A stretch of DNA of 64,000 bases, taken from the NCBI GenBank assembly GCA_965153285.1, contig OZ229114.1; one strand, written 5' to 3'. The notes under the pieces are model-generated. The model was not told where the DNA came from, made no database searches, and was given only the letters and a program-made list of their open reading frames with translations. The position numbers were made by a program, and so were the translations under genes. The DNA comes from Podarcis tiliguerta (Eukaryota). This document shows, in pieces, positions 1 through 64,000 of the stretch (positions within the stretch are counted from its first letter, which is position 1; each line of letters begins with the position of its first letter).

Positions 1-1510
1 CAAAGAAACCTGATATAACCCTGAATATATTTGTTGTAGCTGAGGAGGGGGGGGGGGAATTGCCATGCCTGAATTAATAAACAAGTTACATTAGGCTATA
101 TTTAACAGATGTATGTTTATGATTGATCTCTGTCTTCTTTCTTGAAATAAAGCAAGAAAGTGGCATTTCAATAAGAATATCTAGAGAGCAGACAGATGAT
201 ACATTTTTCATTTCAAAGTCTGGTTTTAAATTACGTGCCTACCTCCCCACCCGTTACTTTAGAGAACTGAATAAAATCTGGGTTTCTAGAAGGGACAGAT
301 CAGGAGAGAAAACACAGGAAAAAAATGTGTATCTGGGAAAGAATGTGGTAAAATCCAGAGGCCAGGGGCAAATAAGGAAGAATGCTAGTGTGTAGGGGTG
401 CTTGAAAAAAATATTTCTGAGATCAGCTGCTAAAGGGGAAGCTGGGCATCTAGGGAATGATTGGCTCATGTGTCAGGAAAGTCTTTGGGGCCAAGGCGAA
501 GCATCACTTGAGGCCCCCCCCTCTCGTTCTCCCTGGATTAAACAAGTGCATTGTTTAAATGCTTTTAAATGCAAGAGTGCTTTTCTCTTACTCTATATGA
601 TGATGCTTCTTCTTTTTTTTTAAAAAAAGCCAAACCCTAAATTATAAAAATAGGCCAAAGGATAAATCAGGGTTTTTAAATAAGTCCTAGGAATATATCC
701 ACCCACCTCAGCAGTCTAGTTAGGTGCATTATCACATTCAATTTAGAGATACTAATTTGGGCAAGGGAGTATGAAAAGAATACATATATTGGTTTTCTCC
801 CATATGTTTTTACCCCCTTCCATTTAAAATACTGAGTCATTTCCCCCTGCAAAATATAAAATTGTATATATATATTTTTTAAAAAAACCCAACAACTTTC
901 CACTAGTAAATGTTCAAGAAGCCTAGGACATAATGTTTTATGAATTTTCCTAACCGGTAGAGTTCTGTAACTTATTAGCCCCTAGGGATAAATCTGAATC
1001 CCTTAACACCACATTACAGAGGTGATGTGGTAGGACCTTTTAGCAGGTTATCAACAGTGGTGTTTGTCTGTTTCCCAAGAGAATTCATTCATTTGCAACT
1101 CCCTGTTTAATTCCAGGTTGGCACTTGGTCTGTTCTTTTGTGTGTTTTTGTTCAAGTACTCCAAAACCCTGATCCTCATTATTCTTGAAGCTGTACACAG
1201 TCAAGCAGGCAGCCATGAATGAGTTAAGTTGCTAGCTAAACTTTGGCTTGGGGAAGAGAAATTTGGGGGCCTGGTTGGCATTAACAGGGTACAGCACATT
1301 TTACAGAGCTTAATTAGTACGAACTGTAATTGTTTGTGGTCTGCCAGGAGGAGTAATGTGCAGGAAAAGTGGAGTCGTTCTTTTGCAGTCTTCAGTTTTA
1401 AAACGATAAATCACTTGCATATTTGTGCAATGATTCAAATGGAGCTGAGACCTCTCCATCTCAACATGTGGTAAATTGTAAAGTCAATGAATTGCAGATG
1501 TAGGCTACAG

Positions 1511-1512
<2 letters not shown>

Positions 1513-1550
<38 letters not shown>
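1513..1550 (+). repeat. (GT)19 microsatellite
   Basis: Uninterrupted GT run read directly. Confidence 0.97.
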
Positions 1551-1554
<4 letters not shown>

Positions 1555-2881
1555 TGCAGAATGAATGGGAAAGAATGACAGTATAAATATTTACTGAGAA
1601 GATAACTGAGCTTTAACTTGCTAGGCCAATTATGAAGTACTAGCCAGTCGTTTTGTTTTTAGCCATTTGTTTTAGCTTTAAATAAATTAAATCAAGGTTA
1701 GGGGCACTATTAGCCTTGATGAACATTGCTGATCCTCGAGAAACAATAGCTTTCTTGCACAGGACCGTGAAACAATTGGATTTAGTAGAAATTGGTTCAC
1801 TACTATCACTGGCAGCTAAGTAAAATAACAAGGGAAGGGGCACCGAAAATGCTTCTGCAACAAAACCTTTAACGAGAGATGTAGACAAGTTTGTGTCTCT
1901 CTTAGAGAATATACTACCAGTTTGTAAGAGATCTGTTTCTACATTCCTTGCACACCCAGAAGTCTCATCAACTTTACTGAGACTTCCTGCTTGAATAAGG
2001 AAGGCATAAAGACCATGTCTTTCATTTTTAGCATGTTTGAAATGCTCAATGACCCCATTGTTTGCATCTCAGTTATCCAGAGCTACTTGTTAGCTTGATT
2101 TAGGCCCCATTTACACAGCCAAATAGCGCCAGTGTTTCTCCCTCCACCCCTTGTGTTGGTTAGTTAGAAAGGTATATCTAGATAATTTAAATCAGGACAA
2201 CTTTTCTGGACACAACAGTAGCAATATCTTCACTGGTAGCAGAACAGGTCATAATCACAGATACTGTTGTTCATTGCCTTTCTCAGTGGTAATTGAGTTT
2301 TGGTTTTCTCTTATACCTGATGGTATTTGTTTATCTTTGGAAATGTAAACATTCTTCTGTGAAGTAAACAAGTTACAAGCACAATGAGTAATTACCCTTG
2401 GGCTTAACTGCATGTACCCTCCAATGATGACTTAACTATTTCCAGATGTCACATTGGCTTGTCTTCAACCTAGGGACTGTGATTTAATCTCCTCCCCTTT
2501 CTCTTTTGGATTTCCCACATCCCCTTAATGGTTTGCTACAACCATAGCTTGACAAGACTTTTTTAAAAAAAATGTACAAGTGGTTTGAGCTCCAAGTCTG
2601 ATTTCTAGATCAGTGGACTCTACTGGTTAAATGGTGCACAACACTAATGGGAACTAACTGATTTTACCTTTGGATCCGTATTCATTTGAAACTGAATGTG
2701 CACATTTATATGCTGGCTGCCCAGCTAGCATTTGTCTTCCTTCTTGCATCCCATTGTATTTGTCAACCTGATGTCACTGATACTAGCGAAATCTCCTGTG
2801 TTTGATTTGTGGATTGGTGCTACAGCAGTGAGCCCAGGGCCTAAGCACTTTCCCTCCTCCTTCCACTCCTGCCGTGTGTTT

Positions 2882-3070
2882 TAGGCACATAAACTGCCTT
2901 TTTATTGAGTCAGGTCATTGTTCCATCTGGCTCAATATTGTCTGCAGTCACTGGCATTGGCTCTCCAGGATTTGAGAAAGGATTCTCCCCCAGCCCTGTC
3001 TGGAGTTTCTGGGGATTGAACCTGCGATCTTCTGCATGCAATGTAGATGTTCTTCCACTGACCTATGGCT
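2882..3070 (-). mobile_element. Squam3-like tRNA-derived SINE (diverged)
   Basis: The reverse complement has a tRNA-like head (GCCATAGGTCAGTGGAAGAACATCT...TGCATGCAGAAGATCGCAGGTTCAATCCCC) and body GGGCTGGGGGAGAATCC...CCTGGAGAGCC...GAGCCAGATGGAACAATGACCTGACTCAAT. It is homologous to the copies at 23186 and 31240. The family name is from recall. Confidence 0.75.
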
Positions 3071-5539
3071 AAACCCTCTATAACCCTCAGTTGTATGTGT
3101 GAAGAGGGTTCTAAGCATAGAAGGGGAAGCAGGGCCCCAGCTTGGCTGCTACATGTTGAATAGGGGCATATGAAAAAGCAACACTCTTATATATAAAGCT
3201 CTATGCTTGTAGCCTAGATTGGGGTTTCAGATCATCCAGAGGTTCAGGTGCATAGTGTTGCACACAAATGCTTTCCTTATCAGATGTTCATGCCCAAAAT
3301 GTTGACATCAGGGGTGGGATCAGCAGCATGTCCCCAATTCAACTTCTCTGTGTTATGGGGGCTCATTGCTCTGTGTTAATACCACTTTGACAAAAACCAT
3401 TGTTTGCTACTGCATCCAAACCAGTTGCACTTGCAATCTGGAAAAAAAGACTTGAAACTAGAATTTGGAACTGTTGTCTTACTCAGCTTGTGTGATAAGC
3501 ATCCATTATTGCTTACTATTTTGAAGAAAGTATGTCAATTGACTATACAGGAGAAGGTGGGAGCACATGGCTGCAAGTTTGGTTCATGTAGCCCTGAACA
3601 ATGCTTTGTTGTCAGTTTGATTATAGTGGTCCAAGTAGGGTATAAAATGTAGCAGATAGTTTATTTTCTTCTTGTAAAAATAGCTATTCTGAATTTGCCA
3701 AAATATACATTTGGTCAACAGAAACAAATGGTAGGCATGGGTTGTTAAAGGAGCTATTGAGCTGGTGAAATTTCCCAAGATTAATAGTTTCCTAGCTTTC
3801 TGTCAGTCACAGACATGATTTCTTAAGTTGGTTCAGCTTGCACTTAAGATTTAACACAGTTTCAGTGATGTCCTTACATTAAGAGGCTGAAGCTACAGCA
3901 TTTTCCAACAGATCAAATTAAAACAAATGATACTTTGCTTGCAGAGAGCTGGTTGTGTGGATAATTCCATTCAGAGATGGTTGCATTAGTGTTGACAAAT
4001 CGCTGCAGAGTATATATTATGTATATAAATTAATATTCAGTGGTACAAGCATTCTCATGAGAGGATATGACCTTGAATGAAATATCAAAAGAATATGATG
4101 GCAGCCTGCTGGCTAGTTGTTGTTTTTTTAAATGTATTTTTTCCCCTTGCCACACCTTTTTAGAAAAGATATATGTCTTATTGTGCCTTGCATAGATGTA
4201 AAATGTTTAAAAATATTAAGTCCCTTTGTCTGTCTTCTCTTCACCTTGAGAGATGTATAACTAAGTATAAAGGCATCTTTTAAAAATATGCTTCTCTGCT
4301 TCTCAGTTACTGGATAAATTGTGTCTGAGGGACTCATCAGTAACATCCCACCCCCCTTTCCTGCTTTGCAATAACCAGAAAGCAACATAAAGAAAAACAC
4401 TTCTCCCACTGTGAATATTTGCTTGCATCTCTGCATTACCTGTAGATCACCCAATAGCGCAAGTAGCTTCAATGTGTGGGTGTACCCATGCATAATGAAA
4501 TACCTTTTTGCATTTTAGTTCAAATTTACTCACTTTTAAAAATTCTTCTGGTGTCTAATTTCATTGCTCTCAAAACATTTCTGTGATGCTCAAAGAAGTG
4601 ATAAGTTACAACACATCAGTTTCATTAATAAACATAAAGTGTATCTGTATTATGTTTATACTTTTGATACGTATACTTTAGTTATCAGGTGCTATTCAGT
4701 ATAAACGGAACAATATGAAATTCCTTGGTTACAATGTGTTCCAATTGACCAGGGACTCTATGGGGTTCGTGGAAAGAAAAGGCTGGGCAAGTTTTCATTA
4801 AGGTTTAAATCTGGCAATTGGAAAAAGAGGAGAATAAAGGGAGCTCAAAAGAGGGACAAGTGGTTAATGTAGCATTCTGTGCTCCAAAGGGAAACCTCTT
4901 TTAGACGAGAGTGGTTCACAGGCCAAGAATTTCAAACTTGCAGGGAAACCTGTCCAGAACACACAAGTCGTTGGAATGGTTGCAGAATTGTCACAGCAAT
5001 TAGAGCAATCTCTGCTAACTGAGTGGCAGTTTTTATAAAGGACAGAAGATAAAGGGTTCAGATTCATTTCTCCCTCTCTCTGTGTCCCCCTCTGTGATTC
5101 ACTCCTGATCAACCATTGTCTCTTTGGGTATGTACAAGAGACGGGGAGAGGGGGAATGGGGTGAAAGAGGGCAGGCATGTTTTGAGCTGCTTACTCGTCA
5201 TTAGCTTTCCTTATTTTTGATGAACCTAGAGTTGCATTGGCCTCCTCCCCCTTCAGTGAAGTCCAGCTATTTTGGCATTTCCTACTCCCATTTGTGTGTA
5301 CTAATTGTTGACACTTTAGACAGCCGGCTTGTGTGCTAATTTAGCTCTGTTCCTTGTTTAAAAAATGTGCTTGTGGAAAGATACATCGTCTTTGATTTGG
5401 TATAAGGATTGCATATAGAAACGTAAACCTTACTGCCCCCTTACCTTAAGGCTTGTGGTGTAATAGATTTAGTTTCGTGGTGCTGGAATGCATCAGAAGA
5501 GGTGTGTTTCTGTAAAACGATAACTTTCTTTACAATATT

Positions 5540-5790
5540 TCAAATGTAGGAGGGCGACCTTTTTCTGACAGCGTTCTGTGCATTGATCAGTTTGCATGAC
5601 AAATAGAAATTCGGCACACAAAGCTTTCCCCAGTCAGCATGATGCATCAATTGGAACAACTTTATCTGCTTAATTTCGGCTCATGATATAGCTGTTAAAG
5701 GCACAGGAGCCTTGTCAGGTACAAAGGTGTTGGCACTTGCCACCCACTCACCTGTGATTCATTTGAAGTTCTGTCATTTAAAATGACTTA
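5540..5790. promoter_or_regulatory. Candidate conserved non-coding element or enhancer
   Basis: Repeat-free. Contains a Sox-Oct-like composite TTTGCATGACAAAT (5591-5604), TGACAG (5566-5571) and ACAAAG sites. Conservation is not tested. Confidence 0.3.
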
Positions 5791-8700
5791 TATCCTAAGA
5801 TATAAGTTGAGAAAGTTTATTGAAACTTCTACTTTTCATACACCCGATTCGCACCCCTAAAGACCCATCTCATCCAATATTCTGTTCTCACAGTAGCAAT
5901 AGCACTCTCTCACTTATGATGCCATCATGACTCTGTAGCTATTGATATCTTTATCCAAATTGATGATGCATCCTGTGTTCCTGATATACGTGTGCCTATT
6001 TCCTACTTTTTCTATTGGAGTTCCCTCAGCAGTCTGAAAGAGTCATTACGGGACTGTTTTAGCTATTTACCTAATATAGTTGGAAGGCTTTTCAGGGATC
6101 GCAGATAAGAAACCTCTTTTGTTAAACTTGCCCATGTCTTGTGAGTAATCTGATTGGTTGTTGGAAGGATTATTTAGATAAGCCTGAGCTGATAGAAATG
6201 GCCCCATGAATCATATGCTTATTACATTCCAGGGCTGAGACACACCTTCAAGTAGAGGTGTGTGAAATACTGGTAACAAGGTTCAGGACTACCTCAGATG
6301 AAACACGTGAAATTATACGTTGGAGTGCTTTTTAAATGTCTAGCTAATTTTCTCATTAACAAACACGTATTTGAAAGTTTTGGCTCTAAACAAACACTGG
6401 CTATTTTGGTTTGAAACATCAGTATTTTCTGGGGCAAATGTAGGCCTGTATCTTGGAAAGATTCAACTCCTTCAAGGCAAAAAAGAACCTGATAAGGCAA
6501 ATCAAAATCACTCATTATGTTAATTAAGTTGGAAATTAATTTGCAAAACACACCCTATAGAGTCAGCTCGACTCAATTTCAGCTTAGTAATTATCTTGTG
6601 GTGAGAGCAAAAGGTGTTGAAATATCCCACTCCTTGCAAATGTAGAGTACATGGATGTTGGTTTTTCCTGCCTAAACACTGGAACTTCTGTGGCAGACTA
6701 GAGTCTATTTTATCAGATTGACTAGGCTGTTTCCTATGGAAGTTCATGCCAAATAAACTAGTTGGTGTCTCCTGATTTTTTTTAACCTAGTAGCTATGGA
6801 TACAGTAACCATGAAACCCACTTACTATAAAATTCTTTGTTTGGTAAAATTCCCATACATTTCTGTTGATCCCCAGAATGAGGAGCACGTATGTAGTCAC
6901 GAGATCTCTTATCTCCAACACTTGCGGCAGTTTTTGTAAAACTGTTTTTGGCAAGTTTTCATAGTACCAACCGACGTCTGACTAATAAGAAAGTGTCAGT
7001 CAAGTAATACGAGGCTTATTTTCCTAAAACAGCTCCCCCACCAAGATACGTGAGGTGTTTCCTGTTGGAACTGCTAGCTATTTTCTGCAAATATTTCAGC
7101 ACGTGTAGATAAAGATGTTGTTGTCACTGTTGCTGTTGCAATTTAATTACAATGTTTGGTGGGAGAATACTTATTCAATCCTCACAGTATGTTTCCATCT
7201 TTTTACAACACACGCGAGGATATGCAACCGGATGGACTGCATGTGTCAAACATTATTTGTGGCAATCTTGATAACGTTTGATCCCGTGATTGAGGTGGAT
7301 ATGTTTTTATGCAAATGTTTAATATGCATGTGACTCTTTGGAAAACAATGTTACTTTACTTAAAAGCAATTTACATTTTTATGTACTGATTTATATACAA
7401 ATTCGTATTTTTGAAAGAGAACTAAAGCAGTGAACAACAATAACAAAATCACTTCATAAAAAAAAACACCATAAATAAGTAACACCAAGTGATACAATAT
7501 TCACAGTAACATGTGGCATGTACCAAGCCAATATTAATGGTCAGGGAATTTATTTGTTTTCAAGAATTAGTGGGATGGGATCAGGCAACACAGGATCATA
7601 ACACCATTCAGCTTGGTCACATGACCTAACAACCCAGCAGAACATACATCGGCAAAAAAGTCAAACTCTGTTTGAAAGGCTTTCTTCTCCCCTCCCCCAT
7701 GCCAGGCCCATTCCAAATCAGCAAGCAGTAGCCACACTCCTGAACAGAGTTGGAATCAACTGTACTTTTCACTGTGGGCTTGCTAAAGTAAATAGTTCCA
7801 TTTTCTTCCATGCAAGTAATCTTACATTGGTTGTTCTGATTCTTGGTATTTCTTCCTGCGCTCAGGATTATGCATAGTAATATGGGATACATGATATATG
7901 AAGGATATTGCCTTTGGCATGACACAGGTTTTTCAGGTCCCTTTTAATCCTATGGTTGCAGGAGGAATTTCTTCCAGAGACTTTTCTCTGCAGTGATTGC
8001 ACGAATAGTTCCTACACTAGTTAAATCACTTAGAGCCATTGTGCCTTCACGTTATTAGCAACACTAGGTTATTTGCACCTCACAAAATTGCTAGCTTTGT
8101 GCTGTGTTTAACTGTGTGAAAACGATGCTCTGAGTAGCTGGTCATTATCAGTGCCCCACAATTTCAGACCACTCTGGTAGCCAGCCCAACCCTGTGGTTT
8201 CCAGGGCTCTGTGCCAGCCCCAGTGTGTGAGAGGTGAGATCTTGTTTCTGACATAGTGTTGGATTCAAGTGCAGCACAAAGTCAGAGACAATCCCCTGTT
8301 ATTCTCCTCAGGTCCAAGCTCATGAGGAGTGTTTGGTACCATCCATGTGCTCTGGAACTTCTGCATGTCATGAACTAACCCTAGCTATCATCAAGCATCT
8401 TAAAGCTCTGTACAACCATGGGGATGGTTCCTCTTCTACCTTTCCCTTCTCAATGAGAGGTTTGGAGCTCATTACACTCACAAAAGGAAGACTTGTAATG
8501 AAAAGTCAATTTTGTGGAACTCTCATCATTAGAATAATTTGGATGCTGCAGTCTCCCCAGGACTATTCAGATCAGTGAAGTAAAATATCACAAGGTGCAA
8601 AATGTGCTACCTAGGTTTGCAACATTTGTTCATCTGCATTGTCTACTTGTATTATTGCATAATCCTTTTGTCTACCAGAATAATCCCTGCTTTAAAAATA

Positions 8701-9262
8701 TTTTTACTTGAGCTTCATGATGAATAAAATCAACCACTTTTGCATGTGGCTACTGGACACAGTATTTGGTCAAGTGGTGTTTTTGTGTTTCCAGTTAAGC
8801 AAATTATCTTTGCAGGAAGTGGCACCTATGTAGCCATAGTTTTTGTGTTGTAAAGGATCCTGTTTCTGAAAAGCGGCAATGTAAATGCATGCTCCAAGCT
8901 ACCTTATTCAGAAAGTTTGGTTCAACACCAGAAGAGAGATAGTACACATGATCAAATGTTTTGACTTATGCACCACTGAACATCATTTTGTGTTAAGGTT
9001 TCAGTTTCATGATATACCATCCATGCATGGTTTTGTCATTCTGTACTGATAAAACCAGTGTGTGTGGTTTATGCATCATGAAGTAGACATTTTCTGCAAT
9101 CCCAAGCAAACTTGGCTCTCACACAAGAGATTTTTTGAAAAACAATTTCTGAACTGAAGCTTAACTTCATGCAACTTTTTGCTCTGTCTTAAATTGCTTA
9201 AATTGTAGACTGCATGACAATACTGGGATTTTGTAACAGTAATAGTAATTAGTATCTAATGG

Positions 9263-9343
9263 AGCAATCCTACACATGTCTATTCAGAAGTAAGTTAAAA
9301 TGTGTTCAGGGAGACTTACTTTCAGGTAAGGGTCTTTGCAGCT
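9263..9343. mobile_element. Short palindromic MITE relic (GCAATCC...TTGCAGC family)
   Basis: Reads GCAATCCTACACATGTCTATTCAGAAGTAAGT...GACTTACTTTCAGGTAAG...TTGCAGC. Related copies lie at about 16097-16140 and 43797-43882. Confidence 0.5.
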
Positions 9344-10056
9344 TTAATTTTGCTAAAGTTGTTAACCATATCAGGCATGTCACCTAATCACTTGTTTGTC
9401 CAAGAACTAAGGAAAAGGAAGTCTTAAAGATTTATTCTCAACTTACTTGCCACTATTCATAGTGAATGTTTTTTCATTTAAATGGTTAATGATTATGTTC
9501 CCTCTTAACATAGCTGAAGCTCTTTCTCTCTTAGAAAAAGCTCCTCTTTTTTGTGTACAATGCATTTGTTTGCATACAAATATGGGGTATTCACAGGAAG
9601 AAAATCTCCCAAACTTTCATGCAAACCCCCATAAATGATAAAGGTAGAGTATTTATGAATCTGATAGACCAATGTATGATCTGGGTTTATAAGGCATTCA
9701 TTGTTTGTTTCTAATAGTTATAACCCATCTTCTAACAAGGGTTCCTGAAGTAGCTTAGCAATTCATTTAATATGCAGTAAACAGGAATGCAAAGATAAGC
9801 ACTAAAAAATAAAAACAGCACTAAAGTTAGCGGCACAGCTTATAACTAAATGCCTGCCTAAACAATGACTTCCTTGCAGTTAGGCACCAGGTCATGTGAC
9901 ATCGAGAGAGTGATCTCATTTGTAGGGTACCACTAGTGAGAAGGCTCGCCACCCACCACCTTAATTCAAGATGTGGAATGAAGATCTTAGCAGTTTAACA
10001 GGTGTATATAGGAGCAGCTGATCCTTCCAGGTAGCCTAGTTCCAGACTGTTTAGGG

Positions 10057-10365
10057 CAGACTTCTTAGCCTTGAGAACCTAAATGCTGTTTGACTACAAC
10101 TCCCACTATCCCCAGTTAGTGTAGGCCAGGTAGTCCAAAGTCCATTTCAGGGGCCTAATCCGGCCTGCTGGTTGGTTTAATCTCAACAACTTCAATTCTA
10201 AAAAATGGTTAACAACTTTGGTTGGCTCTTTGGTTGGCCCTGCCCTTCACTTCATCAAATCTGGCCCTATTTGAAAAATGTTTGGACACCACTGATGTAG
10301 GCAATAGTCTGGGTGATGCAAGTTGTATCCAGTAATGTATGGGAACCCAAGGTTGGGAAACACTG
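10057..10365. mobile_element. hAT-type palindromic MITE (outer)
   Basis: 8-bp TSD GTTTAGGG (10049-10056) / GTTTAGGA (10366-10373), CAG...CTG ends, and internal GACTACAACTCCCA motif shared with other copies in the window. Confidence 0.7.
10127..10294. mobile_element. hAT (Charlie/Buster-type) MITE (inner)
   Basis: 8-bp TSD GTGTAGGC (10119-10126) / ATGTAGGC (10295-10302) with central TA. TIRs are CAGGTAGTCCAAA / TTTGGACACCACTG. Confidence 0.75.
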
Positions 10366-12958
10366 GTTTAGGACTTTCAAACCCTCTGAATTGTAGCTGG
10401 AAATAAACTGGAAGCTAGTGAAACTCTTTAAATGCTGGCAAACGTATGTTCCTTCCAGCCTTCGAGCTGTATTACAAACCATTTGAGGTTTCAGAACCTT
10501 CTCATCTAATTTAAAGAATATTCTAAGTCATCTCTGGTAAACAAATCTTAAATTTGGGAGAAACCATTGTTGGTAGTGGCGAGTTTGGGTTTGGATGAAG
10601 TTTTTGATTAAGGTTTCAAAATTAAACAGCTGAAAGCCAAAATCCAATACATCCGTTAAGTGCATTGCCTTATGTGGCTGTAAGCACACTAGCAGAGCAA
10701 TCCTTCTTCCTGGCTGAGAGGAACAGGGCCGAATGAAGCAGCAGAGTCACTGCTGCACCCAAAGCCTGTGTCCCACTAGCCAAGAGGGAAAGTGTGAGAC
10801 GGTTTTCTTCCCTTTTTTTTTGCTGTGGCAGTCTAGGTTGAGGTGGCTCTGACTGGGGCCTTGAAAATGGGCCAGGCTACGATCCATTGCCATATCTGCT
10901 TCACCTTTGCCCTCAATCTGTCCTGCATGCCCTGTTTTGTGGACTTATGTTCATGACTGTCAACGGGAGCTTCCTGGATGTTTGTGGTTTTGGTGGGCAC
11001 AGTTTGGCAGAGCCAGGTGAAGGCATAACTCCACCCAGTTGCATCTCCGTCCAGATTGGGGTTTAGGATTGCTCACTACTTGTGCTGGATTGTGGCCAAT
11101 GTGTTTCATAAGGTTCTAAACACTTCAGCACAAAGCAGAGCCTAAAGAGAGATTATGTAGTTATTAAACCAAATTACTATTTATTATTTATAGGCTGCTT
11201 AAAGCTATGTGTACATGTCTGCATTTACCTTTTCCCAGCGGTATTTTGTCCTCATCTGGTACTACGTTGCAATAGCTTTCTATCTGTGTTCTGTAGCATG
11301 GTTGTTTAATTAATTCCAGTTTGTACAATGTCTTCTTACTCAGAGGAGCACCACTGTTTTCCTGGAGCAGGTAGGAAGCTGTCAGGGACTTGCACAATAG
11401 GTTATCTGTTTGCTACAAAACCATCCATGTACTCTTAATACTGACTTAACTTGCAATATTCAGAACTATTGCTGGATTTTCCAATAGTGACTGCATTAAC
11501 ATTGCATTCAAATACCACTGAGGAAATGCAAACTTTATAGTGATTATTTCATCAGGAAAGGGCTAGTGGAGCCATCAATATTTCAAGCTGTGTACAAATG
11601 AGCCTCCAACTACAGAAAAACATGTAAAGTTAAAATAGAATGAGTTGGTACTCTGGCACCAGCCATGTGGGAATTCTGACAACTCCATTGTTGACTGCCT
11701 TCCTGGTCTTGCAGGATGAACTTTTCATCTGTATAACCCCCGCTACTTCAGCTCTGCATTTTCATGTGGAAGAGTTACATGTCACTTCCTGTAGTGGGAC
11801 AAGCCCACTGTCCATTTATGCCCAGGACAGCCAACTATGGCACACCCCAGAGCTTAAAAGAGGGAAATGAACAAGCTTACTTTCAGTTTATCCAAAGTTT
11901 CTCTGCTTGAACTCCTGGAGTTTTATTGGGAGAAGCCATAATTTAGACTGTTAGGTTGACCAAATTGCTACTTATGTTTTTGCAACAAGTAAGCGGAGCT
12001 CAAGTGGTACCAAATGGAATTTATCATTAACTATCCTTGCAAATAGCAGGGAGGAAGTTTAAAATCAGAATAATTTTCTGTGTTAGCAATAGAAGACTCA
12101 AGGCTTTGAGTTTACAGCCTAGCTGTAAGGGAGTACCTGAAATGTCCCCCAAAGGCTTTTGCAAAGGACTCCGTATGGTGGTGCATACGGAAGACCTGGT
12201 TGCCATGTCCTTCCCTAGAGACCTCTGCGAAACAAAATACAGTGGACTCACTCTCTTTGCAATATGGACATCTCAATCTGCACCCTCCAGGTTGCAGCCC
12301 TGGCACCTCTGATGCCAAGTCCTGTTGGCAGCCTGCAGTGAATTTTTCCAGTGTTGATTCCTAAATCTGGCCATGACTCTACCTTAGTAGAACTTGCAGC
12401 AAGCCTAAATTGCTTTGTAATATTGTATCATCTTAAACTCTTTTAAAATTCATACTTTTATGACTAAAACTTTCTTAAGTATATAAAGTATAATATATAC
12501 CATAAGCGACTTCAGATAAATTCCCTCCTGTATTGCAAGTGTGTGTGAGAGGTTTATAGGACTGTGTGGACTAGCTCCACACCCAACATACCCATTGGGT
12601 GACAAGGGGCTTTTTGCATGTATTGATGTATGCATGTAGGGCTCTTCAATGAGAAAGCAGATCCTGTTTGGCCTAGGAACCCTCCGCAGGTAGAGGAGCC
12701 CTGCACTCAAATGTCACTACATGTGTAGGACCTCTTCAAAATGTTGCTGCTCTTGCAGTCAGCAGGAATAGCAATGCCCAGATATTCAGGGGAGGTGGGG
12801 CTTTTGTGTTTAAATGCAATGTGTACATACCATGTCTCAGGAAAAATAACCAATTTTTACTATCTCAACTGCCAAGCAGCTGTTTGCTGCCCCTGACTTT
12901 GGTAGTGGGTTTTGCTCTGAAAATCTCTCATCTTCAAGAGGAAGATTAATCCTCTCAA

Positions 12959-12962
<4 letters not shown>

Positions 12963-12992
<30 letters not shown>
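12963..12992 (+). repeat. (TG)15 microsatellite
   Basis: Read directly. Confidence 0.97.
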
Positions 12993-12996
<4 letters not shown>

Positions 12997-13144
12997 GTTC
13001 TGATGCTGAGTGAAGGGAGAATGATGTTTTCTGCTTAATATCAACAGTATATGTATGAATTGACTCTCTTGCTGTAGATGGTGAAAATAAGTTTTAACTC
13101 AATTGGGAACCTGGTGTGTGTTCTGGTGTTCCAAATAGCCATCT

Positions 13145-13210
13145 TTCTTCTTCTTCTTCTTCTTCTTCTTCTTCTTCTTCTTCTTCTTCTTCTTCTTCTT
13201 CTTCTTCTTC
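13145..13210 (+). repeat. (TTC)22 trinucleotide microsatellite
   Basis: 66 bp of pure TTC read directly. Confidence 0.97.
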
Positions 13211-16184
13211 AAATGTGAACTGCATTGATGGCTCCAGACCTGTAAACTGATTGTGGGAGAGCTTTTGCAAGCTGAGCTTTGGTTCTAGTTTTAGTGGAGC
13301 CCCACCCCAGGGTCAGTCAGTCTGGCAGAAAAATCATGCCAGTTTCATGGTTTTGCGGTTGAAGGTTGTTATCTTAAGCCCACTTGGTCCTGAACTGGCC
13401 ATTTGAAGACAGATAACTTCACTGGAGGGAAGGGCACACTACAATGCACATTACTGAGAAATCTTATCCTGTTAATATTTGTCTGAGAACAGACAGCATT
13501 GTTCTCTTGGCCTGTGTTTGCTAAGGCTTGATGCCCATGTGGGCAAACAGAAGCATGCAAAGAACTTGAATACTTTTAGTATGTATTGATCTGCTTTGAA
13601 TCCCCGATACACCACATTGTGTCTTGCTTCCGGAAGCTTATTGTCCTCCCACTCTCATCTAGCTTAGCATTCAAGGTGAATGTGCTAGAAAGAGTTGGGA
13701 GGAGAAATATTAAGGATAGTGGAACAATATCTTTATTGTCTTTTTTAAAATCCCTCGAAACAATTTGTGAACTGCTTTCTCTTTTACTTTTGCATACATT
13801 TTAGTAAAGAGAGCTTCCATCAATCATACATACTTTAGCACAGTGCCACCGTGGGTTTTATTTTCGTATCCTGAATTTTGGATTTGGATGAGTCATTTAT
13901 GTGGCAGATTATTGTGCCCTCATAGGTCCGTTAATCCCCTCACCACTTGTGGCAAATGGGTTTTGCTCTTGGTTTTGGTTGCAACAGGGTGTGTTCCTCC
14001 ACATAAGAATATGATGTGGGGGGATGGGGATGTTTGTTCAGTTTAGACAGCTGTAATGCACTTTACTTCTTCACCCTGTCATTATTTTATTTTATTTATT
14101 TCTAAGCTAATGTTTAACGAGGCTGCACCTAGTTGTTTTATAATAAGTAGCCTTAGGAATTCATTATGTAAAAGCTTTTGGCAGTGGTTTTATAGATGAG
14201 CCCATCTGTTTGCAGGTGGAGGCGAAGTCTGGCTTTCTGTCCAGACTGGTGAGGAGCCATTGTTGCTGGAACTAGAATGACAGTGGTGACAGCCAAGGGC
14301 TGCTCTCTTTACTTTTGAGGACTTACTGCATTGAAAACCTGCTAAAACATTGCAGAAGCTTTACTTCTCCTCCCTTTGGGCTGCCACAAACTTTTACTTT
14401 GTGGCAATGCTGACTGTGTGTGCTTAAATCACATCTCTGTGGTATATTTAAGCAGTGGAGAAATTTCATGCTCTGTCCTAACATTTGACCAAGTATTTCA
14501 CAACTTGACACATGGAGCTGTAGGCAGTCCACCAGTGGTGTGGTATGTGGCCTCACTGCTCTATGACCACCCTATCTCCTGGTTTTGTTATTTGTAAACA
14601 GATATAATAAAAGGAATTTTATTGGGTCTCTGATAGGCTTCCTTATACGGCTGGTGGTACACCTTCACACATGACATTTTACCTGCATGGAAGAATGTGT
14701 GTGAGCTGTCATGGGTGATGTACAGCACACTTGACATTTTCCTGCAAATACACAGCTCAGGCAGCTGATGCGTGCAAGGGAGCCAGCTTGGAGGGAGGGC
14801 AAGACATGCACAAACAAGAGAAGGAATTCTTATTTCTTTGGTGCATGGTATTCTCTTCTCACCTTTTTTCGAAGGAGGTTGGGAGGGGAGGGAGATCAGA
14901 GTAGGTTCTGCTAAGACTTCAAGGAAGAAAGATTTAAATCGTGCTGCCTTGGGAAGAAGATTGAGATTAAGACTGGGATCCACCAGGGAAGGAAAAAAGG
15001 ATGTTAAAACTGGACTTTGCTAGGGAAAGCAAAATCTTCCCAGCTCATCCTAACTCTTCCCACCTGACTTGTCTTCATGGAAACTGGTTGGGAAATGAGA
15101 TTTGAGACTGGACTGTGTGGGTGGCCTTCCTGTCATTCTTCCTGGATGATTTCAGAAACCTGGGTGCCAGATGCCAGTAATAAATTTAAAGAGGGCAGTA
15201 GCAACTTAGTTTTTGCAACCTTGTGGAAGGCATGTCTGTGTGTATGCTGCAAGGGTGTTTTCTAGCCAGGCTGGCTATAGACCTTCCTCCCACCAGCTGC
15301 AGCTTATGATACATTGCACAGCATGCAGCAGAGCAGACTGCCAAAGGCAGTTATTCATATCCATCTAACTGGAAAACCCACACACAAAACAAGTAGAGCA
15401 AGTATTCCCATGTCAAATTTGGAAGATTGATCAAAATGTAGCCTAACAATTCTTTACCTAGTTGTCTCACAGGGTCAACTTGACACATATGAAAGTGTAG
15501 GATGAGACATTGTATTCTGGGGCTATGTAGCAAAAGTGATCATTGTCTGAATAATTAAAGAACAACACTAGTTCCATAAGGCAGAGGAAACAAATTTTGG
15601 GGTTTTGTTTTTTTAAAGGTTGCTTGTATTTTTTCCCACATTTTGGCAACAATGAAGAGACTTTCCCTCCGTTTTGTATGAAATATTTTGCACAAATGGG
15701 GATGATTCATCCAGCAGTAGACAAATATGTCCCTCCATTACAGTGGTCTTGACAGCATCCTAGCCTATAAACATTTTTATTGTGTCTACCTGGCTTCAAG
15801 AGACTTTATGTTCCTATCTTTATCTTAAACTTGCCATTAATTAATCAATCATCCTGGCCCAGGTTTCCTGGGTTCATGTTATTTATGTAATTTTATCCCC
15901 CCCTTATTTTAATGTGGAAAAATCTGTTCTTTAGTTGTGCGCTGAAAAGCATGACTTTATTTTATCAGCTCAGTAGTAGTATTTGAGCAGTCTAGTTTGG
16001 CTTTCCAGGTTTGGGGGCATATGTTTCCGGTAGTGCAAAGAAGGTGGAAACTATGTCTATGAAAGTATTTTTCCATACTCTTGAAAGGAAATGGAAGGCT
16101 GCAATCCAATGCACATTAACCTAGGAGTAATACCTATTAATGTTATACATTTATTTAAAAGAGTTTGAAGAGAATCCTTTAGGT

Positions 16185-16322
16185 CAAGATTGAGGAATCT
16201 GTGTCCCTACAGATACAGTTTGATTCCAAACTCCAACCAGGCCCAGACAGTAGGACCAATGGTGAGCAATGATGGGAGATATGGTCAATTAAAATCTAGA
16301 GGCTCACTGGTCCCCATCCTTC
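16185..16322. mobile_element. Degenerate hAT-type palindromic MITE
   Basis: Reads GAGGAATCTGTGTCCCTACAGAT...GATGGGAGAT...ATCTAGAGGCTCACTGGTCCCCATCC. Same architecture as the 20914 copy. Confidence 0.5.
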
Positions 16323-16589
16323 CTCTGTAGTCTAGCCTGTCTTTACTACTGAGCAATGTTATGACTCTTTTTCTCAGAAAACACCACTAAATGCTTTTTC
16401 AGAAGAGAAACCCTGTGTTTCTTCAGGAAAGAGTGGCATTAGAAATATTTTTATCCTTTACCTCTTTCTTTAAAAAAAAGAAAAGAAAACCAGCAGGTAC
16501 CTAGTGTCTCACTAAAGACATCTTGAAAGCTAGGTTTTTATGATTTTAATGTACTTATATAAAATTTCTGTCCTGTCCTACCTCAAGGT

Positions 16590-16736
16590 CTTAACTTCAC
16601 AACAGCTCTATGAGGTAAGTTAGACTGAGAGATAGAGAGCTACTGTTCCAGTTAGTCCCTGAGTTTCCTGATTGAGAAGACTTGGGATCTGGGTCTTGTT
16701 CATAAGTCCAGGACCATAATCATTATATCACACTGG
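16590..16736 (-). mobile_element. MIR/CORE-type SINE fragment
   Basis: CTTCACAACAGCTCTATGAGGTAAGTTAGACTGAGAGA...GGGATCTGGGTCT...ATCATTATATCACACTGG fits an antisense CORE SINE. Confidence 0.6.
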
Positions 16737-17310
16737 TTTGGTATTCAGTTTGGCTAATGTAATATATCCTGAAGCAATTTCTGCGTTTGTGAGACATTTG
16801 TGGGTACACTTCTCATGCTACATTTTGCGGGTTTGAGTTTGGTTTTGGAATTATTCTGGTGGATGTATGTTTAAATGAAAATATTTTATTAATGCATCAC
16901 CTGTGTTAATGATTTGCCCCGTCCAGGGTGCCTTTTTGCAGTAATCTGGGATGCAGCTCACACAGGTTTCCATTTGAACTTTTCCCCAAAATGCCCTGTG
17001 GATGCAGACCAATTTTACTGGAAGCGTTTTAGAGTTGTGGCACCTAGGAAAAATTATATAGCATAAAGGAGTGACAGGGTGTTTTACTCAGAATGAGGGA
17101 AAGGATATATTTCTTTAATGCCACCAAATATTTAAATAGATGGATGACATGCAGCTGTTTGTCAATAAGTTCCTTTGAGAACCGTCTGCTGAAAAGACGG
17201 GACATTTCTGTGTCAACAGAGCTGAAGTTGTTTCTGCAAGTGTTGTTGATGATTGAAAATGAAGAATTGTAAGCACAATTCATCTTAGCGAACACAGGGT
17301 GTGAGTAATG

Positions 17311-17602
17311 NNNNNNNNNNNNNNNNNNNNNNNNNNNNNNNNNNNNNNNNNNNNNNNNNNNNNNNNNNNNNNNNNNNNNNNNNNNNNNNNNNNNNNNNNN
17401 NNNNNNNNNNNNNNNNNNNNNNNNNNNNNNNNNNNNNNNNNNNNNNNNNNNNNNNNNNNNNNNNNNNNNNNNNNNNNNNNNNNNNNNNNNNNNNNNNNNN
17501 NNNNNNNNNNNNNNNNNNNNNNNNNNNNNNNNNNNNNNNNNNNNNNNNNNNNNNNNNNNNNNNNNNNNNNNNNNNNNNNNNNNNNNNNNNNNNNNNNNNN
17601 NN
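17311..17602. other. Assembly gap (292 N)
   Basis: Run of N. Confidence 1.
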
Positions 17603-20364
17603 GTCAAAGGAGGAAACAACATAGGAAAGAGATGCTCTATAAGCTTCAACAGAGTGGCAGGCGAGTGCTGTGCCGTTTCAGTGCCTAATACTAATGACTC
17701 TGGAAAGCTGAAATGACAAAAAGATGTACTAACAGCTATTCTGAGAGCACTACTGTGTAAATGAACCAACTGGAGAAACATGGAGGAGAACTGGTTTGTG
17801 GTTATTGGTAGGATGTGGGTTCTTATTTTTGCTTGAAACTATTGATTTTCAAATGAAGAAGGAAATATTAATTTATTGTTACAATCTATGCTTACCATAA
17901 TGCAGTAGATTATGTCAGCCTTTTTTTTTAAAAAAAAAGAAGAGCTAGACATGTCGAGAGATCTATCAGTTGGAGAAGACAAACAGAATTCTGAAACAAT
18001 TCACCATTGTGTTGAATTCTCGTTTTTAGGTAACATGAACATTATTCCTTTCATCACCATAATAAGCACTAAGTTGATGGACTTAAAGATTGCATCCTCA
18101 TTCTTCCCATTAGTAGTGGGGTGGGTGGGTTGGTTGTAAGCTGTGTTTCACAATAGCAGTCCTGCAGGCTCAGTGTTTGCCAAGCCCTGAAAGCAAGATG
18201 GTTCTCTGACCTGTAAAGGATGTACTCTAGGCTAGTAAGCATTTTTTGTGATGTGCTTATCTTAGCCTGACCTCATTGTCTAGTAAGATACTGAGTGAAG
18301 GTCCCAAAAAACTCGTGTGGACTGTATTTATTTGTCTCAGTTATCTTTGTTAGCCAGTTGAAAGATATGTTGATTTTTCTCTCCAAGGTTTTATAAGCAC
18401 AAAAACCAACTGTGAACAGTTAAACTGTGTTGTTACAGTAGTATTAATGTCCTTTACAGCATGTTCCCCTTACTACTGCCTCACTTTCCCCCAAAGCATT
18501 TGTCACCTTCAGTTTAGGTAGCATGCCTAGCATTTCATAGGGTTTTCGTATATGGTTCTTTACTAGGCCCAAACTGAAGCAGTTTTTGCAAATCTTTCAA
18601 AGATTTATTATGCAACATTCTCCTTTGTTTCCAAACAAGCCAAGCTTTTCTTGTTTCTTTATTTCCCTTTGTTTGTCATAGTGAGTTTCTTTTAATTAAA
18701 AGCATGAATAATCTAGTATGGTTTCATTTGCATTTGTGATTGAGGTCTTGTTCACACTTTGTGAATTACTCCTGGGGTCTCCACTCAGGGTTTGCCATTC
18801 AGTCTTAACCTGCAGTGTGAGCGGAGGGCAATTGACACTGAAGACTTCTGATTTTGAATGATGTTATCAGACATGGAGTGGCATTGTTTTTATTTCCATG
18901 TTCATGTTGTACTTATAAAGGATTGTTGACACTTATCAGTTGTGGCTGAACAATATTTCAATCATCGTGCAATTTACATGTCAAGGCCCTTTTTACCTGG
19001 CAAGAAATATATTTTAAAAATTAATTGTAACATAACACAGCAACAATAGCCTGCTATGAGGCTAAGTCAACCTATCAATTGATTCTTCTGCTATAGAGCA
19101 CCACCTTTCAGAAGCTTAATCTTTTGCCATTTGAACTCTGAAAAGCTGATCCTTTTTTTTAAAAAAAATGCAGCAACTTGGAACTAAAAGTATTGTGCAA
19201 AACACTTCTGGGTTTATTTAGCATCACAGACAACAAATCTATTCTCCATTCAAGTAAAGACTTGTAATGAATCCCCATGTTACCTTATATAATATTTTTG
19301 TATCAAGGGTTGTGCGTACATAGCAATTGCACCACAGAAGCACAGAGCTCGGGGCTGACTGAACATACGCTTCAGCCTGCAAATCATGTTGTGTTGTTAT
19401 CCCAGGCATTTTTACTCAGAATTGAGTCACGCTGATGAGTTGCTGTCTAGTGAGGGCACTCGGGATTATAGTTGTAGCATCTAAAACATTTTTCCCCGTG
19501 TCCATTTGCTCCAGGTCTTAGCAACCTTCTTTTGAGTGCTGATGCAGCAGTACCCACAAGCTAACGTAGCACAATCATTAGATTTTGGTTGCATCTATAA
19601 GCACTGGATAAAAGTTGTGAGTTTTTCCTCTTGCAGCGGTTGGAAACCTGCTGCCTAGTCAACCATAGACACTCTGATGTTTGGCAACATAAATTGCCAC
19701 TATTTCTGTCTCCAGACCACCAGCCCTCTGACTTCTCAGTGGGACTTTTAGCTAACTGTTTACCTTCATACTCCAATTACTCTGGTTTCCAAATATGTAT
19801 AAATCTACAGCTTTGGGGAATAACCAAAGTCAGAATTGATGATGGAAACTTGGGTTGCTCAAAATATTGATTTAAAACAAGGATTTGAACTGGTTTATCT
19901 TTTAAAGGATTCTAGAAATGTGTTGTTTAGACTCTTTTAAAAATGCCCTCCTAAAAGTAAATGGCACTTCAGCCCATAACCCATTTGAAGGTTTACTAAC
20001 CCTCAGTCTGTTGACAATACAGTCTATTTATGTTGTCATTTTTCCTCAAGAGCTACAAACACAATTATTATTTAAGAATCTGCAAGTGAGTCAAATTAGT
20101 GGTATTGCTTTTCAGCAAACCACATGCAAAATGTATATGGTTTTGATTTCTGCTTTAGTGGTTCACTTATCATTCTCATTTACAGAGTGGCTTTTTATCT
20201 CTGTGTTTTGTGCTCTTTCAAAGCTAGTTTTCACTGAAGTTCATCACTCGTGGTTTTTACTTGCAACACACCTACAGAGTATATCTAAGACTATGTTTTA
20301 ATATGTCTTACATACATATTTTAGATTAGCTGTAACATTATAATTTTCTTATTCTCTTTCATGG

Positions 20365-20472
20365 GCCCTCCTAGTGAGGTTGGACTCCAATTCCCAGCCC
20401 CAATGGCCCAAAGTCATGGATTATGGGAGTTGTAGTTCAGTAACACCTGGACAGCCAAGCTTCACGATCCCC
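20365..20472. mobile_element. Degenerate hAT-type palindromic MITE
   Basis: Inverted arms GGACTCCAATTCCCA / TGGGAGTTGTAGTTC. Confidence 0.55.
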
Positions 20473-20913
20473 ATTTGATTTGTTCATTTAGCTCTTCATC
20501 AACAGCATGTGAAAGCTGTTGCAAGTGAAGCTGTTGTGCAGAAATGACTACCTCAATCTATTATGACAACATTTGCAATAATATGCATAGTTACAAACAC
20601 TTTAAAATTATGAATTGTTTGGACCCAGTCCACACACCTAGGGAAAATTGTTTCTTTCTGATGTTGCATGCGGCATGATTTTGCACCCCTTTGGTTTCAG
20701 TGACAAAATTTTTAATTGGTATGAATTGAGGCTTTAGTCTCAGTGTCAACAGATGTAATATATCCAGCAATTCCAGCTAGCCCTTACAACAAGGTGGAGA
20801 AACTGAAAATCTTCCTATTGCCCTGCCTAAAGTGTTAAATTATGTTAATAGGTACCATAGCATTTAGGAGTTCATCTTGCATTGATGTGGCCTGGTGTGT
20901 GCATCACATAAAC

Positions 20914-21028
20914 CAGGCATGGCCAAACTTGGCCCTCCAGATGTTTTGGGACCGCAACTCCCATCATCCCTAGCGAACAGGACCAGTGGACAGGGATGAT
21001 GGGAATTGTAGTCCCAAAACATCTGGAG
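20914..21028. mobile_element. hAT-type palindromic MITE, right end truncated
   Basis: Starts CAGGCATGGCCAAACTTGG. Near-perfect arms CTCCAGATGTTTTGGGACCGCAACTCCCATCATCCCT / AGGGATGATGGGAATTGTAGTCCCAAAACATCTGGAG, flanked by ...TAAAC on both sides. Confidence 0.8.
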
Positions 21029-21984
21029 ATTAAACCATAGTGCTTTTTATTACCAAGAACTATGGTTTAATGCGAACACACAGTGTGCTGGTGCACCTGC
21101 TGAAAAGTTATTGCTCCACTTCTGCCCTGTTCATGGTACTGCTGCTCTGATGGAAAACATAGCGTGTTGTGATGGCCAAGCCTGGACTCATGGTTGGTAC
21201 CTGGATTATAGTTCATGATTTGCTTGGGGGAAGTTTCTCAGACCACCACGAGTGTAGAGGCTGGAGCCTGAGTCAATGATGTAGATTGAGCTGGAGCATA
21301 CATGACACCCATGGAGAGCTAATAGCAATGTAAAGAACAAAATGAGACCGAGGAATTTATATAGTGTTTGTCTCTACCTGGTCTTCTCTTGGGTCATTGC
21401 TTGCAGCTGGGTGTTCTGCTTCCTCCCAAACAGACCCTTCAAAGCAGATGCTTCCTCCCAAATTAGATCCCTGCTGGTAGAACTGTCTAGCAGCTAAAGG
21501 GGCATCCCTTCTGCGACTATGGCATTTCTGTCTAGTCTGCTGCCACCTATACTCACACAACTCAAGGGATAATGGGGAAGAATAAGGAATCAAGACAGTG
21601 CTTGGGATGGGGTCACTGGGTGACTCAGGCAAGGCATTGTTGAAATGAGTCTCTTCAGACTGCCTTTAAGACTGGAATGTTGTCCTACATGGGTCTCCAG
21701 CCACTTCTCCCAAAGAGAGCTCTTGCATCTAAATAAAAATGCTTAGGATTGCTTTGCACACGTATTTTAGAAATGTGATGGTAGAATTCATAGTTCCATG
21801 CCCATTATCTCCCCCCCCCCATCCTGCTATTTAAGTCAACCCTTTTCCTCTTTGCCTCCCTAGGGAGAATGTCATGCTAGAAAGGCATTATTTCAACTAT
21901 GTCTCTTTAATTTCTTCAGATCCCAGCACCATTGTTGTTTTAATTAAACCTAAAGCTATAAAAGTGCTGATGAGCTTTGCTAGA

Positions 21985-22230
21985 CACTAATCATGTTTAC
22001 TCTTTGCTGTTCAGCCGCCATATGCAACAGTAAAAATCATCCTCTTAAATCATCTCTACTTGTGTATTTTTGCTCTTAATCGCGAGCCCTCTCTCTCTCT
22101 CTCTAAAACATTTGCCCTTCATGCATTTTATAGCGTTATTCAGCGTTTTGGTTCTTTAAAAAGTTTTAGATAATTTCTTTTTCCATGAAATGAAAGCAGC
22201 ATCTAATCTAATTCTCCCTCCCCCTTCAAA
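21985..22230. promoter_or_regulatory. Candidate conserved non-coding element
   Basis: Largely repeat-free and AT-rich with retained CpGs. Contains forkhead TGTTTAC and YY1-like CCGCCAT. Conservation is not tested. Confidence 0.25.
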
Positions 22231-23357
22231 TAATAGTCAGCTTATGCTTTTGGTATTGGCTGGTGTGTTCCATGTGGCCAATATTTGGTTAACAAGAGCT
22301 GGGAGGGAAAAGGGCATAACATATGACCTAATTTATCTTCCTGGGGTGCTGGGACAAAAGGTTCCAGAGGGGAAGGATCTTGGAATTCTCCAGCTCATTG
22401 ATAGGCATGAAATTAGTGGCAGTCAGATGAGGAATCTGTTGCCAGTTGCGCTATTTTGTTCCATGTCAGCTTCTTTTATGTACAAGAAATTCCTGTCACG
22501 GAAGACTTTATTTCCATTTTACAGCCTTCAGCCTACTTGTTAGAATGTTAGACTTTGGCCTTTCAGGGCTAGAAGGTTTCCTTCATTAACTGCAGGAGCA
22601 TGTTTTTATAGGCTCAATAAACATCTGAAAATTATCTGTCCCAATTAATAAGTATGTGATACCCATCCCACTTGTCTGGTTTGCTTATAGAAGTTGATTA
22701 AAATAATACTGCCATGCCATTATTGCCGAGAAATCTTGTGCTCTTTTTATATACAACCAAGTTATGAGTTTTCAAAGCCATCTGTATGAAAAGATACGCA
22801 AAACACTTTGCACTGTTATCGCTTCATCTGCTTGTCTTTCGTTTTCACATTCTGCACACTTATTGCAAGTCCTTCGGACTGCTCCATTTTAACAAATAAA
22901 TAAAGGAAATCCCCCCCCCCCCCGATGATTGAATTTCACATTTGGGCCTAGGCCAGTTTCCGAGCTTTGGTTTAGAATGTTAAAGTATTTTATTACTATT
23001 GAGTAGTTAGAAATTCTACACTTCTCCCATGTGGAAGGCCACAGTTCTTTGCCCTCCTGAAAGAAGAAACTGGATGTGTTAGTGCCAGTGGGTGGCTTGA
23101 GAAGTGCAATTCAGGCCCTTGTGTCAGTTATCAGCAGAAGTGGATTGCACCTAAGTGTGCCTGGAGGAGTAGACTAAGCAGTGAGGAAGGTTTGCAGCTC
23201 AGTTGCAGAGCCTATGCTTTGCATGCAGAAGGTCCCTGATTCTTCTCAAGCACCTACATGTAGGGCTGGGAGAGAACTTTGTCTTGAAACCTTGGAGAGC
23301 TGCTGCCAGTCAGTTCAGATAATGCTGACCTAGATGAAGGGAAGCTTGCCTGTATAG

Positions 23358-23738
23358 GGAGGTTTTTTAAGGTTTAATGTTTTATTATGTTTTTATATAC
23401 CGTATTTTTCACTCTATAAGACGCACCAGACCACAAGACGCACCTAGTTTTTGGAGGAGGAAAACAAGGGGGGGGGGGAAATATTCTGAATCTCAGGAGC
23501 CAGAGCAGCAAGAGGGATCGCTGCGCAGTGAAAGCAGCAATCCCTCTTGCTGTTCTGGCTTCTGGGATAGCTGTGCAGCTTGCATTCGCTCCATAAGACG
23601 CACACACATTTCCCCTTACTTTTTAGGAGGGAAAAAGTGAGTCTTATAGAGCAAAAAATACGGTATGTTGGAAGCTGCCCAAAGTGGCTGGGGCAACCCA
23701 GTCAGATGAACGGGGTACATGTGTATTATTATTGTTTT

Positions 23739-23778
<40 letters not shown>

Positions 23779-23780
23779 TT
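23358..23780 (+). mobile_element. 5'-truncated L2-type LINE 3' end with (TATT)n tail, split by a MITE
   Basis: Reads GTTTTATTATGTTTTTATA|TATGTTGGAAGCTGCCCAAAGTGGCTGGGGCAACCCAGTCAGATG...GGGGTA, followed by (TATT)10 at 23741-23780. This is a typical lizard L2 terminus (from recall). Confidence 0.65.
23400..23663. mobile_element. Tc1/mariner (Tc2-type, CCGTA-ended) MITE, 264 bp
   Basis: TA TSD (23398-99 / 23664-65). TIRs are CCGTATTTTTCACTCTATAAGAC / GTCTTATAGAGCAAAAAATACGG. Internal 31-bp hairpin at 23494-23564. Confidence 0.92.
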
Positions 23781-23838
23781 AACTTCCTATGTTCCTATAC
23801 AAAATAACATTACAGTGGTACCTCAGGTTAAGTACTTA

Positions 23839-25500
23839 CCGTATTTTTCGTCCCATAGGACGCTCCGTCCCATAGGACGCACCTACTTTTTTGGGGGGGA
23901 AATAAAGGAAAAATTTTTTTCCCTTTATTTCCCCCCCAAAACCAGGTTGGGGAACAGTGGGATGGCGGCGCTGCGCCTCCCCGCTGTCCCCCGAGCTTGT
24001 GGGGCTGGCCGATGTCTGCCCGGCGCAAGGCTTGCTGACGCTTGAGCGGAGCACGGGGCGTCCTCCGAAGGGCGCCCCGTGTTCCGCGCTGCAGGCTGCC
24101 GCCCGCAAGCCTTGCACGCGGGGGGGAGTTCTCCCCCGGCGCGCAAGGCTTGCTGACGCTTGCGCGGAGCACGGGGAGTCCTCCGAAGGGCGCCCCGTGT
24201 TCCGCGCTGCAGGCTGCCGCCCGCAAGCCTTGCACGCGGGGGGGAGTTCTCCCCCGGCGCGCAAGGCTTGCTGACGCTTGCGCGGAGCACGGGGCGTCCT
24301 CCGAAGGGCGCCCCGTGTTCCGCGCTGCAGGCTGCCGCCCGCAAGCCTTGCGCGCCGGGGGGAGTTCTCCCCCGGTGCGCAAGGCTTGCTGACGCTTGCG
24401 CGGAGCACGGGGCGTCCTCCGAAGGGCGCCCCGTGTTCCGCGCTGCAGGCTGCCGCCCGCAAGCCTTGCGCGCGGGGGGGGTTCTCCCCCGGCGCGCAAG
24501 GCTTGCTGACGCTTGCGCGGAGCACGGGGCGTCCTCCGAAGGGCGCCCCGTGTTCCGCGCTGCAGGCTGCCGCCCGCAAGCCTTGCGCGCGGGGGGGAGT
24601 TCTCCCCCGGCGCGCAAGGCTTGCTGACGCTTGCGCGGAGCAGGGGGCGTCCTCCGAAGGGCGCCCCGTGTTCCGCGCTGCAGGCTGCCGCCGGCAAGCC
24701 TTGCGCGCCGGGGGGGAGTTCTCCCCCGGTGCGCAAGGCTTGCTGACGCTTGCGCGGAGCACGGGGCGTCCTCCGAAGGGCGCCCCGTGTTCCGCGCTGC
24801 AGGCTGCCGCCGGCAAGCCTTGCGCGCGGGGGGGAGTTCTCCCCCGGTGCGCAAGGCTTGCTGACGCTTGCGCGGAGCACGGGGCGTCCTCCGAAGGGCG
24901 CCCCGTGTTCCGCGCTGCAGGCTGCCGCCCGCAAGCCTTGCGCGCGGGGGGGGGAGTTCTCCCCCGGTGCGCAAGGCTTGCTGACGCTTGCGCGGAGCAC
25001 GGGGAGTCCTCCGAAGGGCGCCCCGTGTTCCGCGCTGCAGGCTGCCGCCCGCAAGCCTTGCGCGCGGGGGGGGGAGTTCTCCCCCGGCGCGCAAGGCTTG
25101 CTGACGCTTGCGCGGAGCACGGGGCGTCCTCCGAAGGGCGCCCCGTGTTCCGCGCTGCAGGCTACCGCCCGCAAGCCTTGCGCGCGGGGGGGAGTTCTCC
25201 CCCGGTGCGCAAGGCTTGCTGACGCTTGCGCGGAGCACGGGGCGTCCTCCGAAGGGCGCCCTGTGCTCCGCGCTGCAGGCTGCCGCCCGCAAGCCTTGCG
25301 CGCCCAGGGGAACTCCCCCCAGGTGCGCAAGGCTTGCGGATAGCTTCCTGGAGCCTGGAGAGCAAGAGGTGTCGGTGCGCACCGACGCCTCTCACTCTCC
25401 AGGCTTCCGCGAAAACCTGCATTCGCCCCATAGGACGCACACACATTTCCCCTTCATTTTTGGAGGGGAAAAAGTGCGTCTTATAGGGCGAAAAATACGG
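23839..25500. mobile_element. Tc2-type MITE, 1662 bp, carrying an internal hairpin minisatellite
   Basis: TA TSD (23837-38 / 25501-02), whereas the empty site in the 32526 copy has a single TA. TIRs are CCGTATTTTTCGTCCCATAGGACGC / GCGTCTTATAGGGCGAAAAATACGG. Subterminal sequence is shared with the 23400 MITE. Confidence 0.94.
24026..25337. repeat. GC/CpG-rich tandem array, 11 x 117-120 bp plus a partial unit, two hairpins per unit
   Basis: CAAGGCTTGC unit starts at 24026, 24144, 24262, 24380, 24497, 24615, 24734, 24852, 24972, 25092, 25210 and 25328 (partial). Confidence 0.97.
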
Positions 25501-25954
25501 TAATTTGTTCAGGAGGTCCGTACTTAACCTGAAACTGTTCTTAACCTGAAGACCACTTTAGCTAATGGGGCCTCCTGCTGCTGCCACACCACCATAGCAC
25601 AATTTCTGTTCTCATCTTGAAGCAAAGTTCTTAACCTGAAGCACTATTTTTGGGTTAGCAGAGTCTGTAACCTGAAGCATATGTAACCTGAGGTACCACT
25701 GTATTAGGAACCCTAAATAAATACTAGGACTACTAAGCCTTCTAAGAACTTACTGTGGCCCTTAGGAACTCTACTCAAGACTCCTCAGGTGGTTCTTGTA
25801 TAACAGAAGAAACATTGTAGGAATGTGATTTCCATTCTAAGACAAATAATTCGGCCTCTTTGTAATCTACTCACAGTCATCATTCTCTGCATACTGGCAA
25901 ATGTGGAAGCTTTCCTGTTTATGGTGGACTGCAGTAGTGGGTCAAAGCATAGAG

Positions 25955-26194
25955 CAGGGGTCAGCAACCCTTTTCAGCCGTGGGCCAGTCCACCGTCCCT
26001 CAGACCATGTGGTGGGCCGGACTATATTTTGAAAAAACTATATGAATGAATTCCTGTGCCCCACAAATAACCCAGAGATGCATCTTAAATAAAAGGACAC
26101 ATTCTACTCATGTAAAAATACCCTGATTCCCGGGCCGGATTTAGAAGGCGATTGGGCTGCATGCGGCTCCCGGGCCTTAGGTTGCCTACCCCTG
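25955..26194. mobile_element. hAT (Charlie/Buster-type) MITE monomer
   Basis: TIRs are CAGGGGTCAGCAACC / GGTTGCCTACCCCTG. 8-bp TSD GCATAGAG / GCATACAG. Same family as 38497-39062, in the opposite orientation. Confidence 0.9.
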
Positions 26195-29100
26195 GCATAC
26201 AGCTTGTAGGTGTAACAGGCATTTTGGAATGTGGGGCAAAACCAGATAGGCAGGTGTTTGCGGAAAATCCAAATTGTGCTGCTGTTCCAATTCAGTTTTT
26301 AAAAGTGAGTTTATGTGGGGGAACCCTAAAGGGGGGGGGGGAGAGCACTTGGACATGGCACTTTAAAATGCAGACCTGTGCCTGGAAAGCACAGGGCCAA
26401 AGGTAAGATGTATGAGCTCTGAGTTTCTTGCCTATTGAGAAACATCTTCATACTCATGGGGGCTGAATGTTGTTTCGTTTAAAATGAGATTGAGGGGTGG
26501 GGAAGCTGTGGCCCATCAGATGTTGTTGGACAGAGTTGTATCCTGTGCTGTGTCAGTGGAAGTTCCTCTCCACCCCCCCAGCCCCTCAAAGAAAGCCACA
26601 ACCCTGCTCTGGAGAGCCAGTTTTCTTTTACCTTTAAAGGTTGTGATTGTTTTGAGGTAGCCCATATCTTGTTTGAATCTGCAATCTCTTCCCCTCCTTT
26701 TTATTCACAACTTGAGGAAGTGTAAATTAAAACACGGCACAATTCTTTAAGAAGCTCTTGTTTGTCTTTCCTTGTGTTACAGAGGCCTACTGTTAAAAGA
26801 ACCCAGTTGTAACTTGAGAAACTGAAAAGCATTCTTAATCAATGGACTCTTAACTCTGAAGACTTGAGTAACATGTATTTATTGTTTAGTCGGATAAATA
26901 ATTGATTAGGTTGGGATGACTGCTTTTGTCCATTATTTATTACATATATTTTTTTTACCCCACTTCCCAGCTGCACAAGGACCACAGGCTGCTTACAACA
27001 GGCTAAAGTAGAGTACATACCTGTATAATAAATACGGTAACATTAAATCAAAGCACAGGATAAAACAATAGTGTGAAAGGCAGGAAAGATACCCATCTGC
27101 TAAAATAAATTAGGGTATTAGATCCTTCCTAAAACGTTCTTATTCTGTCTCCTAAGTGCAGGGAGTGAGGGAGTCAGTTGAGTATCTATTGAGATGGTCT
27201 TCCATGCTTTACATAACAGAAGTACAGAGGTATAGTTAGCAGGGAGTATCTTGCTAAGAGGTGGAATGTATGGGAGGAATATTTTGCGGGAGCTTGCTAC
27301 CATTATTTTAACTCTGGCCCCGTAATGTATTGGATCCAATGAAGTTGTTTGAGGGGAGGAGTTATATTTCCTCTATGTTTAATACCAGTCAGCCACCTTG
27401 ACACAGCATTCTGGGCGAATTTAGCTCCACATTGATTGGATTGCAGTGCTTCTTTTTATCAAAACAAGCTCTATGTTAACAATTGTTTTTAGATCCAGAT
27501 TTCCCAGTTGCCGTGCCTGCACAGCCATTGTACCAACCCAAACTTGGAGCAAGTACCTTCTAGGCTGTAGCTGCTTTCAGCAAAGCAGAACCCAGGAGTG
27601 GCCCAATCTTGATCCTTCAGGATGATTTTAATCCCATCATCTAGAACGGGATGACAATATGGCCACCCACTACCCATGACTAAATCATATTGCACTTGAG
27701 CTTCTGTTTATTGCATCCTGTCAGCCCATTATTGATTCCAAGAACCAGTTCAAGGAGCCTACTACTTCACTGGAATTCAAGGAAAAGAAGAGATATCTAC
27801 TAGCAGTTGTTCTTAACCGTGCATTTTATGGAGGCCCCATAAAACCACTATATGCATCTAAACGGGACAGAGTAGAGGTAGGAAGCAGGTGGGGCCATCT
27901 TCAGCCTGGAGAATATGATTAGTAGGGGAAACTGACACCACCTTTGTCCCTATTATTCATCTTTTATGAGCCCTTTTATGGGCCTTTCAGGCTCTGTTTG
28001 TCCATGGAGCTTTTTGGGCAGTGTGGAAATGTTGCAAATAAATGCCAACTGTTGCTAAATATGAAGGGTGAAATAAGGATTTTGTCTGACGAATATGTCA
28101 AAGATAGACTATGCTCTACTTGTTCACTATTGAATTTGATTTTATTAACTGTGCAGTGACTGGTTTGACTGCTACAATGATAGAGGCTTTATAGAGCTGG
28201 GCAGTAAGAATGACCATAGGGCCCAGCTACCTCTTCAGACCTACTTAATGTTGACAGGAGAAAAGAAGTATCTCCTTACATGTATAAACACAAAAAATAT
28301 ATGGCCTCAAATGGAAATGAAGCAAACTAACCCCCAGCGTAGCCTGTTTAGATGTTGACATATTTTGTGTGTGAAGAACTCAGTGACACAATTTTTTTCA
28401 GCCAACTGTAAATCAAGGTCATAGACACTCTTGGCTATCGAGTTGTAACTATTGAGGCTGTTAAGTTCTTTTTCAATACTTCCCCCTCCCCTTTACATAC
28501 ATGGTTGTATAATTATTATTACAGCGCTCAGTTTCTGCTGGCTTTCTTCCAGTAACAACATCCCTGTCTTTTTTCATCACTGAGCAAAAGCAATCTGAAG
28601 GCTCCATAATTCCTTAAATTGGATTTTAATTCTGATCCCCTTACATTCTGTAAACAGAGTGTTTTATGAAACCTCATTGCTTTATGAATAACAAACCAAT
28701 GATAGTTCTTTCTTTATTTATTTTTAAAGTGCAAATATATGTTCATGAAAGGTGCACTTGTTTTCTGAGTTGTGAGCCTGGCGGCCAGTGCAACTGAGAT
28801 AGTCAGAACATGCTTTCCCCTTCAGATGGTTGATCCGACAGATAATTCTATGACCACAGAAGAAGGAGGGCAATACATCTGTGCGGGAAAGGTGATGTGC
28901 AAATCAGCCCCTCAGTGCTCCACTCTGAAATCATGGGCTATGAGTTTTAAGCATGCTTGAACATTTGGAGGGGTCTGAATGTATCATAACCTGGAAATAA
29001 AGTGCAGAGGAAGAAAGACCAATGAGAAGAGGATATTTTATCTCACTAGTGTACTAGTGAATGCATTTGCTTTGCATCTTCTGCTTCCTCCACACCAGCT

Positions 29101-29315
29101 CATAATGTTTTTTTAAAAAAATAAACAGAAACAAACAATTTCCCTTTAATACTTAGTGCTCTGCAAACAAGGCAATGGGCCTTTGATGTTATGTTTATCT
29201 CTTGCTACAGGGCATAGAGACTGAAGACTAGAGCGATTTCCTCTCTTGAGATTATAACCTAAATTAACCCTGAAAACACACCGTTTGCACAACTGGACCT
29301 GTAACAGTCATTTGG

Positions 29316-29525
29316 GTGGAACATATTCAACTAAATAATGGGCCAAGTGGAATAATGTCTGCTTGTGTAACTGGACTTCCCCCATCTCACTTTCCCTGCA
29401 TGTGTCCTGTGTCATTCCCAAATTTGCTACAGAGAGTTGGGGAAACCACCCCTCACAAAAACATATTTGGACAGCTCACAGAGGGGAAGGAGGACATCCA
29501 GTTGTGCAAGTGGAAGTCACTAAAT
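29316..29525. mobile_element. Degenerate MITE with internal inverted arms
   Basis: TCTGCTTGTGTAACTGGA and TCCAGTTGTGCAAGTGGA form imperfect inverted repeats. The ends are uncertain. Confidence 0.35.
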
Positions 29526-29904
29526 ACAACCCCTGCTTGCTTTTTTAAAAAAGGTAATTGCAATGCAATTAATTGTGGCATATAGGGATTATCCTGTGTT
29601 CAAATTTAAAGGTTTATATATTTAGGATTGGAACAAAATTAAGAAAATTCTCAGTATGAATGTATTGGTGTGAGAGCTAATTTTCTGACATACATACGTA
29701 CATGGTAAAAATGACAGAAAATAAGTAGGTGTAAGATTACAATGCTAAATGAAAAGACTTTGAAAAGACTTTTTTCACATACTGAAGAAGAGTAACCAGA
29801 TGGAAAGTAATAGTAGACCTACTTAGAAACATGAATACGTGGGATGTCTTCACTGTGAAGAAATCTACTCCCCTGCAATAAAGTTTGTTATAAAGAGCAA
29901 AATG

Positions 29905-29983
29905 GTTAGGATTCCTGCATTGCAGGGGGTTAGACTAGATGACCCTTGTAGTCTTTTCCAACTCTACAATTCTGTGAGTCTAT
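29905..29983 (+). mobile_element. CR1-type 3' tail (LINE end or CR1-mobilised SINE)
   Basis: GATTCCTGCATTGCAGGGGGTTAGACTAGATGACCC...TTCCAACTCTACAATTCTGTGAGTCTAT ends in a decayed ATTCTRTG octamer tail. Confidence 0.75.
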
Positions 29984-31239
29984 TGACCAATGAGAGATAA
30001 TGTAAGCAGCAGAAAATCAAAAGAAGGCACTTTGTGTCTTAAGTTCTTTTATCTTGGCACTTAAAAAATAAAGGGAGACACTGATTGTTTATGACCACTG
30101 AGTGCTAGTTTACTTTTATGGAAAATTCCCAGATACTCATATTTATTAGAATGCATTTGCCAGTTTTGCAGAATCATAGAGTAGAAGGGGGTTGTTTGTT
30201 ATTTGGAGGACCAGGAGTGGGAGTGCAGCTGTAACCTATGCAGATAAACTTGTTGCTGGTAAATATCAAGAGGGCTGAAAGGAATGTGACAGAACCAGCT
30301 AGCATTTCTTGGGTGTACTCTGAGAAACGTAGTGGGTGAGACATATTTCATTGTAATTGCTGTCACCATCATGGAGTCCACGTGAAAGATGAAGAAACAG
30401 TGCTCGAAAACTTTGGTAAACGATTGTTTTCTAGGAAGTATCTACTTCAGTTACGCAAATTTAAATACCTTTTTGTACTTGCTTATAAATATTTAGGTAT
30501 GCTTTTTAATTTGGATTTTCAGCCTATGCAGCCTTGATGTCTTAAGGCAGGTCTTGCTTGTTGGCTTTATCAAATTTTGATTTGAGTGTTGCAAAATATA
30601 AGTTAGAAAACTGAAGTGCACAATTTGAGTTAGAATCACCTCCGTAATGACTTGAACCCTAGGCATTACTTTCAAACTCAGCATAATAATCACAGATGTA
30701 AGGATATAATTAAAAAATGTTCTCCAAAGTATGAGAGTACCTAAGCCTGAGAATGCATGTATTAAGTGTCCTTGTGCTACAGAGCTGGTACGCTAGAACA
30801 ATCTGAGGGCTGCATTCTGTTATAGGCACCCTTCCAATGGCTGCTTGTCATTACTGGGTGTGGCCAGAGGCAAAGTGGGAGGAGCAATGGATGTGACTTT
30901 TACCTTTCTACAGTAGACAATGTTCTAGCCATGCAACATACACCTTCCCAGTCAGGCAAGCGAGATGTGTCATCACACTTCAACAATATGTTCCAGCTAG
31001 GCAAAAACACTCAAGGAGCATGTGGAAAAAAAGCCAGTGAAGGGTGTGGGCTGGGAGAATACCAAGGACCAGGAAAAGAGGCGTGGAGTTCCACATTTGG
31101 ATCCTGAGCCTGAGTTTCCACACTCCTGATATAAAATATGCTCTTTTCTGAAGAATTTCATTTTGCCTACTTGCTTGTACGTAGAGCACCATCATTGTGC
31201 TTTTGGTGGCACAAGAAGACATACCTGCAGCAATGTTAG

Positions 31240-31419
31240 GGGGAAGGACCACAGCTCAGCAGTAGAGCATCTGCTTTGAATGCAAAGCCCCTAGTTGTCC
31301 CCAGGAGGGTTGGGTGGGAGAAACCCCTGTCTGAAACCCCGGGGAGCTTCTGCCAGTCAGCACTGAGCTAGCTGGACCAATGGTCTGCTTCAGTTCAGTG
31401 TAGCTTCCTGTGTTCCTAA
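31240..31419 (+). mobile_element. Squam3-like tRNA-derived SINE
   Basis: Reads GGGAAGGACCACAGCTCAGCAGTAGAGCATCTGCTTTG...CTGAAACCCCGGGGAGCTTCTGCCAGTCAG...GGACCAATGGTCTG...GCTTCCTGTGTTCCTAA. Confidence 0.78.
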
Positions 31420-32525
31420 TGGGATGGGGAGAGGAAAGAGAAGATGAGGTAAACAGGAAAAGGATGTGCTATTTCAGCTGCAGGTACCTGGCCTTAGTTC
31501 CAGTAGTGCATGGGGAAACCAATCCAGTGATTTGAAACATTCTGATTGAAAGGAAATATGAGAAGCCTGCATATTATGATTCTTAAGGGAGAAATGTCCT
31601 ATAAAATGTGGTTTCCATTTCTCCTCCGCACACCCAAGTTCCCTCGTAGCCATCACACTAGAATTTTCTGGTTAGTTGCTAAAAGAATTAACAGGTTGCC
31701 AAGTTAGCTGCAATCTGAATGTTTTCGTGCACCTATTTAGGTGTCATGGCTTCTCCAGTGCAAAGCATCTTAGGAGGGGGAAATCTGAAGAAGAAACAGG
31801 AGGGAAGGAAGTGTTTTAATCTTCCCTTGACTACTTACTTTCCACAGATTCCGTACATATATCCCACCTGACTTGAACCCTCGTCCTCCTGTTCTGGTCC
31901 CATGTTTACCAACAGGGTCTGAAATGCTGGGGGGGGGGAGTTGGGTTTGGGGGGAGTTTTAAGAGAAAGTTGTTGGTATGGGAGGTGTTAGACTTTCCTC
32001 CTGTTACTTTTCTAATGCTACTCTGCCCTTTCCAAGGGCACTAGACAACAGAGAAGAGGCCAGTGTGTACAACTGCAATGTGTAATGTGCAGCTTGCCCC
32101 TTTCAGTGATGATGTCAGCTGCTGTTCTTAGGTACGAGGGGGTGGATTTCTCATGCTTTATCTTATAAATCCTAAATTAACAGCTGGTTTGGTAAGAGTT
32201 CTTTGGGATCTGACTAAGGGATTATGGCCATTCTCAAGTGAGTCAATCTAGTTTAATTTATTTCAAATCTATAAAAAAAAAATCAATCCGAGCTCTTTTG
32301 AAAGTAAAACTGTAATCAGCCTGCGTACTTAGATGTCAGTGTAGTTGTTCTTTTTTGCTTCCCTGACGAGAAGGGAAAAATTCCAGGCTGCAGCTATGAA
32401 GAATATATTTTAGTAAATATATTGCTTTGTTTCTTTCACGCACCACTAGCAGTTTTTGTAGTTTATTTCAAAGCTTGCTTGCGTTTTGTGAACAGTTAAA
32501 ATCTTCATATACCTGTAAACATATA

Positions 32526-32771
32526 CAGTGGTACCTCGGGTTAAGTACTTAATTTGTTCCAGAGGTCCATTCTTAACCTGAAACTGTTCTTAACCTGAAG
32601 CACCACTTTAGCTAATGGGGCCTCCTGCTGCTGCTGTGCCGCCGGAGCCTGATTTCTGTTCTTATCCTGAAGCAAAGTTCTTAACCTGAAGCACTATTTC
32701 TAGAAGGGTTAGCGGAGTGTGTAACCTGAAGCATATGTAACCTGAAGTGTATGTAAGCCGAGGTACCACTG
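32526..32771. mobile_element. Tigger/pogo-like MITE, intact 246 bp
   Basis: TA TSD. TIRs are CAGTGGTACCTCGG / CCGAGGTACCACTG. Contains repeated TAACCTGAA subterminal motifs. Confidence 0.93.
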
Positions 32772-33250
32772 TACCTGTTTTTTGAAAACCTGAACTTGAA
32801 GTTGTACTTGAATGGGAAACTGGTGCTTTAGTGTTGTTGTTTTTGGAAAAATAAACAAAAAGAAATGTGCTAAATGGTTTGGATCTTCTACAGTTGACCT
32901 ATAGTGTGGATATGACACTTCTCTTCCTTTTAATACTTAACATTTACTTGCATTGGCATAATAAAGGACAATAATTCTAGGCTTCTTAAACTAAGCCAAG
33001 AATAAGTGAGTGAATAATAAATATGATGATGAAGCAAGTCAGGATCTTTATGCTGAAGCCAGCACATAATAATGGAAGGAGAGGGGAGGAGAGAGGGCAC
33101 TTCACTGGGTCCTGATGCTCCTTCCCAGCTTCATAAAGATGACTAATCTTCACATATTCCATCAGAAAGGTTTCTCCTCAGTGTTGTAAATGCATGTTTA
33201 ACCTTCCACCACCATTACTAAATGTGCACTCGTGAACTCATAGATATTCC

Positions 33251-33598
33251 TTTTAAAAAAAATAATTTTTTAATTTGATTTTCAAAGATAAAGAAAGAAA
33301 AAGAAAGCGAAAGAAAATAAACATACATAAAAAAACCATACAATATTCACATATCGAGATTACTCTGAATCTCTTGACTTCTCCCCATCTCCTCCCTGGG
33401 TCCTTTTGATTCTGTTTTCAACTGCATATCAATATTTCTCCAATTTTTCATCTTTCCTAAGTTATTTATACATCCTGTTACATTACAAGTGTGTTTAAAA
33501 TCCTGTTAGTGTTTTGACCTGTTTACAATGATTTTGTATATATATTATAAACATTTCCCATTCTTTTTTTAAAAAATTCTTGTCTTCTTGATTCCTGA
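33251..33598 (-). mobile_element. 5'-truncated L1-clade LINE 3' end
   Basis: 17-bp direct repeat GAACTCATAGATATTCC (33234-33250 / 33599-33615). The minus strand reads ...EWEMFIIYIQNHCKQVKTLTGF* (stop at 33495-33497), then a 3' UTR and A-rich tail. Clade is from recall. Confidence 0.8.
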
Positions 33599-34619
33599 GA
33601 ACTCATAGATATTCCAATCCAGTTTGGATTGGTCAGATCCAAACAAGCGGGGATTGTGACACAATCATTAAGTTGTCAGGCTTTGTCTACTTCTCTAAAA
33701 GCTACTCTTCTTTCAGTAAAATTAACAGATTAAGCTAGTGAGGTGCATATGGTGAGTATGTTGTCAAAACAAAACAAAGGCTGCTTAATTAGCAACAACA
33801 ACAGCAACAACATTTTTAAAAAATAAATAAATTGAGAGGAACGTGAACAGCACAGGAAGGAAAGATATGTAGGTTTATTTTGAAAAATGAGGCTGTGAAT
33901 CAAGAAGTGACATTGCTTCCAGCTCACTTTAAAGAGCTCAGTTGCCACTGTAACTTAACCCCCAGGGCATAGAGGGATGTTCTAGATTTTGTGAAGCCCG
34001 GGATCCAGTCTCCAGATGCACTGGCAGGGAAGTTCAGAGCTTTGTTACATACACAAATGAAGGCTAGTGCACATGTAAAAGAGCCAAACGTTTAACTTGA
34101 TTAAGAAATTGGAAGTGTACTGCCAGATCATGGGCTCCTCATTCACAGGCCTGCAGTAAAATGATTCACCCGCACTGATGTGAACGTGTTAACGGTTCAT
34201 CTAAAAATGGAATTTCTGGACAGTATTCAAAGAAATTAAAATTACAAGTATATTGTTAAACCAATTTATATTGGTTTAATAATATTATTATATTATACAA
34301 TTATATTATTAAACCAATTTATATTATATTGGTATATTGAGGTCATGCATGTAAAATGTTCATTTGCACTAGATAACTTGATTCCTGGCACATAGAACAC
34401 ATATTACAATACATATGGGTAGCAGAGCTAATGATGGAATGGCCTTCTTTGCTTCCCTATCTCTCAAAAAGCATCCTACATAAAAAGAGGATTTTTAGCT
34501 AGTTAAACAGTGAACAAATCTCATATCAGGAAGGAGGAGTAAGATCTTAGTAGCTGGCTTGGCCTGAAAGCTTATATCAATAATTACCTCATTGCTTGCT
34601 CCTGGTTGTTCTGACAATA

Positions 34620-34694
34620 CCTGCCTGTAGGAAGGGAACTGGAAAAGATGACCTTCTATCCCTTATAACCCTACAATTCTGTGGTTTTGTGATG
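34620..34694 (+). mobile_element. Decayed CR1-type 3' end
   Basis: Reads AGATGACCTTCTATCCCTTATAACCCTACAATTCTGTGGTTTTGTGAT. Confidence 0.5.
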
Positions 34695-35143
34695 TTATAT
34701 TATGAGACCTTCTGAGCACATTGCAGCATGGCATGAATGATTCATCCTGTTATTTGGGTGGTATGTCATTCCAAGTTCCATAGTGGAATATAGCCAATTC
34801 ACAAAATTAGAGCATACAAGATCTGTCATGCTACAGCTCCCACTAATTAACATTCATGTTTTGCCAACATTGTCCTAGGTGCTGCATGTGACAGGTTGCG
34901 TTGAATTAGTGTGCACCCCATCCGTGGTTGGCAGTGTAAATTTCCAAGACCGTGTACAATACATGAACTGACTTTTCAGTGGAGAGTCTCCTGTAACTAA
35001 TTTCTAGCTTCTAACAATCAACTCGGAAGCTATGAGATTTTTATCACTTGGTTGTTTTAGGTATAATTGCCTACCAGATATTCTCTGCTGGAAAATGCCA
35101 GGTGTGCTCCTGTTGTAATAAAGAAGAATCTGAATTGGATGTG

Positions 35144-35376
35144 CCTAGCAGTTCGAAAGCATGTCAAAGTACAAGTAGATAAATAGGTACCGCTCTGGCG
35201 GGAAGGTAAACGGCGTTTCTTTGCGCTGCTCTGGTTCACCAGAAGTGGCTTAGTCATGCTGGTCACATGACCCAGAAGCTGTACGCCGGCTCCCTCGGCC
35301 AATAAAGCAAGATGAGCGCTGCAACCCCAGAGTCGGTCACGACTGAACCTAATGGTCAGGGGTCTCTTTACCTTTA
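35144..35376 (+). mobile_element. Sauria SINE (Squam1), 5'-truncated
   Basis: Aligns by eye to the 3' two-thirds of the 58058 copy and ends ...TTTACCTTTA. Confidence 0.9.
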
Positions 35377-38300
35377 AGTAAGAAAGTCCTCACTTGAAAA
35401 TATATTAACTTCCAGTAACCTCCACATCTAGAGTTTGGTTGATCACACCCGATTTTTATCACTCCTTTTAGTATCTTATCTTAATGTCTGACCAGAACAA
35501 AGAGATTAGGAAGTTTCCTGTTGATTAGAATATCTTAAAGCCAAAAAGCAACAAATAGAGATTGGTGTTATACAATTACCAACTTATTTACAGTAGTAGA
35601 GAGATAAATTCTCCAGAAACCTAATTGTATTTCTTTTTGTGTTAGATCAGTCAGTATAAAGAAATCCTGGTAGACCTTTCCCCTGCTTTCTGACTCATTT
35701 CTTTCATATGGAAAGGTTGTTTATGCACCTTTTCACAAAGGATTATCTCTTAAAAAAGCTTGTGCTTTTTCCTGAGTGTTCACACATTCTATATGCTAAG
35801 ACTTAGAACTGGTCAGAAGAAGCTACTGACATGTTGTTGACAAAACAAATAATAGGGTGAGTACATTTTTACTATCAGTGATTTGTTAAGCTGCCACTTT
35901 GAATATCCCAGGAAGTAGCTACTCATGTAAAACAATAGTTTCAATGGAAAATGCTTTGTGTAGTTTCCAATTAACAGTATCAATTAGTTTTCGTGATTTG
36001 GTGTTACTTGCCTTGAAATAGACGCTTTCGCTTGAAATCCCAGAAGTTTTGTGCCAGACACAATGTAGTTCTCTCAGGAATATATATATATATATATTAT
36101 TTCTGATTCCTAAACACGTGACAGAGGTTCGTAAGGAACATGTCACTGTATCTGTCCCCTTCCCTGCTGCCTAACCACCACCTTCTGTATCTTCCCTTTC
36201 CAGTACTGAAGTTGTCCCTTTTAAAAGCAAACACTCTAAGGAGGTCTCCTACCTTTGATGCTGATGTGTACTTGAACCTTTAATAATTATTTTTTCTTCC
36301 TATTACGTTTACCTGGGCTAAAAAGGAGAAGGAATATCCAAGAGTAAATGCTAATAATTGTACATATAGTGTAATGGAAGCAGTTCATTTACATGCTTAT
36401 GCAAGCTTCTTCATCTCAGTACTTGAATGTACCACTACACTTGCATTTAGGTTTGTGGGGTTTTTTTTGCTGTGCTTTGATGAAGGTAGGCCACATTATA
36501 AATAAGCTGGTTGCCATGGTGAAAATCAGAGTCCTTGTCTGTTGTGTATAACCTTTCCTATCTTTCTGGACACTATAGAGACAGTGTATGTGTAATATAA
36601 TACATATTAAAGTATGTGTGTATGCTTAGTGGTAGCTGGATAGATAATGTGTTCAGTGTAGAGGAGTTGAACAGAATCTCATTTATATTGGGTGATATTT
36701 GGACATAGGTGGCAAATTCAACACTCCACTCATCTTTGATTTAAGATGCCTTAAAACTGGGAAATATTCTGGGGCCTTGTCTTGAAAAATTATTGAACAG
36801 TCCCAGATAATTGATTATGAAGCTGCAAAGTCAATGCATCCTAATATAAAGAGTTAGGCTGGTGCAACAGGCTCTGCCTAGCCAGCTACGAAGCCTGTTG
36901 GAAACAGTTGACTCACATGTTTATCATGCAACTGTCTCCAGATTCCAAGGACTTGGAAGTTTATTTTAGTCTCAATGACTCTGATAGCTGAGGAAGGCTC
37001 TTCACTGTACTTTGCAAGACACTCTGCTCATTAAGCTATTAAGGCCATTGTTCTCTGCATCACTGTTTATTTTATTTGGCTGATAAGTGTAATAAGAGGA
37101 CAAGAGAAACTAGATAATTTGAAATTGGAATAACGGCAGTATGAATCAGCAAGCACTGTCTCTTTCCATCTAGTAGTGTAGGAAATTCTTTGTACCCCTT
37201 AATATTTCATGTGCTCAGCTTCTCGGCTAGCGTTGCTCCTAGCTAGACCACCTTTATCTGATTGCCGACTAGACAGGTGATATTTATTTTGAATTATAGT
37301 AACTGCTTTGGATTGGAGGTTGTGCCGTAGAGATTGCAGTACAAAAACCTTTAAATTTTGCAATTGGAACAAAGTATGCAGTGTTATTTACATTTGTGAA
37401 AATATGACTTGAAATCAGCCTCTTGCTAACTATGGTTTGAACCAACCAATATTCCCAGAGTTCATCTGCAATGGGGATATATGGTTTGCTTAAAACTGGA
37501 ACCATATGCTTTTGGTTTCTTCTGTTAGTGAATGAAAGAGGAAGACAGTGCAAGAATGAGACTTGCTACAGTTTGTTCATGTGGCAATAAACCATGGTTT
37601 CCCAAAACAGGCCAATGAGGATTATCCCTGGTAAGCTTTGGAAGGCCATTCTCTTCCTTCAGAAAATGGCTTGAGAAGAGCTTTTTGTTATGTTTTATTA
37701 CTGTTTATTAATATGCCACCATTAGGCCAAAAAAAGGGGGCCCAAGGCCTTTTTTCAGACACACACAATAGAAACGACGATTCAAAACTAAATCTTAACA
37801 TTTCAAAAAATATTAAGACCAAATACATGCATGTTCCTGCCCAAAAGGCAAAGTGCAGTCCCCAGAAAAATGCTAGAGAGAACAAGAGTAAATACTTCAG
37901 CATGTTTTCCTTATAAGAATCTCAGGCAGGGGTTGCGGTGGGGCAAGACAGGTGGACAGCTTGCCCCATGATGGTTCCCGCAGTTTTTCTCCTGTAGCAA
38001 TATTATTCAAAAATTATTTCATTGTGTATGTTTTGGGACAGCACTCAGGATCTGATGAAAGCCAGTAGCCTTAAGGGACCCGGTTTGCGAAATTCAGGTC
38101 TCAATTACTCCACACACTTACCTTTAAGCTTAATGGCGAGAGATGAGAGGCAAATTGGCAGTCGCTCCAGAGGGATGCTAGAAAGTACTGACTGATAAAT
38201 GCAAGGTTATCATGTCAATAGAACGGAGGGAATTTTTGACTTGGAAACCACCCTCACTCCTGCTGCATTCATATATATATATAAGCTTTAGCTCTAGCAT

Positions 38301-38496
38301 CTCCAGCCATTTTTGCAAATCTGTGGAGAGGTAATTTGGGACTCTGGAAACTAGCAACATGGCAAACAGTGGTAGTGTTAAAACAGGTCACGTTCAGTAA
38401 GGAAATAGGGGCAATGGAGAAGATAACACATTGGTGAACTGGATGGAGATGGTAGTTGTGGTGCATGTCAGGGATGAATGTTGGGACAGCCTAAGC

Positions 38497-39062
38497 CATG
38501 AGTAGGCAAACTAAGGCCCATGGGCCAGATGCGGCCCAGTCGCCTTCTCAATCCAGCCCATGAACGGTCCGGGAATCAGCATGTTTTTACATGGGTAGAA
38601 TGTGTGCTTTTATTCAAAAAGCATCTCTGGGTTATTTGTGGGGCATAGGAATTAGTTATTTTTCTTCTTCAAAATAAAGTCTGCCCCCCCACAAGGTCTG
38701 AGGGACAGTGGACCGGCCCCCTGCTGAAAAAGGTTGCTGACCCTGTTAGAGCATGGGTTGGCAAACTAAGGCCCAGGGGCCGGATCCAGCCCAATCGGCT
38801 TCTAAATCCGGCCCGCGGACAGTCCGGGAATCAGTGTGTTTTTGCATGAGTAGAATGTGTCCTTTTATTTAAAATGCATCTCTGGGTGATTTGTGGGGCC
38901 TGTCTGGTGTTTTTACATGTGTGTGTTGTTGTTTTTAATGCATCTCTGGGTTATTTGTGGGGCATAGGAATTCATTCATCCCCCCCCCCCCCCGGTCTGG
39001 CCCCCCACAAGGTCTGAGGGACAGTGGACCGGCCCCCTGCTGAAAAAGTTTGCTGACCCCTG
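38497..39062. mobile_element. Head-to-tail dimer of hAT MITEs (38497-38745 and 38752-39062)
   Basis: Two homologous units, each CATG..T.GGCAAAC...TTGCTGACCC(C)TG. A single perfect 8-bp TSD GCCTAAGC (38489-38496 / 39063-39070) flanks both. Confidence 0.9.
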
Positions 39063-39742
39063 GCCTAAGCCTAGGAAAGCATGTTGTGATAGGAAGATAA
39101 CATAGAGTTGCTGCGAGAGAAAGAGGGAAGGGAGCTGCAGGGCTGTTGGGGTCTATCCAGGGTTAGCCCAATAAATGGAGATACTCTGACATGCACAAAC
39201 CTAAGACTGATTTGCTGAACTGCACAGATCTCTTTCCAACCATTCCCTTTTTTGTGCCTTAAAAACGCTTCCGTCGTTCACCAGTCTGAAAATACATTTG
39301 TGGCTGGAATTTGAGGTTGCTGTTCAGTGCAAACCTGCAGCACCCTTTCACTTATCTCTGCTTGTGGTTCTTGGCTGAGACTACCTGCTCTGTGATTGAA
39401 ATAATCCCCTACACCGTTTACGACCTTTTTCTGCCCAGGAATCAATCTGTTTCTAATTTGAAGTGTACTTTACATAGGCATTTTAACTCTTGAAAAGGTA
39501 GCTGCATTCTCTTCAAGCTCAGCTTCTCTGTGCCAGGCTATATAAGTTTTAATTGAAAATAGTTGCACTTGAAAATGGATAGCACTAGGTAACTCTTGTT
39601 TGTGGGAAATCGCTGGATGGTGGGGCTCATGGCTGGCAGTCCTCTGTATGCACAGCTGCTGCAGCCTGAGAGTCTGATCTTCTCTGTTGGCCCAGATTTG
39701 GGGGCCACTTCTTATGTTGCAGCTTGTACTTTGTTATGAATA

Positions 39743-39836
39743 AAAAAGGTAAAGGGACCCCTGGCAGTTAAGTCCAGTCGTGAACGACTCTGGGGTTGCA
39801 GCGCTCATCTTGCTTTACTGGCTGAGGGAGCTGGTG
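39743..39836 (-). mobile_element. Sauria SINE 3' fragment with TSD
   Basis: Antisense of the SINE end (AAAGGTAAAGGGACCCCTG...). 13-bp TSD TTTGTTATGAATA (39730-39742 / 39837-39849). Confidence 0.9.
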
Positions 39837-39895
39837 TTTGTTATGAATACCTGAATGCAAAAAGAGACATGGGTTTTGAAGGGAGCATGCAGATA

Positions 39896-40146
39896 CAGTG
39901 GTATCTCGGGATGCGAATGGGATCTGTTCCGGAGCCCCGTTCGCACCCTGAAGCGAACATAACCCGTGTCCGCGCGTCTGCGCGTGCATGGGTCACGTTT
40001 TGCCGCTTCTGCGCATGATGTCATTTTGATGGTCTGCACATGCGCACACGGCGAAACCCAGAAGTAATGCGCGCTGTTACTTCTGGGTCGCCACGGAGCG
40101 CAACCCGAAAATGCCTAACCCGAAGCGTATTCCTGAGGTATGACTG
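39896..40146. mobile_element. Tigger/pogo-like MITE, CpG-rich
   Basis: TA TSD. TIRs are CAGTGGTATCTCGGGA / TCCTGAGGTATGACTG. Internal 12-bp palindrome arms at 40056-40067 / 40077-40088. Confidence 0.85.
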
Positions 40147-40517
40147 TATAAGCCTTATTTTATCCTTGATAACGTTCATTGGTGGTGAGTAGGGAAGGAT
40201 CTGACCGCCATTTGCACATTTTAATCCATGATTAATCCATGATACGGGAGAAAGAAGCATTAATATATTAATTTTAATATCTATAAACTGCCCTTCATCA
40301 AAATAGATTACAGCTTGGTTTAAAACATTATACGTTGGTCAGTGGCTATTCCCAAATGGATAAAAGTGCCTAGCTTTGGAAATGCTCCAGATGTTGGCTT
40401 TTAACCACACCCCTGGTTAGCATAGATAGCAATACTGCATACAGATGAGTGAGTGGGCTGTCAGAAGGATGGTGTTTACCAGCAAATACCAGTTGCTGGG
40501 AAGAGGTGTCATTACAT

Positions 40518-40622
40518 TTGGGTCCTGCTTGTTTTGGGCTACCCACAGATATCTGATTGTCCACTGTGAGAACAGAATGCTTGACTAGATGGACCTTTGA
40601 TCTGATTCAATAGGGCTCTCCT
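40518..40622 (+). mobile_element. SINE 3' part (CTAGATGGACC-type tail)
   Basis: Reads GGGTCCTGCTTG...CCACTGTGAGAACAGAATGCTTGACTAGATGGACCTTTGATCTGATTCAATAGGGCTCT. An antisense relative lies near 55540-55590. Confidence 0.55.
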
Positions 40623-43600
40623 CCCTGCCTACCACAGAAACCAAGCAGGCTGCCAGAAGATGAGTAGAGGACTTGATCTATCCTCTGGTAGCCCACTGCA
40701 TTTCTATGCTGGGTATGGAAGAAGGCACTTTGGCCTCCTCCATGTGCAGCATAGAAACTATGTGGGCTGCCAGAGGATGGGTGCAGAGCTTTGTCCTTCT
40801 TCTAACAGCTCATTACATCGCCATATAAACATGCAGGAGATGAGGTTCCTTCCTATATGCACAGATACTAAGCATGCTGGTGCCAGAGGGAAGGAGCACT
40901 CCTTTCCTCTGCTGCCTCCATTGTTGGTAGGCAAACATCATGCATATCTAGCACAGAAGTGCATCAGGTTGGTAGTGAAAGAACAGAGGGATCAATTTCT
41001 CCATTGCCAGGTGGAGAAATTGGATGTGGAGAAAGCAGCTGCCTCTTCCATGCATCCAGCACAGAAATGGAGTGGTAACTGGTTGGGTTTCTATCCTCGG
41101 TGAGCATGACAGCTCATCTGGTGTTCAAACATGGTGAGTGATGGTAAAGGGGCAGGACAACCCATATACCTTTCTTGCTGACCTGCTGAACTTCTGTACT
41201 AGACAAAGCCCTTTGCTTCATGGCCAGCATAGAAATCAAGTGGGTTGATATCAGAGGCATGGATCACTCCATCTTTCCACCACCAGCCTGCTATGTGTCC
41301 TTTCTGGATATGCAGGACACAAAAGTTGCACCAGTCTTGCTTTTAACCACTCCCCTAAACATGCAGGGTACGCATCACAGGAACTATGTGGTCTGGCAGA
41401 AGAAGCACAGATCACTCTGTGCCCCTTTGTCAGTGCAATTTATGCCCCTTTGTCAGTGTTTGTCGCCTGTAAAATATTTTACTTGCCTGCATTTTACTCA
41501 CAAGAGGGTCTGGAAAAGGAAAAACACTGTGCTCTGTTCCTCCTCCACAAGCTTTGACTAAAAAGTATGTGAGTAAAGTTTTTTGCAGGCTAGTAACTTT
41601 CTGAGACTAATTTACATGGTTGGTTTAAGCCCTAGTGTCTTCTGGAGATACCAAAAGAATCTGATGCAAGTGTTCAGAAAAAAATCCCCAATAATACCAA
41701 AGATGTACCACTTAAGGTTTCAGGTAGAGATTGTTTGAATTCTGTACTGCTAATCCCTGCACACAAACATATTTTTGACATTCCAAATATAGAGGGCTTA
41801 AACAAATACAGAATATGAATGTCTTTTTTGGTGTTTTTGAACTAGTATTGCATAACTTTAAGTCAGAACTATTTTTAATCTTGTTGGGCGTATATCTGAA
41901 TATTTTATCCTGTTCTATCTTTCAGTTTATTTTGGATTTTGTAAATAAATTGACAACTGGTTTTCTTTACATTGTTATTTTTGCAGCTTATAAAAATGTT
42001 TTAGATCACATCTGTCTCTGTCGCTCTCTCTCTCTGCCTCTCTTTTAGAAGAAAAAAAGGCTTGTTTTTCTTGCTCTCCATGCTTCTCCCATGTAGAGAG
42101 CCCCTAGATTTTGCCTCTGATTCTTTCATAAATCCCCCAGTGAAGGTGGAATCTATGTTACAATAGAGGTGGTTGTAAGGGCAGCTGACAGATGAAATGT
42201 TACAGTGGCACGTATTGTATCCTAAGCAGGGTTGTATATAGACCTCATGATGGGCTGGCTTAGGTATTTACTTAGAAGCATTTCTAGAGGGCAACCTCAT
42301 TGGGCTAAAAAAGCGTGCCTGAACAAGGAGCCTGTTGTTTGTGCTTGGCTCCTCTCACTCACTGGGAGAAAAAAACACACACAAATGCCTGGCAGTCAGA
42401 AAGCTATTCAGTAGGCAGAGAGGTGTCTAGGAGGCCTCGGTCACTCATCAGATGCTGTAAAAGCCCTCACCCTGTTGTAATTCCTGGATAAAAGCAGCGC
42501 CAGATCAGCTGTCTCTTTTTTGCGGTGGAAATGCTAGAAAAGAGCTCTAAGTGGAGTTAGGTGGTTTAGAAGCTAGATATGAAAATCGCCTGCCTCCCCA
42601 GAAATAACAAAAGGAAAAGGGGGGGGGGGAGAGAAGTAGTTTGAACTGGGATCTTGCCTCAGAAATCAAGCTGTCATAATACAGCTGGTGCAAGTTGCTT
42701 GACTGCTGCTTAGATGTTGTTAATTCTGAATTGTAAACCAAGGTTGACTGTGTTCACTTGCTGAAAGGAGGCTGCAGAGAAACAGCCCAGGGTGCGGTGT
42801 GGGGTCTCAGGAACACTGGGCACGTTAAGAAAGAAGGGGATAAGTTGGCTGTTTGGGTGTGCTTCTGGATGCAGTGCTATTTCCTGATTTGCTGCCTTCC
42901 CTTGCACATGGTGTGCACATCAGTATGTGCTTCCTCTGTCCACATTGCTCCTATGGTTCAGATTTGAATTTCCCACTCTGATGCTGGTGACCTCAAGGAA
43001 GGCTTACCTTTCAGCCACGGGGATCCCAAAGGAAAATAAACCAGGACAGGGAAAATTTGAGGACGATTTTCTATGCTGGAGTACCCAACATGGTGTCTGT
43101 GAGCCCCCTTCCCCAATTTTTAATGATTTTTTGTTTGTTGTGGTGAGGTGTTGCTCGCATTTTCCTTTTTACATTTGTTATGGGGTATGTTCTTCCCTAC
43201 ATCATCCATTTTCTTTCTGTCCTTGGTCCAAAGCAGAACTACCATACTTCTTTCTATAAGTTTGCATTGTACTTTCCATTTCTGGAAAGCCTTTTCTAGA
43301 GAACCTTTTCAGGTGCCCTGATGACCACACCTTTTTATCTTTCTGCTTCTCTGATGAATGTAGTTACTAAAGGTTGTCTTCCACTAACTTTTACTCATAG
43401 TAGACCCACTGAAATTAATGGACATGCCTAAGTTAGGGCCATCAGTTTGAATGTGGTTACTCTGAAAAGAATTTAGGAGAATACCACCCCTAGGGTTCTC
43501 CCCCCCCCCCTGCTTAATGGTGTGCTTTATGTTATTTTATATTCTTTTTAATAAGTTTTGCTTTGGATATTTCTAATCATGGATAACCGTGGTTTTGTTT

Positions 43601-46600
43601 GTAAACCTCTTAACAAATGAGTAAATACATGAAACAAAATGCGCACATAATGGTATCCGTACGCTGCAGACAAGACAAGATTCTGACTACTTGTCACTAT
43701 GATTGCTTTAAAATTTCACAGCTTTTTTTTTTTTGTGGAGGAGGGAGCACGGAAGCCGTTGCAGAATTTGGCAACTATGACTTACTTTTGTGCGTCACGA
43801 TCCTAAGCATGTTTAATCAGAAGCAAGCACTGTTGAGCTCAGTGTTATTTATTCCTTTGTAAGTGTGTTTAGGATTTCAGCCTTAATGTAGCAGTTACAC
43901 ACATGGCAGATTTTAACGGTAATATTTGTATGTGTAAAATGTCACACTCTATGGCCAAAACATCTGATACCCAACCCACTCAAGTGTCAGGAAACAGTCG
44001 CTAAAGTACCAGTGGAAATCTTTGGAATTACTCCATGACAACTCCTGTGAATGACAGTCTCAGGCAGCCTCTGTAGCTGACATGGAAATGTGATGCAAGT
44101 TTGTGAATAGGACCTCCTATCCCAGCTCTGGAACATAATCTCTTTTACCTTAACAGTAAGCACTTCCATGACCTGCTGACATTATCCAGTATAATGCATC
44201 TTCTGAGACCAAAATTATAATCATATCTACACAAGCCATTAATTCGACATTATTTATAGTTACCTTGACAATTTTGGATATAATCCACAGATTTATGGAC
44301 ACCACTGAATAATAATGACCATTGAATGATGTGCATAGTTTGTGCATCTTTGACATATAATTGCTGCTTGAAATTGATTGATTGCCCTCCAGCCAATATG
44401 GGCCAGTGAAGGCCAAACCTTCAGGATTCAGAACGGATCAACAGTGCTAAGGTATTGGGATCAGGCTGCTGGATCATACATTAATTTGCCCTGCCCTATT
44501 TATATTGCAGCACTATGTATAAAGGTGGCACTACACAGGGACAAAATGGTCTCTGCCTTCAATACAGAACTGCCATGGTATATCTGCCCTTACACTTCTG
44601 CTATGTAGCCATGAAGAATTAAACACCGTAGAATATGCAAAGAGAACAAAGGGTAGGGAGACTTCAACAGCATCCTGACCAGAAGAAAGCTGAGCTGCCC
44701 ATTTCACTATAATAGCTGCCCATTTTCTCTATAATAGCTCCTTAGGATGTCCTGTGAATATTAGCATGCCCCTTACCTATTGGTATCTTGTAACCCTAAT
44801 GAAACTTTTATTTATGGTGCTTGAGTACACTTGGAATGCATGGCTACATTTTCAACAGTGAGCTTCCATTTATCGCAGCATACAAAAGAGATTTTTGGGG
44901 CGACAGAGCCTATTGCTCTCCACTGTTCCTGCCAATTGTGTTGGTTGCTGTCAGGGTGAATTAAGTCAGTTAGCAGCACCTATAGATGGCTGTACAAGTC
45001 CAGGGAACAAGTGACGTGGTTTGTGAACATAATACAAACATTGCAGAAGCTTTCAGTTTGTGTTGAGTGTATAAAGAGATTTTCTTTCTTATGTTCACTC
45101 CAAACAAACATAACACTGTTATCCAAATTGGCTTCTGCCAATTGATTTAGCCCATGATAATGGCCTGAGTTGTCTCCTGAAAACATATGCAGGAGTTATT
45201 TAAAACAAATAAACATTGTTTATGCTGTGTTTATAAGACATGCTGTAAATTATTCTGTAAAGTTCTGATTAAGTTGCTTTGTGTGTGTGTGTGTTTCTTT
45301 GTTTACTGGAGCCCTAAGATTTTCTTGCTGTTCTATTAAAAAAGATACCAAGTAGATATTGCTTGAAAACCTCCAATAGCAATATTTTAGAATGTAAGTC
45401 ATTCTCTGTAACTCCAGTGGTTTTCACATCTATAGCTACTTATAGGGTTCATGCCGTATATTCTTTCGGTGTAATGTAAATGTGTGACATAGAAGGTTGG
45501 GCCCAAAGGTTCTTTTCCTTTGATGGATGGAGTCCATCTGTTGGAGAAAGACCCTTTCCATTTTTGAAAGGAAACCTTTGGATTCAGCCCAGAGCTCCCG
45601 GCATATTGATAATCGAAAGTACTGCAGAACTGCCAACTGTTCACTGATCTGCATGCCTTTTGCTTGCCTAAATGGTACTCTTGAATATTGTGTTGGAAGA
45701 GATTTGAAGTTTAGCAGGCCTCACTCACGTTTTAGGGCAGAAGTCTCCATGCACCCCTCCTCTCATTTTGTTTACTTGTTAGAAAAGGGCTCTGTGGTCA
45801 TGTTGATTCCGCATTAAGTTTATGTTTAATTCTAAAGATGAAGTTTATGTTTTCTTCCAAATACTCGATTTTCATTCAACCTTTTAAGCAGCTGTACCCG
45901 ACCAGTACAGTAGGAGGAGAAAGACATGTGTGTAGAACAGCCATTTGCCTGTCTGGAAATGTTTGGGTATGTCCAAGCTAGTAGCGCCCTAGGGAAATTG
46001 TGAAATGCTTCCTTGGCTCATTAATTGACGTTCCAGGATAATTGAGGTTCCAAGATAAGATGTTCATTACTGTCCTTTTCCTGGACTCGTCCAATCCAGA
46101 TCCTTGTGTTCTTGTGATGTGGTCTCATCAGCTACAACTGTATCTGTAGCTATAATAAAGCAATACACTTTAGTTAGGAAATCACATTTTCTTCCTCTGT
46201 GCCTCTAATTTGCTTACCCTTCCAATAAGCCTTAGTGAGAAGGGAAGCTTCTGCCTTCCTTCTCTGGTACCAGTTGGCACAAGTATTGCCCAGAAGATAC
46301 GATGTGAAAATTGCCAGTGATTGCAGTGGCAGCCAGCCTAGGCCAAGGTGGTTTGGCAGGGTTATACATCCAGTTGAGCTGGAAACCACTGGGCAGTAGT
46401 ATGTGAATCTGATGGTGGTCCCTTTTTCTTTTAGCAAGCAAGCAGCTCCATTTGGGGGATTGTAGCACCAGCTTCTTGATGCTGAATTTGTTTACTACTC
46501 TGTTAGTAGAGTAAAGAAAGCCAGCTGGTTTCAGCTGTCACTACGTGCTAATTAATAGGTATGGACAGGCTATGCTGAGCTGTTGGCATATCATCTCTGG

Positions 46601-47759
46601 GAGCTTGCCTTTTTAGTGGTAGACCTCAAATAAAAAGTAATATGGGAAACCTTATAATGGTGGGGTTCAAGTTTGCATACTGCTTACACGACCTACTCTG
46701 TAAATGCGTACACAGCAATATTAAGTTCTCTATGTTTTCTACATTCCCTCTTTTTTCTGAACTGCTCTGCATTACGGGAGTAGTTTATGTCTTTGAAAAA
46801 ATACCAAGATTTGGTATATTTCCCTGAACCACTGTATGGTGTTTTGTGGTTTCGAAGGCTTAAAAGAAAGAAAGAAAAATGAATCCCACTCAAGTTTGGT
46901 CAAAAATGTTTAATACCATTTCCACTTCCATTTTTCATCATTTTGAGTCATGCTAAGTTGCTGACCTGAAATCTCAACACGCAGAGCCAAAGTGAGGGGG
47001 AAGAGGGTTTAGGACCAGTTTTGACCTCCAGATATTTTACACTACCAATCAAGTGCTTCCTGGTGCCAATACCAGTTCTGGTCAGAAACACCTGGAGGGC
47101 AACAGATTGGGTAAGGCTGGTTTAGTGCACCATATTTGCTTTGAAACAAACTTTTAATGCCCCACCCCTGTTCCTGATTTCACACAGTCTTGCTCCTTCT
47201 CCACCATGTTCTTCCTCCTTTTCCTTTTCCCAGATTCCTCATCACTGAAAGAGTGATGACCGGAGAGGTCATTTCTTGTGACCTTGCAGCTAGAGATGGC
47301 TAGAGCTCTGCAAAATAAAAGTTCTGTCTTGACACTCATCTTAAATAGGAATGATAGCTCTCATAGCTGGGCTCCTCAGCTTTGCTGATTGGTTGGCAAT
47401 CTCAGCTATCAGAAATCTATGGAGGTCTCTGCGCATAGCTGCAACTGAAACTTTTATCACCACCACTGCAGGAGAAAGACTTTCATTTGGCTGTGCCAGT
47501 CCAACAAAGTATTTTATTTATGTGCTTCCAAGCCCTTAAAAATTCTTTTAGGGTACATCAGTAGGGAGTTAATAGAAACTTTGAAACAGGAAAAATGCCT
47601 GTGGGTTAAGCAGAAAACCCAGTTGACTGAGCTGAACAAAAATCTTGTACTGTTTTTGATAGGTCATTTGCCAAAGGGGGAGCTGAATGGATTGGTTTCC
47701 AGTCTTCCAATAGTATCTGCAATTTATTTTGCTCTGTGGAAAGGAGTTATCGGCTCCTT

Positions 47760-47960
47760 TGGGGGGCTAAGTAGAAATATCATTCAGTGATGCAATATTA
47801 AAGAAGCCGCAGATAATTTTAATCATTAATTTAATCATTAATCAATACTGTTGGATGTAAGCAACTGTTTCTATGAAGCTGTTGATTTGAGAGAAACAGA
47901 CAGACAGAATGTGTCATATACGGTATATTCCATTTCAAAGATTAATTTAGCTCAATGTTT
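47760..47960. promoter_or_regulatory. Candidate enhancer or CNE
   Basis: Contains AGATAA, tandem TTAATCATTAAT x2 (47819-47842) and AATCAATAC. Repeat-free. Conservation is not tested. Confidence 0.3.
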
Positions 47961-48546
47961 GGAAGATTATATACTGAAAAAGCCTGTGTCTCTGCCATGA
48001 CTTCACTATACCAACAACAGAGATGAAATAGAGAGATTCTTAATCTTTCCCAAACACTCTTCAAGAGAAGCAATTTAAAAAAATGTTACTTTCTTAAGAG
48101 ACTAAAATGTCTTAAGCGCAAACGTGCTGCTCTACCTCATTTGTGCTAAATGGGATTATAGGATTTAATTCTGTGAGAAATTTTACATGTTGATGGAGGC
48201 AACTTTTCACATCTCTTTTAGGTGGGAAAAGGGGATGGAATGTGATATCCTCATTAAATTCGCATCAGATCTTTTGTTCTCCTAACCTGGATTTTTCTTG
48301 TGCTTTTGAAGGAATGAGGGGTATTGGGTCAGGTGTATAAATCCCTAAGACTGGGCTTTAGGAGAGAAGTGTATATTCTCAATTTGTGATCCATAGCTAC
48401 ACAACAAGTATTGTTGCTGGAAATACCTGCTGGCACTTGAGAAGTTTATTCTCTTCATGATGCTATAAAAGTTGCTCTTGCATTGATAACACCCTCTATC
48501 ATATAATCTGTATGTAAAATTAAATGTGCTATAAGTGTATGCCAAA

Positions 48547-48547
48547 T

Positions 48548-48586
<39 letters not shown>
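48547..48586 (+). repeat. (TTCT)10 microsatellite
   Basis: Read directly. Confidence 0.95.
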
Positions 48587-51439
48587 GCTTATAAAGTTTG
48601 CTGTCAAACTTTGTTCACCATGGATATTTGTTTATTGATGGGAGGGAATGGAAATTGAATGCAATTGTAGGGCAGTTAGGAGCCCAGACAAAATGTTGTT
48701 GGTGGTAGTGACACAAATTAGAAAGGACTTTGATACAGGGTTTTATATTTTTAGAAATACTTCTTTCCTTTCTCTCTCTTAAAGAAATGTAAGACTGTAT
48801 ATGGTAATTTACTACTAGGCAAAGCTTGAATAAGATGTTCGTCTATTTTTGTTCTCAATTATTTCCTTTTGCTATTTTTGTCTTGATAAAATTGAAATTG
48901 TTGGTGAGGTGTTAATTTCCTCCCCCACAATCTTCATATAATCCCTGAATAGAAGCTTATTACTGGCAGGTATTTATTCTGGGCAAACATAATTTGCCTC
49001 TTCCTGTATTATTATAGGAATGGAATGCAGTACAGGATTTTAATTCAGTTTTCTGCCAACTTTATTTTGGATTCTTCTGAGTCGGTGGGGCCATTATCAG
49101 CACCAGAGCCCCAGTATAGCAAAGGTTTTTTTTTTTGGTTTTTTGTTTTCGTATTTGTAAGTAGGCTATATGTGGATCACTTGTTGGATTAGGCATAAAT
49201 CAGATGTGCCTGCTGATTGAGTCTGGTTTAGGACATATCGACTTTACTGTGCTGTTCATGGGTTGTGAACAGCTAAGTGTTTACCCATGTTATAGGTTGT
49301 ACCATGCAGGATGTGAAACCACAGGAGGGGAAGTACATGTAACCTCTGCATGGCAGGGGCTGAAATAGCAGCTGTAGTTTCTTTCCTTCCCTGACATGTG
49401 TCAACTTCCATCATTACCCCATTCTCCCACCTCCAATTCTGAGTAGGAGAAGTGCCCTTACTCTCAATTGACTTCATCTGTCCACGGTGCAGTCACATGA
49501 TGCTACGAATAATGATATTTTAAAAACCCCTGGAAGTATGGCTGGGGTGCAGGGACTCATTTGATTGAGATGCTCGCAGTCTCAGGGTTATGTGATAATT
49601 ATACCATGATAGGGTCTCATAGTAATTGATATTGCATGCACATATACTGCCAGCTGATGCATTAATAATGTTAAATACATCTGAAAAAGGGAATAAAAAG
49701 AGAGAATAATTCAAAGAGGAACCAACAGTGAGTCTCCTAAAGCACCTAGAGTACTGATTTTATTTGAAACACCTTTTTAAAGAGGTACGGTGGGAAAAAC
49801 TAACGTGATTATCTTGAGAGACTGAGTTCCACACTGTGAGGTCCTGTTTGCTCACTGACTTAGGGCAAAATCCCAGGACAGCCGATAGTTTCTGAATATC
49901 TGCTCTTCCCACTGTTGTTTAAATGCAGTACATATTTTGGTTTTGGTTTTCTAAATGAACTTTTCAAAGAATAATCCGGGAAAGAGAAGACAGGTTGATG
50001 ACTCTGAGGAAGTTCTTCTTTTTGTCATGAGAACCTTGTGTCTTACTGTTGAATAAGCAGAAGCTACTTCCTCAACAATGGACAATCTTTTTTTTAAGGA
50101 AGGCAGTACAAATCAGACTCAGTTCATTGTTTTTCACTGATTCAGATATGTGGAATTTTCATGGCCTAACAGCTAAATTATTTGATGGTTATGTTTCTTC
50201 TAGGGCCCAACTGAGGCCCATAGAACAGAACCACAGAACTCTCATCCTAACACCAGTGCCACTGCAACTTATTTGGACAGGACTGGGTCAAGGATTTGTT
50301 CTGCCAGTGTGCCCATGTCGCCCCAGCCTCCCCCCTGCTTTGCCCCATCCCAGTAAGCCCAGTTACCAGTGCCAGTATCGAGAGGGTGGTTTTACAGCTC
50401 CGCCCCACCACGTAGACCACTAGAACCCTTGGCTTATGCTGGTGGAAATGTTTTGCAAATTCTTTGTGCAGCTGAATGGGCAAGCTGGTTTTAAATAAAT
50501 CACACTTGCCAGTTGACTGGTTGCAGTAAAAGCTTTCAGTATATTTCTTGTCCCTCATGAATGCATGTTCCTGCCTAGAAACACTGCAAACAAACCTACA
50601 ATATTATTTATTAAAAATTTGTATTAAAAATTTCACCTGCTCATACATAAGTGTGAGTCAACTGAGAGACACAAACCAACTTTTTCTTCGTTTTACAAAT
50701 CCTCCTCACTTCATAACGTTAAAAGTATATTTGCTTGCCCCTGGTGAGTGGCAGTTTACAAACTTGGTCTGTAGGAATGTGAAACTTTCCATATTCAAAA
50801 TTAGAAACACCTTCACTTCCAATAAAACATCAAGGATTGTCAGAAATCCCATTCCTGCTGTGGTGTAGGTCATACTAACCTTACTATCCAAGATTACCTG
50901 TATGGGATATAGGCTCTGACTTGATTTAGCTTACTCAAACTTTCTCAGGTGGTTGGTATAATTTATTGCGGTTGTAATTTAAAGAAAGTACATTGTTGCA
51001 AAGGTATTGCACATAAGTACAACAGGCTTTGCCCAACGGATATGAGCTAAGATTACATTGCCATTCCTCTCCAAAATATTAGGCATAGTTGCATCTGTGC
51101 ACTGCATACAGAGTGTGCTTTAATTAAGCAGAAGATGTTGATGGAACCCATTTGGTTTTTGTGTTTGAGCTTTGCCAAAATGTCGCTGCCTTTTCAATGG
51201 TATAAGCTGACACCTACACAATAGCAAGCTATAGAGTAATTGGAGTGAACTATACTACGACTTATTACTACCAAAGTCTCAACAGATTTTTGCTCTTATT
51301 TCCTGGGGATGGCTCTAGCTTCCAGTAGCTGCTCAGTGCTCACTATGTTTTTGTTCACTATATTTTTGTTACCTTGCTTTACTTGTGTCCTCCTGTCCCA
51401 GACCTTCTGCTCCCTATGATATATTTGAAATGATTTTAT

Positions 51440-51762
51440 ATATGTCCCATCAATGGCTGAAGCATGAGTGGTCAGGATAAGAGAGAGAGGGCCTTCTCCG
51501 TTGTTGCACCCTGATTATGGAATATCTCACCCTATGTAACCTGTGACTTTTTTTAAGAAAAACCCACAACTGGTTAAAATTTCCCAGTTCTGGCAAGCAT
51601 TTCTCTCACTTAGCTGATGATGATGGTGAGAGGCCCTCACATTGGAAATGTTTTTCAGTGCTTCCATTTTTATGTTGTTGCTTTTATTTCTTTTATGGAC
51701 TTGTTTTGTTTTAAATTGTTGCAAGGGATGCAAATGTATTGAAAGGGCAAGGTATAACATTT
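51440..51762 (+). mobile_element. Old L2 LINE 3' end
   Basis: GAGGGCCTTCTCCGTTGTTGCACCCTGATTATGGAAT encodes RAFSVVAP*LWN, a typical L2 ORF2 end, followed by a T-rich UTR. Confidence 0.6.
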
Positions 51763-51766
51763 CAAA

Positions 51767-51790
51767 ACACACACACACACACACACACAC
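51767..51790 (+). repeat. (AC)12 microsatellite
   Basis: Read directly. Confidence 0.95.
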
Positions 51791-52248
51791 AATTTGGATT
51801 CTGTTAGCTGGAAAGATTCTTCAGGAAACTTTGGATAGAAGACTCTATAAAACTGTCTGAGCTGCAGCGTATCTAGATTGTGAGCTCTTTAAAATGGGGA
51901 GGTAAGCTGTGTTTTGGTTTCCCTACCCCCTGGCACACTGAAATCCTGATTTAAATTGTGTCCTCTCAGTGGTGAAGGAATAAATAATTTAATACTGTGA
52001 GGTGAAGCAGTACATGAAAATTGTAAGTGGATAAGTTGTCAAATTGAACACACAATTAGAAATGCAGTTTATGTCAGAACTTCTTCTTTTTTTAAAAAAA
52101 AACCCTGCTCTGTTCTGTGTGGATTTTCAAAAAAATAAATAGGAGCTTTATTCTGTCAAATCCTCACATTGGTGCCCTGCTTGGACACTTTTCCTTTGCT
52201 GGTTTTTCTTTCTTTCCTTCCCCCCACCTCTCTTCCCCCTCCCTTGTG

Positions 52249-52270
52249 CTCTCTCTCTCTCTCTCTCTCT
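52249..52270 (+). repeat. (CT)11 microsatellite
   Basis: Read directly. Confidence 0.93.
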
Positions 52271-54563
52271 TTTTGGCCAGGATTTTAACATATATCACAG
52301 GCTGGTAGGCTAAGAGCCTGGGACTTCCCCTCACCACACTTGGAGCCTTTGATCTTTTGCTTTGGAGGTAACATCAAAAGGATGGCTGAGAAAGACAGCC
52401 AGGCTGTGAAGTTCAACATTCAAGTTAATAGCTTGACTGAAGGTTGTGCTGCATTGCTGGAGCTGGAGTAAACATGGGCAATTCAGCAACATTTCCCTGG
52501 AAACTGACCTAAATGTTGTGTATTAAAAAAAAAGGAGAGAGCTTAATTTGCATTAGGATGAATGACAGCTTTTTTCCTCTTTTTTAAAAAATGAAACTTC
52601 TACAGTCATGAGCACTATGCAATAAAGAACTCAAATGATTCATGTGGTATTGCAGGCATGGCATTTAGTGATCATAGCAACCTGCCTTGTCTAGATACTG
52701 CGCTTCACAACCAGGCCCTCCTATTTACATGGATTGGTTGTCAGTTTTGATATTTTCCCTGCCTCATCAATATGATCACAGTAGTGGAAAGTAGTCAGAT
52801 GCAGAATGCACAAGCCAAAAGACTTTCTGCGTGAATCCAGGCTGCATCTTGACCAAACACTATAAAATAATATGCACAGGATCTAGCCTCACTTTCAGAA
52901 TTCTAAAAATGCCCTTCATTTTTTATTTTATTTTAAAAAGTGTGTTTCTAGACCTCATGTATATGAACAAGGGGGACAAAGAAGGAGAAATATTGGAGGA
53001 TGTGACTAAAGACTGAGAAGCCAATAGGAGAATCTCCAAGGGGATTCCAATGTTAGGCAGTCTTTCTGCCTTCTGCTTTCATACTGCTGCCAAGTATCTC
53101 ATTGTCTTTCTTCTTTAAGTGACATAATGCCATTGGGATAGACAATGGGTGGGTTTTTTTGGTAGACCAAATACAGAAACATGGAAGCATTTGTAGCTCA
53201 GTGGTAAAGCACATACTTTGTATTTAGAAGGTTCCAGAAAAATGGATCAGGCAGCAGGTGATGTGAAAGGCCTCTTCCAATCTAAGGAGACAACAGTGGA
53301 CTAGAAGCCCAAATCTAACAGAATGCCCACTGTTAATCATCTGTTTCAATAAAGAATAAGATTTTGGGAATTTGCCCTGTATAATAGATATCACCACCAC
53401 CACCATCACTTATCTACGTTGTTTTGTTGTTGTTGTTGTTATTACTATTTACAGCAAACTCACACAATGGATGCATTTGCACTTGGCTTGTCTGTGAGCT
53501 GTTTCTGGATTTGCACACAGTGGAAAGCTATGGTTAACAGCTGAATTCTGGATTGTTCAGCCACTCGCTTACTGGGTAGAGGAAGGTAGAGAACAAGGCC
53601 AGAGTGCGGAGGGAACATTTTCGCCACTGGTCACGACAGATTGCCTTGCGTTGGCTTGAGCCACCACGCATCATCTCAGGAAGATGGTTCAGTAGATTAG
53701 CTGCTATTGGATCATTGCATATTCTTTAGTAAAGCCTGACACAACATTTGTGTGAGTTGTAAGCTTCTTATGTGCAGGACAGCGGATTACACTGCCAGGA
53801 CCTTGCATTCAAAGGTCTTTTAAGTCGAAAGGTCCCTAAGGTGACTGCCTTTGCCACACATGCAAATGTCTGAGTGAAGTAGCCTTATTCAAATAGTGTG
53901 TGATGCAGTAATATTGTGTGTGCGTGTGTGATATGCATGTTCATAGACACAGTGCGAACTAGAGGCTGTTATATTTTTCTGTTGCACAGCTAGAGACTAG
54001 AATAGAGTTTTCTATTTGAGGTGTTAGTATCTATTATGAAATGAGGCAGAGTAATCAAATTATCTTAGTTTGCAGCTACACATATGCAAGTTATTTTATC
54101 TTCTAAAGGATAGGTGGATAATAAGTCCTCTCTGTATTTCTCCTAACCAATTGTACCCCCTGCTTGAACCTTGAAAACTTACTGTGGACTCTCATAAAAT
54201 ATAAGATTATAACATGTTATAAGATTGGAGCCTTTGCTTTACTGGCTGTTCAGTAAATACATTGGTGTCTCTTGGATATGCCCTGAGGCGCTGAAACCTG
54301 AGGCCTGCCCACATCTTGAGTTCTACTTTCCTGCTTGCAAAGTGCCTCTGGCTAGTGGAGCTGTCGATTTCTCCCACCCCCTTCCCTTCCCTCCTAATAA
54401 AAAGATTTTTTTGTTGCTTAAATAAAAAAAAAAGGTTGAACAGCTGTAATTAAATTCAACAGTTTCTCCAGTTTCAAATCGTGTTAAAGCTTGACATTTT
54501 TCATTGACAAAAGGTTTTAAACCTTGGATATTTGATTTAATGTGTGTGTCTATTTTAAGTGTG

Positions 54564-54575
54564 ACACACACACAC

Positions 54576-54611
<36 letters not shown>
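54564..54611 (+). repeat. Compound (AC)n(GA)15 microsatellite
   Basis: Read directly. Confidence 0.95.
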
Positions 54612-54613
<2 letters not shown>

Positions 54614-54716
54614 CATGCACAAAGTATCCAAATTCAAGAGGCACAAATATGGATGCAGAGAGCAGGAGCTTCCAGATGTGCATATCTCCTGCTGTTTGCT
54701 ATAAGATGCAAATTGA

Positions 54717-54849
54717 CAGAGAACGATATGGTTGGACAATGTTCTCGAAACTACCAACCTGAATTTGACGAAACTGCGGGAGGCAGGAGTGCCTAGCGTG
54801 CTCTGGTCCATGGCGTCATGAAGAGTTGGACACAACTAAACAACAATAA
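54717..54849 (+). mobile_element. BovB (RTE) LINE 3' end, 5'-truncated
   Basis: Reads GATATGGTTGGACA...CCTAGCGTGCTCTGGTCCATGGCGTCATGAAGAGTTGGACACAACTAAACAACAA. Flanking direct repeat CAAATTGA (54709-54716 / 54850-54857). Confidence 0.85.
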
Positions 54850-56124
54850 CAAATTGATTGGCCAACACATATATCCTCTTTACTTTGTGATTCAGGAAGA
54901 TTTCTACTGTTGCTATCAAGTAAGCCCAGAAGAGTAAAATCATGAGATGCAGATTTTAATAGGTCACCCCTTTTCTCCTTTGCACAGTTAAAGGAAAAGA
55001 TAGTCAAATGCCCACAGGTGTAGGAGAGTTGGTAGATGTATAGGTGAGTGATGAAGCAGGGGAATAAATTTACTTCCAGCACTTACTGCAGTAGATTTAA
55101 CTAGTGGCAACTGGAAATGGATTGTTGCTAAATTGTAATAGTATTTGATGAGGAGTGAAGAAGAAACAGTAAAGAAGTGGGGAGGAGTCTATCAAATGGC
55201 AATTACAGATTTTTTTAAAGGCAAGGGTAGCTTAGAGAAGACAGTTTGTGGGACTTTGTTATTATACTTCCGCATATAGGAAGTAGAACGATGGAAAGCA
55301 CAAAGACTGGAAAGGGCAACAAAAATATAACAGGCTTGTAGTAGGTGAATCTCTGAGAGTTTTAGAAGGTGTCATAAGGTGAGAAGAAGGTTGTTGTGAA
55401 ACTGAAGGATGTAGAGCTTTTAAAATAATGACTAGTGCTCTGGAAGCGTAGCAGGGATTTCAAAAGATGGCCACCATAAGCCTAACTCAGGCGTTACTTG
55501 TATATATGGTGTTGTTATGATTATTTTTGAACACACGAAAGCTCTTGGATCAGGCCAGTGGTCCATCTAGTCTAGCATCTTGTGGCCAGCCTCTGTGTGG
55601 TTAGAGCCTCTGCTACCCTTTCTCTTCAGACAGCTGCAGGCCATGGTTGTTTGAGGGAGGAGACAAAATGTTGCTAAAAGTTCAGTCCCCACAGTCGTGC
55701 CCTACAAGTGAGTGATATGCCTCAGTAGGGCTGCAGTTATCAAGGGCGGAGAGAGGTTTTGTGAATTTTCTAAAGAGAAGCCACAGATGCAGGAATGGTT
55801 AGTTAAGAAAATGGTTCAGTATCATACGGAAGAACAAGGCATATTCTAGGGATTTAACTCGCAGAGATGAAATACCAAATCTTGGAGTTGTTGGACAGAA
55901 AGAAACTGGTATGGCTTGGGTGGGAGGGAAAAGGAAGAAGAAAAGTGTTCATAAATGTGTGGCTCGGATATGTAGGGAGATGGTATAAGCCCAACCATAG
56001 CAGAGAAATGTGGGCTGTAGGTCCATGAGGATTATAGTTTTGTATGGTTTTGCTGAATCGTAGCTACTTAGAATGTTATACAATGCTGGCTAAAGAATGA
56101 CCTATGTATCAAAGGCACCTCACT

Positions 56125-56285
56125 TTGAATCACTACCATGCTACCCACTCACTAGCTTGACTTAGGCCCGCTTCTGTTTTCATCTCAGCCTCAGTTTGCC
56201 ATTGCAACATGGAGGTGGTAATCCTGATTTACTTACTCTGCAAGAATTACGACGAGTTAATGTCTGAGAAATGTATAGGATACTC
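56125..56285 (+). mobile_element. MIR/CORE SINE relic
   Basis: CTCAGCCTCAGTTTGCCATTGCAACATGGAGGTGGTAAT resembles the CORE domain. Confidence 0.45.
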
Positions 56286-56446
56286 TTAAGGCTCAGTACT
56301 ATTTCTATTACCCAATAGATGTAGGTCTTAATAGGACTTACAGTGGGATTACACTGTAAAAACCATGCCATTATTTTTGCTAACATTTTACTCATTATTT
56401 GAGCTTTATCTATATTTTGTGTTTTCTAACATCGCAACTAGAAGTA

Positions 56447-56636
56447 CAATAATACCTTGGTTCTTGAACGCCTTGGTACTCACACGTTTTGGCTCCCAAA
56501 TGCCACAAACACGGAAGTAAGTGTTCTGGTTTGCGAACATTTTTGCAACGCAGCTTCCGATTGGCTGCAGGAAGCTGTGGTTTTCGAACCGTTTCGGGAG
56601 TTGAACGGATTGAGTTCAAGAACCAAGGAATGACTG
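56447..56636. mobile_element. Tigger/pogo-like MITE
   Basis: TA TSD. TIRs are CAATAATACCTTGGTTCTTGAAC / GTTCAAGAACCAAGGAATGACTG. Confidence 0.85.
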
Positions 56637-57589
56637 TACTATCTATCATCATGTTTTGATATAAGTGGCATGATGATTGAGACAGACTCTAGATGTGCTG
56701 TGGCTCTTGGCTTATGTTGATGAGATGAGGTGTCTATATGGGATATGAGCAGCCTTTGAACAGTAATGCATTTATTGGCATTGTGCATTCTTTTTAGCGG
56801 TTCTGCTGAGAAGTATTTTGGCCACCGTTAATGCTCTTTAACCAAATGATTGACAATGTGCAAGTATCTACAAAATTTACTATCTCATTTTGGAGTGCTG
56901 TTTATTTTGTTTCACATGTATGCTCTCTACTGGTTTGTTGCTGCCGACTGCATAGCTGACTGTACTGCAAATATAGCTGAATCCTTCTTGTTTTAACCTT
57001 TATGTAGTGGAGTTATTTTAAGTAAAGCTGCTTTAAAAATAAACAAGGTATATTCCTATTTTATTTGTGTGTGTGCGTGCCTGTTTGCACTCGTGCACTT
57101 GCATAACGACAAAATGTGAACAGTGGCCTGTCATATTTCCTGAAAACCACACTCCTTTAAATAAAAATCAATATCAAAAGTAACCTTGTGGGTGACGCCT
57201 GTTATTTACAGCTGATCTATGCTTAGGAACAAGTGTATCCTTTCAGGTTATTTAAAGGTTTTAAAAGTCCACGGGCCCCTTATATTCCCTCTTTGCTGTA
57301 GCCTAAGGGCTGAGAGTGTTTGGCCCATAGTTGAATATTGTGGGTTAGTGGAGTGGGTGGGAGTGGCTTAGTGGTTGAGATGCCTGTGGTGCTGTTTTGT
57401 CTACTGGGGGGAAATGTGGTCAGAGGTTCTCAGTCAGTGTGCTGGGCATTCTTCAGCCTGGAAATGAGAGAGGAGGCATTCACATTGCTTCCTACCTCTC
57501 CTTGTCCCCCCCACACCCTGCAAGAATCCCTCTCATCCACTACCACAAATATTTGGCACAGGGAACAAATGTCAGCAAGGAAGAAGGCC

Positions 57590-57900
57590 AAATTATGTCC
57601 TTTAACGCTCCACCTTCTGTGTTTTGCTTATTACATCTTCTTGGGAGGAGGCTTAACTGCGTTTTAAGCCTGGAAAGCGCCGCTCATTAATATTAAAATG
57701 TTCATGTTTACTGCTTATTTACTGGCCTCTTGTCTTGCGTAATATTTTGATTTCGATAAAATGAAAACAAATCAATACAAGCCTCATTAATCATTAATGT
57801 TTTACATGGTGAAGCTGCTTTGCCGGTTTAGATCACTGTATGCATTAAACTCATTCCTGCATGTTCCGTTCCCGGAAGTTCAAAAAGACTGTTATTACTG
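57590..57900. promoter_or_regulatory. Candidate enhancer or CNE
   Basis: AT-rich yet has 9 CpGs. Contains FOX, ONECUT, HNF1-like, STAT (TTCCCGGAA) and ETS (CCGGAAGT) motifs. Conservation is not tested. Confidence 0.4.
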
Positions 57901-58057
57901 GTGTGATTTTTTTTTTTTTTTTTGCACCAAACGCCAGTAACTGTTTCCACTAATCTTTTTTATATATTTTAAAAAACTGTTGGCCACCTTTTCAACAAAA
58001 CAACAGTTCTATCGGCTAAACTGGCATTAGGGATTTAAACCAAAGTACCTCAGCCAA

Positions 58058-58412
58058 GGGACACGGGTGGCGCTGTGGGTTAAACCACAGAGCCTAGGCC
58101 TTGCCAATCAGAAGGTCAGCGGTTCGAATCCCCATGACGGGGTGAGCTCCCGTTGCTCAGTCCCTGCTCCTGCCAACCTAGCAGTTCGAAAACACGTCAA
58201 AGTGCAAATAGATAAATAGATACTGCTCTGGCTGGAAGGTAAACAGCGTTTCCATGTAATGCTCTGGTTTGCCAGAAGCGGCTTTGTCATGCTGGCCACA
58301 TGACCCGGAAGCTGCATGCCGGCTCCTTTGGCCAATAAAGCGAGATGAGTGCCGCAAGCCCAGAGTCGGTCACGACTGGACCTAATGGTAAGGGGTCCCT
58401 TTACCTTTACTT
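58058..58412 (+). mobile_element. Full-length Sauria SINE (Squam1, lacertid-type)
   Basis: Pol III box A GTGGCGCTGTGG, box B GGTTCGAATCC, (ACCTTT)-type tail, and 12-bp TSD TACCTCAGCCAA (58046-58057 / 58413-58424). Confidence 0.95.
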
Positions 58413-61160
58413 TACCTCAGCCAAACCAAGCCCAAGATCTGCTACATCCTATATCACTCACCCTGGAAGATGTGGCCTCACTCTTGCACTCTTAATTTAC
58501 ATTCAATAATTTCAGTGAGTTTGCTCAGACTTAGTTGGAGTCAACCCTCTGTCAAGAGCAGTATGCCAATATAAAAATTCTTTCTGATTTTTAGAATTTC
58601 GATAGAAATTCACTTATGTAGAGGAAGAAAAGCAACAACTTTAACCGGTTCCTATACAAAAAGAGGTTTCTCCTTTCCTGCCTATTGCTCAAACTGTATT
58701 AAAAAGTGTGTTGATTGAAATGCTGAGCTTTTGAGGGGATAGCCTATATTTCTCCAGCAAACCAAAAGGGTTTGTTTTCCCAAACATCATTTCCACAATT
58801 CTTTTAATCCCCCCACCCCAGGGTTCACTTTGAGTGGTTTGTTCCTTCACATCTGAACATTTCGTGAAATAATTTGGGCTGGTGTTGGCTGGTAGGGAGG
58901 CTGTGGGCCTGCGCTGAGTGACTTGGATTAGACATTTGTAGTGTCCTATCAAATCACAAGTGTGTGGAGATAGTTAACCATTGTGCGAGGATTTCAGCCT
59001 TGCATCTTTTACTTTTCTAATGGACAATTGAGACATTCAAGCTTATGGGTTGAAAGGAAAATGGGTGCAAGTGGTTTTGCTGGCCTCCCAGGCTAATGCT
59101 GTAGAAGAAGCAAATAGAGAAAAGGATTATTGATAGGGGAAACAACTGGTCTTGAATCCTGGGAGGGAATGTTTATTTCTCTGCTCTCTAGGAGGGATTT
59201 GGAAAGAGCTGTAATCCTGGGTTAGGAGTAATTTGTTACAGCAAGATGATACTTGAGTGGCAGGAGGTTTCTGGCTGAGGCAGCAAGAATTTTTTTTAAA
59301 AAAATTTATTGTTCAGGGGAGTAGCTGGTCTCTTCCGAAGGTCAGCCTGACATAAATCCCCCACCCTGAAAATTTTGTTTCACAACTGACAAAATTAACC
59401 AAGAGGACAGTTGACCTTTTTGCATCATCCTAGGGCATCTGTGCACACACATCCTCCCTCTTCCCTCCCTTCCCCCCAAAAAAGGTTTCAACGAAAAGAA
59501 TGTGCAGAAGAATGAGAGCACAGTGAAAAGTTTAAGTTTTCTGCTGGGACTTTAAAAGCATTCCCACCTTCTCCTGTGAGACCAGAATGTTTCTGTTTTT
59601 AATATTAGCTCAGCAACTTCCAATCTTTTTTTCTGTTTTACTGAGATGACATTTTCGGTATTAAAGCATCCTGCTTGTTTTTCTATTTCCCCACTGACCC
59701 TAGGGAAGAGAGAATTTTGCAAGTCTCTGGGTTGTTGGTTTTGGGGGGTTTTTTTGGTGAGAGAGAGAGAGAGAGAGAGGCAGTAATCTTTGGAGCCAAA
59801 TGTTTTGAAGTAACCCCTTGTTACAGTGAAGGCCCATTCACAGGAAAAGCCACAAAGGACGTGACAGAAAATTCAGTTTGAAATTTTATGGGTTTACTTA
59901 AGAGCATATTTAGCAATTCATTCCTTTTTTTGTCATGTTCAACATTAGGAGAAAACTGGATTACTCATGTTTAAAATGACCCCTGTAGTCATCATAGTAG
60001 TATGCTAGAGGTAGTAGTACTTGGAAGTTAAGAAAAGAAAATGAATTAAGCATAAAAGTACATCTATCATTAAGTAGACTAGTGTTAGTGATAGCAAAAT
60101 TGATATGGGGAAAATAATAGTCCAAGGAATTGTAATTAAAAACATGGAGGCTGACGCTGTAGTGGGCATTTTTAAGAGTGACTAAGTGGATGAGAGGAGT
60201 TGCTTTAAGTCTTTTAAAGCACCTGAAGATGTCCCCCAAACCAGTTTTACTCCAGCTGGGCTCCAAAACTGTCATTAAGCATAGATACAGGAAAAAAATT
60301 ATGTGAGGAATCAAAAGCAAATCTGGGGGAGTGCAGCTGGTGAGCTTGCACCCGGTGCAGAGCTTCTGGGGTGCTGCAGGGAGCGCCACATCTATGACAT
60401 CTAGTGGAAGGCAAGAGGCAGGGCGCACATGCCAGATTTTAGCATTGCACAGGATGCTGCTGAAATTTGAGATGCCCAGGTCCACGACTAGTGAGATTAA
60501 TGCAAGGAGAAACAGGGAAGATGGGAAAATTAATAAACCATTTTTCTCTCCACCAATTCTCCACTACAGCCACTACTCCACCACCATCATATTCATGTTA
60601 TCTCCATAAAAGTGAGTTGGAACATGAGTATGTCAAGTTAACAGCATTATTGTTAGCTTCCATATTTGTGGTTTACACGGGGAGGGAGGAGCAGAACTGT
60701 ATCCTCCAGCCCCTTCCTGACATTTTCATGGGTGCTGCAGACCATCAGAAAGGAAATTTCATGTATGTACACCCATAAGCGTACCCCTGTAGTCAGGAAC
60801 CTTCCATGTTCTAGATTCCTGATCAGCTAGAGGGTATGTGTGCATATAACTTTATGTATGTAGGCTTTGTTTCCCAGTGCTTTAGTAAGCACTTGGAGAT
60901 TGTGAGGTCATAGACATGCTGCTATAAGGGGAAGGTGTGCACCCAGTGATGAATAGCACATGCATGCAGAGATTCCAATGAATAATCCTAATGTGTAGCT
61001 GTTCCTTGAGAGTGGCACCACATAGTCATTTCTTATTTAAAAGTGGCTTAGAAAATATGGCTTCGTTGGGACCACTCTCCTTACATATTGGGTTATTTGC
61101 TGACTGTGAAATCTGAGTGTTGAGCTCTCTCAGAAATTGTTATTTTGTTGTTGTCGTTGT

Positions 61161-61335
61161 CAGGCAGGCCACCTTGAATAAAATATTGGGGTGCAGGTAA
61201 GTCCCGCTTGCATAATCAATCACAAAACATGGCGCGTGAACACCATTTGAATGGCAATGCCTGTCTACTGGAGGGGGGCCCTCAATTATTTTATTGGGGG
61301 CAGGGGCGAAGGGACCTCGGTCACAAGGAGTTTTA
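61161..61335. mobile_element. Probable non-autonomous DNA element
   Basis: GC-richer island with repeated TATTGGGG motifs and an AATAAAATA / TATTTTATT inverted pair. Ends and TSD are not resolved. Confidence 0.35.
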
Positions 61336-61619
61336 GTGTTACAGGCACATTACTATTTGAAGCTGGATCTCATTCGGTTGGAGCCAAAGCTGTTTTTCTT
61401 GCCCTTTCCCTCCTGATAATAGTTCCCTGAACTCCTGAAAAGGTGTTCTAGAGAGGACCAGGAAGCCTTTGGAGTGAAGTAGGAGGCTACTATGGAAATG
61501 GGAGGTAGCAGAACTAGGTCAGGGGCAGATGAAGTAGGGTGTGAAGCTGGAACATTCTGGATACAATGGCATGGTGCCCTTTCCCACACAGCAGAGCTCA
61601 GCCTACTGCTTTATTTTCT

Positions 61620-62497
61620 GGGGAACTAGGTTCAATGAAGTAGACTTTGAGATGACGATAATGCAAGTAAGCAGAAGTCTTAAGGTGGCTCTCATTGAAG
61701 CCTCCTCCATGGCAGTGAAGACACAATACTACATTGCACCAGCAGAGTTTTTCCAGCTGGTACTGGACTTCCACTCTCAGAGGGCAGTTGTAGCATGTTT
61801 GCTAAGAAAGTTGTTTTTATCCACCTTGACTTTAGCTGTGCTAGTTCAGCATTTTAGTCCGTGGTTGTGCCCAGAGCACTGTCTAATATTGGGGCTATGA
61901 AATGAATTTACGTTATTTCAGCCCGAAGACCTGGACCTGGTGGTGGTTATTCAACCCTCGCCATTATGTGCTTATTGCATCTAGCAGAAGTGATTAATCT
62001 CACAAGAGGAGTGAGCCCATCTGTCTTGAAAGAAGTTGTTGTGAGGCCACTATTAAATAAGCCCTCTTTGGTCCAAGGACTGCAGTACTGCAGAGTTGGA
62101 ATGGATCAAAAAGGTCAGCTACTCCAACCCGCTGCAATGCAGGACATTTGTTTGCCCAGTGTGGGTCTCGAACTCATAACTCTGTGATTCTACTGGATGA
62201 TTGCAAGTAAGGTGTTTGTTTGTATGAACGGTCGCTGTGTGACTCCTAGTGCTCTTGAATGAAACTGATTGCCTGGATCTGTTTCAGTCTAGTTTGGGCA
62301 TGATTTGGCACGGAAATTGCCTTGGCTATCCTAATGGATGACTTGGTCTGGATAATGTGTCAGAAGATTCTAAGCCGGCTATTTCTTCTGCATCTTTCAG
62401 CAGCTTTTGATAAATACCATTAACCGTGCTATCCTTGTGGATAGGTTATTGGGAATTGGGGGTGTTCCCTTTCTGACTGAATGATTGATTCTGAAAG
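61620..62497 (+). mobile_element. Decayed L2 LINE ORF2 (pre-RT and RT N-terminal part)
   Basis: Peptide remnants: PAEFFQLV, VIN..GVSPSVLKEVVVRPLLNKPSL, FGTEIALAILMDDL, LLHLSAAFD and TINRAILVDRL. Frameshifts and stops are present. Confidence 0.85.
62085..62190 (-). mobile_element. tRNA-headed SINE with CR1-type tail, inserted in the L2
   Basis: AGAGTTGGAATGGATC...TCCAACCCGCTGCAATGCAGGA is the antisense of the 29905 tail. It is joined to GCCCAGTGTGGGTCTCGAACTC, an antisense box-B region. Confidence 0.55.
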
Positions 62498-62710
62498 ATG
62501 TTCTTCATGAAAGCTGTCTCTTAGCAGACGATCAGCTGCTTGCTTCATCAGGTGTATCTTCAAATCATTCTTCAAGGGCAGCACCATGTACAAAGAACTA
62601 CAGTAGCTGATCCATGAGTTTACCAGAAGTGTTAATGATGGTTGATAGAGTGACATAGTCCAGAAAAAGTCATAGCAAGTGAACCTGCTAAGCACAATAA
62701 AAGACACTCT
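62498..62710 (-). mobile_element. Decayed L2 ORF2 C-terminal fragment in opposite orientation
   Basis: The minus-strand peptide LVNSWISYCSSLYMVLPLK..KIHLMKQAADRLL..EH resembles L2 LVTSRLDYCNALY.GLPLK..KLQLVQNAAARLL..EH. Confidence 0.8.
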
Positions 62711-63580
62711 TCATAGAATATTTATAGTATTAGAGCAGGAACAAGTGGGCTGCTCAATCTGGCATCTAAATTGTTGTTTCAGAATGTGCTATCTGCTATT
62801 GTATGATTTTTGTGGTTCCGCTTCCAGTTATGAACCTATCTGTTGACCACATTTTTGTGAATGAAGCTGACATTCTAAACTTTAAAAAATAAATGCATTG
62901 CATTCACTTGGAAAATCTTGGTTGTATTTAAGGATTATGACAGAAAAACATGTCTAGATCTGTCGGTAGTGGATTGGTAATCTACCAGTGGGTTACAGTA
63001 GCTTTCCAAGTGGATGATTTAGCTGTACATTCAGTACACATTGTGGAGAATGCAGTGCAAATCATTGAAAGGAGATTGATTTCTGGGTTAGGTGGTGAGA
63101 TAGATTAGTGGCAATGAACAAATTCTGTGTTGGTGGATCTCTATAATATAGTGTTGGGAGCCTCTGAATAAGCTTAGCAACTGCTCTATATTTCCATTGT
63201 CATCTCTGTTCCATAGGATTAATATAGTGATGACTGCAGATTATTGGGTGGAATAGACATTTCATTAATCTGTGTTCAGTGCGTTTGTGTTTTTCCTTGG
63301 TAATGTCTTGTTCCCCCAAGACTGGGCCTATCTGTGGGAAAACTTTCCAATGGCAAATATTATCTTCTATAACTAGATTCTTCCATCTATTGAACTAAGT
63401 GAGTTCTTAGTATATTATGTCAAGAAAATACCTCTTAACATCAAAAACAAAAGGAGTAAGGAGTTAAGGAAAGTGGTCCTATAAATATCTTAGGTCTTGG
63501 TTTTTCTGATACTGTATCATAATTTTCCTGACAGTCATGAGGTAGAGCATATTGGCAGGATTTTGAGTTTGCAACTTTGT

Positions 63581-63850
63581 TTATTTGTAAATTTATTTTC
63601 TTCTTTCCACAATAACTAATAATTCCACAAATAACATCAAAAACAAGTCCCCCCCCCCTTTCCCCATATATACATTTATCCTTTCAACACTATATCTTGT
63701 GAGATTCTTAAAATCTTGCGTCTTCCCTCCATTTCCACTTCCGGTTCTTTATATATACCAAATTCTACTGCATTTCCATATCTACGCTTAACCCATTATT
63801 ATATCCTTAATTATCCAAATTTCTGATAATTGCAAGCATTTAGTTGACTA
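63581..63850 (-). mobile_element. Probable L1-clade 3' UTR
   Basis: Same layout as 33251-33500: TCTTG..CTTCCCTCC...GGTTCTTT...ACTGCAT. Confidence 0.45.
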
Positions 63851-64000
63851 AACTAAATTTGCAACTTTGAACAGGTCTTCGTGTTTTCCCAAGTCTGCTG
63901 TTCCTAGTCTCTCTGAACAGGATTTTGCTCCACTTAGCTGTATTGCCATTACCAGATATTTTCTCTAGAAGTGCTTTAGCTTTCTGCCTTGGGCTGTGCC

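Follow-up and report, generated by a model that had tools for sequence, protein, structure and literature searches.

The 64,000-nt stretch of DNA analysed here (the window) contains, at positions 23839-25500, a complete non-autonomous element of 1,662 bp (the 1.66-kb element, or long copy), which runs end to end as CCGTATTTTTCG...CGAAAAATACGG. Its terminal inverted repeats (TIRs), at 23839-23863 on the plus strand and 25476-25500 on the minus strand, agree perfectly over their first 12 nt (12/12) and at 22 of 25 positions when extended. The terminal motif CCGTATTTTTCG lies at 23839-23850 (+) and 25489-25500 (-), and four matches to it were observed in the window where 0.03 would be expected by chance; just after the left TIR, at 23869-23880, the motif CCCATAGGACGC recurs in direct orientation. 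A literature search for the TIR as a literal string, aimed at the putative Tc2-type label that the ends had been given, matched only unrelated primers. TA adjoins both ends of the element (23837-23838 and 25501-25502). The element is nested at a TA site in another small MITE with CAGTGGTACCTCAGGTTA ends, which it cuts into a left part at 23813-23838 and a right part at 25501-25701 (both +), and an uninterrupted paralog of this host MITE at 32526-32771 (+) shows the empty site with a single TA, AAGTACT-TA-ATTTG. All four runs also show the empty-site joint, with 23836 followed directly by 25501: it occurs in RNA reads as well as in the DNA contigs from three organisms.

By its TA duplication, TIRs, lack of coding capacity and high copy number, the 1.66-kb element is a Tc1/mariner-type MITE. 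The mobile element of the preliminary description, bounded by TIRs, TA-duplicating and non-coding, is thus borne out by the ends, by the TA on both sides and by Pfam, where no family scored over threshold. An autonomous partner, sharing the ends and encoding a DDE/D transposase, was not found in the window, and no convincing exon emerged either among ORFs of at least 90 aa (Pfam) or as RNA depth in the unique flanks. MITEs usually stay under ~600-800 bp; the long copy exceeds this norm because of an internal tandem array, and would measure 347 bp without it.

A plain sister MITE of the same family lies only 175 bp away, at 23400-23663 (+). It is 264 bp long and TA-flanked, lacks the array and has a single central hairpin of 34 bp. 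The chassis ends of the long copy and its last large hairpin (H4, 25346-25411) are homologous to the sister, with H4, the family's central hairpin, corresponding to 23490-23566. Its arms (25350-25407), reported earlier as a final hairpin of 29 positions, agree at 25 of 29 positions and form 28 pairs when folded. Within each copy the two arms are more alike than are the homologous arms of the long copy and the sister.

Two further hairpins precede the array. H1 (23885-23945) is a near-perfect palindrome whose arms, at 23889-23908 and 23922-23941, pair at 20 of 20 positions, as had been claimed for the perfect 20-bp inverted repeat at this place, and four more A-T pairs from the loop lengthen the stem. 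In the sister, the chassis holds a homologue of the left arm and none of the right. H2 (23949-23991) is the imperfect GC hairpin noted before; it folds as DNA at -16.7 kcal/mol and is absent from the sister. Since the depth bins that hold H2 are ~10 times deeper than most array bins (see below), H2 probably belongs to a common subfamily core. An 11-bp subterminal hairpin, TTTCCCCTTCA/TGGAGGGGAAA, in the conserved right chassis (about 25446-25472), can be added to the hairpins listed earlier.

The array itself is a minisatellite at 24023-25337, in which Tandem Repeats Finder (TRF) detects a 118-bp period in 11.1 copies with 97% matches and 0% indels. At 1,315 bp it makes up about three quarters of the element, and its units, all in the same orientation, range from 117 to 120 nt. 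The 11 tandem units described previously therefore agree with the assembly sequence; because no read or contig crosses the whole array, this number is that of the assembly. Each 118-bp unit consists of two halves, 63 and 55 nt long, that form an imperfect inverted dimer; aligned with each other, they match at 46 of 55 positions. The half-to-half alignment scores 48, against a maximum of 11 in shuffles, and arms of 42-55 nt at 71-79% complementarity surround both dyad centres of the unit.

At one centre stands hairpin A, with 21 bp and a 4-nt loop, and at the other hairpin B, with ~21-22 bp and a 7-nt loop, which crosses the unit junction. The pairing given earlier for hairpin A, 19 Watson-Crick plus two G.T pairs, is seen in 7 of the 11 units; hairpin B, described as junction-spanning and of about 22 bp, has 20-21 Watson-Crick plus 1-2 G.T pairs in most units and 19 plus 1 in the last. 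The linkers between them, of 15 nt (TGCAGGCTGCCGCCC) and 8 nt (TGACGCTT), can be read directly from the sequence and have the lengths that were reported. When pairing was limited to spans of at most 70 nt, the fold paired 77% of bases, compared with 83% in an unrestricted fold, and its hairpins with 10 pairs or more numbered 24, in keeping with an element whose interior consists mostly of hairpins. On the other hand, the earlier count of five hairpin types overstates their independence. A and B are the two dyad centres of one inverted-dimer unit, not separate inventions, having come from one inverted duplication, and H4 is an ordinary hairpin of the family.

Neighbouring units are more alike than in permuted order (P=0.003, or P=0.03 without the last unit), and the last unit, at 25214-25337, is the most divergent, with a mean distance of 10.9 compared with 3-5 in the other units. 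Such a pattern of likeness fits growth via slippage or unequal exchange. The unit has zero copies in the sister MITE. We considered the unit as a derivative of the central hairpin or of H2, and rejected this for the present locus since local alignments with the sister and with the non-array parts of the long copy were no better than shuffles. Resembling neither the chassis nor H2, the 118-bp unit may be captured foreign DNA.

Palindromic, GC-rich repeats are hard to assemble and the stretch is spanned by no contig or read, so one could ask whether assembly created the array, by collapsing or expanding a repeat or from fold-back chimeric reads. We regard such an artefact as very unlikely. Contigs assembled independently from short reads of three organisms contain unit-like sequence, intact TIRs and a target-site duplication bracket the array, and ordered shared variants together with a diverged edge unit are not what artefacts produce.

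In those contigs the unit-like sequence is multi-copy in all three organisms, which bears out the expectation that it extends beyond a single locus. Summed contig depth over the array bins ran from 600 to 69,000, against ~70 for a single copy, in X1, with a similar pattern in X12 and lower values in X4; differing as it does 100-fold from bin to bin, this depth is no measure of copy number. The chassis reached about 1e4-1e5 times the depth of the unique flanks, again a rough measure and not a copy number. Within the window, blastn with both copies as queries found no further family member outside 23380-25520, and neither a chassis 21-mer nor a degenerate TIR matched anything in the metagenomes scanned. 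The 1.66-kb element is best explained as a young copy of a very abundant MITE family.

The base composition of the array allows another reading. With a GC content of 75% and a CpG o/e of 0.99 over 1,315 bp, it has the sequence properties of a CpG island (over 500 bp, GC over 55%, CpG o/e over 0.65), and it stands out from a window of 41% GC with an o/e of 0.27. It might then be a mobile CpG island that serves as an unmethylated promoter, enhancer or insulator wherever the MITE lands. However, outside its repeats the long copy is just as free of decay (chassis o/e 0.94), and CpG decay shows in the sister at 23400-23663, an older copy (0.52), so that youth explains the CpG content; we infer that the CpG richness of the array reflects the age of the copy. 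In addition, one bulk RNA-seq run from a related organism had zero depth on the unique flanks and gave neither transcription starts nor pile-ups of reads in the element or its immediate neighbourhood. A regulatory island is unlikely on this evidence.

Stop-free frames of 314-538 aa cross the array, the longest (538 aa) on the minus strand, and could be taken to encode a repetitive protein. Stop codons are naturally scarce at 75% GC, however, and with a unit of 118 nt, not a multiple of three, and units that vary from 117 to 120 nt, the frame rotates along the array. The stop-free ORFs gave no Pfam match above threshold, and RNA depth over the array is near zero in the bulk RNA-seq of the related organism. 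Between the lack of a Pfam match and the period, a coding repeat is effectively refuted, and we give it a negligible probability.

The stems themselves invite a comparison with small-RNA precursors. A MITE palindrome could yield a hairpin RNA if transcribed, as in the idea of MITE-derived miRNA genes (Made1/mir-548), and the array had been proposed to be a transcribed polycistronic hairpin RNA, an miRNA- or siRNA-like cluster brought by the transposon. Its 22 near-identical stems of 21-22 bp, and a fold z of -13.8 for a two-unit piece against dinucleotide shuffles, are what such a cluster might look like, and G.U pairs make the hairpins of the plus strand 4-9 kcal/mol more stable than those of the minus strand (-1156 and -1078 kcal/mol for RNA folds of the whole array). 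At the same time, animal pri-miRNAs (Drosha substrates) need stems of ~33-35 bp with sizeable loops, and the stems here, with loops of 4-7 nt, are shorter. In Made1/mir-548 the whole MITE is one long hairpin with an adequate stem, whereas here the stems are of 21-22 bp and Rfam and bulk RNA-seq gave no evidence of an RNA. Many of the Rfam matches are miRNA-like, but all are sub-threshold, with a best score of 38.5 against a gathering score of 76, and they fall on both strands, as they would for any hairpin; a known RNA family was rejected, as the 77 matches at E<=1 are all far below gathering scores and are generic hairpin matches. In the RNA-seq run from the related organism (F), array bins had a mean depth of 0-5, which gives an RNA/DNA depth ratio of ~4e-5, no higher than that of the chassis (0.4-1.9e-4); the unique flanks had an RNA depth of 0-0.2, and there were no pile-ups of read ends. 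The proposal of a polycistronic hairpin RNA did not hold up against the sub-threshold Rfam scores, the near-zero array RNA with no enrichment over DNA and the silent flanks in this one run. We found no sign of the array working as an RNA device and consider this reading highly improbable.

The fold advantage of the plus strand is not predicted by a pure DNA model and traces to just 2-3 independent substitutions. Across the hairpins of both copies, ~8 independent events gave G.T and four gave A.C on the plus strand, a difference that is not significant, and strand-specific selection on G.U pairs was rejected because these events are too few.

Taken together, the locus is likely a young TA-duplicating MITE whose interior holds palindromic units repeated as a GC-rich minisatellite. 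The sister lacks H1, H2 and the array unit, so these palindromes arose or were acquired within the lineage of the long copy. Judging by the anatomy of the unit, a segment of ~59 nt within one family lineage would have been duplicated in inverted orientation, perhaps through fold-back or template switching during repair or replication, and H1, with its left arm from the chassis and its right arm new, could come from the same fold-back process. The resulting palindromic unit, bracketed by the short direct repeat GCGCAAGGCTTGC, would then have multiplied by replication slippage or unequal exchange, favoured by hairpin-forming DNA; the inverted-dimer build of the unit points to this order, fold-back duplication and then slippage. 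A transposase acting in trans would move the whole cassette, and arrays would thus travel to new sites as well as being reshaped where they lie; contig depth suggests that they did travel. No host function is needed to explain the element or its array.

The preliminary description had supposed that the family repeatedly creates or collects palindromes and then amplifies them. This stands in part, in that at least three of them (H1, H2 and the array unit) are lacking in the sister and the unit was tandemly amplified; it falls short for hairpins A and B, which are not independent. A stronger version would have the family systematically make and amplify palindromes from its own interior, by fold-back in transposition-linked repair, and scatter hundreds of cruciform-prone, CpG-island-like minisatellites in lizard genes, where they would act as recombination or replication hotspots, unmethylated regulatory islands or sources of strand-specific hairpin RNAs. 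Were this true, a consistent bias of G.U over A.C would be the trace of a hairpin-RNA role; we think it quite unlikely. Under our preferred reading of a young MITE with a palindromic minisatellite, if the read depths give a true picture of the family's abundance and youth, the family would supply lizard genes with a good deal of CpG-rich, hairpin-forming DNA that is polymorphic in length, and it could provide both a marker system and a natural test of palindromic repeat growth.

The architecture had been thought to be undescribed. At the level of kind this is wrong, since MITEs that contain tandem repeats are known; in some of them every repeat has its palindrome, and one is a Tc1/mariner MITE of a vertebrate (PMC3879986, PMC12628747, PMC9659126). 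Our literature searches gave no lizard-specific account of such an element. The functional class encountered here is that of a central core-repeat array between TIR-bearing flanking modules. DTC84 and other pearl-type MITEs of bivalves, as well as DINE-1, SGM, mini-me, PERI and MINE-2 of insects, likewise use inverted-repeat flanking modules as a cassette for a core-repeat array (DTC84 was found in a clam and DINE-1 in flies), and the DTC84 core repeat has a palindrome near the unit junction that was proposed as a hotspot of array-length change (PMC3879986). That palindrome is 12 nt long and forms part of the unit, whereas the unit here is palindromic throughout; arrays in the DTC84/DINE-1 group usually have six units or fewer, compared with 11 here; and the DTC84/pearl/DINE-1 group, which may be Helitron-like, shows an AA target duplication and a microsatellite tail (PMC3879986). 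The present element has a TA target-site duplication instead, and its array has no neighbouring microsatellite.

Foldback elements, Tetris of Drosophila virilis among them (PMC4079207), share with our element inverted symmetry together with tandem repeats, are non-autonomous and can seed satellites. Their long terminal inverted repeats are built from the tandem repeats, however; our element has short TIRs of 12-25 nt and a central array. The Xstir repeats on the Xmix MITE of Xenopus laevis (Hikosaka and Kawahara 2004, as summarised in PMC9659126) are, like the array here, a tandem repeat of one lineage that originated in or from a vertebrate MITE; by that summary Xstir derives from part of the Xmix TIR and forms satellite arrays, whereas the array here is internal and unrelated to the TIRs.

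A further counterpart is miDNA4 of Xenopus tropicalis, a Tc1/mariner MITE with a satellite motif (Scalvenzi and Pollet 2014, as summarised in PMC12628747 and PMC9659126). As portrayed in these summaries, it resembles the present element in being vertebrate, non-autonomous and of Tc1/mariner type, in having an internal repeat, which in miDNA4 occurs as a monomer or as an array of variable copy number and in the family here may vary likewise, in the short direct repeats at the array edges that are proposed to drive tandem growth, and in the view of the MITE as both vehicle and seed of satellite DNA. Compared by description only, the miDNA4 repeat is flanked by AT-rich microhomologies and the array here by the GC-rich GCGCAAGGCTTGC; the unit here is a GC-rich inverted dimer with two hairpins of 21-22 bp, a build that those descriptions of miDNA4 do not state. 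The element adds no new category to these systems and is a known kind of selfish DNA growth; with its exact insertion boundaries it provides a clean vertebrate case of one transposon both carrying and seeding a minisatellite.

The long element, a non-autonomous TA-duplicating MITE at 23839-25500, opens with CCGTATTTTTCG and closes with its exact reverse complement; extended, the match between the two ends covers 22 of 25 positions, and TA is found on either side. With at most one mismatch allowed, this 12-mer occurs at four sites in the window of 64 kb, where 0.03 would be expected, namely at both ends of the long element and both ends of a 264-bp sister copy (23400-23663). The long element interrupts another small inverted-repeat element with CAGTGGTACCTCAGGTTA ends (the host MITE, 23813-23838 and 25501-25701), for which an uninterrupted paralog at 32526-32771 provides an empty-site reference: the paralog reads AAGTACT-TA-ATTTG and the long-element locus AAGTACT-TA-[1,662 bp]-TA-ATTTG. 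The empty-site joint (23836>25501) is also present in short-read contigs of three organisms and in RNA reads, and derives from the host element's many further copies. The paralog and the joint therefore fix both boundaries and the TA duplication exactly, and show that the long element arrived in one piece, by cut-and-paste.

Four sites of the motif CCCATAGGACGC (CYATARGACGC) lie near the ends of the long element, two in direct orientation on the left (23852-23863 and 23869-23880) and, on the right, one direct (25427-25438) and one inverted (25476-25487, minus strand), with an identical layout in the sister copy; this set looks like an IR/DR-like group of possible transposase-binding sites. The host MITE belongs to a family of about 230–250 bp with internal CTTAACCTGAAG repeats, still more abundant than that of the long element. 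Between the sister copy and the long element, at 23736-23780, lies a (TTTA)n microsatellite (11.5 copies). Elsewhere, the sole N run of the window (17311-17602, 292 letters) is crossed by a 245-aa ATG ORF on the minus strand (17044-17781), for which no Pfam match was found.

A preliminary description had read the long element as a MITE of about 25 hairpins of five types, and the structures it listed were all found. H1 (23889-23908 / 23922-23941) has arms complementary at 20 of 20 positions, with four A-T pairs extending the stem; H2 (23949-23991) is an imperfect GC hairpin, and the arms of H4 (25350-25407) agree at 25 of 29 positions. Between H2 and H4 lies the array (24023-25337), to which Tandem Repeats Finder assigns a 118-bp period and 11.1 copies, with 97% matches and no indels. 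Hairpin A, within each unit, has 19 Watson-Crick and two G.T pairs around a 4-nt loop in 7 of 11 units, and one or two Watson-Crick pairs fewer in the rest, while hairpin B, across the unit junction, closes a ~7-nt loop, mostly with 20–21 Watson-Crick and one or two G.T pairs; the linkers between them are 15 and 8 nt. When spans are limited to 70 nt, 77% of the bases of the long element are paired and 24 hairpins with 10 or more pairs form; unrestricted, 83% are paired, at -778 kcal/mol. Against dinucleotide shuffles, a two-unit piece of the array folds with z = -13.8; for the sister copy, z = -10.4.

Hairpins A and B are, however, not the two separate types previously proposed. Inverted-repeat searches returned arms of 42–55 nt with 71–79% complementarity around both the A and the B centre, showing that complementarity in the unit extends past the 21–22-bp stems. 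When the consensus unit was cut at the two centres and one half aligned with the reverse complement of the other, 46 of 55 aligned positions were identical, with gaps only in the linkers, and the score was 48 against a maximum of 11 among 1,000 shuffles. This makes the 118-bp unit an imperfect inverted dimer, built from a segment of about 59 nt. Repeated in tandem, such a unit necessarily gives two dyad centres per period, so that A and B represent one invention.

Without its array, the long copy aligns with the sister copy over the left 70 nt, H4 and the right ~100 nt. The sister copy carries a single central hairpin of 34 pairs, and since this is the homologue of H4, H4 is an ordinary feature of the family. 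Nothing in the sister copy corresponds to the right arm of H1, to any part of H2 or to the array unit. The left arm of H1 is chassis sequence (the long element minus its array) and the right arm a perfect inverted copy of it, as would be expected of a remnant of fold-back or template-switch duplication. Between the central hairpins (23490-23566 and 25346-25411), changes are mirrored on both arms: with rough arm boundaries, arm identity is 76–79% within a copy versus 58–69% for homologous arms between copies. The arms therefore change together, pointing to conversion between arms, or their re-synthesis, and away from independent drift. The array unit resembles neither the sister sequence nor the long copy outside its array above the level of shuffles, and the central hairpin H4, unrelated to the unit, is preserved whole next to the array. 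The sister copy is itself TA-flanked, lies 175 bp upstream of the long copy at the interrupted host-MITE locus and is inserted in a further high-copy repeat (joint 23397>23664 in all DNA runs; flank depth in millions).

Within the array, variants are common to adjacent units (1-2, 6-7 and 8-9), and the summed neighbour distance is 37 versus 49.8 for permuted orders (P=0.003; P=0.03 minus the last unit). Divergence is greatest, by a wide margin, in the last unit (mean distance 10.9 versus 3–5 in the others), and an identical 13-mer, GCGCAAGGCTTGC, is found at both array start and array end. Patterns of this kind typically arise when units are duplicated and lost locally through slippage or unequal exchange while the edge units escape homogenisation. 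The array is 75% GC with a CpG o/e of 0.99, versus 41% and 0.27 for the window. The non-repeat chassis of the long copy is equally undecayed (0.94) and the sister copy half decayed (0.52); youth therefore suffices to explain the CpG content of the array, with no need to invoke a protected CpG island.

Four runs were mapped on 22900-26100 at a likeness of at least 90%: X1 (organism A), X4 (organism B), X12 (organism F) and the RNA run X23. Unique-flank contig depth was ~65–130 in X1 (near-identical flanks), ~26–30 in X4 and ~65–110 in X12. Chassis bins in X1 reached 2.5–10.5 million, so the long-element family is very abundant, and the bin holding H2 and the array start reached 0.8–1.2 million in X1 and X12. 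Depths over the array bins were 630–69,000 in X1, 74–94,000 in X12 and 0–5,500 in X4; summed contig depth does not measure copy number, and bins differ 100-fold. Several array bins nevertheless far exceed ~770, the ceiling for eleven units at one locus, and unit-like sequence is therefore present at other loci and in at least three organisms. The outcome that would have refuted the preliminary description, an array restricted to this locus, was not observed. No read or contig covers the whole array, and the count of eleven units comes from the assembly only. Further high-copy repeats surround the site (23114-23327 and 25896-26100; contig depths 1e5–6e6), with single-copy behaviour only in ~22900-23113 and 25789-25895.

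The proposal that the hairpins form a polycistronic hairpin RNA found no support in bulk RNA-seq or in Rfam. In X23 (raw bulk RNA-seq reads of organism F, which differs from the source organism), mean depth over array bins was 0–5. Summed over the eleven array bins, RNA depth was ~13 versus an X12 DNA depth of ~300,000, a ratio of ~4e-5 compared with 0.4–1.9e-4 for chassis and host-MITE bins, so that array RNA is, if anything, under-represented relative to DNA depth. The unique flanks had depths of 0–0.2, which places the locus outside expressed transcripts in this sample; no molecule start or end sites were reported in X23 over 22900-26100. The host MITE gave the maximum RNA-seq depth of the stretch (750–1,100). 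Rfam searches of both strands returned only sub-threshold hairpin-like matches. The array stems are 21–22 bp with 4–7-nt loops; canonical Drosha substrates have longer stems. Plus-strand RNA is the more stable (hairpin A, -46.8 versus -38.0 kcal/mol; array, -1156 versus -1078 kcal/mol) because the two non-Watson-Crick pairs of A are G.U on that strand. Over all hairpins of both copies, about eight G.T versus four A.C events were counted, a difference that is not significant, with the A copies all descending from one unit.

Thus, of the earlier reading, the mobile, tandemly amplified palindrome cassette stands, and the RNA function is not supported. No lizard description of a MITE with a palindromic array was found in the literature searched, but the architecture is not undescribed as such. 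MITEs with a central tandem-repeat array are known from insects (DINE-1, SGM, mini-me, PERI, MINE-2) and bivalves (pearl, DTC84), and DTC84 carries a palindrome near the junction in each core repeat, proposed as a hotspot of array length change, its flanks being termed a 'cassette' for the repeats (PMC3879986). In Xenopus tropicalis, the satellite motif of the Tc1/mariner MITE miDNA4 occurs as one monomer or as variable-length arrays, with a growth model built on flanking microhomologies (PMC12628747, PMC9659126). The long element falls outside pearl/DINE-1, since it has a TA duplication and no microsatellite whereas their duplication is AA. It behaves like the tandem-repeat MITEs of insects, bivalves and frogs, including DTC84 and miDNA4, and falls within an already known kind, the MITE with internal tandem repeats.
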